Shown here: in pieces, positions 1 to 64,000 of the stretch
How the letters are laid out: every line of letters begins with the position of its first letter
How positions within the stretch are numbered: position 1 is the stretch's first letter
Assembly (NCBI GenBank): GCA_008373095.1
Contig: RQOP01000044.1
Location: forward strand, 2,379 to 66,378
Direction: 5' to 3'
Length of the DNA stretch: 64,000 bases
DNA from: SAR202 cluster bacterium
GTDB taxonomy: Bacteria; Chloroflexota; Dehalococcoidia; Lucifugimonadales; UBA826
The notes under the pieces: model-generated
The model's database searches: none
What the model was told of the DNA's origin: nothing
The model's input: only the letters and a program-made list of their open reading frames with translations
Made by a program: the position numbers and the translations under genes

Positions 1-243
1 TCCATCTTTTCCATGTTTCTTTGCTTTGGAACCATTCTCCCCATTACTGGCTGAGAAATTCTTTTCATATCTGAAATTTATCAATGTGTTCTCATTGTGA
101 TCACCAACGATTATTACATTTCCCCCTCGTCCTCCATCACCTCCATCGGGTCCGCCTCTTGGAACAAATTTTTCATGGCGACCACTAATAGCCCCATCTC
201 CTCCAGAGCCACTTGTTATTTGGATTAATACACTATCGATCAT
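1..243 (-). CDS. obg: GTPase Obg, N-terminal part (gene continues beyond window start)
   Basis: Open to the window edge, so absent from the ORF track. My translation from the ATG at 243-241 is [61 protein letters not shown]..., the glycine-rich Obg-fold N-terminal domain. Confidence 0.85.
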
Positions 244-472
244 TTAATTGTTTCCAAAGAGTTTAGGTAATAATACTAACAATAATGGTGTTTACTTGGT
301 GGAAACACAGCTATATTAGGCGGTGTATATAATTGGATTTTATCACGGGTTTTAGTGGAAACATTGTTGACTATATTGAAATTCTGTTGATACACATTAG
401 GGCTTTTGGGCGATGTGGATAAGGCTGGTTTTTATTCACACGTCGGCGCTCTTGTTATTAACTAAAAGGACA

Positions 473-506
473 TATAATTGCCCTGTCTGTCCACATTCAA
501 TGTGGA
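473..506 (+). promoter_or_regulatory. Candidate -10 box (TATAAT 473-478) followed by operator-like palindrome TCCACATT-C-AATGTGGA (490-506)
   Basis: Read directly: exact TATAAT, then a perfect 8-bp inverted repeat with a 1-nt centre, 44 bp upstream of the 550 start codon. No convincing -35 hexamer seen. Confidence 0.3.
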
Positions 507-549
507 ACATATTTTTGAGAAGAACTACTTTTATAGGTTGAGGAGATAA

Positions 550-1905
550 ATGGAAGAAATGGCACCGTATATAAAAAACAAAACAGAAGTAAGTGAAATG
601 TTCAGTGAAGCTAACCTCTTTCAGTCATATTTGGATGTGGAAGCAGCATTAGCTAAAGCCCAGGCGAGTCAAGAAATTATTCCAGCGACCGCTGCGGAGA
701 TAATTTCTGAAAAGGCTAAACTTGAGCTTTTGGACCTCCAAAATGTTTATGATGGATTAGATAAAACAGGGCATCCTCTGGTTCCCCTAATATGGGAGTT
801 GGATAGAGTTTGCGGAGAAGAGGCGGGTGGATATATACACTGGGGTGCGACCACGCAAAATATTACTCAAACAGGAAAACTTCTATTAATTAAAAAATGC
901 CACAATAGTTTCCTGGAAGATCTTGGAAATTTACTTCACATACTTGGAAATCTAGCAGAGAAAACTAAAGATTATGCTATGCCAGGTAGAACCCATGGCC
1001 AGCATGCTGTTCCTGCGACTTTCGGATACAAAGTCGCAGTGTGGATAGATGAGCTGATACGACATGCTGACCGCTTAAAAGGAAGTGAAGAGCGCGTTTT
1101 TGTAGCTATGTTGGGGGGAGGGGCAGGAACTATGGCTTCTGTGGGTCTTGAAGGCCTTGAAACCCAAAGATTGATAGGTGAAGAACTGGGATTAGGTTCA
1201 ATGACAATGCCTTCTAGGGTGATAGGGGATCACCTCACCGAATATATTACGATCCTTGCTATGCTCGCTGCCACGGCCAGTAAAATGTCGAGAGAGATAT
1301 ATACCATGATGAAGCAGGAATTCGGCGAAGTGGAAGAACCTGTTCCTTTGGGCGCGGTTGGGTCGTCAACGATGCCTCAAAAACGGAATCCTCGTTTATG
1401 CCAAGATGTTGTGGCCTGGGCTGCAGAAATAAGGACATATGTGCCAATGTCTTTGGAGGCAATGCAAACAGAGCATGAAGCTGATAAAACTACTAGCATG
1501 ATGATAAATTCGGCCATCGACAGGACATGTGTTTTGATGGGCCAAATAACAAATGGATTGATTGAAATATTTTCTGAACTTAAAGTATTTCCGGAAAGAA
1601 TGAGACAAAACCTTGATCTTAGCGGAGGGTTGATACTTTCAGAGCGAATAATGTTGGAATTGGGTCGGAAAATGGGTCGTCAAAAGGCCCACGATGCAGT
1701 CTATGAGGCAGCTCAAAGGTCTGTTAATGAAAACAGGCCATTCACTGAAACTCTACAAGAGGAACCCGAAGTGGCTAGCCAATTAACAAAAAAGGAAATA
1801 TTAGGACTATTGGACCCAGAACAATACACTGGCCTATGTTCACATTTTGCGAAAGAGTTTTCGATTAAAGCGGAGCAAAAGAGTAAGGAGCTAATCGGCA
1901 ATTAG
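550..1905 (+). CDS. Fumarate-lyase superfamily enzyme (adenylosuccinate lyase / 3-carboxy-cis,cis-muconate cycloisomerase-like)
   Basis: 451 aa. Has the class-II fumarase/aspartase signature GSSTMPQKRNP. The N-terminus (LFQSYLDVEAALAKAQA..IIP) is typical of PurB/PcaB-like members. Confidence 0.8.
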   Translation: MEEMAPYIKNKTEVSEMFSEANLFQSYLDVEAALAKAQASQEIIPATAAEIISEKAKLELLDLQNVYDGLDKTGHPLVPLIWELDRVCGEEAGGYIHWGATTQNITQTGKLLLIKKCHNSFLEDLGNLLHILGNLAEKTKDYAMPGRTHGQHAVPATFGYKVAVWIDELIRHADRLKGSEERVFVAMLGGGAGTMASVGLEGLETQRLIGEELGLGSMTMPSRVIGDHLTEYITILAMLAATASKMSREIYTMMKQEFGEVEEPVPLGAVGSSTMPQKRNPRLCQDVVAWAAEIRTYVPMSLEAMQTEHEADKTTSMMINSAIDRTCVLMGQITNGLIEIFSELKVFPERMRQNLDLSGGLILSERIMLELGRKMGRQKAHDAVYEAAQRSVNENRPFTETLQEEPEVASQLTKKEILGLLDPEQYTGLCSHFAKEFSIKAEQKSKELIGN

Positions 1906-1909
1906 AAGG

Positions 1910-3106
1910 CTAGATATTTATCGGTAATTGTTTTGGGATCACGCCGGCCTTTCTTAGCTGATCAATTTTTTCTGTGGTTATCCCTAACTCTTTTAATACG
2001 TTGAGAGTCTCAGCTCCAAAAACAGGTGGAAAAACATCTTGTAGAGGGGTTTTAGACATATTAACGGGATTGCCAGACCAGGTAGTTTTACCCCATGAGG
2101 AATTAATTTCCTGAGAATTTGAATAATCCTTGCCTCTGATGAGCCCTCGCGCATGATTAAAATCATCTTCATGGATCTCTGCAGCGGTCGTATTTTTAAC
2201 CAATGGGATTTGGGCTGATTTCATGGTGTCTACCCAATAGTCAGAAGGCTTGGTAACGAAAATTTCCTCCAAGATCTCTCGAAGAAGAAGATCGTTCTCA
2301 GACCGTGAAGCTTTGGATGAAAAAACTTCCATAGATTGAAGATGTGAAAATTCATCAAGGAGACAAAGTTTTAGCCATTGATCCTCTGAAAAAGCACTTA
2401 AGAATACCCAATTATCAGCTGATTCATATAAACCGGCCAAAGCATTTAGGCCACGGGCTCCGGGGCCACCAACATCATCTCGCACATAATTTTTATGATT
2501 AACATGGTATGGGGCGGAAATTGTGGCTGAGGTGTGAGATAAAGCAGCTTCAACATGCTGACCTTTCCCGGTTTTTTCTCTTTCCAAAAGAGCCATCATT
2601 ACGCCGTAGGCTGCGGCTATTCCTGTTCCGTAATCATTTAAAGTAAAAGTAGCCGGGCGAGGTTGGCCCTCACCTCCACTGTTTCTTAGTTGGACACCGG
2701 TTGCAGCTTGAGCGTTCTGCTCAAAACCTGGCCTAAGCTCCCACGGTCCAGACCTGCCGAAACAATTGATTGAGGCGTACACAATGCCTGGATTTTTGGC
2801 TCTGACCTGTTCATATCCTATCCCGAGCCGATCTGTCACTCCTTTTCTGAAGCCCTCTAAAATAACGTCAGCGGAATCAACTAACTTGAGAAATGTGTCT
2901 AATCCCTCAGGGGTTGAGATGTTTAAAGCGATGCTTCGTTTTCCTCTGCCGACGTCCAGCCATGGTGTCAGCTGGGGGGGCCTATGCTCTGGATCGATTT
3001 TTATTACTTCCGCTCCATACTGTGCAAGTGTTCTTCCACATGTTGGCCCGGCGAGAACAATACATAAATCAAGAACTCGAATGCCAGCTAGAGGTAAATT
3101 AGTCAT
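1910..3106 (-). CDS. Family III CoA-transferase (CaiB/BaiF type)
   Basis: 398 aa. N-terminal LAGIRVLDLCIVLAGPTCGRTLAQYGAEVIKIDP is the CaiB/BaiF hallmark. The mid-protein NDYGTGIAAAYGVMMAL contains the expected Asp. Confidence 0.85.
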   Translation of the reverse strand: MTNLPLAGIRVLDLCIVLAGPTCGRTLAQYGAEVIKIDPEHRPPQLTPWLDVGRGKRSIALNISTPEGLDTFLKLVDSADVILEGFRKGVTDRLGIGYEQVRAKNPGIVYASINCFGRSGPWELRPGFEQNAQAATGVQLRNSGGEGQPRPATFTLNDYGTGIAAAYGVMMALLEREKTGKGQHVEAALSHTSATISAPYHVNHKNYVRDDVGGPGARGLNALAGLYESADNWVFLSAFSEDQWLKLCLLDEFSHLQSMEVFSSKASRSENDLLLREILEEIFVTKPSDYWVDTMKSAQIPLVKNTTAAEIHEDDFNHARGLIRGKDYSNSQEINSSWGKTTWSGNPVNMSKTPLQDVFPPVFGAETLNVLKELGITTEKIDQLRKAGVIPKQLPINI

Positions 3107-4173
3107 GAGATATTCTCAATCTGGTTACTGAGCCGGACAATTTTTCCCGGTTGCTTCATTTCACCTATAACCGGATCTTCTACAGTAATGGTAGTTCCCG
3201 CTGCAACGGAGTGCTCCGAATCTAGCCATTCATCGATACTGCGACACATGGTGCCAGGGATTCCTAGGTCAGCCATAATATTTTCCCATTGTATCGCTGT
3301 TTTTCCTAACCAAATCTCAGCAAATTGGTTGATCCATTGGTTGCGAGATAATTCATCAGCCAATAGTGCTTTGGAATTCGTGAGGGGTTCTAGCCAATCG
3401 ATATGATCGATGTTTTCAAGAAACGGTCGCAGGAATCTTGGCATGGAGATATTAACATTAATCCAACGGTCGTCTTTACAACGGTAGAATCTTTTTATGA
3501 CGGGATGGCCTTCTTGGTTTCCATGAGATCTCTTTGAATGTCTTACTAACGCTGAGCCCATTCCTTGATACATTGCGTCATGGACGGGAACGGTGATCTG
3601 TTGGCCGGTGTTGTGTTTGACTCTGTGGAAAAGAGCTGCGACAACTGCTGTAGATGCCGTTATAGCTGCAAATGTACTAGCGTATGGCAATGCGTGAAAT
3701 GATGGACCTTCTCCCTCAATGGGCTGTTCCCCGGATGGATTAAAAGAATATATTCCTGAGGCTGCTGCCACTATTCCTTCATCTGGAGGAAGATCTTCAT
3801 AAATATGGCCTTTGGGAAAGCCAGGTAAAGAAACGCACACCAGACCGGGATTATCTTTTGCCAAGGAGGTATAGGAAAGATCGCAATCTGCATAATGGTC
3901 ATAAATGAGCACATCTGCTTCACGGATTTTACCAAATAGTTTGTCAAAACTGTGCTTATCGGGCAGGTTTAATTCGATAGAAACTTTTCCTCTATGCCAC
4001 ACAGAAATTTCTTCAGCATTAATTGATTCGGGAGTATTTTGCTGAGATTCTATTCTAACCACTTCCGCTCCCTGGTCAGACAACAGCATTCCCAAAATAG
4101 ACCCTACAGGGTATGAGCTGAATTCAACGACTTTATATCCGGTTAAAGGACCTATTTTATTAACTCCGTTCAA
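3103..4173 (-). CDS. Family III CoA-transferase-like paralog (possibly non-catalytic)
   Basis: 356 aa. N-terminal LTGYKVVEFSSYPVGSILGMLLSDQGAEVVRIE resembles the CaiB fold. 4-nt overlap with the downstream CoA-transferase. By-eye alignment puts no Asp at the catalytic position. Confidence 0.7.
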   Translation of the reverse strand: MNGVNKIGPLTGYKVVEFSSYPVGSILGMLLSDQGAEVVRIESQQNTPESINAEEISVWHRGKVSIELNLPDKHSFDKLFGKIREADVLIYDHYADCDLSYTSLAKDNPGLVCVSLPGFPKGHIYEDLPPDEGIVAAASGIYSFNPSGEQPIEGEGPSFHALPYASTFAAITASTAVVAALFHRVKHNTGQQITVPVHDAMYQGMGSALVRHSKRSHGNQEGHPVIKRFYRCKDDRWINVNISMPRFLRPFLENIDHIDWLEPLTNSKALLADELSRNQWINQFAEIWLGKTAIQWENIMADLGIPGTMCRSIDEWLDSEHSVAAGTTITVEDPVIGEMKQPGKIVRLSNQIENIS

Positions 4174-4176
4174 TTC

Positions 4177-5928
4177 TTATTTATACTGATCAATACCAAC
4201 GGTAGCTGCCGTCGGGCCAGAAGGGAAAACTAAAGTTTTTGCCCTGTCAGCTCCCACAACCACAATGTCAATATTTGATGAGGAATGTAATAGAGGAACT
4301 TCAATAGCTAGGCGCTCTTCCTCAGTTTTGTCTTTTAGCCAGTTCCATCTTTCATCCACTCGAGCGTCGTTAATCGGCATATATTGGATCATTTTGCCTA
4401 AGCTAGTATTTGCATGACTGTGGATAAAGTCCTTTGCATCTTGTTTGGAAAAACCTTCACCGCCTACAGGTCCAGCTACATCAGGAGGCATGAATATTAG
4501 TCTTTGATGGCCTTCTGCGTGAGTCGCTCCTAAGGTTGTGTTACCAAAGGTTATTCCGTAGGCCAATGTTTTTAAAAGGCCGTCCGCTGAGGTGTTACCT
4601 TGGTCTTGAACATCTAGTTCACCGTCTGTAATAAATATCGAAACGGTACTATCTGTTTTTGAGAAACCTCTATCCTCCGAGTATGAAGGCCATGGGCTCA
4701 TTTCTTCGTTTTCTGCAACGCAATGAATAAATTTTCTGGTTGTCCCTATAGTGTCCATATCCATTTTGTTTGGATACCACATTCCAATGTTTTTTAGACA
4801 TAGATAGAAGGCTCTTCCTATAGTGATGTTAATTTCATTGTCCCGACCAGGACCTAGAGCAGATCCGGGGTTCAACCCAACTTTTTTTGCAATTGGCCCG
4901 TTCACCATCAGGATGGGGGCATGAGGGCTAGTTGACATTAGTAGCGACTTTCCGCCATGTGAGCCCATCTCGGAAAGGCATTTAACGGCAGCGATAATTA
5001 TTGGCATATGTTCTGCCTTGGCCCCAGCCATTGCGGCATTTATAGCAATTTTTTCTACTGTTGCTAATCCGAATCCGGGTGGCATATCACAGACTACGTG
5101 ATCTGCCGGAAGAGAAGTTCCTGAGATTAGTTCTCTAACCTTCTCCTCTGTCGGAGGATAGATTGGCAATGCATCTGACCAGTCTTTAAGGGTGAACTCT
5201 TTGTTCATTTTAAGTACCGCATCATACCGATCTTCGCCCTCAAACCGAATGACCGATTCTTGCTGTTCTATGACGGATACATCCTTTCCTTCTGAAGTTA
5301 ATGTCTGAATTAGGTCGTCAATAACCTCTTCAGTTTGACTGACACAAAGATCATCGGCTAGATTTCGATAAATTCTGGGAACGACCACAAATTGCAGGTC
5401 TGGCATACCAAAGGCTTTACTGCTCGCTTTGGCATCGTCAGTAAACCTACCTGACACAATTGGAACGGCGGGTTTTCCCATCTTTTCTATTTCTATCATG
5501 TCGTGGCACATCCACGACGCGCAGGTCCCTCAATCGGCAGTGGCCCCAATTACCACGTCACATTCCTCTGCTGCCTGCTTCACGATATGTGGAGGGGAAG
5601 GATAGTTGCCTCCAGTATAGAAATTTACAGAAACATTAGAAAATCTTTCCTGGATCATTTCACCGGCACGATTTAGTGCCAAATCACCACCATGGGTACC
5701 ACTCCATACTAAGCCAACTGTCGCTCCTTCTAAAGTGGATGGTCTTTGGTTGGGTTTGATGATATTCATCATCCCCCGTTGTTGAGCTACAGGGTTAAGA
5801 ACTGATAATAAATCCACGTAATACTCCTTACCTTCAATGCTTCTTTCATTTTCACTAAATAGCCAGCTGGTGTGTGCAAAATGTTGAATTTTCCGATTAT
5901 ACAGGAGAGCTAATTCTTTGAATAACAA
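4177..5928 (-). CDS. Candidate selenoprotein: UGSC-like domain (Sec at TGA 5530-5532) fused to a ~380-aa uncharacterised C-terminal domain
   Basis: Track ORFs 5530..5928 and 4177..5511 are in the same frame, separated only by TGA plus 6 sense codons. Read-through gives ...EECDVVIGATAD-U-GTCASWMCHDMIEIEKMGKPAVPIVSGRF.... A SECIS-like hairpin follows. The 5' end is uncertain (ATG at 5928, or Met-Met at 5772/5769). Confidence 0.65.
5500..5518 (-). promoter_or_regulatory. Candidate bacterial SECIS hairpin
   Basis: Minus-strand RNA GUCGUGG-AUGUG-CCACGAC: a perfect 7-bp stem with a 5-nt loop containing GU. It starts 11 nt after the in-frame UGA. The ATG used by the ORF caller (5511-5509) lies in the loop. 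Confidence 0.5.
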
Positions 5929-5975
5929 TTGAATTAAAGTAGTTTTGACGAATAAATATAAAGAGTGACTATAAT

Positions 5976-6617
5976 TTGCCTATGAAAAATATTTCTGAAT
6001 CTCAAATTGACATGGTCATTGCCACACGTAATTCAGGAAAGATGAACGAGATGTGGAAAATGCTTTCCGAGACAACTTACAATCCCCTTTCACTTGACGA
6101 CGTACAAATAAATGAAGAGGTTGAAGAAACAGGAGTAACATTTCGAGAAAACGCGATACTGAAAGCAAAGACGTATGGCAAGTTATGCGGAAAACTGACA
6201 TTAGCCGATGATTCGGGTATTGAAGTAGATGCCCTGGATGGACAACCGGGTATTTATTCAGCCCGATATGGTGGTGAGGGCAAAGATGACAACGACAGAA
6301 ATGAACTCCTGTTAAAAAACTTATCTGGTATATCAGAGGATAAGCTTACTGCTAGGTTTAGATGTGTTGTTGCTTTATGGAATCCTATTAACGATGCCTC
6401 GGTGACATTTGAAGGTAGAATTGAGGGCAAAATTACTCGGAATGTAAGAGGAAGCAATGGATTTGGTTATGATCCGCTGTTTTTCTTTCCGGAGAAAAAT
6501 AAAACATTGGCGGAGTTGAGCATCCAAGAAAAAGAAGTTGTTAGCCACAGGGGTAAAGCGATGAGAGAGGCCATTATGTACTTGGAACAAAACGAAAGTA
6601 GTCTTCGAGGAGACTAA
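5976..6617 (+). CDS. rdgB: Non-canonical purine NTP pyrophosphatase (RdgB/HAM1 family)
   Basis: Motifs VIATRNSGKMNEM, ADDSGIEVDALDGQPGIYSARY, GYDPLFF and SHRGKA. Start uncertain (TTG 5976, ATG 5982 or ATG 6012). Confidence 0.85.
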   Translation: MPMKNISESQIDMVIATRNSGKMNEMWKMLSETTYNPLSLDDVQINEEVEETGVTFRENAILKAKTYGKLCGKLTLADDSGIEVDALDGQPGIYSARYGGEGKDDNDRNELLLKNLSGISEDKLTARFRCVVALWNPINDASVTFEGRIEGKITRNVRGSNGFGYDPLFFFPEKNKTLAELSIQEKEVVSHRGKAMREAIMYLEQNESSLRGD

Positions 6618-6619
6618 TA

Positions 6620-7636
6620 ATGAACAACGTACCAGTGCTGGACACATTTAAGAGGCCGCTCCGAGATTTGAGAATCTCGGTCACTGATCGGTGCAACTTT
6701 CGCTGTCCATATTGCATGCCAGCTGAAATTTTCGGCGATCGTTACCAGTTTCTACCCAGAGAAGACTTGCTAACCTTTGAAGAAATTACCCGAATCGTAA
6801 AAATTGCGGTTGGCTTGGGAGTTACAAAAGTGAGGATCACTGGCGGAGAGCCACTTGTTCGGCAAAATATAGAAGAATTGGTGGCCATGATTGCGGCTGT
6901 AGATGGCGTTTCTGACCTTGCTATGACTACAAATGCTTATCTACTATCCGGATATGCAGAAAAACTAAAAAATGCCGGGTTGAAACGCATAACGGTTAGC
7001 CTAGATTCATTGGAAGATGAAATTTTTCAGAAAATGAATGGGAGAGGATTCAGTACTGCCCGAGTTTTGGATGGTATAAGGGCTGCCAAAGAAGCAGGGT
7101 TACAGCCAATTAAAATTAACGCTGTGGTGCAGAAAGGCGTTAATGATGAAACGCTTGTCGGTTTAGCTGAATGGTGCAGGGATAACGGCCATACCCCTCG
7201 ATTTATCGAATACATGGATGTTGGCACACTGAACGACTGGAAACTTGAAGAGGTTTTGACAGCTGAAGAAATTGTTCAACTAATCGAGGAAAGATTTCCT
7301 GCTGATCCCGTAGGCCCAACTTACCCAGGAGAAGTTGCAAAAAGATATAGATATAGAGATGGAAATGGTGAATTTGGGATTATTTCTTCGGTTTCACAAC
7401 CATTTTGTGGAGACTGCACACGAATGCGCCTTTCTCCAGAAGGGAAATCTGTCACCTGTCTTTTTGCGGAAACCGGTACTGATTTAAGGGATAGTTTACG
7501 AGACGGATCAACCGATGATGAAATCAAAAAAGCCATCATTGGAATTTGGGGCTCCAGAAAGGATCGATATTCTGAACAAAGATCTGAAGAGACGGTAAAA
7601 AGGAAAAAAGTTGAGATGTATCACATTGGCGGTTAA
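6620..7636 (+). CDS. moaA: GTP 3',8-cyclase MoaA (radical SAM, molybdenum cofactor biosynthesis)
   Basis: 338 aa. LRISVTDRCNFRCPYCMP radical-SAM cluster motif, C-terminal CGDCTRMRLSPEGK second-cluster region, typical length. Confidence 0.9.
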   Translation: MNNVPVLDTFKRPLRDLRISVTDRCNFRCPYCMPAEIFGDRYQFLPREDLLTFEEITRIVKIAVGLGVTKVRITGGEPLVRQNIEELVAMIAAVDGVSDLAMTTNAYLLSGYAEKLKNAGLKRITVSLDSLEDEIFQKMNGRGFSTARVLDGIRAAKEAGLQPIKINAVVQKGVNDETLVGLAEWCRDNGHTPRFIEYMDVGTLNDWKLEEVLTAEEIVQLIEERFPADPVGPTYPGEVAKRYRYRDGNGEFGIISSVSQPFCGDCTRMRLSPEGKSVTCLFAETGTDLRDSLRDGSTDDEIKKAIIGIWGSRKDRYSEQRSEETVKRKKVEMYHIGG

Positions 7637-8054
7637 TGATTCAGTGAAGGAGCCTACCGTAGTGCTATACACCGATGGAGCATGTCTCGGCAATCCTGGT
7701 CCAGGAGGCTGGGGTGCCGTCGTTTTTGACGAGGGAGAAAAAAAACTTCTTCATGGGGGAGAAAACAACACCACCAATAATAGAATGGAAATTACAGCTG
7801 TAATCGAGGCTTTGAAGACTCTTCGGACTGGTATTAATGTCAAGATTTATTCTGATTCAACATACGTCATCAATACTATGACGAAAAATTGGAAAAGAAA
7901 GAAAAATCAAGATTTATGGATCTTGTTGGATAGTGAGGCAGCGCTTCGAAATCTTGAGTGGGAATGGGTGAAAGGTCATTCTGGAGATGAATTCAATGAA
8001 GAGGCTGATCGCTTGGCTTATCAAGAAGCTTCAATGGTAGCAAAGGAAAAATAG
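7611..8054 (+). CDS. rnhA: Ribonuclease HI
   Basis: LYTDGACLGNPGPGGWGAV, NNRMEITAVIEAL, IYSDSTYVIN, WVKGHSGDEFNEEADRLA. An alternative GTG start at 7644 would remove the overlap with moaA. Confidence 0.85.
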   Translation: MRCITLAVNDSVKEPTVVLYTDGACLGNPGPGGWGAVVFDEGEKKLLHGGENNTTNNRMEITAVIEALKTLRTGINVKIYSDSTYVINTMTKNWKRKKNQDLWILLDSEAALRNLEWEWVKGHSGDEFNEEADRLAYQEASMVAKEK

Positions 8055-8085
8055 GAACAGAGTATTTGCTCAACAGGAGGCTATC

Positions 8086-8592
8086 GTGTCCAAAGCAAAA
8101 AAATTAACCCATGTGGATGAAAGCGGAGATGCCAATATGGTTGATGTAGGTGCAAAACCAATCTCCGAGAGAATCGCTGAGGCGAAGGCTGAAGTGCAGA
8201 TGAACCCTGAAACTCTCGCACTAATTCTGACCAATTCTTTTGAGAAGGGCGATGTGGTATCCACAGCACGTATTGCTGGAATAATGGCTGCCAAGGATAC
8301 CTCTAGATTAATTCCTTTGTGTCACCCCTTACCCATTAGCCAAATAAAGATTGATATTGCCTTAGATGAAGAAAATAGCTGTGTTCATATCACAACCATG
8401 GTCAAAACGAATGCTAAAACTGGAGTTGAGATGGAAGCGTTGACAGGGGCATCGGTAGCAGCTCTTACCGTTTACGATATGTGTAAAGCTGTAGACAGAA
8501 GTATGAATTTCAGGGTCTGGCTGGCCTCTAAGTCAGGCGGGCGATCGGGTAATTTTGTTTTCGATGCTCCCCCTAGGGAATCCACCACTTAG
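8086..8592 (+). CDS. moaC: Cyclic pyranopterin monophosphate synthase MoaC
   Basis: LTHVDESGDANMVDVGAKPISERIAEA, LIPLCHPLP and TGVEMEALTGASVAALTVYDMCKAVD are MoaC-typical. Confidence 0.9.
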   Translation: MSKAKKLTHVDESGDANMVDVGAKPISERIAEAKAEVQMNPETLALILTNSFEKGDVVSTARIAGIMAAKDTSRLIPLCHPLPISQIKIDIALDEENSCVHITTMVKTNAKTGVEMEALTGASVAALTVYDMCKAVDRSMNFRVWLASKSGGRSGNFVFDAPPRESTT

Positions 8593-8603
8593 CTTTTGTT
8601 GGT

Positions 8604-9869
8604 ATGACTGCTCCAACGTCACGTTACCATGGTCTGGATGCCTTAAGGGGAATAGCCATGGTCATGGGGATAGTGCTGCATGCAGCTCTTCCCTATATTC
8701 CAGGAATCCCCTCTTCCATTTGGCCTTCTGATAATAGCTCGTCTTATCCAATAAAGGTCATTTTTGAGTTTATACACATGTGGCGAATGCCGGTATTTTT
8801 CATGCTAGCTGGATTTTTCGCTAATTTGATTATTACTCGCAGATCTTTGGAATTTTGGTGGACTAATAGATTTTTACGTGTTGGGTTGCCGATCGCTGTA
8901 TTTTTTCCTGTTATGGGATTTATATTGCCGCCGATTTGGAAATATGGCCAAACTGGTGAATTTACTTTTTTCTATTCAAATGTTGGACAACCATTTCATT
9001 TATGGTTTTTATGGCAGTTGATGATATTTACCCTGTGTTCGATTCTGCTTCGAATCCCCTATAAAGGGTTCGCTATTTTGTCGAAGCAACTAGAAAATCT
9101 CGACTTGGGAATATTAAAGTCAGTATTTCTAAAATTGAGGGGTGTCAGTTCAATAATTGTTTTTAAGGCCAAATTTCCGATCGGATTTATTTTGGTTTGT
9201 GCGGTTACTAATTTTTGGACCGGTGGGGAGTTGATAATAAATCCAATTGGGAGTGGATTGTATTTCCTTTTTGGCTTTAGCTTATATAGTAATCCGTCTT
9301 TGTTTTGTTTTGTAAAGAAAGAATGGAAATATTATTTATTGATTGCGTTTCTCGTTTTCTCAACATATGTAGCGCTTGATATTAAAGGTGTTAAAGACGT
9401 AACAGAGATTATCTATCAAAATGAAGTAAAAGGAATCCAACTACAGAATTTAAACATATTAGTATTGTCTCGATACGCGTTGGAAATCATAGGCACAGTA
9501 CTATTTTCAATAGGGTTTATTGGATTGGCGGAAGCTAAATTTGGTTCGTATAATCCTTTTTCGCGATTCATTTCAGACGGCTCGTATTGGATGTATTTAA
9601 TTCATTTACCAATAGTTGCATTCACGACATTCTTTTTGTTTGACTGGCCTCTCTTACCGGAAATTAAGTTTATTTTGTCCATTGCGTTTACTACTGTGAT
9701 ATGCCTAATAACATATCGATATTTTGTCCGCTCTAGTTTTATAGGAATGTTTTTGAATGGAAAACGACTTCCAAGCTCATATCACAAAAATATTTGTCCT
9801 CAGTGTGGGATGGATACTGGAGATTCTGAACGATTTTGTATCCACTGTGGGATTAAGATGGCCTACTAA
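8604..9869 (+). CDS. Acyltransferase-3 family integral membrane protein with C-terminal zinc ribbon
   Basis: N-terminal GLDALRGIAMVMGIVLHAAL motif, about 10 hydrophobic segments, C-terminal CPQCG...FCIHCG. Confidence 0.65.
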   Translation: MTAPTSRYHGLDALRGIAMVMGIVLHAALPYIPGIPSSIWPSDNSSSYPIKVIFEFIHMWRMPVFFMLAGFFANLIITRRSLEFWWTNRFLRVGLPIAVFFPVMGFILPPIWKYGQTGEFTFFYSNVGQPFHLWFLWQLMIFTLCSILLRIPYKGFAILSKQLENLDLGILKSVFLKLRGVSSIIVFKAKFPIGFILVCAVTNFWTGGELIINPIGSGLYFLFGFSLYSNPSLFCFVKKEWKYYLLIAFLVFSTYVALDIKGVKDVTEIIYQNEVKGIQLQNLNILVLSRYALEIIGTVLFSIGFIGLAEAKFGSYNPFSRFISDGSYWMYLIHLPIVAFTTFFLFDWPLLPEIKFILSIAFTTVICLITYRYFVRSSFIGMFLNGKRLPSSYHKNICPQCGMDTGDSERFCIHCGIKMAY

Positions 9870-9985
9870 CCTCGTTTCCTTCCAACCGTAAAGGATTAAA
9901 AATGTTATTTTTTAAAAAATTTGATAAATTCCTCAAAACAAAGTCAGATATTAGAACTATAGATGCTAATTAGGGAGCAGATTTC

Positions 9986-11197
9986 ATGAAAATAACGAAT
10001 ATAGAGACTCTGATAGTAGATGCCGGGTGGCGACCATGGATGTTTGTAAAGGTTGAAACTGATGAGGGAATAACTGGCTGGGGGGAATGCAGCGACGGAA
10101 AATCTCCGCATGGAATAGAAGGAGTTATTAGAGATCTAAAACCTGTGCTGATTGGAAAAGATCCATGTGCTTTTGAAATGAGATTTCAGGAAATGTACAT
10201 TGGAACTAGAGCGAGCAAGGGAGGTATAGCGGCGAAAGCTTTGGCAGGATTGGACTGTGCGTTTATTGATATTAAAGCGAAATCATTAAATATATCTGTT
10301 GCTGAATTGTTTGGAGGTCCTACTAGAGAAAAAGTCCGGGTTTATTGGTCGCATTGTGGCTCTAGCAGAATTAGGCATTCAGATATATTGGGAACACCAC
10401 CTATTGAAACTTGGGAGGATGTCACTAGGTTGGGGAAGGAAGTTAAGAGTCGGGGATTTACTGCTCTCAAGACCAATGTTTTACTCCCAGGACAAAATGC
10501 GACTTTTGGAGGAGGTTCTTTTGGTGGTTCTGGAACCACAGATCAAATAGCGCCTAAATGGCTGATGCCCCATATCGAAACCCTGATTGGAACTTTCAGA
10601 GATGCGGTGGGTGATGATATAGATATTAATTTGGACTTAAATTTCCACTTTAAGACTGAGGCGTGTTTGAGAATTGCCAAGGTTTTAGAAAAATTTGATA
10701 TGTTGTGGCTAGAAATTGATATGTACGACCCTTTGAGCTTAAGGCAGATCAAAGATTCCACAGATACGCGTATTTGCACAGGGGAGAATCTTTTTTATAT
10801 GAGTGATTATTTGCCCTATTTCGAAAATCATTCAGCTGATATGTTTATGATTGATGTTCCCTGGAACGGCTTCAGCCAGTCGAAGAAGGTCGGCGATCTC
10901 GCCGAAGTTTTCCAGCACAACGTAGCGCCACATAATTATTACAGCCATCTCTCTACGTTTGTAAGTGCTTCTTTATGTGCCTCACTGCCTAATGTTCGAA
11001 TAATGGAGATTGATATTGATGATGTTCCATGGAAAGATGATCTGACGACGGAGAAACCTGAATTAATTGATGGATACATGACGGTACCTAACAGGCCGGG
11101 TTGGGGAGCTGATATTAATGAAGAAGTTGCCAGAGCTCATCCATGGGATGAAAGCAAGATCATGTCTGTGCAATCTACAGGCTATAAAGTGATTTAA
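9986..11197 (+). CDS. Enolase-superfamily enzyme (mandelate racemase / galactonate dehydratase-like)
   Basis: 403 aa. The N-terminus MKITNIETLIVDAGWRPWMFVKVETDEGITGWGE is typical of the acid-sugar dehydratase subgroup. Substrate unknown. Confidence 0.8.
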   Translation: MKITNIETLIVDAGWRPWMFVKVETDEGITGWGECSDGKSPHGIEGVIRDLKPVLIGKDPCAFEMRFQEMYIGTRASKGGIAAKALAGLDCAFIDIKAKSLNISVAELFGGPTREKVRVYWSHCGSSRIRHSDILGTPPIETWEDVTRLGKEVKSRGFTALKTNVLLPGQNATFGGGSFGGSGTTDQIAPKWLMPHIETLIGTFRDAVGDDIDINLDLNFHFKTEACLRIAKVLEKFDMLWLEIDMYDPLSLRQIKDSTDTRICTGENLFYMSDYLPYFENHSADMFMIDVPWNGFSQSKKVGDLAEVFQHNVAPHNYYSHLSTFVSASLCASLPNVRIMEIDIDDVPWKDDLTTEKPELIDGYMTVPNRPGWGADINEEVARAHPWDESKIMSVQSTGYKVI

Positions 11198-11363
11198 ATA
11201 CTTGGATTATGCTTCAAAATTTGGGTCGATTTCATGCTTAGATTTGAAAAAATGTAGAGATGCGCTTCTTAAAGAGTTGCGTATTGTGGTAAAATTCGTT
11301 ACTTATGTTAGTTTGGGTGGGTAATTTAGCTCATCCTTTAGTTTAGAAGCAGGAAGAGAAGAA

Positions 11364-11615
11364 GTGAACATTTACGTTGGAAATATCTCGTATGGTACAA
11401 GCGAGGATGATTTAAGAGATTTATTCGCTAGGTACGGCGAGGTTAGTGCAGTCCGTGTTATAACAGACAGGGACACAGGTAGATCCAAAGGATTTGGATT
11501 CGTGGAAATGACCGATGATGAGCAAGCTAAGGAAGCTATAGCAGCCTTAGATAGCAATGACTTCATGGGTCGCGATCTTAGAGTTAATGAGGCGCGTCCT
11601 AGAGAGCCCAGATAG
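11364..11615 (+). CDS. RRM-type RNA-binding protein
   Basis: 83 aa. RNP-2 (IYVGNI) and RNP-1 (KGFGFVEM) motifs. GTG start. Confidence 0.85.
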   Translation: MNIYVGNISYGTSEDDLRDLFARYGEVSAVRVITDRDTGRSKGFGFVEMTDDEQAKEAIAALDSNDFMGRDLRVNEARPREPR

Positions 11616-11627
11616 GTTTTGTAACAA

Positions 11628-11660
11628 GGGAAGTCTCCCGTAGAACGGGGGCTTTCCTTT
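11628..11660 (+). terminator. Candidate intrinsic terminator after the RRM gene
   Basis: Imperfect hairpin GGGAAGUCUCCCG-UAGAA-CGGGGGCUUUCC followed by UUU, read by eye. The U-tract is short. Confidence 0.4.
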
Positions 11661-11751
11661 GACCAACATTCCCCACTCGATTACGAATTCCCCGTAAGGC
11701 TATTACCCTTTTTTAGGGAGATGGCTTCTGTAAAGTTATATTATTCAGGAG

Positions 11752-12816
11752 ATGTATAAGCAAATGAATGATGTTGATACCTCAGGCCTAAAAACGATTG
11801 GAACGGATCCATATGTTGGGGAGACACCACAAAATGCGTTAGGTAGCTGGTTGACTCCGAATTCCTTATTTTATGTGCGATCTCAGTTTGATTATCCAGA
11901 GATAGATGAAAATACGTGGGAATTAAAGGTAGCCTCATCTCTAGGAGATGAAATGGCTCTTAGTCTTGGTGATATAAAACAATTGCCCAAACACACAGTG
12001 ACGGTTACCTTGGAGTGTGCTGGTAATAACAGGGGTGATTTGAACCCTCCTGCCCCAGGGAATCAATTTAACAATGGTGCGGTTAGCAATGCTGTTTGGT
12101 CAGGAACTTCGTTAAAGTCTCTTTTGTCAAAAATAAATCTTGGTCAAGATGTTGTAGAAATACTATTCGAAGGTGCTGATGTTGGGTCGCCGGCAGCCGA
12201 TAAAAATGCTGAGCCTTACCTGCGAAGCTTGCCATTGGACTTAGCCCTACATGAAGACACTCTCCTAGCCTACGAAATGAATGGAGAAACTCTTCCTCTT
12301 GAGCATGGATACCCGATTCGCTTAATCATTCCTGGTTGGTATGGTATGGCCCATGTGAAGTGGGTTAATAAAATTTCAGCTATAACAACGCCATTTTCTG
12401 GATATTTCCAAGGTGAAAAATATGTGCTGAAGTATGAAGATGGTACTGAAAGACCAGTCCAAGAAATTCAAGTTAAATCTGCTATAACTTCACCAAGTGA
12501 CAACGCATCTTTGAAATGTTGTGAAACCTACAATGTTAGTGGTCAAGCTTGGGCTGGCAGGAACCAAATAAAGAAGGTAGAAGTTTCTGTAGATGGCGGA
12601 GAAATGTGGAATTCAGCACAGTTAATAGGCCCTTCAGAAAACTATGCCTGGCAGCAATGGACTTACACCTGGACACCAGATTCCTTAGGAGAGCATACTC
12701 TCCTATCAAGAGCAACAGATAGCAAGGGAAATGAACAACCTTTGGAATCTCGCTGGAATGAATTAGGCTATGCAGTCAATGGCTCAAAACCGGTGAAGGT
12801 GGTGGTATCTAGTTAA
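11752..12816 (+). CDS. Sulfite-oxidase-family molybdopterin oxidoreductase
   Basis: 354 aa. LECAGNNRG (Mo-ligand Cys region), GAVSNAVWSG, YPIRLIIPGWYGMAHVKWV, C-terminal Ig-like dimerisation region. No obvious signal peptide or haem domain. Confidence 0.8.
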   Translation: MYKQMNDVDTSGLKTIGTDPYVGETPQNALGSWLTPNSLFYVRSQFDYPEIDENTWELKVASSLGDEMALSLGDIKQLPKHTVTVTLECAGNNRGDLNPPAPGNQFNNGAVSNAVWSGTSLKSLLSKINLGQDVVEILFEGADVGSPAADKNAEPYLRSLPLDLALHEDTLLAYEMNGETLPLEHGYPIRLIIPGWYGMAHVKWVNKISAITTPFSGYFQGEKYVLKYEDGTERPVQEIQVKSAITSPSDNASLKCCETYNVSGQAWAGRNQIKKVEVSVDGGEMWNSAQLIGPSENYAWQQWTYTWTPDSLGEHTLLSRATDSKGNEQPLESRWNELGYAVNGSKPVKVVVSS

Positions 12817-12842
12817 AGGGTAAACTGCTTGCTTTTGGGGGT

Positions 12843-13415
12843 GTGAGATTGTCCTGGATAGAAGAAGATCCTAAGTATTCTGATATTGCGAACGTCATTA
12901 AATGCATGTCCATTAATGAAGAGGCTATGCATGCAGTATGGGACATGGGGCATAAAATCAGCTTCGGCTCTTCAGCGTTAACGAGAGCGCAAGAAGAAGT
13001 AATAGCTACGGTTGTTTCTTCTATTAATCATTGTAAGTATTGAACAGTATCTCACGGAGAGTATCTTCGTCAGGCTACGGAAGATCCCGAAATGGCATCT
13101 ATCGTGATGCAAGATTACGGGAATGCATCCTTAGATGATGAGACGCTTGCGATCGTCGAATACGTGGAAAAATTGACGAAAGATCCTTCAGAAATGACAG
13201 AAGAGGACATTGAAACTCTTAGAAATGTTGGATTATCAGATCGCCAAATTCTGTCTGTCGTTATGATAACGGCTATGTTTGCCTTCATGAATAGATTGGC
13301 AGACGGATTGGGAGTGCAAATAGAAGATGGAAAAGGCAGTTTTGTTAATTCCTGGCTTCAAACTTCCCAAGGGACATCATCTTGGTTACACCACCAACCA
13401 CAAGAGAGGATCTAA
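12843..13415 (+). CDS. Candidate selenoprotein: AhpD/carboxymuconolactone-decarboxylase-like peroxidase-related protein with C-x-x-U motif (Sec at TGA 13041-13043)
   Basis: Track ORFs 12843..13043 and 13092..13415 are in the same frame. Read-through gives ...LTRAQEEVIATVVSSINHCKY-U-TVSHGEYLRQA..., matching the family pattern S..N.C.YC...H with U at the second Cys. The combined 190 aa is a normal family length. Confidence 0.7.
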
Positions 13416-13419
13416 TTAT

Positions 13420-13614
13420 TTAGATTTGAATTGTGGCAGGATCAACTTTTTTTGACCGTATCCACTCATCAATATCGGATCTAAAAAATCTCCACTGGTG
13501 GCCCACTCTGTTTGCGGGTATATCACCAGATTTTAGCAACTTGTAGATAGTCATTCTATCTAGTTGCAAGTATTCTGCTAATTCTTTTGTAGTCATCAGA
13601 TCATTGTTTACCAC
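13420..13614 (-). CDS. Small helix-turn-helix DNA-binding protein (excisionase/MerR-like HTH)
   Basis: 64 aa. TTKELAEYLQLDRMTIYKLLKSGDIPANRVGHQWRFFRSDIDEWI is the excisionase-family HTH pattern. No integrase nearby. Confidence 0.7.
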   Translation of the reverse strand: MVNNDLMTTKELAEYLQLDRMTIYKLLKSGDIPANRVGHQWRFFRSDIDEWIRSKKVDPATIQI

Positions 13615-13752
13615 TGCTACAACCCCTCATAGTATTTTACAGCTATTGTATTAAACCAATATGACATAATTATTCATTGTTATTGTACGTAATTAACCTA
13701 ATTATGATAAGAATAATCAATGTGGTCTGTCAATCCGTTTGGGAATCATGAA

Positions 13753-15273
13753 TCATGATTCTAGAATAGAAGATCTTGGGGTAGTCAGGTGTGCGACTGA
13801 AGATAGAAATTGAAGGCCTGCCATCAAAATAAAAACAGAACGCATGCCTGTTATAAAGGCTTGTAATATTGGACTTCCGTCTCCACCTGTCATAACCTCT
13901 TCCACGTTTGAAGAAAATCCTGAGGCAATCATTGTTCCGCTAACAATCGCAGTTGCTATTGCAATGCCCGTGACGTTGCCTGAATTTCTGGATAGATTGA
14001 CTAATGCGGATGTGACCCCGTACCTGTTTCCGCTTGCAGAAGAAAATATTGCAGCACTATTAGGTGACATAAACATTCCCGATCCAGAACTCATAACCAC
14101 TATAGACAAAATGACATACCAAATTGGGGTGCTATCAGCCATAAAGGCCATAAGCAGTAAGCCGCATCCTGCTAATAACAAACCGAAAGTAGTAAAGGGC
14201 TTAGTGCCAAATTTGTCTGACAGATTACCCGTTAATGGACCTAAGATTATTCGACTTATTGCATTTGGAACCAGTATCCAAGAAATCTGAGCAGGAGTTA
14301 AACGCAAAGCGGCTTGTAGATAGAAAGTTATAAGAAAACGGAAAGATGTAACCCCTAAAAAGGAAAGATAGTTTGATCCTACTCCAACTGAAAATAAGCG
14401 ACTGCGAAATAAAGACAGATCGAGCATGGGTGATGATGTTTTTGACTCCCACCAGATAAAAGCAATCACCAGTGCGCCAAAAATTAGAAATCCTCCAACT
14501 ATCGGTGCAGAAGTCCAGCCAAGACCAGCTCCATTTGATAATGTTAGAAGGAATACCAATAGAGTTGAAGAAGATAAACCTGCCCCCAGCCAGTCGTAAC
14601 TTTTATCTTTTTGGTCAGCCCCAGTAAATCGGGACGGGTCGAGTAAAAGTAAAGTAAATAAGAAAGTGACCGTACATAACGGTAAATTAATCCAAAATAT
14701 CCAGTGCCAGCTTAGATATGTGACCAGAATACCGCCCAATATTGGCCCGATTATGCCACCTGTGCCAATTATACTTCCGTGAGCCCCCAAGCCCTTGCCT
14801 CGTTCGTCAGAAGGGAAGGTAGATGTCACCATTGCCATTCCATTGGCTTGGGTTAAAGCTGCACCGATGCCTTGGAAAACGCGGAAAGGAATCATCAAGA
14901 TAATTGGATGAGAGAAGCCAAAATAATTCGCAATCCAGGGAGAGCTACCTGAGAACAATGCCATGAGGCCAAAAAGAACAACACCTGTCAGATACATGGG
15001 TTTCCTTCCAATGATGTCTGATAGGCGTCCCATGGGTAATAGCATTGCACTGATAGTTAATGACTCTGCCAAAACTACCCATTGAATGGTGGTCAGCGAA
15101 ACATCGAATTCTCTGGCAATTGTAGGCAATGCGATGCTAATGCTACCGTGGTGAATTACGTTGGTAAGAGAACCTAAACCAATAGCTGCGAATACGAGCC
15201 ATTTGTAGTTGTGAGAAGAATATACGCTTTTGAGCATAACGAATATTGTACTCTCAGATAAACTTGCACGCAT
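13753..15273 (-). CDS. MFS transporter, DHA2 (14-TMS drug:H+ antiporter-like)
   Basis: 506 aa, many TM segments. MGRLSDIIGRKP loop 2-3 motif and FRVFQGIGAA motif. Confidence 0.85.
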   Translation of the reverse strand: MRASLSESTIFVMLKSVYSSHNYKWLVFAAIGLGSLTNVIHHGSISIALPTIAREFDVSLTTIQWVVLAESLTISAMLLPMGRLSDIIGRKPMYLTGVVLFGLMALFSGSSPWIANYFGFSHPIILMIPFRVFQGIGAALTQANGMAMVTSTFPSDERGKGLGAHGSIIGTGGIIGPILGGILVTYLSWHWIFWINLPLCTVTFLFTLLLLDPSRFTGADQKDKSYDWLGAGLSSSTLLVFLLTLSNGAGLGWTSAPIVGGFLIFGALVIAFIWWESKTSSPMLDLSLFRSRLFSVGVGSNYLSFLGVTSFRFLITFYLQAALRLTPAQISWILVPNAISRIILGPLTGNLSDKFGTKPFTTFGLLLAGCGLLLMAFMADSTPIWYVILSIVVMSSGSGMFMSPNSAAIFSSASGNRYGVTSALVNLSRNSGNVTGIAIATAIVSGTMIASGFSSNVEEVMTGGDGSPILQAFITGMRSVFILMAGLQFLSSVAHLTTPRSSILES

Positions 15274-15318
15274 TTTTAAGTATATACTTCGATTCAGTCA
15301 AATAAGGAGTCAATATAT

Positions 15319-17040
15319 ATGTTAACTACACCGATTACCGGAACCCCATCTGAAGTTCTAGTTGAACAGCTCGTTGCGTCTGGAATTAAGTATGTTTTTT
15401 ACAATTCAGGATCTCGAGAGGCTTTATTTTTTGACGCTTTGAACAACAATCCAAATATAGATGGCATTTTAGCTTTGCATGAAGGTAGCGTGGCATCCAT
15501 GGCAGGCGCATACACCCAGGTGAACAGTGAACCAGCTGTAATGGTTGTTCACTTAGGTGCTGGCTTGGCTCAATGTATGGGGCAGTTATACAACATTTGG
15601 TTTGGTGGATTACCAGTGGTTGTTATTACCTTTGCGGGAGACACAGGCAGCTTTACAGATAGAATTAATTTGGATTTAGATTCAAGCTTTAGCCCAGCTT
15701 CAATTTCAGTACCGATGGCAAAAGAAACTTGGACTGTAATCGAACCAGAAGGTCTTCCTGCTGCTGTGGATCGCGCGTTAAGGGTAGCCACTACACCACC
15801 CTTTGGGCCCGTGCATCTTGCTGTCTATGACAAGATGCTTGAAAACCAGCAAGTGTCAACAGAAATAATTCATGGTGGCGCAAAGAGCATAAAGGCTGGA
15901 AATGCTTCTGATGAAGATTTAGGAAAAATATTAGATGCTCTAGACAAAGCCGATAAGCCTCTTTTGTATGTTGGAGATGGTGTCTGGAAAAGTGGTGCGG
16001 ATAAATTGGCTGCGGAATTGGCGACTCACTTTGGAGTAGTAGTGGCATCACCTGAAACGGACCTTAGAGGAATTTCACTAAAACATCCCTTGCATATGGG
16101 TATGTCAAATACAGCATTTGATTCATATGAACCAGATGTTATCGTCTCTCTCGGCGTACGACACCAGGGTTCGGGGAAAAAAGAAGATAATGATCCGTTT
16201 AGAAAAACCAAGCAAATCATTGCTTTGGGTTCTGGATTGGAATATCTGAAAAATTATCCAGGACTAGAAGTTGGGATCATTGCAAATGAAAAAGATGCTA
16301 TATCTCGCATGCTTGAAATCGCAAATAGTGATTACGTGTCGGAAAAATATTCTGAAAGAAGACAAGTTTCCTTGAACCTTGTTAATAAAGAACGAACTAA
16401 GCTAAGAGATTCGTTGATGCCTTCATATGAAAAGGGTCGAGTTCGGCCAACTAAGCTTGTTGATGCAATAGACAGTGAGTTAGAAAGAATTGGTGGAGGA
16501 TACATTGCCAACGAGCAATTTGCTGCACGTTATGATGCTGTTAGTCCGGGATTATCAGATCAAAACAACATTTTAATGAAAGGGGCTGGTGGTTCCGAAG
16601 GATGGGGAGTTGGAGCAGGCATAGGTGCAAAATTGGCTGCGGGAGATGCGCCCGTTATTGGATTAGTTGGTGATGGTTCTTTGTACTACGCAGATTCAGG
16701 TCTATGGACAGCAGTGCACCACAATATACCCCTTCTTTATGTAATACCAAATAATGGTGCATATGGAATTGTAGCTGGGTTTTTTGGACAAAGCGGTGGG
16801 AGGATGTCGGATACTGGTAATTATCAGGGTGTGGTATTGGACGGCATAGACCCAGTTAAGATTGCTGATGCTTTTGGAATGGATGGTGAAAGAGTGGATG
16901 ATGAAGAAAAACTCAATGAGAGTATTCAGAGGGGCTTAGAAATAGTTACCAAGCAAAACAGACCTTATTTGCTGGATGTTCGACTTCCCATTGGATTGCC
17001 TGAGGGGGGAGTTGCGGACCAACAATACAGGTTGAAATAA
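15319..17040 (+). CDS. Thiamine-diphosphate-dependent enzyme (acetolactate synthase / benzoylformate decarboxylase family)
   Basis: 573 aa. Three-domain layout with the TPP motif GDGSLYY...NNGAYG near the C-terminus. Substrate not assignable. Confidence 0.8.
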   Translation: MLTTPITGTPSEVLVEQLVASGIKYVFYNSGSREALFFDALNNNPNIDGILALHEGSVASMAGAYTQVNSEPAVMVVHLGAGLAQCMGQLYNIWFGGLPVVVITFAGDTGSFTDRINLDLDSSFSPASISVPMAKETWTVIEPEGLPAAVDRALRVATTPPFGPVHLAVYDKMLENQQVSTEIIHGGAKSIKAGNASDEDLGKILDALDKADKPLLYVGDGVWKSGADKLAAELATHFGVVVASPETDLRGISLKHPLHMGMSNTAFDSYEPDVIVSLGVRHQGSGKKEDNDPFRKTKQIIALGSGLEYLKNYPGLEVGIIANEKDAISRMLEIANSDYVSEKYSERRQVSLNLVNKERTKLRDSLMPSYEKGRVRPTKLVDAIDSELERIGGGYIANEQFAARYDAVSPGLSDQNNILMKGAGGSEGWGVGAGIGAKLAAGDAPVIGLVGDGSLYYADSGLWTAVHHNIPLLYVIPNNGAYGIVAGFFGQSGGRMSDTGNYQGVVLDGIDPVKIADAFGMDGERVDDEEKLNESIQRGLEIVTKQNRPYLLDVRLPIGLPEGGVADQQYRLK

Positions 17041-17075
17041 AAAAGGCCCTGCAATCAAATGCGGGGCCTTTTTTA
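17041..17075. terminator. Bidirectional intrinsic terminator between convergent genes
   Basis: AAAA-GGCCCUGC-AAUCAAAU-GCGGGGCC-UUUUUU: an 8-bp GC-rich stem (one G-U pair) flanked by an A-tract and a T-tract. Lies between stop 17040 (+) and stop 17095 (-). Confidence 0.7.
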
Positions 17076-17094
17076 TTAATACTAATAAGGTTGT

Positions 17095-18012
17095 TTATGT
17101 ACCTCTTAATCTTGGATCTAGGGCGTCTCTTAAGCCATCTCCAAACAAATTGAACCCATAAACGGCTAAAGACAAACCGACTCCAGGCCAAATAGCCATC
17201 CATGGAGCTAATATAAAGTAGTCTCTTGCTGCTCCTGAGAGCATTCCACCCCATGATGGTCTTGGTGGTGGAACACCAAGGCCTAGATAGCTTAGAGATG
17301 CTTCAGTGAGAATAGCAATTCCTAATGCGCTTGTTGCTATGATTAGGAATGGAGCGACACACTGCGGAGTGATGTGCTGTGCCATTATCCGAAGATTATT
17401 TGCACCAATGGCCCTGGCTGCGTCTACGTATTGCGACTCTTTGACGGTCAATGCTTGAGATCTTACAACTCGATTGGCTCTAGGGATTTGAACAATACCT
17501 ACAGCTACTATTATGTTCGTAATTGTCTGTCCTAAAGCTGCGGTGACAGCTAGAGCGAGGATCAAAGTTGGAATGGACATCAAGGCGTCCATAGCTCGCT
17601 GGATTACTTGGTCAGTTTTTCCACCAAACCAAGCACTTATTATTCCTAACACTCCACCTAACCCAGAGCCAAAGGCTACAGAGAGAAACCCTACCATAAG
17701 GGATACTTGTGCACCGACGGCCATCTGCGCCCATATATCTCTACCCTTATCATCTGTGCCCATAATGAATGCTCTGAAAGGTTCCTTGTCACTTACAGAA
17801 AATGGACTTGCCAGTTTGTCACGTAGTCGCCATTCAATAGGGTCGTACCAGGTAACAATGTCGGCAGCGGCAGCGATTATGCACATAAAAATGATAATAA
17901 TTAGTCCGGCTGCTGCTAACGGCTGTCTTTTCGTAAAGGTAATAGATGCTGACAGCATTCTAACCGCTAGCGGCGGCGTAGTTTCTGTTCTTTCAACTAA
18001 TTCGCTTGACAT
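17095..18012 (-). CDS. ABC transporter permease (DppC/OppC-like)
   Basis: 305 aa, 6 TM segments. EAA-like loop YVDAARAIGANNLRIMAQHITP. Confidence 0.85.
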   Translation of the reverse strand: MSSELVERTETTPPLAVRMLSASITFTKRQPLAAAGLIIIIFMCIIAAAADIVTWYDPIEWRLRDKLASPFSVSDKEPFRAFIMGTDDKGRDIWAQMAVGAQVSLMVGFLSVAFGSGLGGVLGIISAWFGGKTDQVIQRAMDALMSIPTLILALAVTAALGQTITNIIVAVGIVQIPRANRVVRSQALTVKESQYVDAARAIGANNLRIMAQHITPQCVAPFLIIATSALGIAILTEASLSYLGLGVPPPRPSWGGMLSGAARDYFILAPWMAIWPGVGLSLAVYGFNLFGDGLRDALDPRLRGT

Positions 18013-18026
18013 CGGATTCCTTGTTT

Positions 18027-18992
18027 TTATTGATACCTGACACGAGGGTCAAACCACCCGTAAGAGATATCGATTAGTAGATTTACGAAAATGACTGCCA
18101 TTGCGAAGAAAAGTACAATCGATTGAACTATTGGAAAGTCTCTCGATAGCATTCCTTCTAGAATGAACCCGCCCAATCCTGGCATTGAGAATACCCTTTC
18201 CATGACGACTGAACCACCTAATGATAAGGCAGTTGTTATTCCAATTACGGTTATTACAGGTATGAATGCATTTTTTAAAGCATGTCTGGCTGTAACAACG
18301 TATTGTGTCAGTCCCTTTGCTTTCGCTGTGCGAATGTAATCTTGTCTCAAAACTTCAAGCATAGTGGATCGCATCATTCGAGCTTTTGTGGCCGCGCTAA
18401 TATAGCCAAGCATCATGGCTGGCCAGAAATACTGCTGTATGTTTTGCCAAGGTTCTTCGGTTAGTGGGAATGATCCTAATTGAGGATTCCACATGAAGAA
18501 GTAGGCACCACCTAATAGAAGTAATGTTGCACTCCAGAAGGAAGGTAGTGAGAGGCCAGCTAAAGATAGTATACGAATTACATAATCTATCCACGAATTT
18601 TGTTTTAGCGCCATTAGAATGCCAGCGGGCAGCCCTAAGCCTATAGCGATTATTTGTGAGAATATTACTAATTCGAGTGTGACGGGAAACTTTAATTTAA
18701 ACTCCTCAAAAACGTCTCTACCCGTAAAGAGTGAGTCGCCCCAGTCTCCAACCACAAACCCAGTAATCCAACTGAAATACTGGATATGTAATGGATCGTT
18801 GAGCCCTAGCATTTCGCGAATTTCTTCTAGGTCTTCTTCTGAGACGTCTATACCCTCACCGCCTGAATTTGCTTCAGCAATTAGCAGTGCCACGTCTCCT
18901 GGGGCAATTCTTAGCAGAGCGAAAATTAATGCAGAAACAATGAATACAGTTAATGCTCCAAACAGGAGGCGCCTAATCAAATATTCTTTCAT
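18027..18992 (-). CDS. ABC transporter permease (DppB/OppB-like)
   Basis: 321 aa. N-terminal MKEYLIRRLL..., then QDYIRTAKAKGLTQYVVTARHALKNA, typical of OppB/DppB. Confidence 0.85.
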   Translation of the reverse strand: MKEYLIRRLLFGALTVFIVSALIFALLRIAPGDVALLIAEANSGGEGIDVSEEDLEEIREMLGLNDPLHIQYFSWITGFVVGDWGDSLFTGRDVFEEFKLKFPVTLELVIFSQIIAIGLGLPAGILMALKQNSWIDYVIRILSLAGLSLPSFWSATLLLLGGAYFFMWNPQLGSFPLTEEPWQNIQQYFWPAMMLGYISAATKARMMRSTMLEVLRQDYIRTAKAKGLTQYVVTARHALKNAFIPVITVIGITTALSLGGSVVMERVFSMPGLGGFILEGMLSRDFPIVQSIVLFFAMAVIFVNLLIDISYGWFDPRVRYQ

Positions 18993-19095
18993 TTTCCCCT
19001 ACTTTACTTCTATAGTAGCTTTCCGATTGCTGCGAATTATATACAGCAACGCTTTGATTTTTCCATATTAAATCGGTTAATTGTTTTCCGACTTA

Positions 19096-19135
19096 AAAGC
19101 GGCCCCGTTACCATTGTAGGTAGCGAAGCCGCTTT
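19096..19135 (-). promoter_or_regulatory. Intercistronic stem-loop between binding-protein and permease genes
   Basis: AAAGCGGC..CGTTACC-ATTGTA-GGTAGCG..GCCGCTTT: 8 + 7 bp of pairing. On the minus-strand transcript it is followed by UUUUAAG. Likely a partial terminator or mRNA stabiliser. Confidence 0.5.
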
Positions 19136-19193
19136 ATAGATCTCTTACTCTGGCATGAAATATATTAATCTCACCCCAGATACATAAATGCGA

Positions 19194-21221
19194 CTAGTTT
19201 CTATCGAGCCACATCCTCTCCCACTGGGCCCATTTGTTCTGGGATGGGTGAGGGTATAACTGCCAGCCTTTCACTTCGTTCGACCAGCCTGGGAAAATGT
19301 AGGTCCATGGATATGGGATTGAGTACATGGCTTCTGTTGCCAATATTCTCTCAAGCTCATGTACCAGTTCTACACGTTTCGCAACGTCTAGTTCACTTGA
19401 TTGCTCAAGAGCTAGTTTTTCTAGCCTAGCTGCCATTTCTGGATCGGCAACTTCTCGACCAGTACCACGGTAATACCAACTTTCTTTGTCTTTAACCAGG
19501 TGAATCATGTAAAAGTCATCTGGATCAGCAACGTTGGTTCTAACCTTTGAACCATAGTGGATGTCGTAGTCTGCATTCTTGCCTCTTTCGCTTTGTACTG
19601 CGCTTTCAACAGAGGATACAGTTACTTCAACGTCAAGATTTTTCGCCATTTGGTCTTGGAAGTACAGGCACCCATCAATGTACATCTGGGCGCTTTGGGC
19701 CATACATTCTACGCTAAAGCGATTTCCTGCCCCAAGTACTTCGTCAACCAGCCGATTAGCTTCAGCAATATCTGCAACCTTGCCGTCGCCTCTTCTCCAT
19801 CCTGGCATTTCACCTAATTCAGAATCTGGTAGTGACCAAATGCTTCCGGGTGGCATCCACAAGGTGTGTCGATGAACACCAGATACCTCCCCGGCCATGT
19901 TGAAATCAACCCAGTCGTCTCGGTCCATTGCCAAGTGCATTGCCATTCTGATTCGAGCATCGTTGAACGGCTCTCTCTCCATGTTGATTTGGATACCTTT
20001 ACCCCAAGAGTGGAGTGCAGGCATAATCGTAAATTTGTCACTAAACCGTGCATTAATTTGCTCTACGTGAGCTGGCAGTAACGATGCACTACCTTCACCG
20101 TAGTAATCTACCTGCCCGGTTATTAAGGCTGAGAATCTGGCAGTGGCGTCAGTGATAATAAACTGATCTTGCCCCTCAATTAGAGGTAAGCCTTCTCTCC
20201 AGTAGTCAGGGTTTGCCCTGGTTTTGGACTGAACATCAACTTCAAATTCAGTTGGAACAAAAGCTCCGGTGCCTGTACCGAATAAGAAGGTTTCTGGCGT
20301 GGTTTCATCCAAGAGATTAATGTAATCAATTTCTAACTCTGGATGAGTTCCCTCTTGCCTGATGTATTCGATGAAATCCTTGTCCATATTGTTCGGAGAA
20401 CCAAGCATACCTGCGAACTGTGGCAGGGTTCTAGCTAGAGCCTCTCCAAACTCAACTTTGAATGTATAGTCATCAATACAAGAAGATCCAGTGTAGTGCC
20501 CTAGAGCTGCTCTTGGGCCGGAGTGCAATATTCCTTCCGGTGGGTTTAGAGCATACTCCAAGCTTGCCTGCGCATCTTCACAGGTGAAGCTATCTCCAGA
20601 AACAGCTGATTGAATTTCGTCAGGGAGATTGGTATTTGTTTGGAAGTTAATACCTTCTCGTAGCTTAAACACTACTGTCAGCCCTGCGTCTTGTACTTCC
20701 CAAGTCTCTGCTAAGTCGCCTTCAATCTCTCCACCTAAACCTTTCCAAGGATCGTACCTCAAAAGGGCGTTGTAGGTAGGAAGGAACTGAGGTCCTTCAA
20801 AGCTGTGACCATAGTTCGGGTCGTGGCCAATAAGCTTGTGGGATGCTCCATATCGGAAGATCCCTCCCTTCTTTGGCTGGCCCCATGCCGAGTTATAACC
20901 TGGTCCAGACATGTAAAGGTCCATCCAAGTTTGCTCTGCTGCCTTTTGAACTGGCGTTGGTACCGCAGTTGCTTTGGCTTCTTGAGCGACACTCTTTTGC
21001 TCCAAGGCAACTGGTGCCGGAGCCGCTGCTGCAGGAGCCGCAGGCTGTGCAGGAGCTGAAGGTGCTGCTTGAGCTGAGGCTGCCGCTGCCTGTGCAGGAG
21101 CTGCCGCTGCTGGAGCTGCTGGGGCTGCTGCCTCGTCGGCTGCGCATGCCATGAACAGCGAAATAACTGTTATGGCCCCCAACACCATCATAATTCTTGT
21201 TCTCATCCTTATTCCTCCCAT
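19194..21221 (-). CDS. ABC transporter substrate-binding protein, family 5 (peptide/nickel type), probable lipoprotein with Ala/Pro-rich tether
   Basis: 675 aa. Signal peptide ending ...SLFMAC, then a ~45-aa A/P/Q linker, then an SBP_bac_5-like body. Confidence 0.85.
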   Translation of the reverse strand: MGGIRMRTRIMMVLGAITVISLFMACAADEAAAPAAPAAAAPAQAAAASAQAAPSAPAQPAAPAAAAPAPVALEQKSVAQEAKATAVPTPVQKAAEQTWMDLYMSGPGYNSAWGQPKKGGIFRYGASHKLIGHDPNYGHSFEGPQFLPTYNALLRYDPWKGLGGEIEGDLAETWEVQDAGLTVVFKLREGINFQTNTNLPDEIQSAVSGDSFTCEDAQASLEYALNPPEGILHSGPRAALGHYTGSSCIDDYTFKVEFGEALARTLPQFAGMLGSPNNMDKDFIEYIRQEGTHPELEIDYINLLDETTPETFLFGTGTGAFVPTEFEVDVQSKTRANPDYWREGLPLIEGQDQFIITDATARFSALITGQVDYYGEGSASLLPAHVEQINARFSDKFTIMPALHSWGKGIQINMEREPFNDARIRMAMHLAMDRDDWVDFNMAGEVSGVHRHTLWMPPGSIWSLPDSELGEMPGWRRGDGKVADIAEANRLVDEVLGAGNRFSVECMAQSAQMYIDGCLYFQDQMAKNLDVEVTVSSVESAVQSERGKNADYDIHYGSKVRTNVADPDDFYMIHLVKDKESWYYRGTGREVADPEMAARLEKLALEQSSELDVAKRVELVHELERILATEAMYSIPYPWTYIFPGWSNEVKGWQLYPHPSQNKWAQWERMWLDRN
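21006..21143 (-). repeat. Low-complexity Ala/Pro/Gln-coding tract (GC-rich GCNGCN repeats)
   Basis: Encodes AADEAAAPAAPAAAAPAQAAAASAQAAPSAPAQPAAPAAAAPAPVA. It generates several spurious ORFs on both strands in the track. Confidence 0.8.
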
Positions 21222-21435
21222 TTATCCAATGGTTTAGATTCCAAGTCTTCTTTGCAACCAGAAATCTGCAGTCACCTTATATAATGATTGACTGTTGGGG
21301 AACAATAAGGGATAAACTAGATAAGGTCAATCCATATTGGATGCCTGAATCAATTTTTAAATATTTATCTGAGATACCTATGATATGCACGTGCAATTTT
21401 TTTATGCCAAAACAGCCTAATGTAGCAACAATTCA

Positions 21436-22839
21436 GTGAAAACATTGGCTATATGCCCTGGATGTGGGCGAAGTAATGATTTAGACCGGCTTTTTTGCCC
21501 TCATTGCAGAAGTTCTCTAAGCCGGGGCCGTGCAGTTGCTGAAGAAGAAGCCGATCAAATCGAATCTGATCGAATTGAAACATTGAGCAAAGCAAGAAAG
21601 AGAAATAGATTTTTGAAACTTGCGTTCCTGTCTGCAGTGCTAATTGCTATTGTGTTGATCATTTGGAGTCCAGGGAATCAGACTAAGGAACCTACAACGG
21701 ACCTCTCTGCCAAGCCTTCGGGGTATTCTTGGAATATGTATCAAGGCGGGCCGTCTCTGTCTGGTAGTAGAGATGTAAACCAATTGACCATAACAACAGA
21801 CGAGGCAGAGATAGCATGGACATATCAGGCCCAAGGGGCCATATCCTCATCGCCAGCAGTGACCGAAGAGTCAGTTTATGTGAGCACAGATGATAGGAGA
21901 ATTGTTGCTCTAGATCGCGGAACGGGTCTTCTCCTATGGGAATATCCAGCTGAGGCACCGACTGATTCTTCTCCGGCTGTCGCAGGTGATCTGCTTTATG
22001 TTGCACTTAGAGAAGGCAAATTTGTTGCCTTGGATAGATTCACAGGGGCGGAAATTTGGCATTTTCAAAGCGAGGAGCCCTTCTTCTCATCACCGACCAT
22101 TCATAATGGCATTGCGTATATAGGATCTGGCGATAAAAATTTTTATGCTTTTGATGCGATTACGGGAGATCAAATTTGGATATACAACGCGGGCTCAAGA
22201 ATCGTGAACGCAGGGGTTGTGAATGAAAAAGTTGTAGCTTTTACTACACAGGACAATGTCGTTCATATCCTGGATGCTTTGAGTGGAGACTTACGACTTG
22301 ATTACCCGATTGGTTCCTCCTATAGTGCCCCAGCCATGGACGGGAAACTGCTATTTGTGACGGATTTGGATGGAATGGTAAGGGCGATTGATTGGACGAA
22401 GATTCAGTATCCAATGGAGAAAACGGCTCGCCGATTCAGAATGACAATGTTTTTATGGGGCTTCGAGGATACTCCACCAGTGATGAAGGGATTTGTATGG
22501 AAAAGAAGAACGAAGGAAGTTTTCCAAAACACCCCAACGGTTGGAAACGGGATGATTTATGTCCCATCTCTAGACGGGAGTGTCTATAAGCTAAGTGCCT
22601 CAACAGGAAAACCGCAGTGGGTATATGAAACTGAAGGTACGATTTCGGAATCGGTTTCGGTCATTGGAAATACGATGCTGCTGGGAGATTCCACAGGAAA
22701 AGTACATGGGGTGGATATAGAAAGTGGAGAGAAGGTATGGGGTATTCAATTGGATGGCCATGTTTCCTCAACTCCGGTCGTTTCGGGCGACACCCTATTT
22801 GTGGCCACGCAGAATGGCTCAATATACGCGGTTAAATAG
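21436..22839 (+). CDS. Membrane-anchored PQQ-like beta-propeller repeat protein with N-terminal zinc ribbon
   Basis: 467 aa. CPGCG...FCPHC, one TM helix (FLKLAFLSAVLIAIVLIIW), then repeated ...A.D..tG..lW... propeller blades. GTG start. Confidence 0.7.
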   Translation: MKTLAICPGCGRSNDLDRLFCPHCRSSLSRGRAVAEEEADQIESDRIETLSKARKRNRFLKLAFLSAVLIAIVLIIWSPGNQTKEPTTDLSAKPSGYSWNMYQGGPSLSGSRDVNQLTITTDEAEIAWTYQAQGAISSSPAVTEESVYVSTDDRRIVALDRGTGLLLWEYPAEAPTDSSPAVAGDLLYVALREGKFVALDRFTGAEIWHFQSEEPFFSSPTIHNGIAYIGSGDKNFYAFDAITGDQIWIYNAGSRIVNAGVVNEKVVAFTTQDNVVHILDALSGDLRLDYPIGSSYSAPAMDGKLLFVTDLDGMVRAIDWTKIQYPMEKTARRFRMTMFLWGFEDTPPVMKGFVWKRRTKEVFQNTPTVGNGMIYVPSLDGSVYKLSASTGKPQWVYETEGTISESVSVIGNTMLLGDSTGKVHGVDIESGEKVWGIQLDGHVSSTPVVSGDTLFVATQNGSIYAVK

Positions 22840-22863
22840 GCAGATATTGGAGGGGATAAGAGG

Positions 22864-23403
22864 GTGGCAGATATAACAGTTGATGAATTTACAGTCTATT
22901 TAAAAAATCGCAAAGAGGCTTCAGGCCTTAATTTATCTGGTCTTGATTTGTCTAATATGCTGATTCGGGACCTCAATTTACGAGGGGCCAACCTTAGCTA
23001 TTGTGATCTTTCTCGATCTGATCTCAGTGGCTCAGATTTAACAAGAGCCAATTTGAGAGGGGCTAATTTAGATAAGGCAATCCTTAGAAATACTGTTTTT
23101 GTTAGAGCAAATTTGACCGTGGCGGATATCAAAGAAGCGGATTTAAGAGATGCTGATTTTACGGGGGCTAACCTGAGCGGAGCCGCGTCGAATTCTGGTC
23201 AAAGTACAGCTAGAGTCATAGGGGCGAATTTACATAAAGCTAACGCTCAAAATGCAGATTTCACTAATGCGATTCTTGTTAGAGTTAACTTTAATTCCGC
23301 TCATTTATACGGTGCTAAATTTCATGGGGCGAACATAACAAGAATGTCATTACAGGGTGCTAACTATGACATCGATGCATTCGACCACGCAATCGGTGTT
23401 TGA
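22864..23403 (+). CDS. Pentapeptide-repeat protein
   Basis: 179 aa of A(D/N)LxG/A-type pentapeptide repeats (ANLSYCDLSRSDLSGSDLTRANLRGANL...). Confidence 0.85.
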   Translation: MADITVDEFTVYLKNRKEASGLNLSGLDLSNMLIRDLNLRGANLSYCDLSRSDLSGSDLTRANLRGANLDKAILRNTVFVRANLTVADIKEADLRDADFTGANLSGAASNSGQSTARVIGANLHKANAQNADFTNAILVRVNFNSAHLYGAKFHGANITRMSLQGANYDIDAFDHAIGV

Positions 23404-24047
23404 TAACGATGAGGAAGCTGCTGCTAGAATTATTGAGGTTAGATAAATCGAGAGGTGCAGAAGAATTGAGTGGTCGGTCTGATATTCCCCAATTAGTTAT
23501 TTTAGGAATAGGTAATCCTGGGCCAAAGTACCAACAAACCCGCCATAATGCTGGGTTTTGGGTGATTGAAACTCTCGCTGGTACGTTGGGTCTTGAGTTG
23601 AAAAGAAGTCACAAATCTACTCTCATGGCATCAGGATCACTGGCTGGTACCAATGTAGTAATCGCCAAACCGAGGACCTATGTTAATTTGAGTGGTGAAT
23701 CAGCCTCCTATCTACTCAATCGATTTTCTCTTCCAGCAGAAAAATTGCTCGTAGTGTATGACGATATCCACATAGACGTGGGTAAGATGAGGCTAAGGGC
23801 AGCAGGCAGTGCTGGAGGCCACAATGGGATAAGGTCAATAATCGACTCTTTGAATACTCAGGACTTCCCTAGGTTGAGGATTGGGGTCGGAAGGCCTGAG
23901 GCAGGTGAAGACCAGATTGGATATGTGTTAGGTGTTCCCTCTGAACATGAAAAAGAAACTCTTTTGAAATGCATCTCGGATGCTTTGGCATGTATTGAGA
24001 CTTTATTGACGGAAAATATCGATGTCGCTATGGATCGCTTCAATTAA
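23400..24047 (+). CDS. pth: Peptidyl-tRNA hydrolase
   Basis: LVILGIGNPGPKYQQTRHNAGF, AKPRTYVNLSGES and GGHNGIRSI motifs. About 30-aa N-terminal extension if TTG 23400 or ATG 23409 is used. 4-nt overlap with the upstream gene. Confidence 0.9.
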   Translation: MITMRKLLLELLRLDKSRGAEELSGRSDIPQLVILGIGNPGPKYQQTRHNAGFWVIETLAGTLGLELKRSHKSTLMASGSLAGTNVVIAKPRTYVNLSGESASYLLNRFSLPAEKLLVVYDDIHIDVGKMRLRAAGSAGGHNGIRSIIDSLNTQDFPRLRIGVGRPEAGEDQIGYVLGVPSEHEKETLLKCISDALACIETLLTENIDVAMDRFN

Positions 24048-24074
24048 AAAGTTTTGCAAATGTAGAGCTTTGCT

Positions 24075-25928
24075 TTGAAAGCTCTGAAACATAATTGGGT
24101 TGCTTTTGTTTTACTAGTTTTTTCCTTCCTTTTGTCTTTTTCGTGTGTAAGAAACGACAGATCCATAGAGATAGAGATTTTGCCTGAAGGCTCCGACTCG
24201 AAGACTTTATTTTTTTTCGATCAGTTAGATTTCGCGGCAGCACCTCCAGATAGAGACCTCAAAATTCTTGCAGTGCAGTATGGCCGTGAACCAAATGAAA
24301 ACCTCGCAGCCGACGAAAGCATTAATAATAAGGATCAGGATGTAGGCGACAGGGAGCAATTTGTAGTTACAGATTTGTCCTCTACCCACACCTACGGAGT
24401 CGAGGCTGAGTTAGTCAGCATGACCGATAGTGCCCTTTGGTATGTTGATATTGAAAGCGATGTTGATAGGTATCTGTATAAGACTGCTGCGACACAATGG
24501 GAAGCCATATATAAAAATCATTTTTCAAAAACTGAAATCCCCAGAATTACCATTTTAAATACAGCAATACAGGGTGCAGCCGGGTACTTCAGCGACATAG
24601 ATTCTTACCCTCGGTGGGTTCATGCAAATAGCAATCAGCGCCCGATGATATACATTGATCCCCATAGGAATAATCCTGATTCGAATAGGTATATGTCGGT
24701 GTTGATTCATGAATTTCAGCATCTAATTCACAATTTTTCCGATGCGGGAGAAGAAGCTTGGGTAGATGAGGGATTAGCAGAATTGGTAGTAAGAAATGTG
24801 GGCTATGAAACTCCACTAGAGCGGTATTTTTTGATAAATCCAGATACACAGTTGAATTTCTGGCCGGCAGAACCTCGCAGAACTCCCGCACATTATGGCG
24901 CATCTTCTTTGTTCTTTGAGTTTGTATTTGGAGAAATCGGAAACACCACTTCTTTGGAAAGTCTGATGAAAGAACCTCTTGATGGTATCGCTGGTGTAGA
25001 AAGTTGGTTGAGTAAAAACGGAACTAATTTCCATGAGGAATTTAGGAAATGGGTTGTTGCTAACTATTTAGGATTAGGGTTTGATGAATTTTCATACCCT
25101 CGGAGAAACCTTGGATTAAAGGGCGGGATAGATGAATTGGAGATGGGAGAAAGTACTTATCAAGTTTCTCAATATGGAACTCGCTATTTTGAGACCAATG
25201 AAAAAGATATCAAGATAATGTTCAAAGGAAATCGGGTTGTAGACCGTTTCAAAACTCGATGCACCAATATGTGTTGGTGGTCCAATAAAGGGGATTCAAT
25301 AGATTCGTCCTTGATGTTGAAGATCGATTTAACAACTACTAAAAATCCAATGCTACATTTCGATCTTTGGCACGACATTGAAGAAGGGTGGGATTATGGT
25401 TATATATCCGTTTCCAGTGACCAAGGAAAAAGTTGGAGAACTCTAGAGACATTGGGAACGACCACCTTCAATCCTGTTGGGGCTAGCTACGGATACGGGT
25501 ATTCTGGGCAATCAGATTGGATTTCGCATACTGTCCCTTTGGCTGATTTTATTAGCAAAGAAATACAGATCAAATTTCAATATGTTACGGATGCTGCAGT
25601 TCATCTTGATGGGATGCTAATTGAAAACATTAGATTAACTGACACGAATATCGATTCGATCGATCAAAAGGTGGAATTTGACCCCGCTGGGTTCGTGTTG
25701 GTGGATGGGAGCATCAGGCAGAATTTTCTTTTCCAAATCATAAAGGAATTGGCAAGCGGCAAACATGTAGTTGATAATGTTCCGCTAGATGAGCTTAATG
25801 AAGCTGTATACTCAATACCCAAAGATGAAAACTTGGCTGGGATAACAATTGTCATTTCTGGTATGAGTGGACTTACCCAGCAACCAGGGATTTTCGATCT
25901 TGTGGTTTCCAAAGTTCTTGATAAATAG
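24075..25928 (+). CDS. Secreted/lipoprotein zinc metalloprotease (HExxH; immune-inhibitor-A/M6-like)
   Basis: 617 aa. Signal peptide ending LSFSC, zinc site VLIHEFQHLIH...EEAWVDEGLAE, C-terminal WDYGYISVSSDQGKSW region as in M6-type enzymes. Family assignment tentative. Confidence 0.6.
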   Translation: MKALKHNWVAFVLLVFSFLLSFSCVRNDRSIEIEILPEGSDSKTLFFFDQLDFAAAPPDRDLKILAVQYGREPNENLAADESINNKDQDVGDREQFVVTDLSSTHTYGVEAELVSMTDSALWYVDIESDVDRYLYKTAATQWEAIYKNHFSKTEIPRITILNTAIQGAAGYFSDIDSYPRWVHANSNQRPMIYIDPHRNNPDSNRYMSVLIHEFQHLIHNFSDAGEEAWVDEGLAELVVRNVGYETPLERYFLINPDTQLNFWPAEPRRTPAHYGASSLFFEFVFGEIGNTTSLESLMKEPLDGIAGVESWLSKNGTNFHEEFRKWVVANYLGLGFDEFSYPRRNLGLKGGIDELEMGESTYQVSQYGTRYFETNEKDIKIMFKGNRVVDRFKTRCTNMCWWSNKGDSIDSSLMLKIDLTTTKNPMLHFDLWHDIEEGWDYGYISVSSDQGKSWRTLETLGTTTFNPVGASYGYGYSGQSDWISHTVPLADFISKEIQIKFQYVTDAAVHLDGMLIENIRLTDTNIDSIDQKVEFDPAGFVLVDGSIRQNFLFQIIKELASGKHVVDNVPLDELNEAVYSIPKDENLAGITIVISGMSGLTQQPGIFDLVVSKVLDK

Positions 25929-25990
25929 CCACTTGCTACTAGCTCGCGACACTTTAGTAAGTATTGATAACGATCGGGCGTGATTTCTAA

Positions 25991-27478
25991 TTGAATGTAG
26001 ATAACAATAAAACAGGTGTTGCCACTCGCTATAAGTGGTTCGTTTATGCATCGGTTGCGGCCGGGGCATTTTTGACCGTCTCTGATCAAACTGGAACCAA
26101 TATTGCAATGCCTAGGATTGCAGAAGATCTTTCTGCTGATATACCTACAGTGCAATGGGTATACCTGATATACACGTTATCAATTAGCTCATTACTATTG
26201 CCGATGGGACGATTGTCAGATTTAGTAGGACGGAAAATGGTCTACTGTGTAGGGTTGGCGATTTTTTCAATAGGGGCCCTCGTAGCCTACCTATCTGGTA
26301 TATTGCCCATTCTATTAGCAGCGAAAGCTTTTCAAGGCTTTGGGGCAGCGATGATACAGGCTAATGGCATGGCCCTTATGGCAGAATCCTTTCCTAGTGC
26401 AGAAAGAGGTAAGGCACTAGGTCTCTACATGACTGTGATTGGCTTAGGAGCTACTGGTGGTCCCGTTATTGGGGGGTACCTAATAGGTGCTTTTGGATGG
26501 CGTTCAATGTATTTGGCTATTTTGATCTTTGGAATCATATCGTTGGTACTTTCCCTTAAAATATTGAAAAAGGAAAACGTATCTTCTAATGGCAAAGCCC
26601 TATCTTTTGATTGGATAGGGGCAACTTTATCCGCTGCAGCTTTAGCTTTGTTTCTACTAGGCCTTACCTACTCTTACAGGTTGGGATGGGGCAATTTGTT
26701 GGTAATTGCTGGATTTTTATTGTCAGCTTTATCTCTGTTTGGATTTATTTGGTGGGAGAAACGAATCAAGAATCCCTTGGTTGATTTGTCCTTGTTTTCG
26801 GTACCAGTTTTTTCATTGGGAATGGCTGCAAGGTACTTGGCTTTTATGTCGGGCTCGTCAGCCTTCTTCTTGATGCCATTTTATTTAATTCAAGTTGTTG
26901 GATTGAAAGAATCAGAGGCGGCTCTGGTTATGGCACCAAGTTCAATCATGATGGCCATTACAAGTCCACTTAGTGGTAGATTGTCGGACAAGATTGGTAC
27001 TAAATGGCCAGCGGTTGCAGGATTGGTGTGTTGGTCTTCCGCTATAGCTATATACACTACCCTGTCGGTGGGTTCACCTCCTTGGATTGTTGTTATAGGT
27101 ATGTTTCTGCAAGGTTCTGGTAATGGAATATTTGGTTCTCCAAACACGAGTGCTGTGATGAATGTGGTTGATTCAAACAAATATGGTGTTGTATCAGCTC
27201 TACTTAATATGGTCCGAACCTCTGGTAATTTAACTGGAATAGCAATGGGTACTACTTTGGTTGTTTTCACCATGGCTTCTATGAACTATCCGCCAGATCT
27301 ATCTGCGATTGAATCCGCGGGAGACAATGCATACGGGACAGGTTTAAAAACGGCATTCACTGAAGGCATTACCAGGGCATTCTGGATTGGTACCGGTATT
27401 GTAGGATTTGCGGCTTTATTTACTGCATTTAGGCCAGAAAAACCCATAAGAAGGAAAAAAATTAACAAGACTCTTTAA
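25991..27478 (+). CDS. MFS transporter, DHA2 family (paralog of 13753..15273)
   Basis: 495 aa. MGRLSDLVGRKM and FQGFGAAMIQANGMAL motifs, 14 predicted TMS. Non-ATG start in the track. Confidence 0.85.
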   Translation: MNVDNNKTGVATRYKWFVYASVAAGAFLTVSDQTGTNIAMPRIAEDLSADIPTVQWVYLIYTLSISSLLLPMGRLSDLVGRKMVYCVGLAIFSIGALVAYLSGILPILLAAKAFQGFGAAMIQANGMALMAESFPSAERGKALGLYMTVIGLGATGGPVIGGYLIGAFGWRSMYLAILIFGIISLVLSLKILKKENVSSNGKALSFDWIGATLSAAALALFLLGLTYSYRLGWGNLLVIAGFLLSALSLFGFIWWEKRIKNPLVDLSLFSVPVFSLGMAARYLAFMSGSSAFFLMPFYLIQVVGLKESEAALVMAPSSIMMAITSPLSGRLSDKIGTKWPAVAGLVCWSSAIAIYTTLSVGSPPWIVVIGMFLQGSGNGIFGSPNTSAVMNVVDSNKYGVVSALLNMVRTSGNLTGIAMGTTLVVFTMASMNYPPDLSAIESAGDNAYGTGLKTAFTEGITRAFWIGTGIVGFAALFTAFRPEKPIRRKKINKTL

Positions 27479-27555
27479 GTGCCTGTTATACTTTGTTGTC
27501 AATATCGGGATATGTGATATCAAGATTATTAAAAGGATCGAAGTGGGATTGATAT

Positions 27556-28374
27556 ATGAGTGGAGCTGATTACTCTTTTTCAACGTTTTCTAAGAACGAA
27601 TTCTACGCGCAATTAAATGCAAGATTGGTTGATATGGCTGAGGTTGGATCAGATCGACGAATTGTGGATTTAGCCTGCGGTACGGGTGGAGTTACCCGAC
27701 TAATTTTGGAAAGAATTAATCGAACACGGGACACGGTTGTAATAGCTCTTGACCATTCACAGTCAGCTTTGAAGGCTGCTATGGAAGACCTCATGGATAT
27801 TTCTGACAATGCTGTTAAGTTTGTCCAAAGTGGTGTTGAGAATGTGTCGGAAGCTGTTAAAGACTCTGTAGACACCATTGTGTTCTGTAATGCTATTCAC
27901 TACCTTCCTGATAAAGACAAGGTGGTTCACGATATTGGGGACGCTTTGCGGACAGGGGGAAAATTCGCATTTAATACATCCTTTTATGAAGGCGGCCAAC
28001 ACGAAGATTCTTCCGCTTTTTACAGTAAATGGATGTTCAAAGCTTTTAGGATTCTTAGAAAAGAATATGGGTTAAAACCAGATAAAACAGCAAAGGTAGA
28101 ATCAAGGAGACAATTAACTCCTGACGAGTACAGTGATTTATTGGAAAGAAATGGGCTTACTATACTTAGACAAAAAGTTGATACTGTCCAGGTTCCTATA
28201 GAAGGTTGGCTGGATATAAGTACATTTTCTGATTTTATTGAAGGTACTATGCCTGGTGTCCCTATGGAAGAAGCTAGTGCAGCTCTCCAAGAAGGTATAA
28301 GGCAAACTTATTCTGAGCTTAATGTGACGCATGTACCAAGAAATTGGCTCGATATTATTGCTGTGAAGCGTTGA
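27556..28374 (+). CDS. Class I SAM-dependent methyltransferase
   Basis: 272 aa. Motif I RIVDLACGTGGVT and post-I/II spacing. Confidence 0.8.
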   Translation: MSGADYSFSTFSKNEFYAQLNARLVDMAEVGSDRRIVDLACGTGGVTRLILERINRTRDTVVIALDHSQSALKAAMEDLMDISDNAVKFVQSGVENVSEAVKDSVDTIVFCNAIHYLPDKDKVVHDIGDALRTGGKFAFNTSFYEGGQHEDSSAFYSKWMFKAFRILRKEYGLKPDKTAKVESRRQLTPDEYSDLLERNGLTILRQKVDTVQVPIEGWLDISTFSDFIEGTMPGVPMEEASAALQEGIRQTYSELNVTHVPRNWLDIIAVKR

Positions 28375-28516
28375 GCCTAGCGTATTGTCATTTTCTCAGG
28401 TGAATCATTAAAAGAGCGTATGTCCGGTTTTAGCTAAATTGCTTACTTATATCTTCACTTAATCTATAATTGATACTGGCGGTTTTTTAGTTCAATTTTT
28501 TAGTTTATTCGACACA

Positions 28517-29731
28517 GTGAGACCATCTATGACGTTATCGAATGATCTTCCAGACGAAGCAGGCAGATATGGGCAATTTGGCGGTAGATATGTTCCAGAA
28601 ACATTGATGCCAGCAATAAATGAGTTGGAAGAATCTTATAGGAAAGTTCAAGCGGACGAGGAATTCCAGGCGGAATTATCAAACTTGCTAGTTAATTTTG
28701 TAGGAAGACCCACTGAATTGTACTTTGCCCCCAACCTAACAAAAAGATTTGGTGGTGCAAAAATTTTTCTTAAACGTGAGGACTTGGCACATACCGGCGC
28801 TCATAAGATTAATAATGCCTTGGGCCAGGGACTTTTGGCGAAGAAGATGGGAAAGACTCGAATAATAGCTGAAACTGGTGCGGGCCAACATGGCGTGGCT
28901 ACAGCTACAGTATGTGCCAAACTCGGATTGGACTGCGTTGTTTATATGGGGGAGGAGGATATAAGAAGACAGGCGTTAAATGTTTTTAGAATGAAATTAC
29001 TGGGGGCTGAAGTTATTTCTGTGGACTCTGGTAGCAAAACACTTAAAGATGCTATTAACGAGGCGATGAGAGACTGGGTGACCAATGTGGATGATTCATA
29101 CTATTTGATTGGTAGTGTAGTAGGACCTCATCCTTACCCCATGATAGTACGTGATTTTCAAAGAATAATAGGACAGGAAAGCAGAAAACAAATTTTAGAA
29201 CAAATTGGAAGCTTGCCAGATTATGTAATAGCTTGTGTTGGAGGTGGAAGTAATGCTATGGGCCTGTTCTACGATTTTATTGGCGATGAGGGAGTCAACT
29301 TGGTAGGAGTGGAGGCAGGAGGAGATGGTATAGAATCTGGCCGACATTCGGCTACAATTTCCGCCGGATCGGTAGGTGTTTTGCACGGTAGTATGTCTTA
29401 TCTAATTCAAAATGAAGATGGTCAGATTATAGAGACTCATAGTATTTCAGCAGGATTAGATTATCCTGGGGTTGGCCCAGAACATAGCTGGTTGAACGAC
29501 AGCAATAGAGCATCATACGTAAGTGTGGATGATGTTCAGGCCCTTGAAGGCTTCAAATTATTATGTGAGTCCGAAGGAATAATTCCAGCACTTGAACCTG
29601 CACATGCGGTGTATCACGTTTCTCAATTAGCCCCTACTTTGAGTAAAGATCAGGTTATATTGATGGGCTTGTCTGGTCGTGGGGATAAGGACATGGAGAC
29701 CGTGGCAACAGAAATGGACGTTCAGGTTTAG
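28517..29731 (+). CDS. trpB: Tryptophan synthase beta chain
   Basis: 404 aa. [18 protein letters not shown]-lysine motif [21 protein letters not shown]. Confidence 0.92.
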
Positions 29732-29738
29732 CTTTGAG

Positions 29739-30137
29739 ATGGTACTAATTGATTCTAGGGTGGCACATGGAATCTTGTGGAGAATACCACCTCTAATTTT
29801 ACTAATCTCTTTTTTGGTTCCCTCAATGGGGGTTATGTTTGACCACCATTTTCCGGAGAGAGACCCATACCACTCTCATTTGACTCATGTAGCAAAACAT
29901 ACGCATGTAGGTTTAGTTGAGCATACTCACCCTGAATCAGATATTCCCTTACCTTCCACTCCAGTTTTTGTAACAAAAGACTTGGGAATAGGGCCGGCCG
30001 GAATTCATATTGATCTGTTAAAAACAGAGCACCGAGTGCCGAGTGCTCCCCTTGAATTAAGTAACTTGTTGATTTCAAACATAGTCTTTTATAAAAACGC
30101 AACTTCGACTGTTGAGATTCCCCCACCAATCCTATAG
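29739..30137 (+). CDS. Hypothetical His-rich membrane-anchored protein
   Basis: One N-terminal TM helix (ILWRIPPLILLISFLVPSMGVMF), then FDHHFPERDPYHSHLTHVAKHTHVGLVEHTHPE. Start moved to the ATG 7 nt after the trpB stop. No family recognised. Confidence 0.45.
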   Translation: MVLIDSRVAHGILWRIPPLILLISFLVPSMGVMFDHHFPERDPYHSHLTHVAKHTHVGLVEHTHPESDIPLPSTPVFVTKDLGIGPAGIHIDLLKTEHRVPSAPLELSNLLISNIVFYKNATSTVEIPPPIL

Positions 30138-30190
30138 TGAGTACTTCTAGAAATGTAGTTTGCCCTTAATTAGGAAGGTGGAGAGAATAA

Positions 30191-30742
30191 ATGCTCTGGC
30201 TCCGTGCCATTATTTTGGTATCGCTGTTACTTTTAGGACTAAATATTCAATCGGTATCTTTGGTTGAAGCTAATGGTTCAATACGCTCATATGAAAAAAA
30301 AGTAATTGGAAAATACATCATAGGTTTAGGTACAGCCCCTCCATCTCCAACGATCGGTGTGACTCATTTTGCTGCCTTTGTGGAAGATAAGGAAACGGGC
30401 GTGAAATATATGGACGCTGACATAGAGTTCTTTGCGGTTCTTTCAGGCCCTAACCAACAGAAAATAGGTCCTTACCAAATGAATAATAGTCTTATGGACC
30501 CAATGTATTACGAGGTTGATACCTCCTTAAAAGAAGAAGGAATTTGGCTAGTAACATTGGTAATAACAATAGGGGAAGAAAATCTTTCTTCTGTTGTGTA
30601 TGAGGTTGAAGTTAAAAAACAAAACCCGATGGTACCTATTTTGACGGTGGGAACCCTGCTGTTTTTCCTAGGCATTCTGAGTTTGTCGCTTCGTTCTTGG
30701 GTGAAAGAATATAAAAAGAAACGAAAAATCAGGAACGGTTAA
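30191..30742 (+). CDS. Hypothetical exported protein with C-terminal TM anchor (YtkA/FixH-like beta-sandwich suspected)
   Basis: 183 aa. Signal peptide, ~120-aa soluble domain (GVTHFAAFVEDKETGVKYMDADIEF...EEGIWLVTLVI), C-terminal TM helix plus KKKRK. Fold assignment is by resemblance only. Confidence 0.5.
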   Translation: MLWLRAIILVSLLLLGLNIQSVSLVEANGSIRSYEKKVIGKYIIGLGTAPPSPTIGVTHFAAFVEDKETGVKYMDADIEFFAVLSGPNQQKIGPYQMNNSLMDPMYYEVDTSLKEEGIWLVTLVITIGEENLSSVVYEVEVKKQNPMVPILTVGTLLFFLGILSLSLRSWVKEYKKKRKIRNG

Positions 30743-31524
30743 TGAAAAAAAATAAATTCACGGCATATATTGCTGTTGTAGCTTTTTTATTCGTTTTATC
30801 AATAGCTTGTGGCTCTTCAGAAAGTGATCAATTTTCGACTAGTACAGAATTTGATATTGTGATCGATGGTGGAAATTTGGTTGGTGATGTTGACACTTTA
30901 AGGATAAAGAAAAATGAGGATGTCATTTTAAATTTTGCCTCTGATTCTGAAATTACAGTTCACTTACATGGATATGATATTGAGAAGACGATTTCAGCAG
31001 AGCATACTTCTGTCATGGAATTCAAAGCCAATGCCACAGGAAGATTTGTGGTAACTACTCACGAAGTAAAATCAGACCATCACGGGGACCATGGTTCACA
31101 TTCGGGTCATGGGCATATGGCCGCTGATACTGAGGCTCATGCAGTTTTATTTGAATCTGAGACCTTAAGTTCAGGAGATACCTATAAATATGAGATACCT
31201 ACTGATTTTAAGGAGACTATCATCCCATATCATGATCATATGAGTCATGATTCTATTGGCCAAATAGAGGTGTCGGAGCATCACGGGATTGCTGGCGAGG
31301 TATTTGTGACTGTAAAAGATGGAGAGCACCAGTTTTATCCCGAAACTGTGGTGGTGAAGCCAGGAGCCAAGATTGAATGGACAATTGAATCAGAAGCAAA
31401 AGTCCGAATTACCAGTGGCTTGCCTCAACATATGAATCAGCCATCAGCCCATAGTGATCACTCAAGTCACTCAAATGGTGAATCAGAAGAAAAGACCTTA
31501 ATAACCCTGGAAGTTTATCCGTAG
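30742..31524 (+). CDS. Hypothetical His-rich lipoprotein (cupredoxin-like domains suspected)
   Basis: 260 aa. Lipobox-like LSIAC. His runs HEVKSDHHGDHGSHSGHGHM and PSAHSDHSSHSNGE. Segments ITVHLHGYD and IIPYHDHMSHDSIGQIEV. 1-nt overlap with the upstream gene. Confidence 0.55.
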   Translation: MKKNKFTAYIAVVAFLFVLSIACGSSESDQFSTSTEFDIVIDGGNLVGDVDTLRIKKNEDVILNFASDSEITVHLHGYDIEKTISAEHTSVMEFKANATGRFVVTTHEVKSDHHGDHGSHSGHGHMAADTEAHAVLFESETLSSGDTYKYEIPTDFKETIIPYHDHMSHDSIGQIEVSEHHGIAGEVFVTVKDGEHQFYPETVVVKPGAKIEWTIESEAKVRITSGLPQHMNQPSAHSDHSSHSNGESEEKTLITLEVYP

Positions 31525-31540
31525 CTCATTTTGTGAAATT

Positions 31541-33076
31541 GTGATCACTAAAATAAAAATATACATGGCACTAACCATTTTGGGTCTTTCTACTCTTTTG
31601 TTTGTTCCTAAAGTTAGTGCCCACGGCTTCGGAGAAAGATACGATTTACCTATTCCATTAAGCTATTTTCTTATTGGTTCTGCTCTTGCAGTAGCCTTAT
31701 CTTTTGCCGTTATTGGTTGGTTTATTCGCTCTAGTGCCAACAATTCTGAGTATCCAAGGTTTAATATTTATCGATTTTCTTTAATAGAATTAGTTTGCAA
31801 AATTGCTTCCAAAATATTCGGGTTGATTTCGGTTCTGATTCTCTTTCTATCGATTCACACAGGCCTTATCGGTACTTCAAATGCGATAGAAAATTTTGCG
31901 CCTGTTTTTGTCTGGATCATATGGTGGGTTGGAGTCGGATATGTCGTCTGTCTGGTGGGTAATATATGGTTAATTATGAATCCTTGGTTAGTTATATTTA
32001 ACTACGTGGAACAATTATTTGGTAAGCGGACAGGGCTTGTAGAATGGCCCAAAAAACTCGATGCGTGGCCGGCCCTAGGGTTTTTTCTTCTATTCGCTTG
32101 GATTGAAAATGTACATCCTGCCAGTTCCGAGCCGTTCAGTTTGGCAATTCTATTAATAATTTATTCCTTCATAACATGGGGAGGAATGATTTTATTTGGG
32201 AAACATGTGTGGTTAACACATGGTGATCCATTTTTTGTTCTATTTAATTTGTTTGCTCGCTTTTCTGCGACAGAGATAAGGGTGATTGGTAGCAAAAATT
32301 GGTGTACCCGTTGTTCTTCTGGATGCGAGGAAAACCTACATTTGACCGATTGTGTTGATTGTTATGAATGTTGGGAAAATGCACCTTCAAGAAATAGAGA
32401 ATTTTCATTGAGGCCCTGGTCGGCTGGCTTGTCTCGAGGAGATCGAGTTACACCGGCAATAATGTTTTTCCATGTGACTGCACTGGCTACGGTTTCCTTT
32501 GACGGATTTTCTGAAACTCCTGGTTGGGTTGAGATACAGACCATTTTGTGGCCCTTAATTGATCCACTTCCTGGTTCCGCGGCCGGTACGGTGGAAACAT
32601 TGGGAATAATTTTGGTTCCCATTATTTTTGCAGGGGTCTATTTGTACGTATGTGGCTTTATATCTCGAATGTCTTATGGGCAAATGACGCCCACCGATAT
32701 TAGGATGAGTTTTGTATTTTCGTTAGTTCCAATAGCCATAGCGTACAATCTCTCTCATTACCTGTCCTTTCTACTAATTACGGGACAGGAAATAATTCCC
32801 CTTGTGTCAGATCCTTATGGTTTTGGATGGAATTTGTTCGGCACAACAGACTTTAAAATCAATATAGCTATTATTGATGCTAGATTTGCATGGATTTTTT
32901 CTGTTATTGCCTTGGTAACAGGGCACATAATATCCGTATTTACTGCCCACGTAATAGCTTTGAGAAAAACAAAGACTCATTCCGTGGCTGTCAGAAGTCA
33001 ATATCCGATGCTACTTTTAATGGTGTTTTACACGGCTGTGAGCCTTTGGATAGTGGCCCAGCCAATTGTGGAATAG
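31541..33076 (+). CDS. Hypothetical polytopic membrane protein with Cys-rich loop
   Basis: 511 aa, over 10 hydrophobic segments. Signal-like N-terminus ending VSAHGFGERYDLPIP. Loop WCTRCSSGCEENLHLTDCVDCYECW. GTG start. No family recognised. Confidence 0.6.
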   Translation: MITKIKIYMALTILGLSTLLFVPKVSAHGFGERYDLPIPLSYFLIGSALAVALSFAVIGWFIRSSANNSEYPRFNIYRFSLIELVCKIASKIFGLISVLILFLSIHTGLIGTSNAIENFAPVFVWIIWWVGVGYVVCLVGNIWLIMNPWLVIFNYVEQLFGKRTGLVEWPKKLDAWPALGFFLLFAWIENVHPASSEPFSLAILLIIYSFITWGGMILFGKHVWLTHGDPFFVLFNLFARFSATEIRVIGSKNWCTRCSSGCEENLHLTDCVDCYECWENAPSRNREFSLRPWSAGLSRGDRVTPAIMFFHVTALATVSFDGFSETPGWVEIQTILWPLIDPLPGSAAGTVETLGIILVPIIFAGVYLYVCGFISRMSYGQMTPTDIRMSFVFSLVPIAIAYNLSHYLSFLLITGQEIIPLVSDPYGFGWNLFGTTDFKINIAIIDARFAWIFSVIALVTGHIISVFTAHVIALRKTKTHSVAVRSQYPMLLLMVFYTAVSLWIVAQPIVE

Positions 33077-33140
33077 TTTTTATCTTGCTAAATTGTGATC
33101 ATTAGAAAATTTAGGTTGCATACTCAAAAGAGAGGACAGG

Positions 33141-33365
33141 ATGTCTAATGAACCAGAAAACGTTCAATCCTACATTTGTCCGAAGTGCTCAAATAACTCA
33201 TTTGAGACAGGTGAAATTCGGACAACAGGATCAGGGCTTTCAAGATTTTTGGATCTTCAGAATCAAAAATTCGCTCACATAACCTGCGACAGTTGTGGGT
33301 ATACCGAGTTTTTCAAAAGGCGTGGAGGTCGTGCAGGAAATATACTTGATTTGTTTAGCGGATAG
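33141..33365 (+). CDS. Small zinc-ribbon protein (DUF2082-like)
   Basis: 74 aa. CPKC...CDSCGYTEFF, two CxxC pairs. Confidence 0.6.
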   Translation: MSNEPENVQSYICPKCSNNSFETGEIRTTGSGLSRFLDLQNQKFAHITCDSCGYTEFFKRRGGRAGNILDLFSG

Positions 33366-33400
33366 GATTTGCTATAACTGTAAAGGTTAGGAGTTGGATA

Positions 33401-34489
33401 ATGGAAGGTAGGAAAGTCACAATATTGGGGGGCGGGAATACTGCGTTTTCTGTAGCTGCTCGATTATCCCATATGGGGAACGATATATGTCTTCTTGAGC
33501 ACCCGGATTTTGCAGAATCTATTTCAAATATATCGGCTACTAAAACAATTATTTTGGAAGGTGTTTTAGAAACTGGCCCAGCTTCAATTGAAAAAATAAC
33601 ATTGGATCCTTCTGAGGCCTTAGAATTCTCTGATTTGTTATTGTTAATTGTTCCTGCCTATGCGCACAAACCTTTTGCTGAATTTTGTGGTCCTTATCTT
33701 ACTGATGATCATACTGTTGTGGTTATGCCGGGAACCTTGGGATCCTTGGAATGGAAAATATTAGCTTCTGAATTCGGGGCGAATAATATGACCGTTGCAG
33801 AAGTTGATACGGCTCCCTATGTTTGTAGAAAGACTTCCAGCAATAGTGCAGTTATATGGGGAGAAGTAACTGCTTTAGGATTGGGAGTCATCCCGTCTTC
33901 AGAAACTTCCTCTGTGCAGGAGATGTTGCAGCCTCTTTTTCCAGGGATTACGGCATATTCAGATTCTTTGGAATGTGGTTTATCTGCCATGAATCCGGTC
34001 GTCCACCCGGCTGGGGTTTTAATGAATGCTGGAAGGGTTGAATATTCCCGAGGAGACTTTTATTTCTATGAAGAGGGGGTTTCCAGTTCTGTCGCAAAGG
34101 TGATTGAGACCGTAGATGTTGAAAGAAGGGCGATTGGTACTGCTCTCGGCTATGAACTTGTCCCAGTAGCAGAAGGATTTCACGAAGCCGGGTTCGGACC
34201 TAGAGGCAACCTTTGGGAAGTCATAAATGGCAGTCATATGCTCACCAGACTAAAAGCTCCTGGTTCTTTGGATACTAGATGGTTATCAGAGGATATTCCT
34301 TTTGGTATATCAGCGTGGAGCAAAATTGGTAAACAATATGGCATTAGTTGTCCAGTGATGGATTCGTTTGTTCAAATTGGGAACATTGTCATGAATGCAG
34401 CTGGGAGTGAGGGAAGAGGTCCAAAAGATTTTGGAATCGAGAATTTATCTTTGCCTGAGTTGAAAAATTACCTTCTAACAGGAATTTAA
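33401..34489 (+). CDS. NAD(P)-dependent opine (octopine/nopaline) dehydrogenase-family protein
   Basis: 362 aa. N-terminal Rossmann KVTILGGGNTAFSVAARLS. Length and C-terminal helical domain fit the opine dehydrogenase family. Confidence 0.7.
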   Translation: MEGRKVTILGGGNTAFSVAARLSHMGNDICLLEHPDFAESISNISATKTIILEGVLETGPASIEKITLDPSEALEFSDLLLLIVPAYAHKPFAEFCGPYLTDDHTVVVMPGTLGSLEWKILASEFGANNMTVAEVDTAPYVCRKTSSNSAVIWGEVTALGLGVIPSSETSSVQEMLQPLFPGITAYSDSLECGLSAMNPVVHPAGVLMNAGRVEYSRGDFYFYEEGVSSSVAKVIETVDVERRAIGTALGYELVPVAEGFHEAGFGPRGNLWEVINGSHMLTRLKAPGSLDTRWLSEDIPFGISAWSKIGKQYGISCPVMDSFVQIGNIVMNAAGSEGRGPKDFGIENLSLPELKNYLLTGI

Positions 34490-34558
34490 TAATCGACGTG
34501 TCATAAAATTGGATTCTTTGTGGATGTTTAGATATGGCTATCTGCATGGAAGCTTGGT

Positions 34559-34588
34559 TTGACCCTTAATTAGCTTGAGCAGTATAAT
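34559..34588 (+). promoter_or_regulatory. Candidate sigma-70-type promoter of the pur cluster (TTGACC-N18-TATAAT)
   Basis: Read directly: TTGACC 34559-34564 and TATAAT 34583-34588. This implies a ~145-nt leader before the purF ATG. Confidence 0.45.
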
Positions 34589-34740
34589 TCGGGCGCAGTG
34601 GTTTGGATTGGGATGAGCTTTGTCGTAAACACCGCAATTCCTGTGGAGTAAAGGTAATCAAACAGGACAGCCGGTCCAGCTTCCATACCGAGGTTAACCC
34701 CTTAATTTCGAAGGAATTTCCTTCGACGGGCGGCGACACC

Positions 34741-36126
34741 ATGAAAGAAGCGTGTGGAATAGTCGGTGTGTATGCCAGAGAGGAGGATGTAGCGAGGTCG
34801 GTATTTTTTGGATTGTATGCACTTCAGCACCGAGGTCAGGAAAGTGCTGGGATAGCGGCAACGGATGGTCGTAGAATTCGGCTTCACACGGAAATGGGAC
34901 TTGTTTCCCAGGCTTTTCAAGAGAATGATCTATCTCATCTGTCTGGCCATATAGCTATTGGGCATACCAGATACTCAACTACTGGTTCGAGTAATATTAA
35001 TAACGCTCAACCTATACTTTGCAATGGGACAAGCGTTGAAATGGCCCTTGCTCATAATGGGAATGTGATCAATGCCGTTGACCTCAGAGAGGAATTACTG
35101 GATTGGGGTGTTCAATTTCAATCTTCGGCGGATTCAGAGATCATAGCCCACCTAATTGCCAACGCACCGGCAGAAAATTGGTCTGAACGGATTGCATACG
35201 CTATGCGTAGACTTCAAGGAGCCTATTCCTTAGTTATTATGACTAATAGGGAAGTTTTGGGAGTAAGGGATCCTTTAGGTGTAAGGCCTCTCTGTATAGG
35301 TAAATTAAATTCAGGTTGGGTGTTAGCTTCCGAATCATGTGCCCTGGATCATATTGGTGCCGAGTTTGTGAGGGAAGTTGAACCTGGAGAAGCCGTCTTA
35401 ATTGATGACAATGGCCTTACATCGATTTACCAAAAACCAAAAGATGGGGTTTTTGGAAGATGCGTATTTGAACAAATATATTTTGCTAGGCCAGATTCAT
35501 TATTGAATGGGCAGTTGGTTTATAGCAATAGGTTGGCCATGGGAGCGCAGTTGTCGAAAGAACACCCAGTTGAAGCAGATTTGGTAATAGGTGTTCCTGA
35601 TTCGGCTACTGCCTCAGCTGTCGGATATTCACAGGAATCGGGTATCCCTTTTACAGAAGGCCTAGTGAAGAATCGCTATGTGGGTAGAACTTTTATATTG
35701 CCAGATCAGCGTCTTCGAGAACTTGGCGTTCGAAGGAAATTAAATTTACTTCCTCAGATCCTAGAAGGGAAAAAAGTAGTAGTTGTTGATGACAGCATAG
35801 TAAGGGGAACTACGACTCCACATGTTGTTAATCTTTTGAAAAAAGGTGGTGCAAAAGAGGTTCACGTTCGGATTTGCGCTCCCCCTATAGTTTCTCCTTG
35901 TCATTTTGGGGTAGATATGGCTACTAAAGCCGAGTTGATAGCAAGTACAAATTCGGTTGATGAAATCCGAGAGTTTATTGGGGCTGATTCACTTGGGTTT
36001 TTAAGTGAGGAAGGTTTGCTAAAAGCAGTATCTGGCGAGAGAAGCGAATATTGCATGGGATGTTTCACTGGCACATATCCAATACCGGTTCAATTAGAAA
36101 TGGATAAATTAGTTCTAGAAACTTAA
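34741..36126 (+). CDS. purF: Amidophosphoribosyltransferase
   Basis: Start moved to ATG 34741 (MKEA-CGIVGVYA), because PurF needs an N-terminal nucleophile Cys after a short propeptide. Also has the PRTase motif VVVVDDSIVRGTT and C-terminal Cys ligands. Confidence 0.9.
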   Translation: MKEACGIVGVYAREEDVARSVFFGLYALQHRGQESAGIAATDGRRIRLHTEMGLVSQAFQENDLSHLSGHIAIGHTRYSTTGSSNINNAQPILCNGTSVEMALAHNGNVINAVDLREELLDWGVQFQSSADSEIIAHLIANAPAENWSERIAYAMRRLQGAYSLVIMTNREVLGVRDPLGVRPLCIGKLNSGWVLASESCALDHIGAEFVREVEPGEAVLIDDNGLTSIYQKPKDGVFGRCVFEQIYFARPDSLLNGQLVYSNRLAMGAQLSKEHPVEADLVIGVPDSATASAVGYSQESGIPFTEGLVKNRYVGRTFILPDQRLRELGVRRKLNLLPQILEGKKVVVVDDSIVRGTTTPHVVNLLKKGGAKEVHVRICAPPIVSPCHFGVDMATKAELIASTNSVDEIREFIGADSLGFLSEEGLLKAVSGERSEYCMGCFTGTYPIPVQLEMDKLVLET

Positions 36127-36142
36127 AAATAGGTGCTAACCA

Positions 36143-36772
36143 TTGAGCGAATTGGGTGTTGAAAGCATCTCTCTGGGAATTTTAGCCTCTCATGGAGGAA
36201 CCAATTTACAGGCCATTATCGATGCTTGTGAAACTGGCTCTATTGATGCACATGTAGCCGTCGTAGTGAGTAACAATTCAAAATCCTACTCTTTACAAAG
36301 GGCTAGAAGCTCTGGGATCCCGGCCTTTCATTTGAGTTCTCAAACTCATTCTAAAAAGAAAGATTTAGATTTAGCTATAGCGGGCATTTTGAAAAAATAT
36401 AAGGTGGATTTAATAATATTGGCCGGTTATATGAAACGAATAGGGCCGATCGTCTTAAAAGCTTTTCATAATAGAGTAATAAACAGCCATCCAGCTTTAC
36501 TCCCAAAATATGGAGGAAAAGGAATGTATGGAGATCGTGTGCACGAAGCGGTTGTGAAAGATAAATCAGAGGAAAGTGGGATCACGATACACTTAGTAGA
36601 TGAAGAGTATGACAATGGAGCGATAATCAACCAGAAAATTGTAGCTGTTGATCCTTTTGGGGGAGTTGATTCTGTGAGAGATGAGATTCAGCGTCACGAA
36701 CATATCTTCTGGATAGAAACTTTAAATAAGATTCAAAAGAAGGAGATTGATTTGGACAAGCTAGGTGTTTAA
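36143..36772 (+). CDS. purN: Phosphoribosylglycinamide formyltransferase
   Basis: ILASHGGTNLQAIIDA, LIILAGYMKRI, INSHPALLPKYGG and GITIHLVDEEYDNGAII motifs. Confidence 0.88.
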   Translation: MSELGVESISLGILASHGGTNLQAIIDACETGSIDAHVAVVVSNNSKSYSLQRARSSGIPAFHLSSQTHSKKKDLDLAIAGILKKYKVDLIILAGYMKRIGPIVLKAFHNRVINSHPALLPKYGGKGMYGDRVHEAVVKDKSEESGITIHLVDEEYDNGAIINQKIVAVDPFGGVDSVRDEIQRHEHIFWIETLNKIQKKEIDLDKLGV

Positions 36773-36806
36773 ACCAATTAGATTGTCAATTAAGTCATAC
36801 TAGGCT

Positions 36807-37838
36807 ATGGACAAAAATATTACCTATGAATCGGCCGGTGTTAATTTACAATCATCGGAAAAAATCAAAAATAAGATAAAAGATTTAGCCAAGCAGACAT
36901 ATAACCCTAATGTAATTGGTGGTGTTGGCGGATTTGGCGCGATGTATAAAATTTCTGGTTATCGAGAGCCTATATTGGTTAGTAGTACAGATCCGGTAGG
37001 CACGAAATTAATGGTAGCTGGAATGATTGGAGACTATTCCCATATAGGTGAAGATTTAGTCAATGCCTGTATAAATGATCTCATTGTGGTGGGGGCTGAA
37101 CCACTGTTTTTTCTTGATTACATAGCGACGTCCGAAATGATTCCAAGTGTGGTAGAAACAATTGTGGGTGGTATTTCCGAAGCATGTAAAAATGTAGGTT
37201 GTGCTCTTATTGGCGGAGAAACTTCCGAGATGCCCGGAGTTTTTAATGAATCCAATTTTGACATATCGGGGTTTGTTGTCGGTGCGGTAGAGGCTGACCA
37301 AATGCTTGATCCAATTAATACAAGCAAGGCAGGTGATCTTCTCATAGGATTACCATCAAATGGTCTCCATACAAATGGATATTCCTTAGTTCGTCATGTC
37401 TTCAACCTACCAAACGACTTGGACATCCTAGAAGAAAAAATAATTGAATCAGGAGAAACTCTTGGTCAGGCTCTTTTAAAACCGCACCCTTCATATTATG
37501 AAGATCTGAAAAAAGTTTTCCCCCTTTGTAAAGGTATCGCTCATATTACTGGAGGAGGGCTGTACGAGAATATGCCCAGGATTTTACCTAATGATATCCA
37601 GGCTGAATTTGATGCTTCTCTGTGGGATATGCCTTCCATATTTCACTTTATTGAGAAAACAGGTTCCATTGATGTTGATGAGATGTATAGAGTTTTTAAT
37701 ATGGGTTTGGGAATGGTTATTATCTGCACACCAGAAAACGCCTCTGAAATTTTAGAAAAGATTCCTTATTCAAACATAGTAGGTAAATTACAGGAAAGAG
37801 TTTCTGAGGAAAGAGTAAGCTTAAAAAACAAAAAATAA
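36807..37838 (+). CDS. purM: Phosphoribosylformylglycinamidine cyclo-ligase (AIR synthetase)
   Basis: ITYESAGVN, STDPVGTKL, DLVNACINDLIVVGAEPLFFLDY, GGETSEMPG, HITGGG. Confidence 0.92.
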   Translation: MDKNITYESAGVNLQSSEKIKNKIKDLAKQTYNPNVIGGVGGFGAMYKISGYREPILVSSTDPVGTKLMVAGMIGDYSHIGEDLVNACINDLIVVGAEPLFFLDYIATSEMIPSVVETIVGGISEACKNVGCALIGGETSEMPGVFNESNFDISGFVVGAVEADQMLDPINTSKAGDLLIGLPSNGLHTNGYSLVRHVFNLPNDLDILEEKIIESGETLGQALLKPHPSYYEDLKKVFPLCKGIAHITGGGLYENMPRILPNDIQAEFDASLWDMPSIFHFIEKTGSIDVDEMYRVFNMGLGMVIICTPENASEILEKIPYSNIVGKLQERVSEERVSLKNKK

Positions 37839-37860
37839 TTACCAAGATTGGAACAACCGC

Positions 37861-39381
37861 ATGAAAGCTTTATTGAGTGTCTATAACAAGGACAATATAG
37901 AACATATCGGAACTTCTCTCAGTGAGGCAGGATATGAAATTATAAGTACCGGAGGAACATATAAATCCTTAAAAAGAGCTGGTATTTCGGTTCGACAGGT
38001 ATCGGAATTAACAGGGTTTCCTGAAATATTAGATGGTCGTGTTAAAACTTTGCATCCCAAAGTTCATGGAGGAATTCTAGGGAGGCGAGATATTCTTGAA
38101 CATCAAGAGGAAATGGAATCGAATGATATATCTGCAATAGACATTGTGGTAGTTAATTTATATCCGTTTGTCGATACAGTTCAAAAAGATGAGGTTTCTT
38201 TAACTGAGGCGTTGGAAAATATAGATATTGGTGGTCCTACAATGATCAGATCAGCTGCCAAAAATTTTCCGCACGTTTTGGTTGTTGTGGATCCATTAGA
38301 TTATGAATGGATTGCTGAAAAAATTGCCTCTGGCGAAAAAGTCTCCGAAGTTGAAAGAAAAAAATTGGCCCAAAAAGCTTTCCAGCATGTGGCGGTTTAC
38401 GATACCGCAATATCAACTTGGTTGAATGAGGCTCCTCTAAAGTCGGCTGAGTTATCAATTGGGCTTGATAAAGTTGATACCCTTCGGTATGGGGAAAACC
38501 CTCATCAGGAGGCCGTAGTTTATAGAAACACTTTAGGTACAGGGGGAATAGTAGAAGCGGCACAATTACACGGGTTACCTATGTCCTATACAAATTATCT
38601 CGATGCAGATGCTGCATGGACAACCGCAACAAGTTTTGATCAGAATGCTTGTGTCGTTGTAAAACATACTAATCCTTGTGGCATTGCTTTGAATAATGAA
38701 CAGTCACTGGCTTATGAATCAGCATTTCAAGGCGATTCAATTTCTGCATATGGTGGGATTGTTGGTTTTAACAATGTCGTAACGAAAAAGACAGCTGAAA
38801 CAATGCGAGGGGTTTTGTTTGACATAATTGTAGCGCCAGGTTACGAATCGGATGCTCTGGAAATTTTGAAGAAACGAAAACGGACGCGGCTTCTCCAAGT
38901 AAACCCTGCGTCCGGATCATTGTCGAATTTAAAGGCATTGACAATTTCAGGTGGGATGCTAGTTCAAACAGCGGATGATATTAAAGAGGATCCGAATGAT
39001 TGGAAAGTGGTTACAGATAGGTTACCCACAGAGCGAGAGCATGCAGACCTTGAGTTTGCATGGAACTGTTTAAGACATATTAAGTCTAATACAATTGTTT
39101 TAGCGAAAGACAACACTTTGGTAGGAATGGGAGCTGGACAACCCAACAGGGTTGTAAGTGTACATTTGGCATTGAGAATAGCAGGTGATAAATCAATTGG
39201 TGCTTCCCTAGCTTCCGACGCCTTTATGCCCTTTGCTGACAATGTGGAGTTAGCCGCGGAAGGAGGAGTCACGGCTATTATTCAGCCTGGTGGGTCAATT
39301 AGAGATGAAGAGGTCATTAAAGCTGCAAATGAACATTCGATCGCGATGATGTTTACAGGCATTAGGCATTTTAACCACTGA
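37861..39381 (+). CDS. purH: Bifunctional AICAR transformylase / IMP cyclohydrolase
   Basis: MKALLSVYNK, STGGT, RVKTLHPKVHGGIL, VVVNLYPF, C-terminal ASDAFMPF...IIQPGGSIRD. Confidence 0.92.
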   Translation: MKALLSVYNKDNIEHIGTSLSEAGYEIISTGGTYKSLKRAGISVRQVSELTGFPEILDGRVKTLHPKVHGGILGRRDILEHQEEMESNDISAIDIVVVNLYPFVDTVQKDEVSLTEALENIDIGGPTMIRSAAKNFPHVLVVVDPLDYEWIAEKIASGEKVSEVERKKLAQKAFQHVAVYDTAISTWLNEAPLKSAELSIGLDKVDTLRYGENPHQEAVVYRNTLGTGGIVEAAQLHGLPMSYTNYLDADAAWTTATSFDQNACVVVKHTNPCGIALNNEQSLAYESAFQGDSISAYGGIVGFNNVVTKKTAETMRGVLFDIIVAPGYESDALEILKKRKRTRLLQVNPASGSLSNLKALTISGGMLVQTADDIKEDPNDWKVVTDRLPTEREHADLEFAWNCLRHIKSNTIVLAKDNTLVGMGAGQPNRVVSVHLALRIAGDKSIGASLASDAFMPFADNVELAAEGGVTAIIQPGGSIRDEEVIKAANEHSIAMMFTGIRHFNH

Positions 39382-39390
39382 CAAATTTTC

Positions 39391-40155
39391 TTGAGGAATA
39401 TTTTGAGTGATTCGTCCAATTCTTTAGATATAGTTATCCCAGTCCTTAATGAGGAGCAAACATTAGAGAATAGTGTTGAAACTTTAATGTCTTTTTGCAA
39501 AAAAAATATTGGGGCCTATGATTGGGTTATTACAGTAGCTGATAATGGGTCAACTGATCAGACTCTTCAAATAGCGCAGTCCCTATCAAAAAAATATTTG
39601 AAAGTTCAATATGTTTGTTTGGAAGAAAGAGGTAGAGGTAGGGCATTGAAGAAAGCTTGGACCCAAAGCGAATCAAAAATATTAGCTTATATGGACGTGG
39701 ATCTTTCAACAGACCTTAATTCTTTACCCGATTGCCTAGATGCGGTGAACGATTCAAAAGCTCAAATTGCTGTAGGATCTAGGTTAGTACCGGGCTCCGA
39801 TGTGGTCGGCAGATCATTTAAAAGAGAATTTATTTCTCGCAGCTATAGCCTACTGTTCAGAATGATGTTTATGGTTTCGTTTAGGGATGCCCAATGTGGA
39901 TTCAAAGTTGTGTCTAAAAAAGTAGTTGAAGAGGTTGTTCCTTTGGTAAAAAATGACAACTGGTTTTTTGACACAGAACTTTTAATATTGGCCGAAAAAA
40001 ATGGATATCCTATTTTGGAAATTCCGGTGAGATGGGTGGATGATCCTTTATCTAAAGTTAATATAATTAAAACAGCATTAGAAGACATAAAAGGGCTTAT
40101 TAGACTCAGATTTCGAGATGTGGGCAGATCTCGAAATATACTGGGGTCTCGTTAG
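39391..40155 (+). CDS. Family 2 glycosyltransferase (polyprenyl-phosphate glycosyltransferase-like)
   Basis: 254 aa. DIVIPVLNEE, ADNGSTD, DVDLSTD (DxD) and QCGFK motifs. TTG start. Confidence 0.75.
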   Translation: MRNILSDSSNSLDIVIPVLNEEQTLENSVETLMSFCKKNIGAYDWVITVADNGSTDQTLQIAQSLSKKYLKVQYVCLEERGRGRALKKAWTQSESKILAYMDVDLSTDLNSLPDCLDAVNDSKAQIAVGSRLVPGSDVVGRSFKREFISRSYSLLFRMMFMVSFRDAQCGFKVVSKKVVEEVVPLVKNDNWFFDTELLILAEKNGYPILEIPVRWVDDPLSKVNIIKTALEDIKGLIRLRFRDVGRSRNILGSR

Positions 40156-40292
40156 TAGTCGGCTCCATTGCTATGCCAGTCTTACGAGAGTACAATTGTG
40201 GCCCCACTAATTCCGTGACTAATGGATACAGGTAAATTATAGGATCAAAACAGGGGAAAACCGATTTTCTTGCTGTGCCGTAGGCCTGCTTA

Positions 40293-41324
40293 ATGACAAC
40301 ACCTCAATTTGATATAAGACCATCTCTAATAAAAGGCGATCCTGCTGATGCATACTTGCATTGGACGAAGGAAGTCATGCGTTTGGAATCCCTTAACCCT
40401 AAGGTGTTGATGGATTTTTCAGCCCCAAATTCCGGCGTTTTATGTGGAGTAGAAGAAGCAAAGGCTCTTCTTTTGAATGTTCTTCCCAAAGTGGAGCAGG
40501 ACAACCAGACAAATAATGGAAATGATGTTGTTCAGGTATGGGCGATGGAAGAAGGGGAAAAATTTGAGGCTGGAGAGCCGGTATTACGGGTGATTTCAAA
40601 ATATGCTTCCTTCGGGCTTTATGAAACCAGTATATTAGGAATGCTTTCTTCTTCTACAGGATGGGCCACAGCTGCTAATGACTGTGTTGAATCAGCTGGG
40701 GAGACAACTGTTATTGCTTATGGGGCCAGGCACATACATCCCAATGTGGCGCATATACTTGATTATGCCTCTGTAATAGGAGGATGCTCATCAGTCTCTA
40801 CAATTCTGGGTTCTAAGCATGCGGGAAGAAACCCTATAGGGAATATGCCGCATAGTTTGCCTTTGTTATTTGGTGATACTGTTGCTGCAGCTCAGGCTTT
40901 TGACAAACATATTGGTATGGAAACTCAGCGAATAGTAGTAGTAGATACTTTTAAAGATGAGGCTGAAGAAGCTTTAAATGTGGCAGAAGCCCTTAGAGAT
41001 CGTCTTAGAGGAATAAGATTGGATACCCCTTTTGAACGGGGAGGAGTTACTCCTATGCTGGTAAGGGAAATTCGGAATCGCCTTGACCATATGAATTTCA
41101 AACATGTGGAAATATATGTCAGCGGAGGGTTCAATCCTGAGAAAATCAGAGAGTTTAAAGAATCCGAAGCCCCAGTCAATGGATATTTAGTAGGTAGCTA
41201 TATTTCGTCTGCTGTACCAAACGAATTTAGGGCCGACATTCTGGAAATAGAAGATAAACCAGTTGCAAAAAGGGGCCGGGTACCTGGCCGTCTTGATGGG
41301 AATCGACTAGATAGAATTCTCTGA
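40293..41324 (+). CDS. Nicotinate phosphoribosyltransferase-like (type II PRTase family)
   Basis: 343 aa. Resembles short archaeal-type NAPRTases (GARHIHP..., IRLDTP..RGG, YVSGGFNPEKI). Substrate inferred. Confidence 0.7.
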   Translation: MTTPQFDIRPSLIKGDPADAYLHWTKEVMRLESLNPKVLMDFSAPNSGVLCGVEEAKALLLNVLPKVEQDNQTNNGNDVVQVWAMEEGEKFEAGEPVLRVISKYASFGLYETSILGMLSSSTGWATAANDCVESAGETTVIAYGARHIHPNVAHILDYASVIGGCSSVSTILGSKHAGRNPIGNMPHSLPLLFGDTVAAAQAFDKHIGMETQRIVVVDTFKDEAEEALNVAEALRDRLRGIRLDTPFERGGVTPMLVREIRNRLDHMNFKHVEIYVSGGFNPEKIREFKESEAPVNGYLVGSYISSAVPNEFRADILEIEDKPVAKRGRVPGRLDGNRLDRIL

Positions 41325-41326
41325 TC

Positions 41327-42757
41327 TTAAGAATTATTCGGGTTGAAAACAATCCGCAGAGAATCATCATATTTTGAAGGTGTTGCCCACTCTGCTATTC
41401 TCCACCCTACCACGGCTGCAATACCTTTGTTGGAAACTATTAGAGGAATTGAATCGCGGTCTTGACGTGGTATTTTTGAATCGACCATAAAATCTTGGAG
41501 TTTTTTAGAGTTGGTCATCCCCGAAGGCTGAAAAATATCCCCAGGGTTTCGGTAACGTACCCATAATGGTTCATTGCCTAGGTTTATGTTTAGTGATGTA
41601 GATATAATATTTTTATGAATGTTTGCATTATGTAAAAAATCAGGGTCATTTCCCAAAGATGCCGATATTTTCCAGCGATCAGTAAAAGTAGCTCCTGGAA
41701 TTTTAATTAAGGTTTTTTCGTTCACATTTGTAATATTTGATTGATCATTAATTGATCGAGAAATCAAAAGCTCCTCATAGTTTTTCCTTACAATGATATT
41801 TCCAGGGAGGTTCAAGGATCTTCCTGTTGTTCCTTCTGCTATATCAAGCATTGCTTCAACATGTTTATAAGAAAGGTCTTGTTGGTTTCCGATAGCAGTT
41901 TGTGCAGCTTTTTGTAATACTCTCCATTTCAATGATGGATGTAGTTTGGTAAACCTATCTATTTTAATTTTGATGCCATCATCGATTATGTTTGCCAAAG
42001 AAGGCCACAATTGCTCTACTTGTGCCTGTATATAGTCGTAGTCCCGCTTTGCCGAATGACCTAACTTATCAATGGATCTAAGTATTCCAGAATTGTATTT
42101 TTCTAGAAATGGCAATAGTTCTAATCGGATTGAATTACGAGTGTATTCTGTGGAAGTGTTAGTCTGGTCTGAACGCCAAGGAATATTATTAGCGCTGCAG
42201 TATTTGAGTATTGTGCTTCTATTTAAAGAAAGCATTGGTCTAAAAATATCTATTCCCAGTGTGCCAATAATTTGATGCGACATTTCAGTCATGCCTTGAA
42301 GACCATTCAAACCGGACCCTCTAATAATATGCATCAATATCGTTTCTACTTGATCCTCAAAATTATGACCTAATACGAGGGCAGATTTATTATCCTTTTT
42401 ATTAATATGGTTTGCGAAAAATTCGTATCTTGCTGATCTAGCCGCGGTTTCTAATGATATTCTGCGTTGTTTAGATAGCTTGATTACGTTTTTCTCTGAG
42501 ACAAAAGTTGGTATACCTAGAGAATCAAAATAGGTTTGGACAAACCTTGCGTCAGATTTAGCGTCTTCACCTCTGATTTGGTGATTAAAGTGTAAGATCT
42601 CAATATCAAAATCCATTTCTTTTTGATTCGCAATTAGTGCGTGTGCCATTGCCATTGAGTCAGGCCCACCAGAGACAGCAATTGAAAGCCTTTTGCCCGT
42701 AACACTGTGGTTATTCGCAGCGGTTAGGATGGTTTTTTCAAGTGAGATGGGTTTCAT
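41327..42757 (-). CDS. tilS: tRNA(Ile)-lysidine synthase
   Basis: 476 aa. PP-loop AVSGGPDSMAMAH, HFNHQIRG, GHNFEDQVETILM, C-terminal TilS substrate-binding domain. Confidence 0.85.
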   Translation of the reverse strand: MKPISLEKTILTAANNHSVTGKRLSIAVSGGPDSMAMAHALIANQKEMDFDIEILHFNHQIRGEDAKSDARFVQTYFDSLGIPTFVSEKNVIKLSKQRRISLETAARSARYEFFANHINKKDNKSALVLGHNFEDQVETILMHIIRGSGLNGLQGMTEMSHQIIGTLGIDIFRPMLSLNRSTILKYCSANNIPWRSDQTNTSTEYTRNSIRLELLPFLEKYNSGILRSIDKLGHSAKRDYDYIQAQVEQLWPSLANIIDDGIKIKIDRFTKLHPSLKWRVLQKAAQTAIGNQQDLSYKHVEAMLDIAEGTTGRSLNLPGNIIVRKNYEELLISRSINDQSNITNVNEKTLIKIPGATFTDRWKISASLGNDPDFLHNANIHKNIISTSLNINLGNEPLWVRYRNPGDIFQPSGMTNSKKLQDFMVDSKIPRQDRDSIPLIVSNKGIAAVVGWRIAEWATPSKYDDSLRIVFNPNNS

Positions 42758-42782
42758 TTGAATCTTAGTTAAAAAGGTTTAG

Positions 42783-43391
42783 TCAATCTATCTTGACTGT
42801 TTCATTCATAGATACAAGACGGTATGAGTCTTTCTCTATCTCAATAGATGAAATAGAACCTAAATTAATAGCTAGTTTGTCAAAATGATTGGAATGCATT
42901 CCCAGTACATTGCAAATTATGCCCTGAATTGGGAAGAGATGGGCAACTACAGCGATCAAGTCTTCATCATAATCATTGAATATTTCCAATATGGATTTCC
43001 AAGCTCTTGTGTGTACCTCTCCAAGAGTTTCGCCGCCAGGGGGTCGGGCTGTGGAATGATCGCGTCGCCATCTTGACATATATTCTGGATATTTATCATT
43101 CATTTCTGAAGCCTTAATACCTTCCATGTCTCCTGAATTCATTTCCTTTAACCCATCCACGTATATTGGGTTTAGATCAGTGAGTTTAGAAATGTATCCT
43201 GCAGTTTCCTTCGCCCTGTAGTAAGGACTTGAAAATAATAGATTTGGAAGAGGCTCCATGGAAGAAATTTTTTGTGCTGCGGCCTTAGCTTGCCGTCTTC
43301 CTAAATCAGTTAATGGTACGTCGCTGGTACCTAAAACCAACTGGGTTTTGTTGGCTATTGTTTCACCATGTCTAATTAATAATATTTTCAT
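42783..43391 (-). CDS. Histidine phosphatase family protein (phosphoglycerate-mutase-like)
   Basis: 202 aa. MKILLIRHGETIAN (RHG catalytic motif) and a later H in AVVAHLFP. Confidence 0.8.
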   Translation of the reverse strand: MKILLIRHGETIANKTQLVLGTSDVPLTDLGRRQAKAAAQKISSMEPLPNLLFSSPYYRAKETAGYISKLTDLNPIYVDGLKEMNSGDMEGIKASEMNDKYPEYMSRWRRDHSTARPPGGETLGEVHTRAWKSILEIFNDYDEDLIAVVAHLFPIQGIICNVLGMHSNHFDKLAINLGSISSIEIEKDSYRLVSMNETVKID

Positions 43392-44700
43392 TGTTTGTAT
43401 TATCAGGTTCGGAACCTTTAGATTCTTTTTCTGGGTCTCGCGTTATTAGTAGAGACTCAACCCTAAATCGATCCATTTCCACTACACGGAAGGTTAAATT
43501 CTCATATTCAAATTCCTGATTTAAAATTGGAATTTCTCCTATTTGATCTAAAACAAAACCAGCTATCGTTTCATATTCCCCTTCTGGAAGGGCTAAATCC
43601 ATTTCATTATTAGCTTCTACTATGTCCATACTTCCTTCAATCTGGAAAACGTTAGGCATTATATTCTCAAATTCAGATTCAGGGGATTCACCTTCCTCGC
43701 CTACTCTCCCTACTATCAATTCTGTCAATCTTTTAAGGGTCACTAGACCGGCTAACCCGCCGTATTCATCTAAACAAATAGCCATTTGGTTACCTGTATG
43801 ACGAAGCTCTTCGAAAAGCTCTGACGCCCATTTTGTCTCTGGAACAAAATAGGCATCCCGGGTGACATCTGTTACAGAATCGTTCCCTTTTATTCCTTTT
43901 GTTGATAGCACTCTTAGGACATCTTTCGTGGATATTATTCCCACTATATTTTCATTAGTGTCTTTGTATATGGGAAATCGCGTGTGGTAGTGTTCAGAAT
44001 ATATAGAAAGAAAATCGCTGAAGGATGTGCCACGTTCCATCACAACCATTTCAGTTCGAGGAGTCATTATTTCTCTGACTTGAGTATCTCCAAATCGGAA
44101 TACATTTTCTAGCATTTCTGCTTCGCCTGGTTCAACGGTACCTTCTGCTTCACCGAGATCTATCATCGACAAAATTTCACCTTCTGTTACCCCGTCTTCC
44201 ACTTCTTGTTCCTGCCCAAAAATAGATTGAGTTGTTCTTGATAGCCATTGCAAAAATAAGATTACAGGGTACAAGGATAGTTCGACTATCTTGAGTGGTC
44301 GTGCATACAGAAATGAAACTTTTTCAGACCTTTTGACGGCTAAGCTCTTGGGAATTATTTCCCCAAAAATCAATAATAGACCTGTTCCCACGATCGTGGC
44401 GGCCGCTACTGCGAGCGGTCCTTCCTTCAACCATTTGACGGCTAAAGCGGTAACAACAGCAGTAAAGGCTACATTTACCAAGTTGTTACCCAATAGGATT
44501 GTTGAAAGTAGTCTTTCAGTGTTGGCGACCATGTCATGAACACGCTTCGCACCTGGTATTTTGTTGTTCACCAGATAATTTAGCCGAGTCCTTTGGAGGG
44601 AAAGGAATGCTGCTTCTGAACTTGAAAAAAAAGCTGACAGAAGAAGAAATATTCCTATTAGTACTATGCTAACAGTAGTATCGTTTGACAACGACCACAC
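43372..44700 (-). CDS. CNNM/HlyC-CorC family protein (DUF21-CBS pair-CorC_HlyC)
   Basis: 442 aa. N-terminal 4-TM DUF21, REIMTPRTEMV before the CBS pair, C-terminal transporter-associated domain. Confidence 0.85.
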   Translation of the reverse strand: MWSLSNDTTVSIVLIGIFLLLSAFFSSSEAAFLSLQRTRLNYLVNNKIPGAKRVHDMVANTERLLSTILLGNNLVNVAFTAVVTALAVKWLKEGPLAVAAATIVGTGLLLIFGEIIPKSLAVKRSEKVSFLYARPLKIVELSLYPVILFLQWLSRTTQSIFGQEQEVEDGVTEGEILSMIDLGEAEGTVEPGEAEMLENVFRFGDTQVREIMTPRTEMVVMERGTSFSDFLSIYSEHYHTRFPIYKDTNENIVGIISTKDVLRVLSTKGIKGNDSVTDVTRDAYFVPETKWASELFEELRHTGNQMAICLDEYGGLAGLVTLKRLTELIVGRVGEEGESPESEFENIMPNVFQIEGSMDIVEANNEMDLALPEGEYETIAGFVLDQIGEIPILNQEFEYENLTFRVVEMDRFRVESLLITRDPEKESKGSEPDNTNNENIIN

Positions 44701-44737
44701 CTCCCATACCTAGAAAACTTGGAAATCGTGGAGGTAA

Positions 44738-45310
44738 TTATAGATTGATTGTGTCGATTGTGTTATTAATTTCTGACTGATTTAATTCCCATCCTTGCTG
44801 GATGGCTGTTTTGGATACCGAGAAACTGAAGCCTCTTCTTTGTAAGTATCCTTCCAATTTTTTATAAAATTCTTCCTTTTCTAAACCATTCATAGATCTG
44901 ATTTTTTTCCTGACGCATACCAATGCGTTTTCAAGGTCATGAATTTCTGAAACTGCTTGTTCTGCAGTGTGTTCAGAAATCCCCTTTGAAAGTAATTCTT
45001 GCTTGATAGTTCTTTTACTTTTTGGTCGGGATTGCTGTCTACTATCTACCCACATCTGAGCAAAACGAGAATCGTCCAGTAACCCATCTCTGTACATTTG
45101 AGCAATCGATTTAGAAGTGACTTCAGACGAAAACGTTTTTAGTAATCTTTTTCGTAATTCCGATTCACTTCTAGGCCTGTAAGATATGAATCGTCGGGCA
45201 ATGGTGTTTGCCTTTTCTGTTTCTTCATCGCTATCAAAAGCTCCGGCAAATTTTTTAGTTAGACTGTAATTTGAATTAGTCGAAGCTTTTGGGATTTTTA
45301 TAATTTTCAT
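44738..45310 (-). CDS. recX: Recombination regulator RecX
   Basis: 190 aa immediately downstream of recA. RPRSESELRKRL...GLLDDSRFAQMWV...LLSKGI helical repeats. Confidence 0.75.
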   Translation of the reverse strand: MKIIKIPKASTNSNYSLTKKFAGAFDSDEETEKANTIARRFISYRPRSESELRKRLLKTFSSEVTSKSIAQMYRDGLLDDSRFAQMWVDSRQQSRPKSKRTIKQELLSKGISEHTAEQAVSEIHDLENALVCVRKKIRSMNGLEKEEFYKKLEGYLQRRGFSFSVSKTAIQQGWELNQSEINNTIDTINL

Positions 45311-45324
45311 GAATGCGAACGTAT

Positions 45325-46383
45325 TTATATTGCTTTATTCACTTCTTCATCTGTTTCGATATCGTCTAAAGGCACTATTAGATCATCCATTGGTTCAGGA
45401 TTTAGGGCGACCTTAACCATTTCGTTGATTTCATCAGTTAAAACAGGATTTTCTTTGAGGAATGTTTTAGCACTTTCTCTTCCGCGGCCTATTTGGATTT
45501 CCCCGAAAGAATAAAACGCTCCACTCTTCTTTACGATCGAATGCTCGACGGCCAAATCTAGCAGGTCACCTTCCATACTGATGCCTTCGTTAAACATGAT
45601 GTCAAATTCAGCTGTTTTGAATGGAGCTGCGACTTTATTTTTTACAACCCTGGCGCGAACACGATTTCCTATAATGTCGCTTCCTTGTTTTAAAGATTCG
45701 ATTTTTCGGAGGTCTATTCGAACAGAACTGTAAAATTTAAGGGCTCTTCCACCCGGTGTTGTTTCAGGACTTCCCCAGAATACGCCTACTTTTTCTCTAA
45801 TTTGATTTATAAATATGACTGCGGTATTTGATTTACTTATTGAAGAAGTTAATTTACGAAGACCTTGCGACATTAAACGGGCCTGTAATCCAATATGAGA
45901 GTCTCCCATATCCCCTTCTAATTCAGCTTTGGGAACCATAGCTGCCACGCTATCGACAACTACTACATCTACGGCGCTGCTCCTGACAAGGTATTCACAT
46001 ATTTCGAGAGCTTGTTCAGCCGTATCTGGTTGGGAGACTAAAAGATTTTCAGTGTCCACCCCGCATCGGGCAGCATAGCTAGGGTCCAACGCATGCTCCG
46101 CATCAATGTAGGCGGCAGTTCCTCCATCTCTTTGTGCCGAAGCCATGACATGGTAGGTCAAGGTTGATTTACCAGAAGATTCTGCGCCGAAGATTTCAGT
46201 GACTCTTCCTTTAGGTATCCCGCCCATCCCAAGACCAGCGTCCAGGGAAGGTGAGCCTGTTGAAATGGAATCTACTCTGACATCTTGAGCGTCACCTAAT
46301 TTCATTACGGCGCCTTTGCCAAAATGCTTATCTATTTGGCCGAGAGCAAGCTCAAGGGCTTTGGTTTTTTCTTTTTTGTCCAT
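45325..46383 (-). CDS. recA: Recombinase A
   Basis: [24 protein letters not shown], Walker [27 protein letters not shown]. Confidence 0.95.
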
Positions 46384-46469
46384 GAAAAACTCCTAGGAGG
46401 TTTTTGAAATATCAATATATTTGGTAACTACTCGAAGCCTAGCACAGGAATTTCACAAAGTAAATACAT

Positions 46470-46501
46470 ATGTTCTAAAAAAAATAACTAAATTAGAACA
46501 T
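46470..46501. promoter_or_regulatory. 9-bp inverted repeat ATGTTCTAA-N14-TTAGAACAT upstream of recA
   Basis: Read directly. Lies 87-118 bp upstream of the recA ATG and 15 bp downstream of the sucD stop. Function (operator or weak terminator) unresolved. Confidence 0.3.
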
Positions 46502-46515
46502 GGGTGTTTATTGAA

Positions 46516-47391
46516 TTAGGAGATTAATTCTTGGAGAGTTTTTCCAATGGCACCGGGGCCTGGGATGACTGATACACCAGCATTGGAGAGAGCTTTCATC
46601 TTTTCTTCTGCCTTTCCTGCTGAACCTGTGATAATGGCACCGGCATGTCCCATACGTTTTCCAGGAGGCGCACTTTGACCAACGATTAAAGCTGCGATGG
46701 GTTTGGTAAAGTCGCTTTTTATATATTCAGCAGCCTCCTGCTCTTTGGTGCCTCCGATTTCTCCGATCATGACAACGTTGTCGGTTTCAGGATCATTTTG
46801 AAATTTTTCCAGCATATCGACAAATGTGACCCCAGAGACAGGGTCTCCTCCGATGCCTACGCAGGTTGATTGTCCAATATTAAGGTCTGTTAACTGGCCA
46901 ACTGCCTCGTATGTTAAGGTTCCACTTCGGGAAACTACACCCGTTCTACCTGCCAAATGTATATGGCCAGGCATTATACCCATTTTAAAATTCTCGCCTG
47001 GAGAAATGATACCCGGGCAGTTTGGCCCTATGAGTGTGACGTCCTTATCTCTGATATATCTGACTACTTTTATCGTGTCTTGGACAGGTATGCCTTCAGT
47101 TATGCAGGCTATTACATCGATGCCAGCATCTACGGATTCCACAATTGCGTCGGCAGCAAAGGCTGGTGGAACAAATATTAAAGAAGCATTGGCGGATGTT
47201 TCGTCGACGGCCTGCTGAACCGTGTCGTAAACTGGGACAGTATCATTAAAAGATTGGCCTCCCTTGCCTGGAGTTACCCCTGCTACGAGGTTTGCTCCAT
47301 ACTCCGCTGACCGCTGAGCATGATAGCTGCCTTCTTTTCCTGTAATACCTTGTACTAGTAGCTTTGTTGATTTATCTACAAGAATACTCAT
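46516..47391 (-). CDS. sucD: Succinyl-CoA synthetase alpha subunit
   Basis: [20 protein letters not shown], phosphohistidine loop MGHAGAII. Confidence 0.93.
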
Positions 47392-47441
47392 GTAATTAGT
47401 CCCATCAATTGTTTCAAGTATGTATATTGTGAGCTGATAAT

Positions 47442-48599
47442 TTAGGCTAGTTCTTTGATTTCGTTTGCGGCTTCCCCAAGGGTGTTAACTAGAATGACAT
47501 CCAGATTGGATTGGGCAAGAATCTCCCTTCCTTCATCAGAATTTGTTCCCAGCATTCTTACAACCATAGGTCTGATTCTATCTGGTTGTTGTTCGGCGGC
47601 TAGCAAGAAGCCTCTTGCAGCTATGTCACAACGCAAGATTCCTCCAAATAGATTTACTAAAACTGCTTTCACGCTGTCATCAGATAGGACTAAATTGAGA
47701 GCTTTTGCGACTTTTTCTTCATCGGCCCCTCCGCCGATATCCAAGAAGTTAGAAGGTGAAGCCCCAGCAGAACTTGTTACATCCATTGTAGCCATGGCCA
47801 GCCCTGCACCATTTACTATACATCCTATGGTTCCATCTAACTTTACGTAATTTATATCTGATAAGCGAGCTTCCACTTCAAGGGGATCTTCTTGAGAAAG
47901 ATCTGCCAATTCTTGTATGTCTTTGTGCCTAAAAACGGCATCGTCATCAATATCTAATTTTGCGTCGGCAGCTAAAACCTTTCCGTCTCTTGTAACTACT
48001 AAGGGGTTTATTTCCACCAAAGAGGCATCTGTTTCTATGAACGCTCTATACAAGTTTTGTACAAGGCTTGTCACGGCACGGATGTGTTCTTGTCCAAGAT
48101 TGAGACCATAAGCTATTTTCCTACCTTGGAAAGGCTGTAGACCTAATACTGGGTCAATCGGGACTTGAATTATTTTTTCAGGTGTTGTTTCTGCCACTTC
48201 TTCTATATTCATGCCTCCTGCCTCACTTGCAATTACAACCACCCCTTTTGAAGCCCCGTCTATGACCATACCTAGATAGAGTTCTGTTTCTATATCGATA
48301 CCCTCTTCTATAAGTACACTGTTAACAGGAACCCCTTCTGGACCAGTCTGAAAAGTAACTAAATTTGTTCCTAACATAGCCTCAGCTGCCTGTTGTGCAG
48401 CTCCAGGAGACTCCACAATTTTCACACCCCCGCCTTTTCCTCTTCCTCCAGCATGTACCTGTGCCTTAACTACTACAGTCCCATCCATATCAAATGCCGC
48501 CGCCGCTGCCTGACTTCCGGTTTTGGCCAATTGACCCTTAGGGGTAGGGACCCCGTATTTTCGGAGTATCTCTTTTGCTTGATATTCATGGAGTTTCAT
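47442..48599 (-). CDS. sucC: Succinyl-CoA synthetase beta subunit
   Basis: [47 protein letters not shown]. Confidence 0.93.
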
Positions 48600-48644
48600 T
48601 CTTATCTTTCCTAATTAACACTCACTAAATTGGAGTAAACAAAG

Positions 48645-48734
48645 TGGCGGAGGGTGTGGGATTCGAACCCACGATACCCGTTAGGATATGCCAGTTTTCA
48701 AGACTGGTGCATTCGTCCACTCTGCCAACCCTCC
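48645..48734 (-). tRNA. tRNA-Ser (anticodon UGA), type II with long variable arm, CCA encoded
   Basis: Folded by hand. Acceptor GGAGGGU/ACCCUCC, anticodon stem CCAGU/ACUGG with loop CU-UGA-AA, 19-nt variable arm, T-arm GUGGG-UUCGAAU-CCCAC, 3' GCCA. Confidence 0.85.
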
Positions 48735-48756
48735 CTTTATAAAAAATGACTTAGGT

Positions 48757-48786
48757 ATTTTAGTGCCCAGTGGAAGTTATCAGCAA
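48757..48786 (-). promoter_or_regulatory. Candidate promoter for tRNA-Ser/sucCD (TTGCTG-N18-TAAAAT on minus strand)
   Basis: Reverse complement of 48781-48786 is TTGCTG and of 48757-48762 is TAAAAT. The -10 box ends 22 nt upstream of the tRNA 5' end. Confidence 0.35.
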
Positions 48787-48836
48787 CTTGACTAAGACAT
48801 TCAACCTACAAATGATACCAATGGATTTGGCCTAGA

Positions 48837-49610
48837 CTACACTAAAGGCCAAGGTATGTTCACATTGGGATCAAGAATAGGCATTATAGGAGTTTCAATA
48901 ATTTCAGCCAATCTATCTTGCAATGCCTGTATTTCTTCTGGGTTAATTAATGGTTCTAGAATTTCGCTTTTTTGGGTGAAGGTGTTAGATAAATTCACCA
49001 TGTCATTCACAAGATCTTCGGGTATTTCTCGGCCGCAGTATTCCAACATTACTGTTCGCATCTTGAAGGAAGAATGGAAGGTTAGGCCATGGTCGATAGA
49101 CCATATGTTATCTGTGGCGTCCAACAAGCAATGTCCGGCTTTTCTATCCGCATTATTTACTAACAAATCAAAGACTGCCAGTGGAAAGAGGTCGTCTGAG
49201 CTGGTGTCCCTCATATCGAAATATGTAATACGGGGATCACAATCTAGGTAAAGTTGCATTGAGCCGACACCATATGGCCCATCTCTTACTACAGTCAAAG
49301 GAATATTAGGCCATTTCAAAAGTTTACTTATTTCGTATGCGGCTTGTTCTCTCTTATACAGGGTACCTGAAGGGAAATCACGTAATGGTTTCTCACCGTC
49401 TCGCGGTTTATAAATAGCTCTCACACATTGATTTTCTCCAGCTTTGATCCAAAGTAAGAAAGTGTAATTTGAACCCCAGGGCATCGTATGCCCTCCAATA
49501 ACGTCACCATTTTCTAAGTGAAATAAGGCCTCGGATGGGTCTAAATCGAGTACTTTTTCTTCGGGAAGAGGAAATTGTTTTCTAGGGTCATTCAGATCTT
49601 GAGATTGCAT
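48837..49610 (-). CDS. SCO1664-family protein (PI3/PI4-kinase-like fold, function unknown)
   Basis: 257 aa. GSNYTFLL, AIYKPRDGEKPLRDFPSGTLYKREQAAY, LLVNNADRKAGHCLL and SIDHGLTFH match my recollection of the family. Confidence 0.65.
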   Translation of the reverse strand: MQSQDLNDPRKQFPLPEEKVLDLDPSEALFHLENGDVIGGHTMPWGSNYTFLLWIKAGENQCVRAIYKPRDGEKPLRDFPSGTLYKREQAAYEISKLLKWPNIPLTVVRDGPYGVGSMQLYLDCDPRITYFDMRDTSSDDLFPLAVFDLLVNNADRKAGHCLLDATDNIWSIDHGLTFHSSFKMRTVMLEYCGREIPEDLVNDMVNLSNTFTQKSEILEPLINPEEIQALQDRLAEIIETPIMPILDPNVNIPWPLV

Positions 49611-49634
49611 TGGTTTTAAACCTAGAAGTCAGTC

Positions 49635-50153
49635 TTAGAGTTCACCTGGATATACTCTTGCATGGCCATTTCTTCGGACACAGTAGTGGCCATCAGGATT
49701 AATTGGCTTTTCACACAAAGGACATATGGGTCTTCCAGAAGCAACTATTTCGAGACCATCTTTGGCAAAATCACTAATCATAGATCGTGTTAGCCAGAGC
49801 CTTACTGTAGGTTCCTCTGAATCATCTTCCGGATCATGAGCGTCGATTATAAACATATTTGTCTCAGGATTGTGTCCGAAGGCGAGTCGTCCCGCTTTGA
49901 AGTCCAAATTTGTTAAACCGGCGGCTTCTAATTCAAGAGGGGGCTCGGCGACACCCTCATTGTTGTCCGGAGTCTCTTTAGCCAACTGGAGCATAGCAAC
50001 AGATAATTCTGCCAATTGCTCCTTTTCCAACCAAATTGCGGCAGTGCTGCTGGCACTGTCAACGTTTATTCGAAAAGTTCGCATACCTGGGTCCCCAAAA
50101 GTTTCAGGGACAAATTTTGTTACTTGAGTGAACTCATTAATAGGCCCAGCCAT
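49635..50153 (-). CDS. DUF3090-family protein
   Basis: 172 aa. FGDPGMRTFRI near the N-terminus and C-terminal CPLCEKPINPDGHYCVRRNGH, characteristic of DUF3090. Confidence 0.65.
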   Translation of the reverse strand: MAGPINEFTQVTKFVPETFGDPGMRTFRINVDSASSTAAIWLEKEQLAELSVAMLQLAKETPDNNEGVAEPPLELEAAGLTNLDFKAGRLAFGHNPETNMFIIDAHDPEDDSEEPTVRLWLTRSMISDFAKDGLEIVASGRPICPLCEKPINPDGHYCVRRNGHARVYPGEL

Positions 50154-50314
50154 TAAAACTCCGAAAACCTTACCAAATTGCTGTTATATATTTGTTAATA
50201 AAATTAAATCCAATAAGAATGTTAGGTCTTTTCAGGGGTTTGTAGCAACAGGCCATTTCAATTTTAAAGTTTTCTTTATCAAACAGGGGTGTCTTGTGTG
50301 TTACAATTTCCACC

Positions 50315-50344
50315 TGCGTTGCCGGATGGCGCGCATTTTTATTT
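50315..50344 (+). promoter_or_regulatory. Terminator-like GC hairpin plus U-tract inside the rpsU leader
   Basis: UGCG-UU-GCC-GGAU-GGC-G-CGCA followed by UUUUUAUUU. Sits between an extended -10-like TGTTACAAT (50299-50307) and the rpsU RBS AGGAG (50363-50367). Confidence 0.4.
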
Positions 50345-50373
50345 GGCCGAAAATTATCAACTAGGAGAAAAAC

Positions 50374-50565
50374 TTGGCATACGTAACCCTTCGCGAAGGC
50401 GAAGAGGATGAAGTACTTCTTAAACGGTTCCAGACCCAAATGCAGAGGTCGGGAATCCTGCGAGAGCTAAGGAACAGAAGGTTCTTCCGTTCAAAGGGAG
50501 AGCAGGCACGCCTAGATAAGCAGCGAAGTATTCGCAGGCTTCGAAGGCGCCGAACCAGACGTTAA
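50374..50565 (+). CDS. rpsU: 30S ribosomal protein S21
   Basis: 63 aa. VTLREGEEDEVLLKRFQTQMQRSGILRELRNRRFF...RRLRRRR. TTG start 6 nt after AGGAG. Confidence 0.85.
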   Translation: MAYVTLREGEEDEVLLKRFQTQMQRSGILRELRNRRFFRSKGEQARLDKQRSIRRLRRRRTRR

Positions 50566-50626
50566 TAATTTTTAGCTGCGCATTAAAAAATTACTAAATA
50601 GATTGCTTGTTTTCAGTCTATAGTAG

Positions 50627-51598
50627 GTGCGTCAAATGGGTATTCTTTATGTTGTCTCAGATAGCGCTGGAGCAGGGAAAACTGCTCTGTGTGCTTCTTT
50701 GGCCTCGGCGCTGAATGATATTGGACATAAAGTCACTGTATCAAAACCAATTTTTTCAGACGATGAAAGCTCGGATCATAATAATTACGCCATAGTTTTA
50801 GATTCCTTTCTAAATAGTTCTTCCAATGAATCTATGGAATTAAATGACGATGCTATTGCAAAAATTAAAGTGATGGAGAATGGAGTGGATACTCTTATAT
50901 TAGAGGCCTCCAACAGATTATCGGCAACCCAGCATATTGAACTGATTAAATCCATCGATGCAAAAGTAATATATGTGGGTAAATACAACGGCGTAGTTGA
51001 TGCGATTCCATTTATCACTGCCTTCGGTGAAAATTTGATAGGCGCGGTGCTGAATTTCTTGACGATGTATAAAAGAACTGAGGCTTGTGAGGTGGTAATT
51101 CCTAAATTGGAGGAATCGGGTATTACAGTTTTGGGATTAATACCAGAGGACAGGACTCTGTTGAGCTTAACCGTTAAACAGATTTGCGAAAATTTAGAAG
51201 GCACTTTTTTTGCAGGCGAAGAATATGGAGAGGATTTAGTTGAAGGGTATATGGTCGGTGGTTTTGGCATGGATCCAGGTGAGTATATTTTTAGTAAGCA
51301 AGACAAAAAAGCAGTTGTGGTTCGTGGAGATCGTCCCGATGTTCAAATGTCCGCGTTGGGCACGGACATGGAATGTTTCATAATGACTGGCGGTCTTGAA
51401 CCAATTGAATATGTTAAATATGAAGCCCAAGAAGAGGAAGTTTCCATCATCATTGTCAACTCAGACACATTAGATACGATGGACAAAATTGGAACACTGC
51501 AGGAACATGCTCAATTTGATCACAAAGAAAAACTTTTCAAGTTTAAAGATCTGATTTCCCGACATGTTAACGTTGAAGGATTAAAGGCAGCCCTCTAG
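50627..51598 (+). CDS. DRTGG-domain protein with BioD/CobQ-like P-loop N-domain (phosphotransacetylase N-terminal-like)
   Basis: 323 aa. ILYVVSDSAGAGKTALCASLA (P-loop) and VVRGDRPDVQMSALGTDMECFIMTGG (DRTGG-like). No catalytic Pta domain. Confidence 0.6.
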   Translation: MRQMGILYVVSDSAGAGKTALCASLASALNDIGHKVTVSKPIFSDDESSDHNNYAIVLDSFLNSSSNESMELNDDAIAKIKVMENGVDTLILEASNRLSATQHIELIKSIDAKVIYVGKYNGVVDAIPFITAFGENLIGAVLNFLTMYKRTEACEVVIPKLEESGITVLGLIPEDRTLLSLTVKQICENLEGTFFAGEEYGEDLVEGYMVGGFGMDPGEYIFSKQDKKAVVVRGDRPDVQMSALGTDMECFIMTGGLEPIEYVKYEAQEEEVSIIIVNSDTLDTMDKIGTLQEHAQFDHKEKLFKFKDLISRHVNVEGLKAAL

Positions 51599-51611
51599 GC
51601 AATTTTTAGCT

Positions 51612-53378
51612 TCAAAGACCTTCTGCATATGCTGCGTGGAAAGTGTCCACTCCTCCTCTGAATTCACTACCATTTTTAGTTATAGCAACTGGGCTGGCGA
51701 ACTTTGCAAATCCGGTCTGGGTGAAACCTTCACCTAAAACCCTGACGCTATGGCCTTTGGATTCTAAACCTGCAACAACCGTTGGGTCTAATTCTGGTCC
51801 GACATCAGTAGTCGGGGAGCTACAATCTACCCTTGGCGCATCGATCGCAGCTTGAGGATTCATACTGAAGTCGACCATTTTAACTATTAATGATGTGACA
51901 CAGTTTGTTATTCGTCTCCCACCTGAGGCTCCGACGGCAATTTCCACGCCATCTTTCCCTAAAACAAGAGCAGGAGTCATGTTGTTTAATGGATATTTTC
52001 CTGGAGCTATTGAATTGACACGGTTTGGGGTGGGGTCATACCACATCATTCCATTGTTCATAACAATGCCTGTTCCTTTGGGAATGATTCCCGATCCAAA
52101 TCCTGACATAATCGTGTTTGTAATCGAGACGGCGTTGCCTTCACCATCAATGACTGCGAGGTGAGTCGTTCCATTGTCAGGTCGAGGTTTGCTGCTTTCA
52201 AGTACGAATTTTGGTTCTCTACCTTCTTCAATCCAAGGATTTCCTGGAAGGAAAGATTCGGGCACTTGTTCTTTTATTTCTTTTTGTCTTTTTCTAGTGT
52301 AATCATCTGACACTAAGCCATTCCATGGCACGTCAGCGAATTCGGGATCAGCCACATACTCAAACCTATCAGCATATGCCATTCTCGCTGCACTTATGTA
52401 AAGATGAAGCATATCTACAGTATTGTGGCCTGCCCCCGTAATGTCGAAGCCATCAAGAATTTTCAATGTCATGGCACTGGTAATACCGGCGCAAGCGAAA
52501 CGTGGTACTCTCACAGTTTTGCCATGATAGTTGAATTCAAGTCCACGATCCCAATAGAAAGGTTTGTATTGATCAAAATCTTCCATCGTCAGAAAGCCGC
52601 CATTGTTTTGTATATCGGCGACCAGAGTTTCAGTTAGCTCTCCTCTATAAAATCCATCTATGCCATCTTTTGCGATGGCTTCCAACGCGTTTGCTAGGTT
52701 CGGTTGCTTTAAAACATAAGGACCGTCAATTCCACCATAAGGAAGAGTGCCATTTGGCATAAAAGTGTTTCCTAATTCAGAATATCTTAGAAGCATGCTT
52801 GAAAGACTTCCAAATTTATACAAAGTAAACCATTCAGGGTGGAAGCCATTACGTGCTATAGCAATAGCAGGCGCAACAACTTCAGCGAGAGGTAATTTTC
52901 CAAATCGAGAATGCGCTTCAAGTAAGCCAGCAACACATCCAGGAACTGCAATCGATTTATATCCATGAATATTTTCATCATTTTTGACCCCTGCCCATCC
53001 AAAACTTCCCACAGATGCTTCTCCAGTAAGTTCGTATAAGTCAGGTTTACCCGAAAGCGGACCTTTCATTGGGAATCCGATTACTCCGCCTTCATTACCT
53101 ACCTGGAAGGTCATGTATCCGCCTCCACCTATTCCACTTGATTCAGGTTCTACTACCCCAACGGCGAGACATGCAGCAACTCCTGCGTCAACAGCGTTTC
53201 CTCCCATTTTAAGCATTTCTAGTCCTGCCTCGGTCGATAAACGGTCTTTCGTAGCCACCATACCGTTGCCCGAATGGGCCTCACTTTTGGTAAAACTGGC
53301 ATTCGAGGCTAAGCTGCTGACCATACATATTCTCCTGACATTAAATATAGTTACCTTATCTATGATAGGCGTCATCAT
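51612..53378 (-). CDS. ggt: Gamma-glutamyltransferase
   Basis: 588 aa. GNAVDAGVA, the autoprocessing site NGTTHLAVIDGEGNAVSITNTI, GGRRI. Start may be the internal Met at 53324. Confidence 0.88.
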   Translation of the reverse strand: MMTPIIDKVTIFNVRRICMVSSLASNASFTKSEAHSGNGMVATKDRLSTEAGLEMLKMGGNAVDAGVAACLAVGVVEPESSGIGGGGYMTFQVGNEGGVIGFPMKGPLSGKPDLYELTGEASVGSFGWAGVKNDENIHGYKSIAVPGCVAGLLEAHSRFGKLPLAEVVAPAIAIARNGFHPEWFTLYKFGSLSSMLLRYSELGNTFMPNGTLPYGGIDGPYVLKQPNLANALEAIAKDGIDGFYRGELTETLVADIQNNGGFLTMEDFDQYKPFYWDRGLEFNYHGKTVRVPRFACAGITSAMTLKILDGFDITGAGHNTVDMLHLYISAARMAYADRFEYVADPEFADVPWNGLVSDDYTRKRQKEIKEQVPESFLPGNPWIEEGREPKFVLESSKPRPDNGTTHLAVIDGEGNAVSITNTIMSGFGSGIIPKGTGIVMNNGMMWYDPTPNRVNSIAPGKYPLNNMTPALVLGKDGVEIAVGASGGRRITNCVTSLIVKMVDFSMNPQAAIDAPRVDCSSPTTDVGPELDPTVVAGLESKGHSVRVLGEGFTQTGFAKFASPVAITKNGSEFRGGVDTFHAAYAEGL

Positions 53379-53416
53379 ACATTAGAATTTGATGCTTAGG
53401 TTGAAGCAGCAGAAAT

Positions 53417-54841
53417 TTATTCTTTTGGGTCGCTTTCCAGACGATATTTCCAGACATCTTTGAATAAATAAGTGGAGGCTATAAGGCAGACAAATATTAA
53501 GGCCGATCCAAACAATGTTGATAATTGAGGGCCTGCTATGTTTGCTATGGAACCGGCGAGCAGGCTTCCCACAGGAACCAACCCCCAAGCCATCATATAT
53601 ATACCAGTAACACGCCCTCTCAATTTGTCAGGAAGAATTCCTTGAACTGTAGCTCCAGAGATGGAGAAATAAGACATCATAGAACCAGACAATAGCATCA
53701 CTAAAACCATAGCAACGTGGTAGGTATTATTTATGGCTAGTGCTGCCATTAAAGCTCCTAAAACGCCAAGCATTACAAAAAGCACCTTTCCTGGGCGTGT
53801 GATTTGAGTGAACGAAGCAAGTATTATTGTGCCTATCAACGACCCCAGGCCGGCGGCTGAAAGAAGTAGACCTAACCCTTCGGGCCCTACCTTGAAAACT
53901 TCAGCGGCATAAACAGGCATGAGACCGTGGACAAACGGCATGATCAAAATAACCATTATTACGGTCATACAAGTCAACCCAATTATGGTTTTTTGGTTAA
54001 ATACGTACCCGATTCCAGACTTTAAATCCTGTAGTAATTGTTCGGCTGATCTGTCGGAATTATCAACGGAAGAGTCTTTATCGAGTCGAATCATCATAAT
54101 AGTGAGAGCTGCTGTAAACATAAGAATCGCTTCAACGATAAACAATAGTCCGGGCCCAAAAATAGCCAGAGCGAAACCTCCAGCTGCCGGCACTATTAAT
54201 CGCATCACACTGAAAGCCATCGAGTTTAATGCAAAAGCATTTATTAGGTTTCTCTTCGGAACAATGACTGCCAGTAGCGACATCCTGGCTGGATCATTTA
54301 TTACCCATGAAATTCCCATTAGGAAAACGAATATAAATAAGTTCCAAATGTTAGCATTTCCAGTGGCTATGACGGCCGAGTATCCAACCATTAAAACTGC
54401 CTGATAGGCATATATAATAAAAAGTAGAATTTTTTTGTCGTATTTATCGCTTATAAGGCCTCCAAAAGGAGCTCCTATCAAAACGGGTAATGCATCCAAT
54501 CCCAGGGCAATACTGGTTAGTAAAGGAGACCCCGTGATTTCATATGCCAGCCATCCAACAACGACTTGTTGAAGCCAAAATCCACTGCTGAAGATGGCGG
54601 TAGTAAGCCATAGGAATCGGTAATTACGAGAGTGAAAAGCATCGAAGGTGTGCAGCCTTCCATGAATTGCCCTAGGTTTTGGGATTTTATTACGAAGTTT
54701 TTCCGAACGTGTTGGATTGGAAGGAAGATCCGAATCAATTGGTGAATTTATGGATGTAAGAGCGGCATGGTTGGATGAATTTGTTTCATCTTGTTCACCT
54801 ATGACGGGCCCAGTGATTAGTCCAGACTCGGTCTTATTCAA
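53417..54841 (-). CDS. MFS transporter (EntS/MFS_3-like)
   Basis: 474 aa. ~60-aa hydrophilic N-terminus, then 12 TMS. GGLISDKYDKK loop motif. Confidence 0.8.
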   Translation of the reverse strand: MNKTESGLITGPVIGEQDETNSSNHAALTSINSPIDSDLPSNPTRSEKLRNKIPKPRAIHGRLHTFDAFHSRNYRFLWLTTAIFSSGFWLQQVVVGWLAYEITGSPLLTSIALGLDALPVLIGAPFGGLISDKYDKKILLFIIYAYQAVLMVGYSAVIATGNANIWNLFIFVFLMGISWVINDPARMSLLAVIVPKRNLINAFALNSMAFSVMRLIVPAAGGFALAIFGPGLLFIVEAILMFTAALTIMMIRLDKDSSVDNSDRSAEQLLQDLKSGIGYVFNQKTIIGLTCMTVIMVILIMPFVHGLMPVYAAEVFKVGPEGLGLLLSAAGLGSLIGTIILASFTQITRPGKVLFVMLGVLGALMAALAINNTYHVAMVLVMLLSGSMMSYFSISGATVQGILPDKLRGRVTGIYMMAWGLVPVGSLLAGSIANIAGPQLSTLFGSALIFVCLIASTYLFKDVWKYRLESDPKE

Positions 54842-55037
54842 CTATATTATCTTTTACCTCACCGCTACTAATTTGTACGTAGAAAGGGATACAAAAAATG
54901 TGACTTTATAAGTCTAATTTTTCATGAAATAAAAAACAAGTATTTTTATTATTTTATTTCGATAGAGAAATTATTATTCCTGTTTTTTAGGGCAATAGAT
55001 GAATAGCCATTCCAAAAGAGTTTCATGCAGCCTATCC

Positions 55038-55946
55038 CTAAATCAAAATCTCTGTACCGTCCACATATTTTTGCTGATGAAATTTAGTGCCTGGTCGAAC
55101 GAGATTTAACCTGTTAATCACTGGTTTCAGAGATTCAGGATTTGAATCATCTTTTGTTCTAGGGGGCATCCAGTCATCATGATGCCCGAGAATTACCTCC
55201 CTAGGTTTTAACATACTTGCCATGAAACCTATGTAGTCTGTTAGCGAGCCTTGAATAGGTTCGCCGTCAATGTTTGGTCTGCCGGCCATGGCTAGTATGG
55301 CAGCATCCGCTCTTAGGTCTGAGATTACTCCTGTCCAGCACCCAGAGGTGTCTTGAAAAAATATAGATCCCTGTGGTGTGTCAAACAGATAACATAGAGC
55401 ACCACCAATTTCACTAGAGCCTAGAGTGTTTTGTCGATGTCTTTCAATTTCTTGAATCAGATTCGGGTTTGTTTCTTCTGGCAATTGATCTGGGACCCGA
55501 CAACCCCATCTCTCGTCTTCTGTCAGGTTTAAATGCCCTGTTTGGATAGAATCGGTTTGTGGCTGGAAGGTGTTAGGTATCCAAATACAAGAATGTAGAC
55601 TCGGGAAAACACGGACAGTCACATCCTCGTTTAAACGATACCTTTCACCACCTTGAGCTCTTCGAAGTTGCTTTTCGGGAACACCTGCATCTATCAAGAT
55701 TCTCACACTTTCATTTGAACCAATGACTTGAGCCCCTGTATTTTTGGCTATTACATCAGCTCCACCGATGTGATCGAAATGGCTATGCCCAATGAAAATA
55801 AAGTCAGCTTCTTTTATTTCAGAAGCGGTAATGCCTACTGTTGGAGCCGTGGAAACTTTATCGATGTAGGTATCCAGCATGATTGTCAGATCGTCGATAC
55901 ACAACCGAAAAGTGGCACATCCAAGCCAGTCTAATTTAATCGACAT
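55038..55946 (-). CDS. MBL-fold metallo-hydrolase
   Basis: 302 aa. FIGHSHFDHIGG (HxHxDH) and later His/Asp ligands. Confidence 0.75.
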   Translation of the reverse strand: MSIKLDWLGCATFRLCIDDLTIMLDTYIDKVSTAPTVGITASEIKEADFIFIGHSHFDHIGGADVIAKNTGAQVIGSNESVRILIDAGVPEKQLRRAQGGERYRLNEDVTVRVFPSLHSCIWIPNTFQPQTDSIQTGHLNLTEDERWGCRVPDQLPEETNPNLIQEIERHRQNTLGSSEIGGALCYLFDTPQGSIFFQDTSGCWTGVISDLRADAAILAMAGRPNIDGEPIQGSLTDYIGFMASMLKPREVILGHHDDWMPPRTKDDSNPESLKPVINRLNLVRPGTKFHQQKYVDGTEILI

Positions 55947-55971
55947 ATTGTTTTTCTCCAGTGAACAAAAT

Positions 55972-55999
55972 TTGCTAGGGCGGCATGACCGAATATGCT
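55972..55999 (+). promoter_or_regulatory. Weak candidate promoter upstream of nuoA (TTGCTA-N16-TATGCT)
   Basis: Hexamers read by eye, about 45 bp upstream of the nuoA GTG start. Confidence 0.25.
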
Positions 56000-56041
56000 A
56001 AAATTGCTTTGTTTTTATGACCCCATTATTACAGAATTTCC

Positions 56042-56422
56042 GTGGGTGGTCTTGTGACTGAATCATATGTGACTAATTGGACAGCGGTAATGATCGTTGG
56101 TTTTGTGGGAGCTCTTGCAGTTCTTTTGATGTTTGTTGCATCGAAGCTGTTAGCTCCTAAAAGGCACTCAATTTTGAAAAACACGCCATATGAATGTGGA
56201 ATACCAGCGTCTCCATATCAATGGTCTCAAATTCAAATTCGCTACTATGTTTTTGCGATATTGTTTGTCATATTTGATGTGGAGGCGGTTTTTTTGTTTC
56301 CATGGGCACTCGTATTTTTGTCTGCACCCCCAGCAGTCTTTTATGAAATGTTAATTTTTATTGCTATTCTTTTATTTGGGTTGGCCTATGCTTGGAGGAA
56401 GGGGGTCTTGCAATGGAGATAG
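56042..56422 (+). CDS. nuoA: NADH-quinone oxidoreductase subunit A
   Basis: 126 aa, 3 TMS. YECGI and [12 protein letters not shown] motifs. Confidence 0.85.
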
Positions 56423-57039
56423 ATGAAAATCCCCCTAATATTCATATTCCAAGGTTGGAAGGGTTTGCTGGAGTTGAGAAACCTCTTGGTGGCGGTTACG
56501 AACCAGGGAAAGGAAATAATCCAGCTGACAGTGTTTTCAATAGGGTTTTACCTAATGCATTAACTGCAAAATCAGACGAATTGTTTGCCTTGGCAAGAAA
56601 ATCTTCACTTTGGACTTTGTCTTTTGGGTTAGCGTGCTGTGCTATTGAAATGATCAGTGCACATGCATCCCACCATGATTTGGATCGATTTGGTGTGGTT
56701 ACATGGCCTTCTCCTCGCCAGGCTGATGTGATGATTGTTGCAGGTACAGTGGTAAAAAAGATGGCGGATCCAATAAAGCTTTTATATGAACAAATGCCTG
56801 ATCCTAAATGGGTTATTGCTATGGGCAGCTGTGCAACCAATGGAGGACCATATTACAAATCCTATTCAGTGGTAATGGGTGTGGATCATTTAATACCAGT
56901 TGATGTTTATGTTCCAGGTTGTCCCCCAAGACCCGAGGCGCTCATCTACGGAGTTATGCAATTGCAGGAAAAAATCAAAAATGACGCTAACCGATCATTT
57001 GATAAGGGCCCATCACACCATAATGACAAGGCGCAGTAA
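56413..57039 (+). CDS. nuoB: NADH-quinone oxidoreductase subunit B
   Basis: [37 protein letters not shown] (N2 cluster ligands). ATG 56413 preferred over the track TTG 56392. Confidence 0.9.
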
Positions 57040-57562
57040 CATTTCTTCAAAAAGTGAAGCCGAAACATCACCAACCGTAGAACCTCTAGACCAAAAAGGG
57101 TCTGACCTTCTAAAAAACTTGAAGTTAACTTTCGCTGAGTATTCTGAAACAGAGGTTTCTGTTTCTTTAGACATGGTTGTTTTACGAGTTGAACCAGAAA
57201 GACTGGTAGATGTATGTGAACTTCTTAAAAGCAACGAAAAATTTTTATTTAATTATTTGTCTTGCATCACTGTGGTTGATTACGAAGAACAAGAGGAATT
57301 ATTTGAGATTGTTTACCACCTGGTGTCCATTGATTATCACCATAAATTAACGATGAAAGTATCACTACCTTCAAATAGTCCTGTAGTGCCTTCTATTTTC
57401 AAAATATGGAAATCAGCAGACTGGTTTGAGAGAGAAGCTCATGATTTGTTTGGTATTCAGTTTAAAGGCAGAGAAAACTTACCCCCTCTACTGTTATATG
57501 AAGGGTTTGAGGGTTATCCGGGAAGAAAAAGCTTTCCATTCCATGACTATGAGGAATGGTGA
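57023..57562 (+). CDS. nuoC: NADH-quinone oxidoreductase subunit C
   Basis: ...LSCITVVDY..., [25 protein letters not shown]. Start moved to ATG 57023, since the track ORF extends back into nuoB. Confidence 0.85.
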
Positions 57563-58704
57563 CACCAGGTAAAAGTCTTATGCAGGTACATCAACAGACT
57601 AGTGAACATTCGGATGCAATAGATCTTATGGTCAACATGGGGCCTCAGCATCCCAGTACTCATGGCGTCTTCCGACTTGTCATATGGGTTGATGGTGAGC
57701 GTATTGTTAGGGTGGAGCCTCATATTGGCTACCTGCATCGCGGGTCAGAAAAGATATGTGAGAGTGAGCAATATAACCAGATTGTGACGCTTTTTGATCG
57801 CCTGGACTATGTTGGAAATCTGAACAATGAACTGGCATTTTGTCTAGCTGTGGAAAAACTCACAGAAACTGTCGTGCCCGAGAGGGCTGAATATATAAGG
57901 GTCATACTCTGCGAGTTAAATAGAATAGCGAGTCATATGCTTTTCTATGGGGTATATGGTTTGGATGCTGGTGCGACTACCCCGATGCTATACGGTTTTC
58001 GTGAAAGGGAAAGGGTTCAAGAACTTTTTGAAAGTGTAACTGGTGCAAGGATGATGCACAATTACATTCGGATTGGGGGAGTGAAAGAGGATGTTCCAGC
58101 TGATTTTGAAAAAAATGTACGAAAACTGTTAGACGATTTGAAACAAGGCGTTGAAGAATGTGACAGTTTGTTATCCCAAAACGAGATGTTTCTTGCACGG
58201 ACAAAAGGGGTTGGGGTCATCAGTGGTGACGAAGCTTTAGATTATGGAGTGACTGGACCAGCGCTTCGTGCTTCAGGTGTCGTAGAAGACGTGAGGGTTA
58301 CAGATCCATACTCTATTTATGAGCGGTTCGATTTTGGAATCCCAGTTGGTAGTATGGGAGATTGTTGGGACAGATATTTTGTTCGTGTTGAAGAAATGAG
58401 AGAGTCGATCAAAATAATAGAACAAGCTCTTTCCGAACTGCCAAAAGGTGAGATTTCTGCGAAAGTTAGAAGAATAGTCAGACCTCCGGCCGGAGATGTA
58501 TTCATTCGCACGGAATCCCCACGAGGTGACCTGGGGGTTTATATAGTCAGTGATGGGTCAGATAAGCCCTATAGAGTTAAGGTAAGACCTCCCTCTTTTG
58601 CTAATTTACAAGCCTTGGAATATATGTTGAAAGATACATATATTGCAGATGCTGTATTGGTGCTAGGGTCCATCGATATCATAATGGGAGAGGTGGATCG
58701 ATGA
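57556..58704 (+). CDS. nuoD: NADH-quinone oxidoreductase subunit D
   Basis: NMGPQHPSTHGVFRL, HIGYLHRG.EK, C-terminal SIDIIMGEVDR. Confidence 0.92.
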   Translation: MVTPGKSLMQVHQQTSEHSDAIDLMVNMGPQHPSTHGVFRLVIWVDGERIVRVEPHIGYLHRGSEKICESEQYNQIVTLFDRLDYVGNLNNELAFCLAVEKLTETVVPERAEYIRVILCELNRIASHMLFYGVYGLDAGATTPMLYGFRERERVQELFESVTGARMMHNYIRIGGVKEDVPADFEKNVRKLLDDLKQGVEECDSLLSQNEMFLARTKGVGVISGDEALDYGVTGPALRASGVVEDVRVTDPYSIYERFDFGIPVGSMGDCWDRYFVRVEEMRESIKIIEQALSELPKGEISAKVRRIVRPPAGDVFIRTESPRGDLGVYIVSDGSDKPYRVKVRPPSFANLQALEYMLKDTYIADAVLVLGSIDIIMGEVDR

Positions 58705-59840
58705 TTTTGGCAGATATCATATATTTGTTTCTAAAAGCATCTTTACTTCTAAGTTTTATTCTTGTTGTAGTCCTTGTGTTAACTTTAGCTGAACGAAAAG
58801 CTTTGGCACGAATACAGCAAAGGAAAGGGCCAAACAGAGTAGGATTTAAAGGCTTTCTTCAGCCGTTTGCAGATGCCCTTAAATTGCTGACCAAAGAGGA
58901 CATTCTTCCATCATCTGCGAATAAACGCATCTTTTGGATTGCTCCACTAGCCGTGTTCCTTCCCGGATTTTTAATTTGGGTGACAATCCCAATGGCACAG
59001 GAAGTTGTATTGTCTAACCTAGATATGGGCTTGTTTTATATAACAGCTATTTCAGTCCTATCGGTTATGGGATTGCTGATGGCTGGTTGGGGGTCTGCTA
59101 ATAAATGGGCGATGATAGGAGGCTTGAGAGCGGCTGGGCAACTTATAAGCTATGAGATCCCATTCATAATGGCAATTTTATCGATAGCAATATTGGCCCA
59201 GTCATTTAACCTCAAGGAGATAGTTGATGATCAAGGGACCTGGCCTTTTGCTCTGAAACAGCCTTTAGGATTGTTTATATTTTTAACAGCAGGCTTGGCA
59301 GAATTAGGCAGAACACCTTTCGATATTCACCATGCAGAGTCTGAGGTAGTTGGGGGCCCATTTGTCGAATACAGTGGAGCTCATTGGTCAGTGTTTTATC
59401 TTGCTGAATACATGAACACATTTACGGTAGCTGTTTTAACGGTCATTTTATTTTTGGGAGGATGGCAGTCGCCGGCAATGCCGTTTACGGGTACTCTGCA
59501 AATGATTGTTTCATTGATTTGGTTTCTATCGAAAACTACCCTGGTAATATGGTTAATATTTTGGATCCGTGGTACCTATCCGAGGTTGAGAATAGACCAG
59601 CTGATGTCATTTGGTTGGAAGATACTAGTGCCAGCCTCGTTCATCAACATTTTTCTAACTGCATCTGTACTTTACTACGGTCTCGGTGAATGGGTCATAA
59701 CGATAATATCTTTGCTTTTAATATTGGCTACTTTTTACTTCATCAGAAGAGGATCTTTGTCTAAAACTAAACAGGATACCGTGAGGGTTATTCGGGCTGA
59801 TGACATAAGAGCTCAGCTTTCAAGTGGAGCTGAAGGTTAG
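58701..59840 (+). CDS. nuoH: NADH-quinone oxidoreductase subunit H
   Basis: LAERKALARIQQRKGPNRVG, GRTPFDIHHAESEVVGG. 4-nt overlap with nuoD. Confidence 0.92.
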   Translation: MILADIIYLFLKASLLLSFILVVVLVLTLAERKALARIQQRKGPNRVGFKGFLQPFADALKLLTKEDILPSSANKRIFWIAPLAVFLPGFLIWVTIPMAQEVVLSNLDMGLFYITAISVLSVMGLLMAGWGSANKWAMIGGLRAAGQLISYEIPFIMAILSIAILAQSFNLKEIVDDQGTWPFALKQPLGLFIFLTAGLAELGRTPFDIHHAESEVVGGPFVEYSGAHWSVFYLAEYMNTFTVAVLTVILFLGGWQSPAMPFTGTLQMIVSLIWFLSKTTLVIWLIFWIRGTYPRLRIDQLMSFGWKILVPASFINIFLTASVLYYGLGEWVITIISLLLILATFYFIRRGSLSKTKQDTVRVIRADDIRAQLSSGAEG

Positions 59841-60380
59841 ATGAAAATACAAGCTCCTATGATTGGGTTCATAAATGGTCTTTTGGTTACCATAAAAACC
59901 ACTCTGAGAAGGCCGGTGACAGCTGAATATCCTTCTGTTGAGAAACGTTTAGCTCTTTCCGATAGATACATGGGGTTTCCGGCATTGACTTGGGATTACG
60001 ATGTAAAAGAGCCATATTGTACGGGTTGTATGGTATGCGTCCGCGAGTGTCCTACGCAGTGCATGTCTGCTCAAATGAAGGATAACCCCAAACATGAAGA
60101 AAACTTGAGTAGAAGACGTAAAATAATTGATAGCTTCGAAATAAATTTAGGGAGATGTATTCTTTGCGGCATATGTGTTGACGTATGTAATTTTGATGCT
60201 ATCGAAATGTCCCATGAATATGAATTGAGCAAATATCAAAGAAATGCAAACAGGGTTAATTTGAATCAATTGTTGGACATGGGCAGCTCATTCCAGAATA
60301 AAATTGGGTGGAAACCCAAACAACCACAAAAAAATAGTGGTGTGCCACAACCTCCCAAAGCGTCTGAGGAATCTTCCTAA
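59841..60380 (+). CDS. nuoI: NADH-quinone oxidoreductase subunit I
   Basis: Two 4Fe-4S motifs, CTGCMVCVRECP and CILCGICVDVCN. Confidence 0.9.
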   Translation: MKIQAPMIGFINGLLVTIKTTLRRPVTAEYPSVEKRLALSDRYMGFPALTWDYDVKEPYCTGCMVCVRECPTQCMSAQMKDNPKHEENLSRRRKIIDSFEINLGRCILCGICVDVCNFDAIEMSHEYELSKYQRNANRVNLNQLLDMGSSFQNKIGWKPKQPQKNSGVPQPPKASEESS

Positions 60381-60871
60381 TGAGTGTTTTCTTTTTTGCA
60401 ATTGCCGCATTTATTGTTATAGCTGGCGGTATCGGGGTAGTGGCAGCAAGAAATATTGTTTATGCTGCCTTGTCATTGTTGGCGGTGATGGTGGGAACCG
60501 CCGGCATATTTTTGATAGGACTTGCCGAATTCTTAGCGTTAGTACAGCTTTTAATATACGGAGGAGCTGTAGTTATTGTGATCCTTTTTGCTCTCATGTT
60601 GACGAGGATTCAAGATTTCGAATTTTTGTCGGCTAATAAACATTGGCCATTAGCGTTGATTGTGTCTATATCTTTCTTGGTTTTATTTCTCATTTCCATT
60701 TTGGTGAATAAAAGAACAATTACTGAAATGAGTGGCGTCGATATTTCTGAGCTCGGACTCACTCTTTTTGCCGATTGGGCTATTCCATTTGAACTCGCCT
60801 CGTTGGTGTTACTTATTGCTCTCATAGGAGCGGTTGTCGTAGTACGCAGGGATAATGAGGAAAACAGGTAA
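60380..60871 (+). CDS. nuoJ: NADH-quinone oxidoreductase subunit J
   Basis: 163 aa, 5 TMS. LVQLLIYGGAVVIVILFALML is typical of NuoJ. Operon position fits. Confidence 0.85.
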   Translation: MSVFFFAIAAFIVIAGGIGVVAARNIVYAALSLLAVMVGTAGIFLIGLAEFLALVQLLIYGGAVVIVILFALMLTRIQDFEFLSANKHWPLALIVSISFLVLFLISILVNKRTITEMSGVDISELGLTLFADWAIPFELASLVLLIALIGAVVVVRRDNEENR

Positions 60872-61185
60872 TGGAACTTATTTACTTTCAACTGTTAGCG
60901 GCTATTCTTTTTTGTATCGGAATATATGGCGTGTTGGCTAGAAAAAGCGCTGTCCTAATATTGATGTCAATAGAGTTAATGCTCAACGCTGTTAATATTA
61001 ACTTGATTGGATATGCAGCTTTTTCAAGCCTAGGAGCGGCTCATAAAAATCTAGGACAAGTTTTGGTGATATTTATTATTACTATAGCCGCAGCAGAACT
61101 TGCATTGGCTATGGCTATTATTTTGCGGCTTTACAGAAATAAAAATAACGTCAACGTCGACGAATTAGATATCTTAAAAGGCTAG
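60871..61185 (+). CDS. nuoK: NADH-quinone oxidoreductase subunit K
   Basis: 104 aa, 3 TMS. LMSIELMLNAVNIN and AAAELALAMAI. Confidence 0.88.
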   Translation: MELIYFQLLAAILFCIGIYGVLARKSAVLILMSIELMLNAVNINLIGYAAFSSLGAAHKNLGQVLVIFIITIAAAELALAMAIILRLYRNKNNVNVDELDILKG

Positions 61186-61195
61186 TATCGGAACT

Positions 61196-63070
61196 ATGAT
61201 ATTGAGTGCTGAATATGCATGGGTGATACCTGGGTCCGCAGTTATAGCTTTTTGTTTAACTAGTTTATTTGGAAAAGCTCTTCCCTTTAAGGGAATCTTT
61301 TTACCAATAATTGCAGCTTTACTCGGATTTATTCTTTTTTGTTTCATATTCATTGATTTCATGTTGGCAGACGTTAGTGTGACAACAGCAAGCATAGATT
61401 GGATGGTTGTTGGAGATTGGTCCCTAACATGGGGATTTTCAGTCGATGAAATTTCTATTGTAATGTTGGGATTGGTAACCTTCATCTCTTTAGTTGTTCA
61501 AGTGTATTCAATAGGGTATATGTCTGGAGATCCTAGACTCTCTTGGTATTTTGCCGTCCATGCCTTGTTTGCAGGAGCAATGCTGGCTTTGGTTCTGGCT
61601 GATAATTTGCTGTTTCTCTACTTCTGTTGGGAGCTAGTAGGATTGGGGTCTTACCTGTTGATAGGGTTTTGGTTTGAGAAAAAGGCCGCATCCGAGGCGG
61701 CCAAAAAAGCCTTCATCACAACAAGGTTAGGGGATGTTGGTCTTCTTATCGGTATCATTTTACTGTTTAAGGCAACTGGTACATTTCATATCCCCTCCAT
61801 AATCCATGCAGCTCAAAATGGAGCCATTTCTGAATCTACTTTAATGTGGTCATCTCTAATGATATTCCTTGGCGCTATGGGGAAATCTGCCCAATTTCCC
61901 TTTCATGTTTGGCTTCCTGATGCAATGGAAGGGCCGACACCTGTATCTGCACTAATTCACGCGGCTACAATGGTGGTAGCAGGTGTTTATCTGATTGCTA
62001 GGATGCTGCCACTATTGGAGATTGTTCCCGGATTTTTGACAATTGTTGCTCTAGTCGGTCTGTTTACGTTTTTGTTTGCTGGGATCATAGCCTTAGTGAT
62101 GACCGATATAAAGAAGGTTTTGGCTTATTCCACAATTAGCCATCTAGGATTAATGATTTTAACTCTTGGCGCAGGTGGACTTGCCGCTGCAATGTTTCAC
62201 TTGGTTGTACATGGGTTTTCGAAGGCGCTTTTGTTCCTCGGCGCAGGTAGTGTAATGCATGGAATGAATGGTGAAACCGATTGTTGGAAGATGGGAGGGT
62301 TAAGAAGAAAAATGTCTGTGACATCGGTTACCTTTTTAATTGGTTGTCTGTCTTTGGCAGGGATAATTCCTTTGAGCGGTTTTTTTAGTAAAGATGAAAT
62401 GTTGATCGCGATCAATGATGGTTTAGGGCCCATTTTTCTTTTCGCCACTTTGGCTGGTGTTTTTTTAAGCTCCCTATACATGATTCGGTTGTATTGCTTG
62501 ATTTTTATGGGCCGCTCTAGAAGTGATGAAGCTAATAATTCCCACGAATCTCCTTCTGTCATGACATTTCCACTTCTAGTGCTGTCGCTGTTTGGTCTTT
62601 TATTAGGACTTCTTGCACTTCCGCTGCCTTTAGGGAATTTTGAAGGATTTGGAAATTTTATTGATTCGCATCATCATTTTCACGTTTCACCTTGGATAAC
62701 ACCACTTTCTCTTGGAGTGGCTTTGGCTGGTCTGATAATTGGGTTCATGTGTTATGGATATTCTAAAATTTCCCACGAATTAGCTGCTATGAAATTCGGG
62801 TATTTATACACATTAGTTCTTTCGAAATTTTATATAGACGAATTTTATCAATGGATAATAGACAAAATGGTTTTATCAACTGCTCGATTTGTTTCTATAT
62901 TTGATCGGGTTGTTGTTAATGATACTGGGGTTGATGGTATCGGAGTTTCTGTCGTTCTTTCGGCGTTTAAAGCAAGGCTTACACAGACTGGGAAACTGTA
63001 CAATTACGGAACCGCTATGGGTGTTGGTATATTGTTCATGGCCGTTATGTGGATATTGGTTAGCAGTTAA
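61196..63070 (+). CDS. nuoL: NADH-quinone oxidoreductase subunit L
   Basis: 624 aa. WELVGLGSYLLIGFW, GKSAQFPFHVWLPDAMEGPTPVSALIHAATMV, plus the C-terminal lateral-helix region. Confidence 0.92.
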   Translation: MILSAEYAWVIPGSAVIAFCLTSLFGKALPFKGIFLPIIAALLGFILFCFIFIDFMLADVSVTTASIDWMVVGDWSLTWGFSVDEISIVMLGLVTFISLVVQVYSIGYMSGDPRLSWYFAVHALFAGAMLALVLADNLLFLYFCWELVGLGSYLLIGFWFEKKAASEAAKKAFITTRLGDVGLLIGIILLFKATGTFHIPSIIHAAQNGAISESTLMWSSLMIFLGAMGKSAQFPFHVWLPDAMEGPTPVSALIHAATMVVAGVYLIARMLPLLEIVPGFLTIVALVGLFTFLFAGIIALVMTDIKKVLAYSTISHLGLMILTLGAGGLAAAMFHLVVHGFSKALLFLGAGSVMHGMNGETDCWKMGGLRRKMSVTSVTFLIGCLSLAGIIPLSGFFSKDEMLIAINDGLGPIFLFATLAGVFLSSLYMIRLYCLIFMGRSRSDEANNSHESPSVMTFPLLVLSLFGLLLGLLALPLPLGNFEGFGNFIDSHHHFHVSPWITPLSLGVALAGLIIGFMCYGYSKISHELAAMKFGYLYTLVLSKFYIDEFYQWIIDKMVLSTARFVSIFDRVVVNDTGVDGIGVSVVLSAFKARLTQTGKLYNYGTAMGVGILFMAVMWILVSS

Positions 63071-64000
63071 TGGAATTTCTCAGTTTTTCTAACCCAACAA
63101 CGCTGGTTGCCTTACCAATCCTTGGTTGCCTGATACTGCTTTTTGTTCCAGGCCAAAGACCTGATCTTGTTCGTTGGATATCTATTATTTTCGCTACTGT
63201 TGTTTTAGGTATATCGATTTATTTCTTTATATTCTTTGATCACAGTGAAGGTGGAAAACAATTCGTATACGAATATGAGTGGCTGTCGTTAGCTGGACCA
63301 TGGGTAGATTCTCAAAGGGCTATATCTATGTCTGTTGGAATAGATGGTATTGCAGCCACTATGGTTCTGTTAACAGGGATCGTAATGTTTACGGGAACTC
63401 TCGTCTCTTGGAACATCAATGTAAATAACAAGGATTTCTTTATCTTGTACTTTTTGCTGTTGTCAGGAGTATTTGGTGTTTTTATTGCCTATGATCTTTT
63501 CTTTTTCTTTTTCTTCTATGAATTGTCCGTTTTACCGATGTATCTACTTATAGCCAAATGGGGAAGTAGCAGTAAGTTCTCCTCTTTTGAGAGAACGAAA
63601 GAATACAGCGCTATGAAGCTCACATTAGTGCTCGTAGCCGGAAGTGTTCTCATTTGGGTTGCTATCATCGCCATGTTCGTTCAGTCTGGAGTTGGTAGCT
63701 TTCATATAGAAGAAATTCAGGCAGTGATGCCTGATAAGTTTTCTGTAGAGTTTCAAAGTTCCGTCTTTTTAATCCTTATGATCGGATTTGGAATACTCGC
63801 GGGATTATGGCCTTTTCACACTTGGTCACCTGATGGGCATGTTGCTGCACCTACGGCCGTAAGTATGGTTCACGCCGGAGTGCTGATGAAGCTGGGTGCG
63901 TTCGGTATTATTAGAGTCGGTATGACCCTTCTACCAGAAGGGGCTCAAATCTGGATGCCTCTTTTGATAGGGCTTGGGGCGGTTAATGTGATCTATGGAG
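63070..64000 (+). CDS. nuoM: NADH-quinone oxidoreductase subunit M (3' end beyond window)
   Basis: Not in the track because it is open at the window edge. My translation is MEFLSFSNPTTLVALPILGCLILLFVPGQRPDLVRW... and later WPFHTWSPDGHVAAPTAVSMVHAGVLMKLGAFG. The ATG overlaps the nuoL TAA by 1 nt. Confidence 0.85.
   Translation, partial: MEFLSFSNPTTLVALPILGCLILLFVPGQRPDLVRWISIIFATVVLGISIYFFIFFDHSEGGKQFVYEYEWLSLAGPWVDSQRAISMSVGIDGIAATMVLLTGIVMFTGTLVSWNINVNNKDFFILYFLLLSGVFGVFIAYDLFFFFFFYELSVLPMYLLIAKWGSSSKFSSFERTKEYSAMKLTLVLVAGSVLIWVAIIAMFVQSGVGSFHIEEIQAVMPDKFSVEFQSSVFLILMIGFGILAGLWPFHTWSPDGHVAAPTAVSMVHAGVLMKLGAFGIIRVGMTLLPEGAQIWMPLLIGLGAVNVIYG

What the first reader, a model, noticed from the sequence alone, without database searches (positions are those of the whole stretch)
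12843..13415. AhpD/CMD-like peroxidase-related protein with TGA at the second Cys of its CxxC motif (C-K-Y-U), a second candidate selenoprotein
Seen: ORF 12843..13043 ends ...EVIATVVSSINHCKY-TGA. I counted 16 sense codons from the TGA (13041-13043) to the ATG of ORF 13092..13415, all in the same frame with no stop. Read-through gives ...SSINHCKY-U-TVSHGEYLRQATEDPEMASIVMQDYGN..., 190 aa in total.

Knowledge: carboxymuconolactone-decarboxylase/AhpD-core 'peroxidase-related' proteins carry the redox motif S-x-x-N-x-C-x-Y-C-x-x-x-H. Here the TGA replaces exactly the second Cys, and the downstream His is retained. CxxU AhpD-like selenoproteins have been reported from marine metagenomes, to my recollection.

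SECIS evidence is weaker than for the UGSC gene. There are two imperfect hairpins. One is 13047-13064 (GUAUCUC...GAGAGUAU with a bulged G). The other is 13065-13083 (CUUCGU-CAGGCU-ACGGAAG with a bulged G, starting 21 nt after the UGA).
Basis: partly seen in the sequence, partly recalled or inferred. Interest (0 to 1): 0.75.

Follow-up and report, generated by a model that had tools for sequence, protein, structure and literature searches.

The report
AhpD-like selenoprotein gene, known family
This is one gene, not two: it encodes a small peroxidase-related redox protein whose in-frame TGA is read as selenocysteine, but this selenoprotein family has been known from ocean metagenomes since 2005, so the case is correct and ordinary.

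Summary
Window 12843..13415 is a single reading frame with one TGA (13041-13043) inside ...SSINHCKY-TGA-TVSHG.... With Cys placed at the TGA, the protein matches TIGR01926 "peroxidase-related enzyme" (137 bits, cutoff 81.8) and solved AhpD-like structures (2oyo, 6k40; E 1e-30 to 1e-27). In those structures the second Cys of CxYC-xxx-H aligns exactly with the TGA.

The TGA is kept in 92 of 93 related loci at 47-92% protein identity, all marine and mostly SAR202/Dehalococcoidia. Substitutions after it are third-position, so translation continues.

It is a 17-nt hairpin at 13054-13070 (ACGGAGA-GUA-UCUUCGU), 10 nt after the UGA. It is 97% paired across 65 distinct sequences. Its apical pair is G-C, A-U or C-G and is never broken, and synonymous variation collapses over exactly these codons.

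The true start is TTG 12849, giving 188 aa with Sec at residue 65.

No selA, selB, selD or tRNA-Sec was found in the window, so lineage-level Sec machinery rests on the literature and on a second split selenoprotein gene (UGSC family) at about 4177-5817.

The family (AhpD-like, COG2128/TIGR01926, CxxU) is published. The verdict is supported, already known, and of low interest.

The parts
12837..12841 (+). Shine-Dalgarno-like GGGGG, 7 nt upstream of the TTG start
   Evidence: Sequence. Relatives carry GGAG, GGGAG or AGGAG at the same distance from their start codon.
12849..13415 (+). Complete coding sequence of the AhpD-like (TIGR01926) selenoprotein: 188 codons including Sec65, then a TAA stop at 13413-13415
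   Evidence: Single frame. TIGR01926 137.4 bits against a cutoff of 81.8, and PF02627 CMD 38.4 bits. PDB 2oyo E 1.7e-30 and 6k40 E 1.6e-27. The start codon is homologous to ATG, TTG or GTG in 67 relatives.
13032..13034 (+). TGT, the first Cys of the C-K-Y-U redox motif
   Evidence: Cys is invariant in alignment A3. The codon is TGC or TGT in 68 of 69 distinct relatives.
13041..13043 (+). In-frame TGA read as selenocysteine (residue 65), at the position of the second Cys of CxxC
   Evidence: TGA in 92 of 93 related loci, with TGG in one. It aligns to Cys in 2oyo and 6k40 and in P0082, P0130, P0162, P0186 and P0077. TGA is an ordinary stop for 11 of 58 long ORFs in the window.
13053..13055 (+). 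CAC, the His four residues after Sec (U-T-V-S-H), the conserved His of the AhpD motif
   Evidence: His is conserved in 9 of 10 sequences of A3. The codon is CAC in 68 of 69 distinct sequences.
13054..13070 (+). SECIS-type hairpin ACGGAGA-GUA-UCUUCGU: 7 bp, a 3-nt loop beginning with G, 10 nt after the UGA
   Evidence: It is the minimum-free-energy structure (17-mer -5.5 kcal/mol, z -2.7). The helix is 97.4% paired in 65 distinct sequences. The apical pair is GC:35, AU:25, CG:5 and never unpaired. RNAalifold recovers 6 of the 7 pairs, all but the basal one. Third-position entropy is 0.1-0.7 bits at five of codons +4 to +9, and the sixth (+7) carries the covarying base, against 1.5-1.9 bits at most other fourfold- and sixfold-degenerate codons.
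11752..12816 (+). Upstream gene on the same strand, 32 nt away: a sulfite-oxidase-family molybdoenzyme (Oxidored_molyb + Mo-co_dimer). It is probably co-transcribed.
   Evidence: ORF. Pfam families of the syntenic gene in L001-L006 and L095-L097. No terminator-like site between the two genes. Co-transcription is inferred.
13420..13614 (-). Convergent downstream gene encoding a small HTH_17 DNA-binding protein. It is the neighbour kept in every locus of the window's own clade that I examined.

Best explanation
Window 12849..13415 (+) is one gene for a 188-residue AhpD-like thiol/selenol oxidoreductase (CMD/AhpD fold, TIGR01926, COG2128).

Its codon 65 is UGA, decoded as selenocysteine. A 17-nt hairpin 10 nt downstream (13054-13070, inside the coding sequence) acts as the bacterial SECIS. 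By analogy with other bacteria, it recruits SelB-GTP-Sec-tRNA(Sec) to the ribosome at the UGA.

Sec takes the place of the second residue of the C-x-x-C-x-x-x-H active site. In M. tuberculosis AhpD that residue is the nucleophilic Cys (my own knowledge of that enzyme, not tested here). The protein would therefore cycle between a selenol/thiol and a selenenylsulfide with Cys62. It would either reduce peroxides directly or pass electrons to a peroxiredoxin-type or other oxidised partner.

Shown here: one frame, family membership across the TGA, Cys at the aligned column in homologs, conservation of the TGA, coding-type evolution after it, and a conserved covarying hairpin with suppressed synonymous change.

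Inferred: actual Sec insertion, SelB binding, the chemistry, and the physiological substrate.
For: - **Single frame and motif:**
- **Family match across the TGA:** TIGR01926 137.4 bits against a cutoff of 81.8, over residues 5-160. PDB 2oyo, 6k40, 3c1l and 2pfx match at E 1e-30 to 1e-26, with ...N-R-C-x-Y-C-A-V-S-H-G aligned to N-H-C-K-Y-[TGA]-T-V-S-H-G.
- **TGA conservation:** TGA in 92 of 93 loci at 47-92% protein identity. Nearly all database homologs are C-terminal fragments of about 107-120 aa that begin just after the TGA.
- **Coding after the TGA:** substitutions are synonymous third-position changes.
- **Hairpin 13054-13070:** 97.4% paired, with three Watson-Crick pair types at the apical pair. 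This includes a synonymous covariation: Phe is UUU when its partner is A and UUC when its partner is G.
- **Codon choice in the hairpin:** Gly is GGA or GGG only, Leu is CUC or CUU only, Arg is CGU or CGC only. The same amino acids elsewhere in the gene use 4-6 codons.
- **Negative control:** Gly-form relatives with the same HGGFLR peptide but no UGA have lost the hairpin.
- **TGA is a normal stop in this genome:** 11 of 58 long ORFs end with it.
- **Second split gene:** a UGSC-family gene with its own hairpin 11 nt after its TGA lies in the same window.
- **Literature:** AhpD-like CxxU is an established selenoprotein family (PMC1088965, PMC2398784, PMC13188914). Dehalococcoidia MAGs rank among the most selenoprotein-rich bacteria (PMC13326102). 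In D. radiodurans the homolog DR1765 protects against H2O2 and needs its CxxC (Zhao et al. 2020, as summarised in PMC8945050).
Against: - No selA, selB, selD or tRNA-Sec was found in the 64-kb window. The only tRNA is tRNA-Ser(UGA) at 48645-48734. Nineteen of the largest ORFs were scanned with no hit to a Sec-pathway family. I could not examine the rest of the genome.
- Folding energy alone is unremarkable: z -0.32 for 76 nt and z -1.6 for 40 nt.
- Covariation rests on one pair, although it has three pair types. The outer 3-bp helix is only 69% paired.
- One MAG (L009) has U instead of G as the first loop base.
- One short contig (L007) has TGG at the site.
- No experimental evidence of Se incorporation exists for this protein.
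Confidence: 0.92

Rival explanations
1. The gene is a pseudogene, or the TGA is a sequencing or assembly error in an ordinary Cys-type (TGT/TGC) AhpD-like gene.
For: TGA is one substitution away from TGT or TGC. Gene callers split the gene into fragments of 66 and 107 aa.
Against: The same TGA occurs in 92 of 93 independently assembled loci spanning 47-92% protein identity. Both halves remain under purifying selection, with synonymous-type change. A dedicated hairpin is conserved downstream. No Cys form was seen among those 93 loci.
Confidence: 0.01
2. There are two separate small genes: a 66-aa N-terminal peptide ending at the TGA, and a 107-aa protein starting at ATG 13092. The 48 nt between them is a non-coding spacer.
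For: An ATG is present at 13092, and public annotations call the 107-aa ORF.
Against: The 16 spacer codons encode TVSHGEYLRQATEDPE. This peptide is part of the AhpD core, aligns to solved structures, and carries the catalytic His. Its substitutions are third-position. In relatives at 47-52% identity, gene callers choose a different start, the ATG of T-M-[SA]-H-G two codons after the TGA, so ATG 13092 is not a conserved start. One AhpD/CMD domain spans both halves.
Confidence: 0.02
3. The UGA is read through without selenium. Either a near-cognate tRNA inserts Trp or Cys, or the genetic code is reassigned (UGA = Trp or Gly), with the hairpin acting only as a read-through stimulator.
For: Sec machinery was not found in the window. 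One relative has TGG at the site, and a sister group has Gly codons there.
Against: TGA ends 11 of 58 long ORFs in the window, so the code is not reassigned. The site is the redox-active Cys position, where Trp or Gly would abolish the CxxC chemistry while Sec preserves it. The hairpin matches the bacterial SECIS pattern as I know it: 17 nt, G first in the loop, and UGA 20 nt from the loop. A second UxxC-type split gene of a recognised selenoprotein family lies in the same window. The class Dehalococcoidia contains Sec-rich genomes (PMC13326102).
Confidence: 0.05

Closest known systems
AhpD-like selenoprotein family, CxxU (called 'AhpD-like protein' in Sargasso Sea 2005, 'AhpD-like 1, COG2128' in GOS 2008, and 'AhpD-like protein, TIGR01926, CxxU' in the 2026 review)
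   Same: It has the same domain model: TIGR01926 scores above its cutoff, and a close homolog carries the label COG2128 (P0003). It has the same CxxU motif with Sec at the second position, comes from the same marine habitat, and has a SECIS hairpin just downstream of the UGA inside the coding sequence. GOS counted 299 Sec forms and 902 Cys forms (PMC2398784).
   Different: Nothing essential differs. What this work adds is the assignment to SAR202/Dehalococcoidia MAGs, the exact 17-nt hairpin with its covariation, the TTG start, and sister forms with Gly at the Sec site.
Cys-containing TIGR01926 proteins with solved structures: 2oyo, 6k40 (D. radiodurans DR1765 AhpD-like), 3c1l, 2pfx
   Same: The match runs nearly full length, over 146-157 residues, at E 1e-30 to 1e-26. 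The active-site context N-x-C-x-Y-[C/U]-x-V-S-H-G is identical. DR1765 contributes to H2O2 resistance and needs its CxxC (PMC8945050, citing Zhao et al. 2020).
   Different: Those proteins have Cys where this one has UGA/Sec, and they have no SECIS. This protein lacks about 25 N-terminal residues present in the PDB chains, and it has a C-terminal tail, SWLHHQPQERI, conserved only within its own clade.
Mycobacterium tuberculosis AhpD (TIGR00777) and the AhpC/AhpD system
   Same: It shares the CMD/AhpD core domain and the C-x-x-C-x-x-x-H signature (TIGR00778 domain 37.8 bits against a cutoff of 27.8). From my own knowledge, the second Cys is the nucleophile in MtAhpD, and that is the position Sec occupies here.
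   Different: It is not a member: TIGR00777 scores 20.6 bits against a cutoff of 191.95. No ahpC or lipoamide-system gene lies beside it. The neighbours are a molybdoenzyme, an HTH_17 protein, an MFS transporter and a TPP enzyme.
NF041238 AhpD_rel_CFYUT alkylhydroperoxidase-related (seleno)protein ('hypothetical protein 1' of the Sargasso Sea)
   Same: It has a CxxU motif followed by T (C-F-Y-U-T there, C-K-Y-U-T here) and a homologous C-terminal AhpD-like domain (73 bits, profile positions 175-341).
   Different: The score is far below the cutoff (73 against 175). That family is about 357 residues with an extra N-terminal half that is absent here.
Bacterial SECIS element (the E. coli fdhF type and the bSECISearch consensus)
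   Same: It is a stem-loop inside the coding sequence just 3' of the UGA. It has G at the first loop position and 20 nt from the U of UGA to the loop. It is a 17-nt hairpin 10 nt from the UGA, which resembles the minimal E. coli element as I recall it (17 nt, placed 11 nt from the UGA).
   Different: The loop is only 3 nt (GUA, GUU or GGC), and no bulged U is evident. Rfam reported no match to this region at gathering thresholds. SelB binding is untested.

Membership tests
TIGR01926 peroxidase-related enzyme (AhpD-like, COG2128) | Whole-protein HMM score above the curated cutoff | tested here: met
   137.4 bits against a cutoff of 81.8, with residues 5-160 aligned to profile positions 19-175 of 178 and Cys substituted at the TGA.
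TIGR01926 peroxidase-related enzyme (AhpD-like, COG2128) | AhpD-core redox motif C-x-x-C-x-x-x-H within the CMD domain | tested here: met
   The motif C-K-Y-[UGA]-T-V-S-H aligns column for column with C-L-Y-C-A-V-S-H of 2oyo and C-V-Y-C-A-V-S-H of 6k40. PF02627 scores 38.4 bits (cutoff 23) and TIGR00778 scores 37.8 bits (cutoff 27.8).
TIGR01926 peroxidase-related enzyme (AhpD-like, COG2128) | All-helical AhpD/CMD fold | not tested
   No structure was predicted. The fold is inferred from sequence matches at E 1e-30 to 1e-17 to five solved AhpD-like chains.
Bacterial selenoprotein (AhpD-like CxxU family) | In-frame UGA conserved among orthologs and aligned to Cys in homologs | tested here: met
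   TGA in 92 of 93 loci. Cys at the column in 2oyo, 6k40, P0082, P0130, P0162, P0186 and P0077.
Bacterial selenoprotein (AhpD-like CxxU family) | Coding-type conservation continues 3' of the UGA | tested here: met
   The peptide TVSHGEYLRQATEDPEMASIVMQDYG is conserved, with mostly third-position nucleotide changes.
Bacterial selenoprotein (AhpD-like CxxU family) | SECIS stem-loop shortly downstream of the UGA, with G in the apical loop | tested here: met
   The hairpin at 13054-13070 is 97.4% paired with a covarying apical pair. The first loop base is G in 64 of 65 distinct sequences. bSECISearch itself was not available.
Bacterial selenoprotein (AhpD-like CxxU family) | Genome encodes SelA, SelB, SelD and tRNA-Sec | tested here: inconclusive
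   None was found in the 64-kb window: tRNA scan and Rfam, and 19 large ORFs. Class-level support comes from the literature only (PMC13326102).
Bacterial selenoprotein (AhpD-like CxxU family) | Selenium actually incorporated at the UGA | not testable with these tools
   This needs 75Se labelling or mass spectrometry.
TIGR00777 AhpD (M. tuberculosis type) | HMM score above the cutoff | tested here: not met
   20.6 bits against a cutoff of 191.95.
NF041238 AhpD_rel_CFYUT (seleno)protein | HMM score above the cutoff and a two-domain length of about 357 aa | tested here: not met
   73 bits against a cutoff of 175. Only the C-terminal half of the profile (positions 175-341) is matched, and the protein is 188 aa.

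The most novel reading that the evidence does not exclude
In SAR202 the AhpD-like selenoprotein may not be a general peroxide-defence enzyme. It may instead be a dedicated selenol redox partner of whichever oxidoreductase is encoded directly upstream. That is a sulfite-oxidase-family molybdoenzyme in the window's clade (32-nt gap, no terminator). In 4 of the 6 loci tested in the 47-52% identity clade it is a PNPOx-like flavoprotein. The compact 17-nt, triloop SECIS would be a lineage-specific minimal element. The evidence does not exclude this, but only adjacency supports it. That adjacency is interrupted by an 803-aa gene in L101.
Probability: 0.12. Interest if true: 0.4.

Novelty: already known. 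Interest (0 to 1): 0.2.

Why it matters
The practical value is annotation. Public gene calls split this abundant marine gene into fragments of 66 and 107 aa. The exact 107-aa fragment is indexed in 446 blocks of the assembly collection. The correct product is a 188-aa selenoprotein.

The result also documents Sec use in a SAR202/Dehalococcoidia genome segment that carries two selenoprotein genes, and it supplies a clean, covariation-supported minimal SECIS for this family.

It does not change any concept. AhpD-like CxxU selenoproteins were described in 2005 and ranked fourth in abundance in the GOS selenoproteome.

Tried and rejected
I tested 13047-13064 and 13065-13083 on the 69-sequence alignment. 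They are 67.9% and 47.7% paired, with covariation no better than shuffles or slid controls, so I rejected both.
- **Outer helix.** The 3-bp helix 13050-13052 with 13072-13074 is only 69% paired, so I do not claim it.
- **Second downstream hairpin.** The one in the 76-nt MFE fold (about 13076-13106) has its loop about 48 nt from the UGA, and its sequence varies among relatives. I did not pursue it.
- **Rfam.** At gathering thresholds it finds nothing in the window apart from a tRNA.
- **Sec machinery.** ARAGORN finds only tRNA-Ser(UGA). Scans of 19 large ORFs found no selA, selB or selD.
- **Exhaustive search with the joined protein.** I used the 123-aa post-TGA part instead.
- **Gly or Trp at the site as a translation-table artefact.** I suspected that 'G' or 'W' in some database proteins came from gene calls using code 25 or code 4. 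This is wrong where I could check: L098 and L104 have real GGC and GGG codons, and L007 has a real TGG. P0087 (W) could not be checked because no DNA was available.
- **SAR202 literature.** Searches for SAR202 with selenoprotein or selenocysteine gave nothing relevant.
- **Promoter and terminator scan.** The scan of 11300-13800 gave counts at the shuffle expectation.

Full report
**Observation**

Window 12843..13415 (+) is one reading frame with a single internal stop, TGA at 13041-13043. It lies in the context ...EVIATVVSSINHCKY-TGA-TVSHGEYLRQATEDPEMASIVMQDYG.... The ORF list shows the two halves as 12843..13043 and 13092..13415 in the same frame.

**What the protein is**

I placed Cys at the TGA and scanned the joined protein.
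- It scores 137.4 bits against TIGR01926 "peroxidase-related enzyme" (cutoff 81.8), over residues 5-160, so the match runs straight across the TGA.
- It also passes PF02627 (CMD) and TIGR00778 (AhpD core domain).
- It fails TIGR00777 (true AhpD; 20.6 against 191.95) and NF041238 (AhpD_rel_CFYUT selenoprotein; 73 against 175).

Against solved structures it matches 2oyo, 6k40 (Deinococcus radiodurans DR1765 AhpD-like), 3c1l and 2pfx at E 1e-30 to 1e-26. The alignment sets N-R-C-L-Y-C-A-V-S-H-G of the structures against N-H-C-K-Y-[TGA]-T-V-S-H-G. The TGA therefore sits exactly on the second Cys of C-x-x-C-x-x-x-H.

More distant full-length homologs also have CxxC at that column: P0082, P0130, P0162, P0186 and P0077.

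**Is the TGA real and conserved?**

A protein search returned almost only 107-aa C-terminal fragments, from SAR202, Dehalococcoidia and TARA sources. This is what gene callers produce when they stop at the TGA.

I fetched the DNA of 93 related loci that cover the site:
- 13 came from look-ups and species-representative genomes, all named SAR202, Dehalococcoidia or Chloroflexota MAGs.
- 80 came from metagenomes, at 47-92% protein identity.

TGA occupies the site in 92 of them, and one 1.1-kb contig (L007) has TGG. No Cys form occurs within this range.

TGA is not reassigned in this genome. It terminates 11 of 58 long ORFs in the window.

**Does translation continue?**

In the closer relatives, the residues after the TGA are identical or nearly so, while their codons differ at third positions. 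A per-codon table over 69 distinct sequences shows the usual coding pattern throughout: low amino-acid entropy and high third-position entropy. This rules out the pseudogene reading, the two-gene reading and the non-coding-spacer reading.

**The SECIS**

The alignment of 60 nt around the TGA (A2, 69 sequences) shows a block that is nearly invariant at the nucleotide level: C-ACGGAG-N-GUN-N-CUCCGU. In the window this is 13054-13070, ACGGAGA-GUA-UCUUCGU. It is a 7-bp stem with a 3-nt loop, 10 nt after the UGA and 20 nt from the U of UGA to the loop.

The evidence that it is a selected RNA structure:
- It is the MFE structure in the window and in distant relatives.
- On A2 the helix is 97.4% paired.
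- The apical pair is G-C in 35 distinct sequences, A-U in 25 and C-G in 5, and is never unpaired. Two other pairs switch between G-C/G-U and A-U/G-U.
- RNAalifold independently predicts 6 of its 7 pairs, omitting only the basal A-U pair.

The covariation includes a purely synonymous case. The Phe codon is UUU when its pairing partner is A and UUC when the partner is G.

Synonymous variation collapses over these codons and only there:

| Residue | Codons in the hairpin | Same residue elsewhere in the gene |
|---|---|---|
| His | CAC 68 of 69 | not compared |
| Gly | GGA 64, GGG 5 | Gly +88: GGC 21, GGA 20, GGG 17, GGT 11 |
| Leu | CUC 59, CUU 10 | Leu +70 uses six codons |
| Arg | CGU 57, CGC 12 | Arg +84 uses at least five codons |

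As a negative control, sister proteins with a real Gly codon at the Sec site but the same HGGFLR peptide have a decayed hairpin. L098 reads CAC GGC GGA TTT CTA CGC, and L104 reads ...CTG CGC.

Across relatives they are only 67.9% and 47.7% paired and do not exceed the controls, so they are not the element.

Folding energy alone would not have been convincing: z -0.3 to -2.7, depending on the length folded. The case rests on the comparative evidence.

**Gene boundaries and context**

The start is TTG 12849, not GTG 12843. The homologous codon is ATG in 49, TTG in 16 and GTG in 2 distinct relatives. It is preceded by GGAG-like motifs, and in several relatives by a stop codon. The product is 188 residues with Sec at position 65.

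The gene lies 32 nt downstream of a sulfite-oxidase-family molybdoenzyme gene (11752-12816), with no terminator-like site between them. It converges on a small HTH_17 gene (13420-13614). An MFS transporter and a TPP enzyme follow. This order is shared with SAR202 contigs.

The adjacency is not universal:
- L101 has an 803-aa gene inserted between the molybdoenzyme gene and this gene.
- In the 47-52% identity clade the upstream gene is a PNPOx-like flavoprotein in 4 of 6 loci tested.

**Sec machinery**

The window has no tRNA-Sec (the only tRNA is tRNA-Ser(UGA) at 48645-48734), and none of 19 large ORFs scanned matches a selA, selB or selD model. A 64-kb window cannot settle this question.

Indirect support comes from two sources:
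- A second split gene in the same window (about 4177-5817, minus strand; TGA 5530-5532; motif ATAD-U-GTC) matches the UGSC (seleno)protein family. It has its own 7-bp hairpin 11 nt after the UGA.
- BSepDB lists Dehalococcoidia MAGs with 46-49 selenoproteins among Sec-utilising bacteria (PMC13326102).

**Mechanism**

Sequence evidence shows that the UGA at codon 65 is maintained by selection, that it sits at the redox Cys position, and that a conserved hairpin follows it.

Three steps are inferred from established bacterial Sec biology:
1. The hairpin binds SelB carrying Sec-tRNA(Sec), and Sec is inserted.
2. Sec65 acts as the nucleophile of a Cys62-x-x-Sec65 centre, with His69 assisting. This is by analogy with M. 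tuberculosis AhpD, where the second Cys is the nucleophile (my own knowledge), and with DR1765, whose CxxC is needed for H2O2 protection (PMC8945050).
3. The physiological oxidant and reductant are unknown. No ahpC or peroxiredoxin gene lies beside this gene.

**Comparison with what is known, and novelty**

AhpD-like proteins with CxxU were reported as a new selenoprotein family from the Sargasso Sea in 2005 (27 sequences, COG2128; PMC1088965). They were the fourth most abundant family in the GOS selenoproteome (AhpD-like 1: 299 Sec forms and 902 Cys homologs; PMC2398784). The 2026 review lists them as "AhpD-like protein, TIGR01926, CxxU" (PMC13188914). The UGSC family and its fusion to an extra domain are also in the GOS paper.

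This locus meets every family criterion I could test. I therefore rate it as already known. The corrections concern the SECIS coordinates and the start codon.

**Verdict**

This is a genuine AhpD-like (TIGR01926) selenoprotein gene. Confidence is about 0.92. Interest is low (0.2) because the family, its motif and its marine abundance are all published.

Noticed in passing
window about 4177-5817 (-), TGA at 5530-5532: This is a second split gene with an in-frame TGA, in the motif ...IGATAD-U-GTCASW.... Its N-terminal domain matches NF041046 UGSC family (seleno)protein (97 bits, below the cutoff of 125). Both halves are tagged PF24696 UGSC in identical contigs. It is fused to a C-terminal domain of about 440 aa. 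A 7-bp hairpin, GUCGUGG-AUGUG-CCACGAC, starts 11 nt after the UGA (z -2.57). The gene is absent from the otherwise syntenic SAR202 contigs L001 and L002.
   Followed up: partly
L007:767-769: One 1.1-kb metagenome contig (52% identity) has TGG (Trp) at the Sec position while keeping the hairpin sequence intact. It may be a recent UGA-to-UGG change, a dead allele or an assembly error.
   Followed up: partly
L074, about 1602-1613: This contig has TGA at both redox positions (N-K-U-R-Y-U-T). Its near-twin L043 has TGC at the first position. It is either a UxxU variant or a single-base error, and only one contig shows it.
   Followed up: no
L098:1001-1717 (in a 5.36-Mb contig), L104:149-793; also proteins P0076, P0083, P0100: A sister group at about 37-39% identity has a genuine Gly codon (GGC or GGG) at the Sec/Cys position, giving C-x-x-G. 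It keeps the HGGFLR peptide but has a decayed hairpin. This looks like loss of Sec through UGA-to-GGN change, with loss of the second redox residue. P0075 has Ala and P0094 has Asn at the same column.
   Followed up: partly
L052:734-1429, L063:954-1430, L075:904-1422, L084:855-1412: In the 47-52% identity clade, a PNPOx_N (FMN-binding split-barrel) gene lies directly upstream of the AhpD-like selenoprotein gene, on the same strand, in 4 of 6 loci tested. It could be a redox partner.
   Followed up: partly
window 11752-12816 and 6620-8592: The selenoprotein gene follows a sulfite-oxidase-family molybdoenzyme gene by 32 nt, and molybdenum-cofactor genes (MoaA-like radical SAM, MoaC) lie a few kb upstream. 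The order is shared with SAR202 contigs. No functional link was tested.
   Followed up: no
window 13092-13412: The exact 107-aa C-terminal fragment encoded here is indexed in 446 blocks of the public assembly collection, on contigs of up to 50-200 kb. The organism is therefore very common in sequenced marine samples, and the gene is mis-called as a fragment throughout.
   Followed up: no
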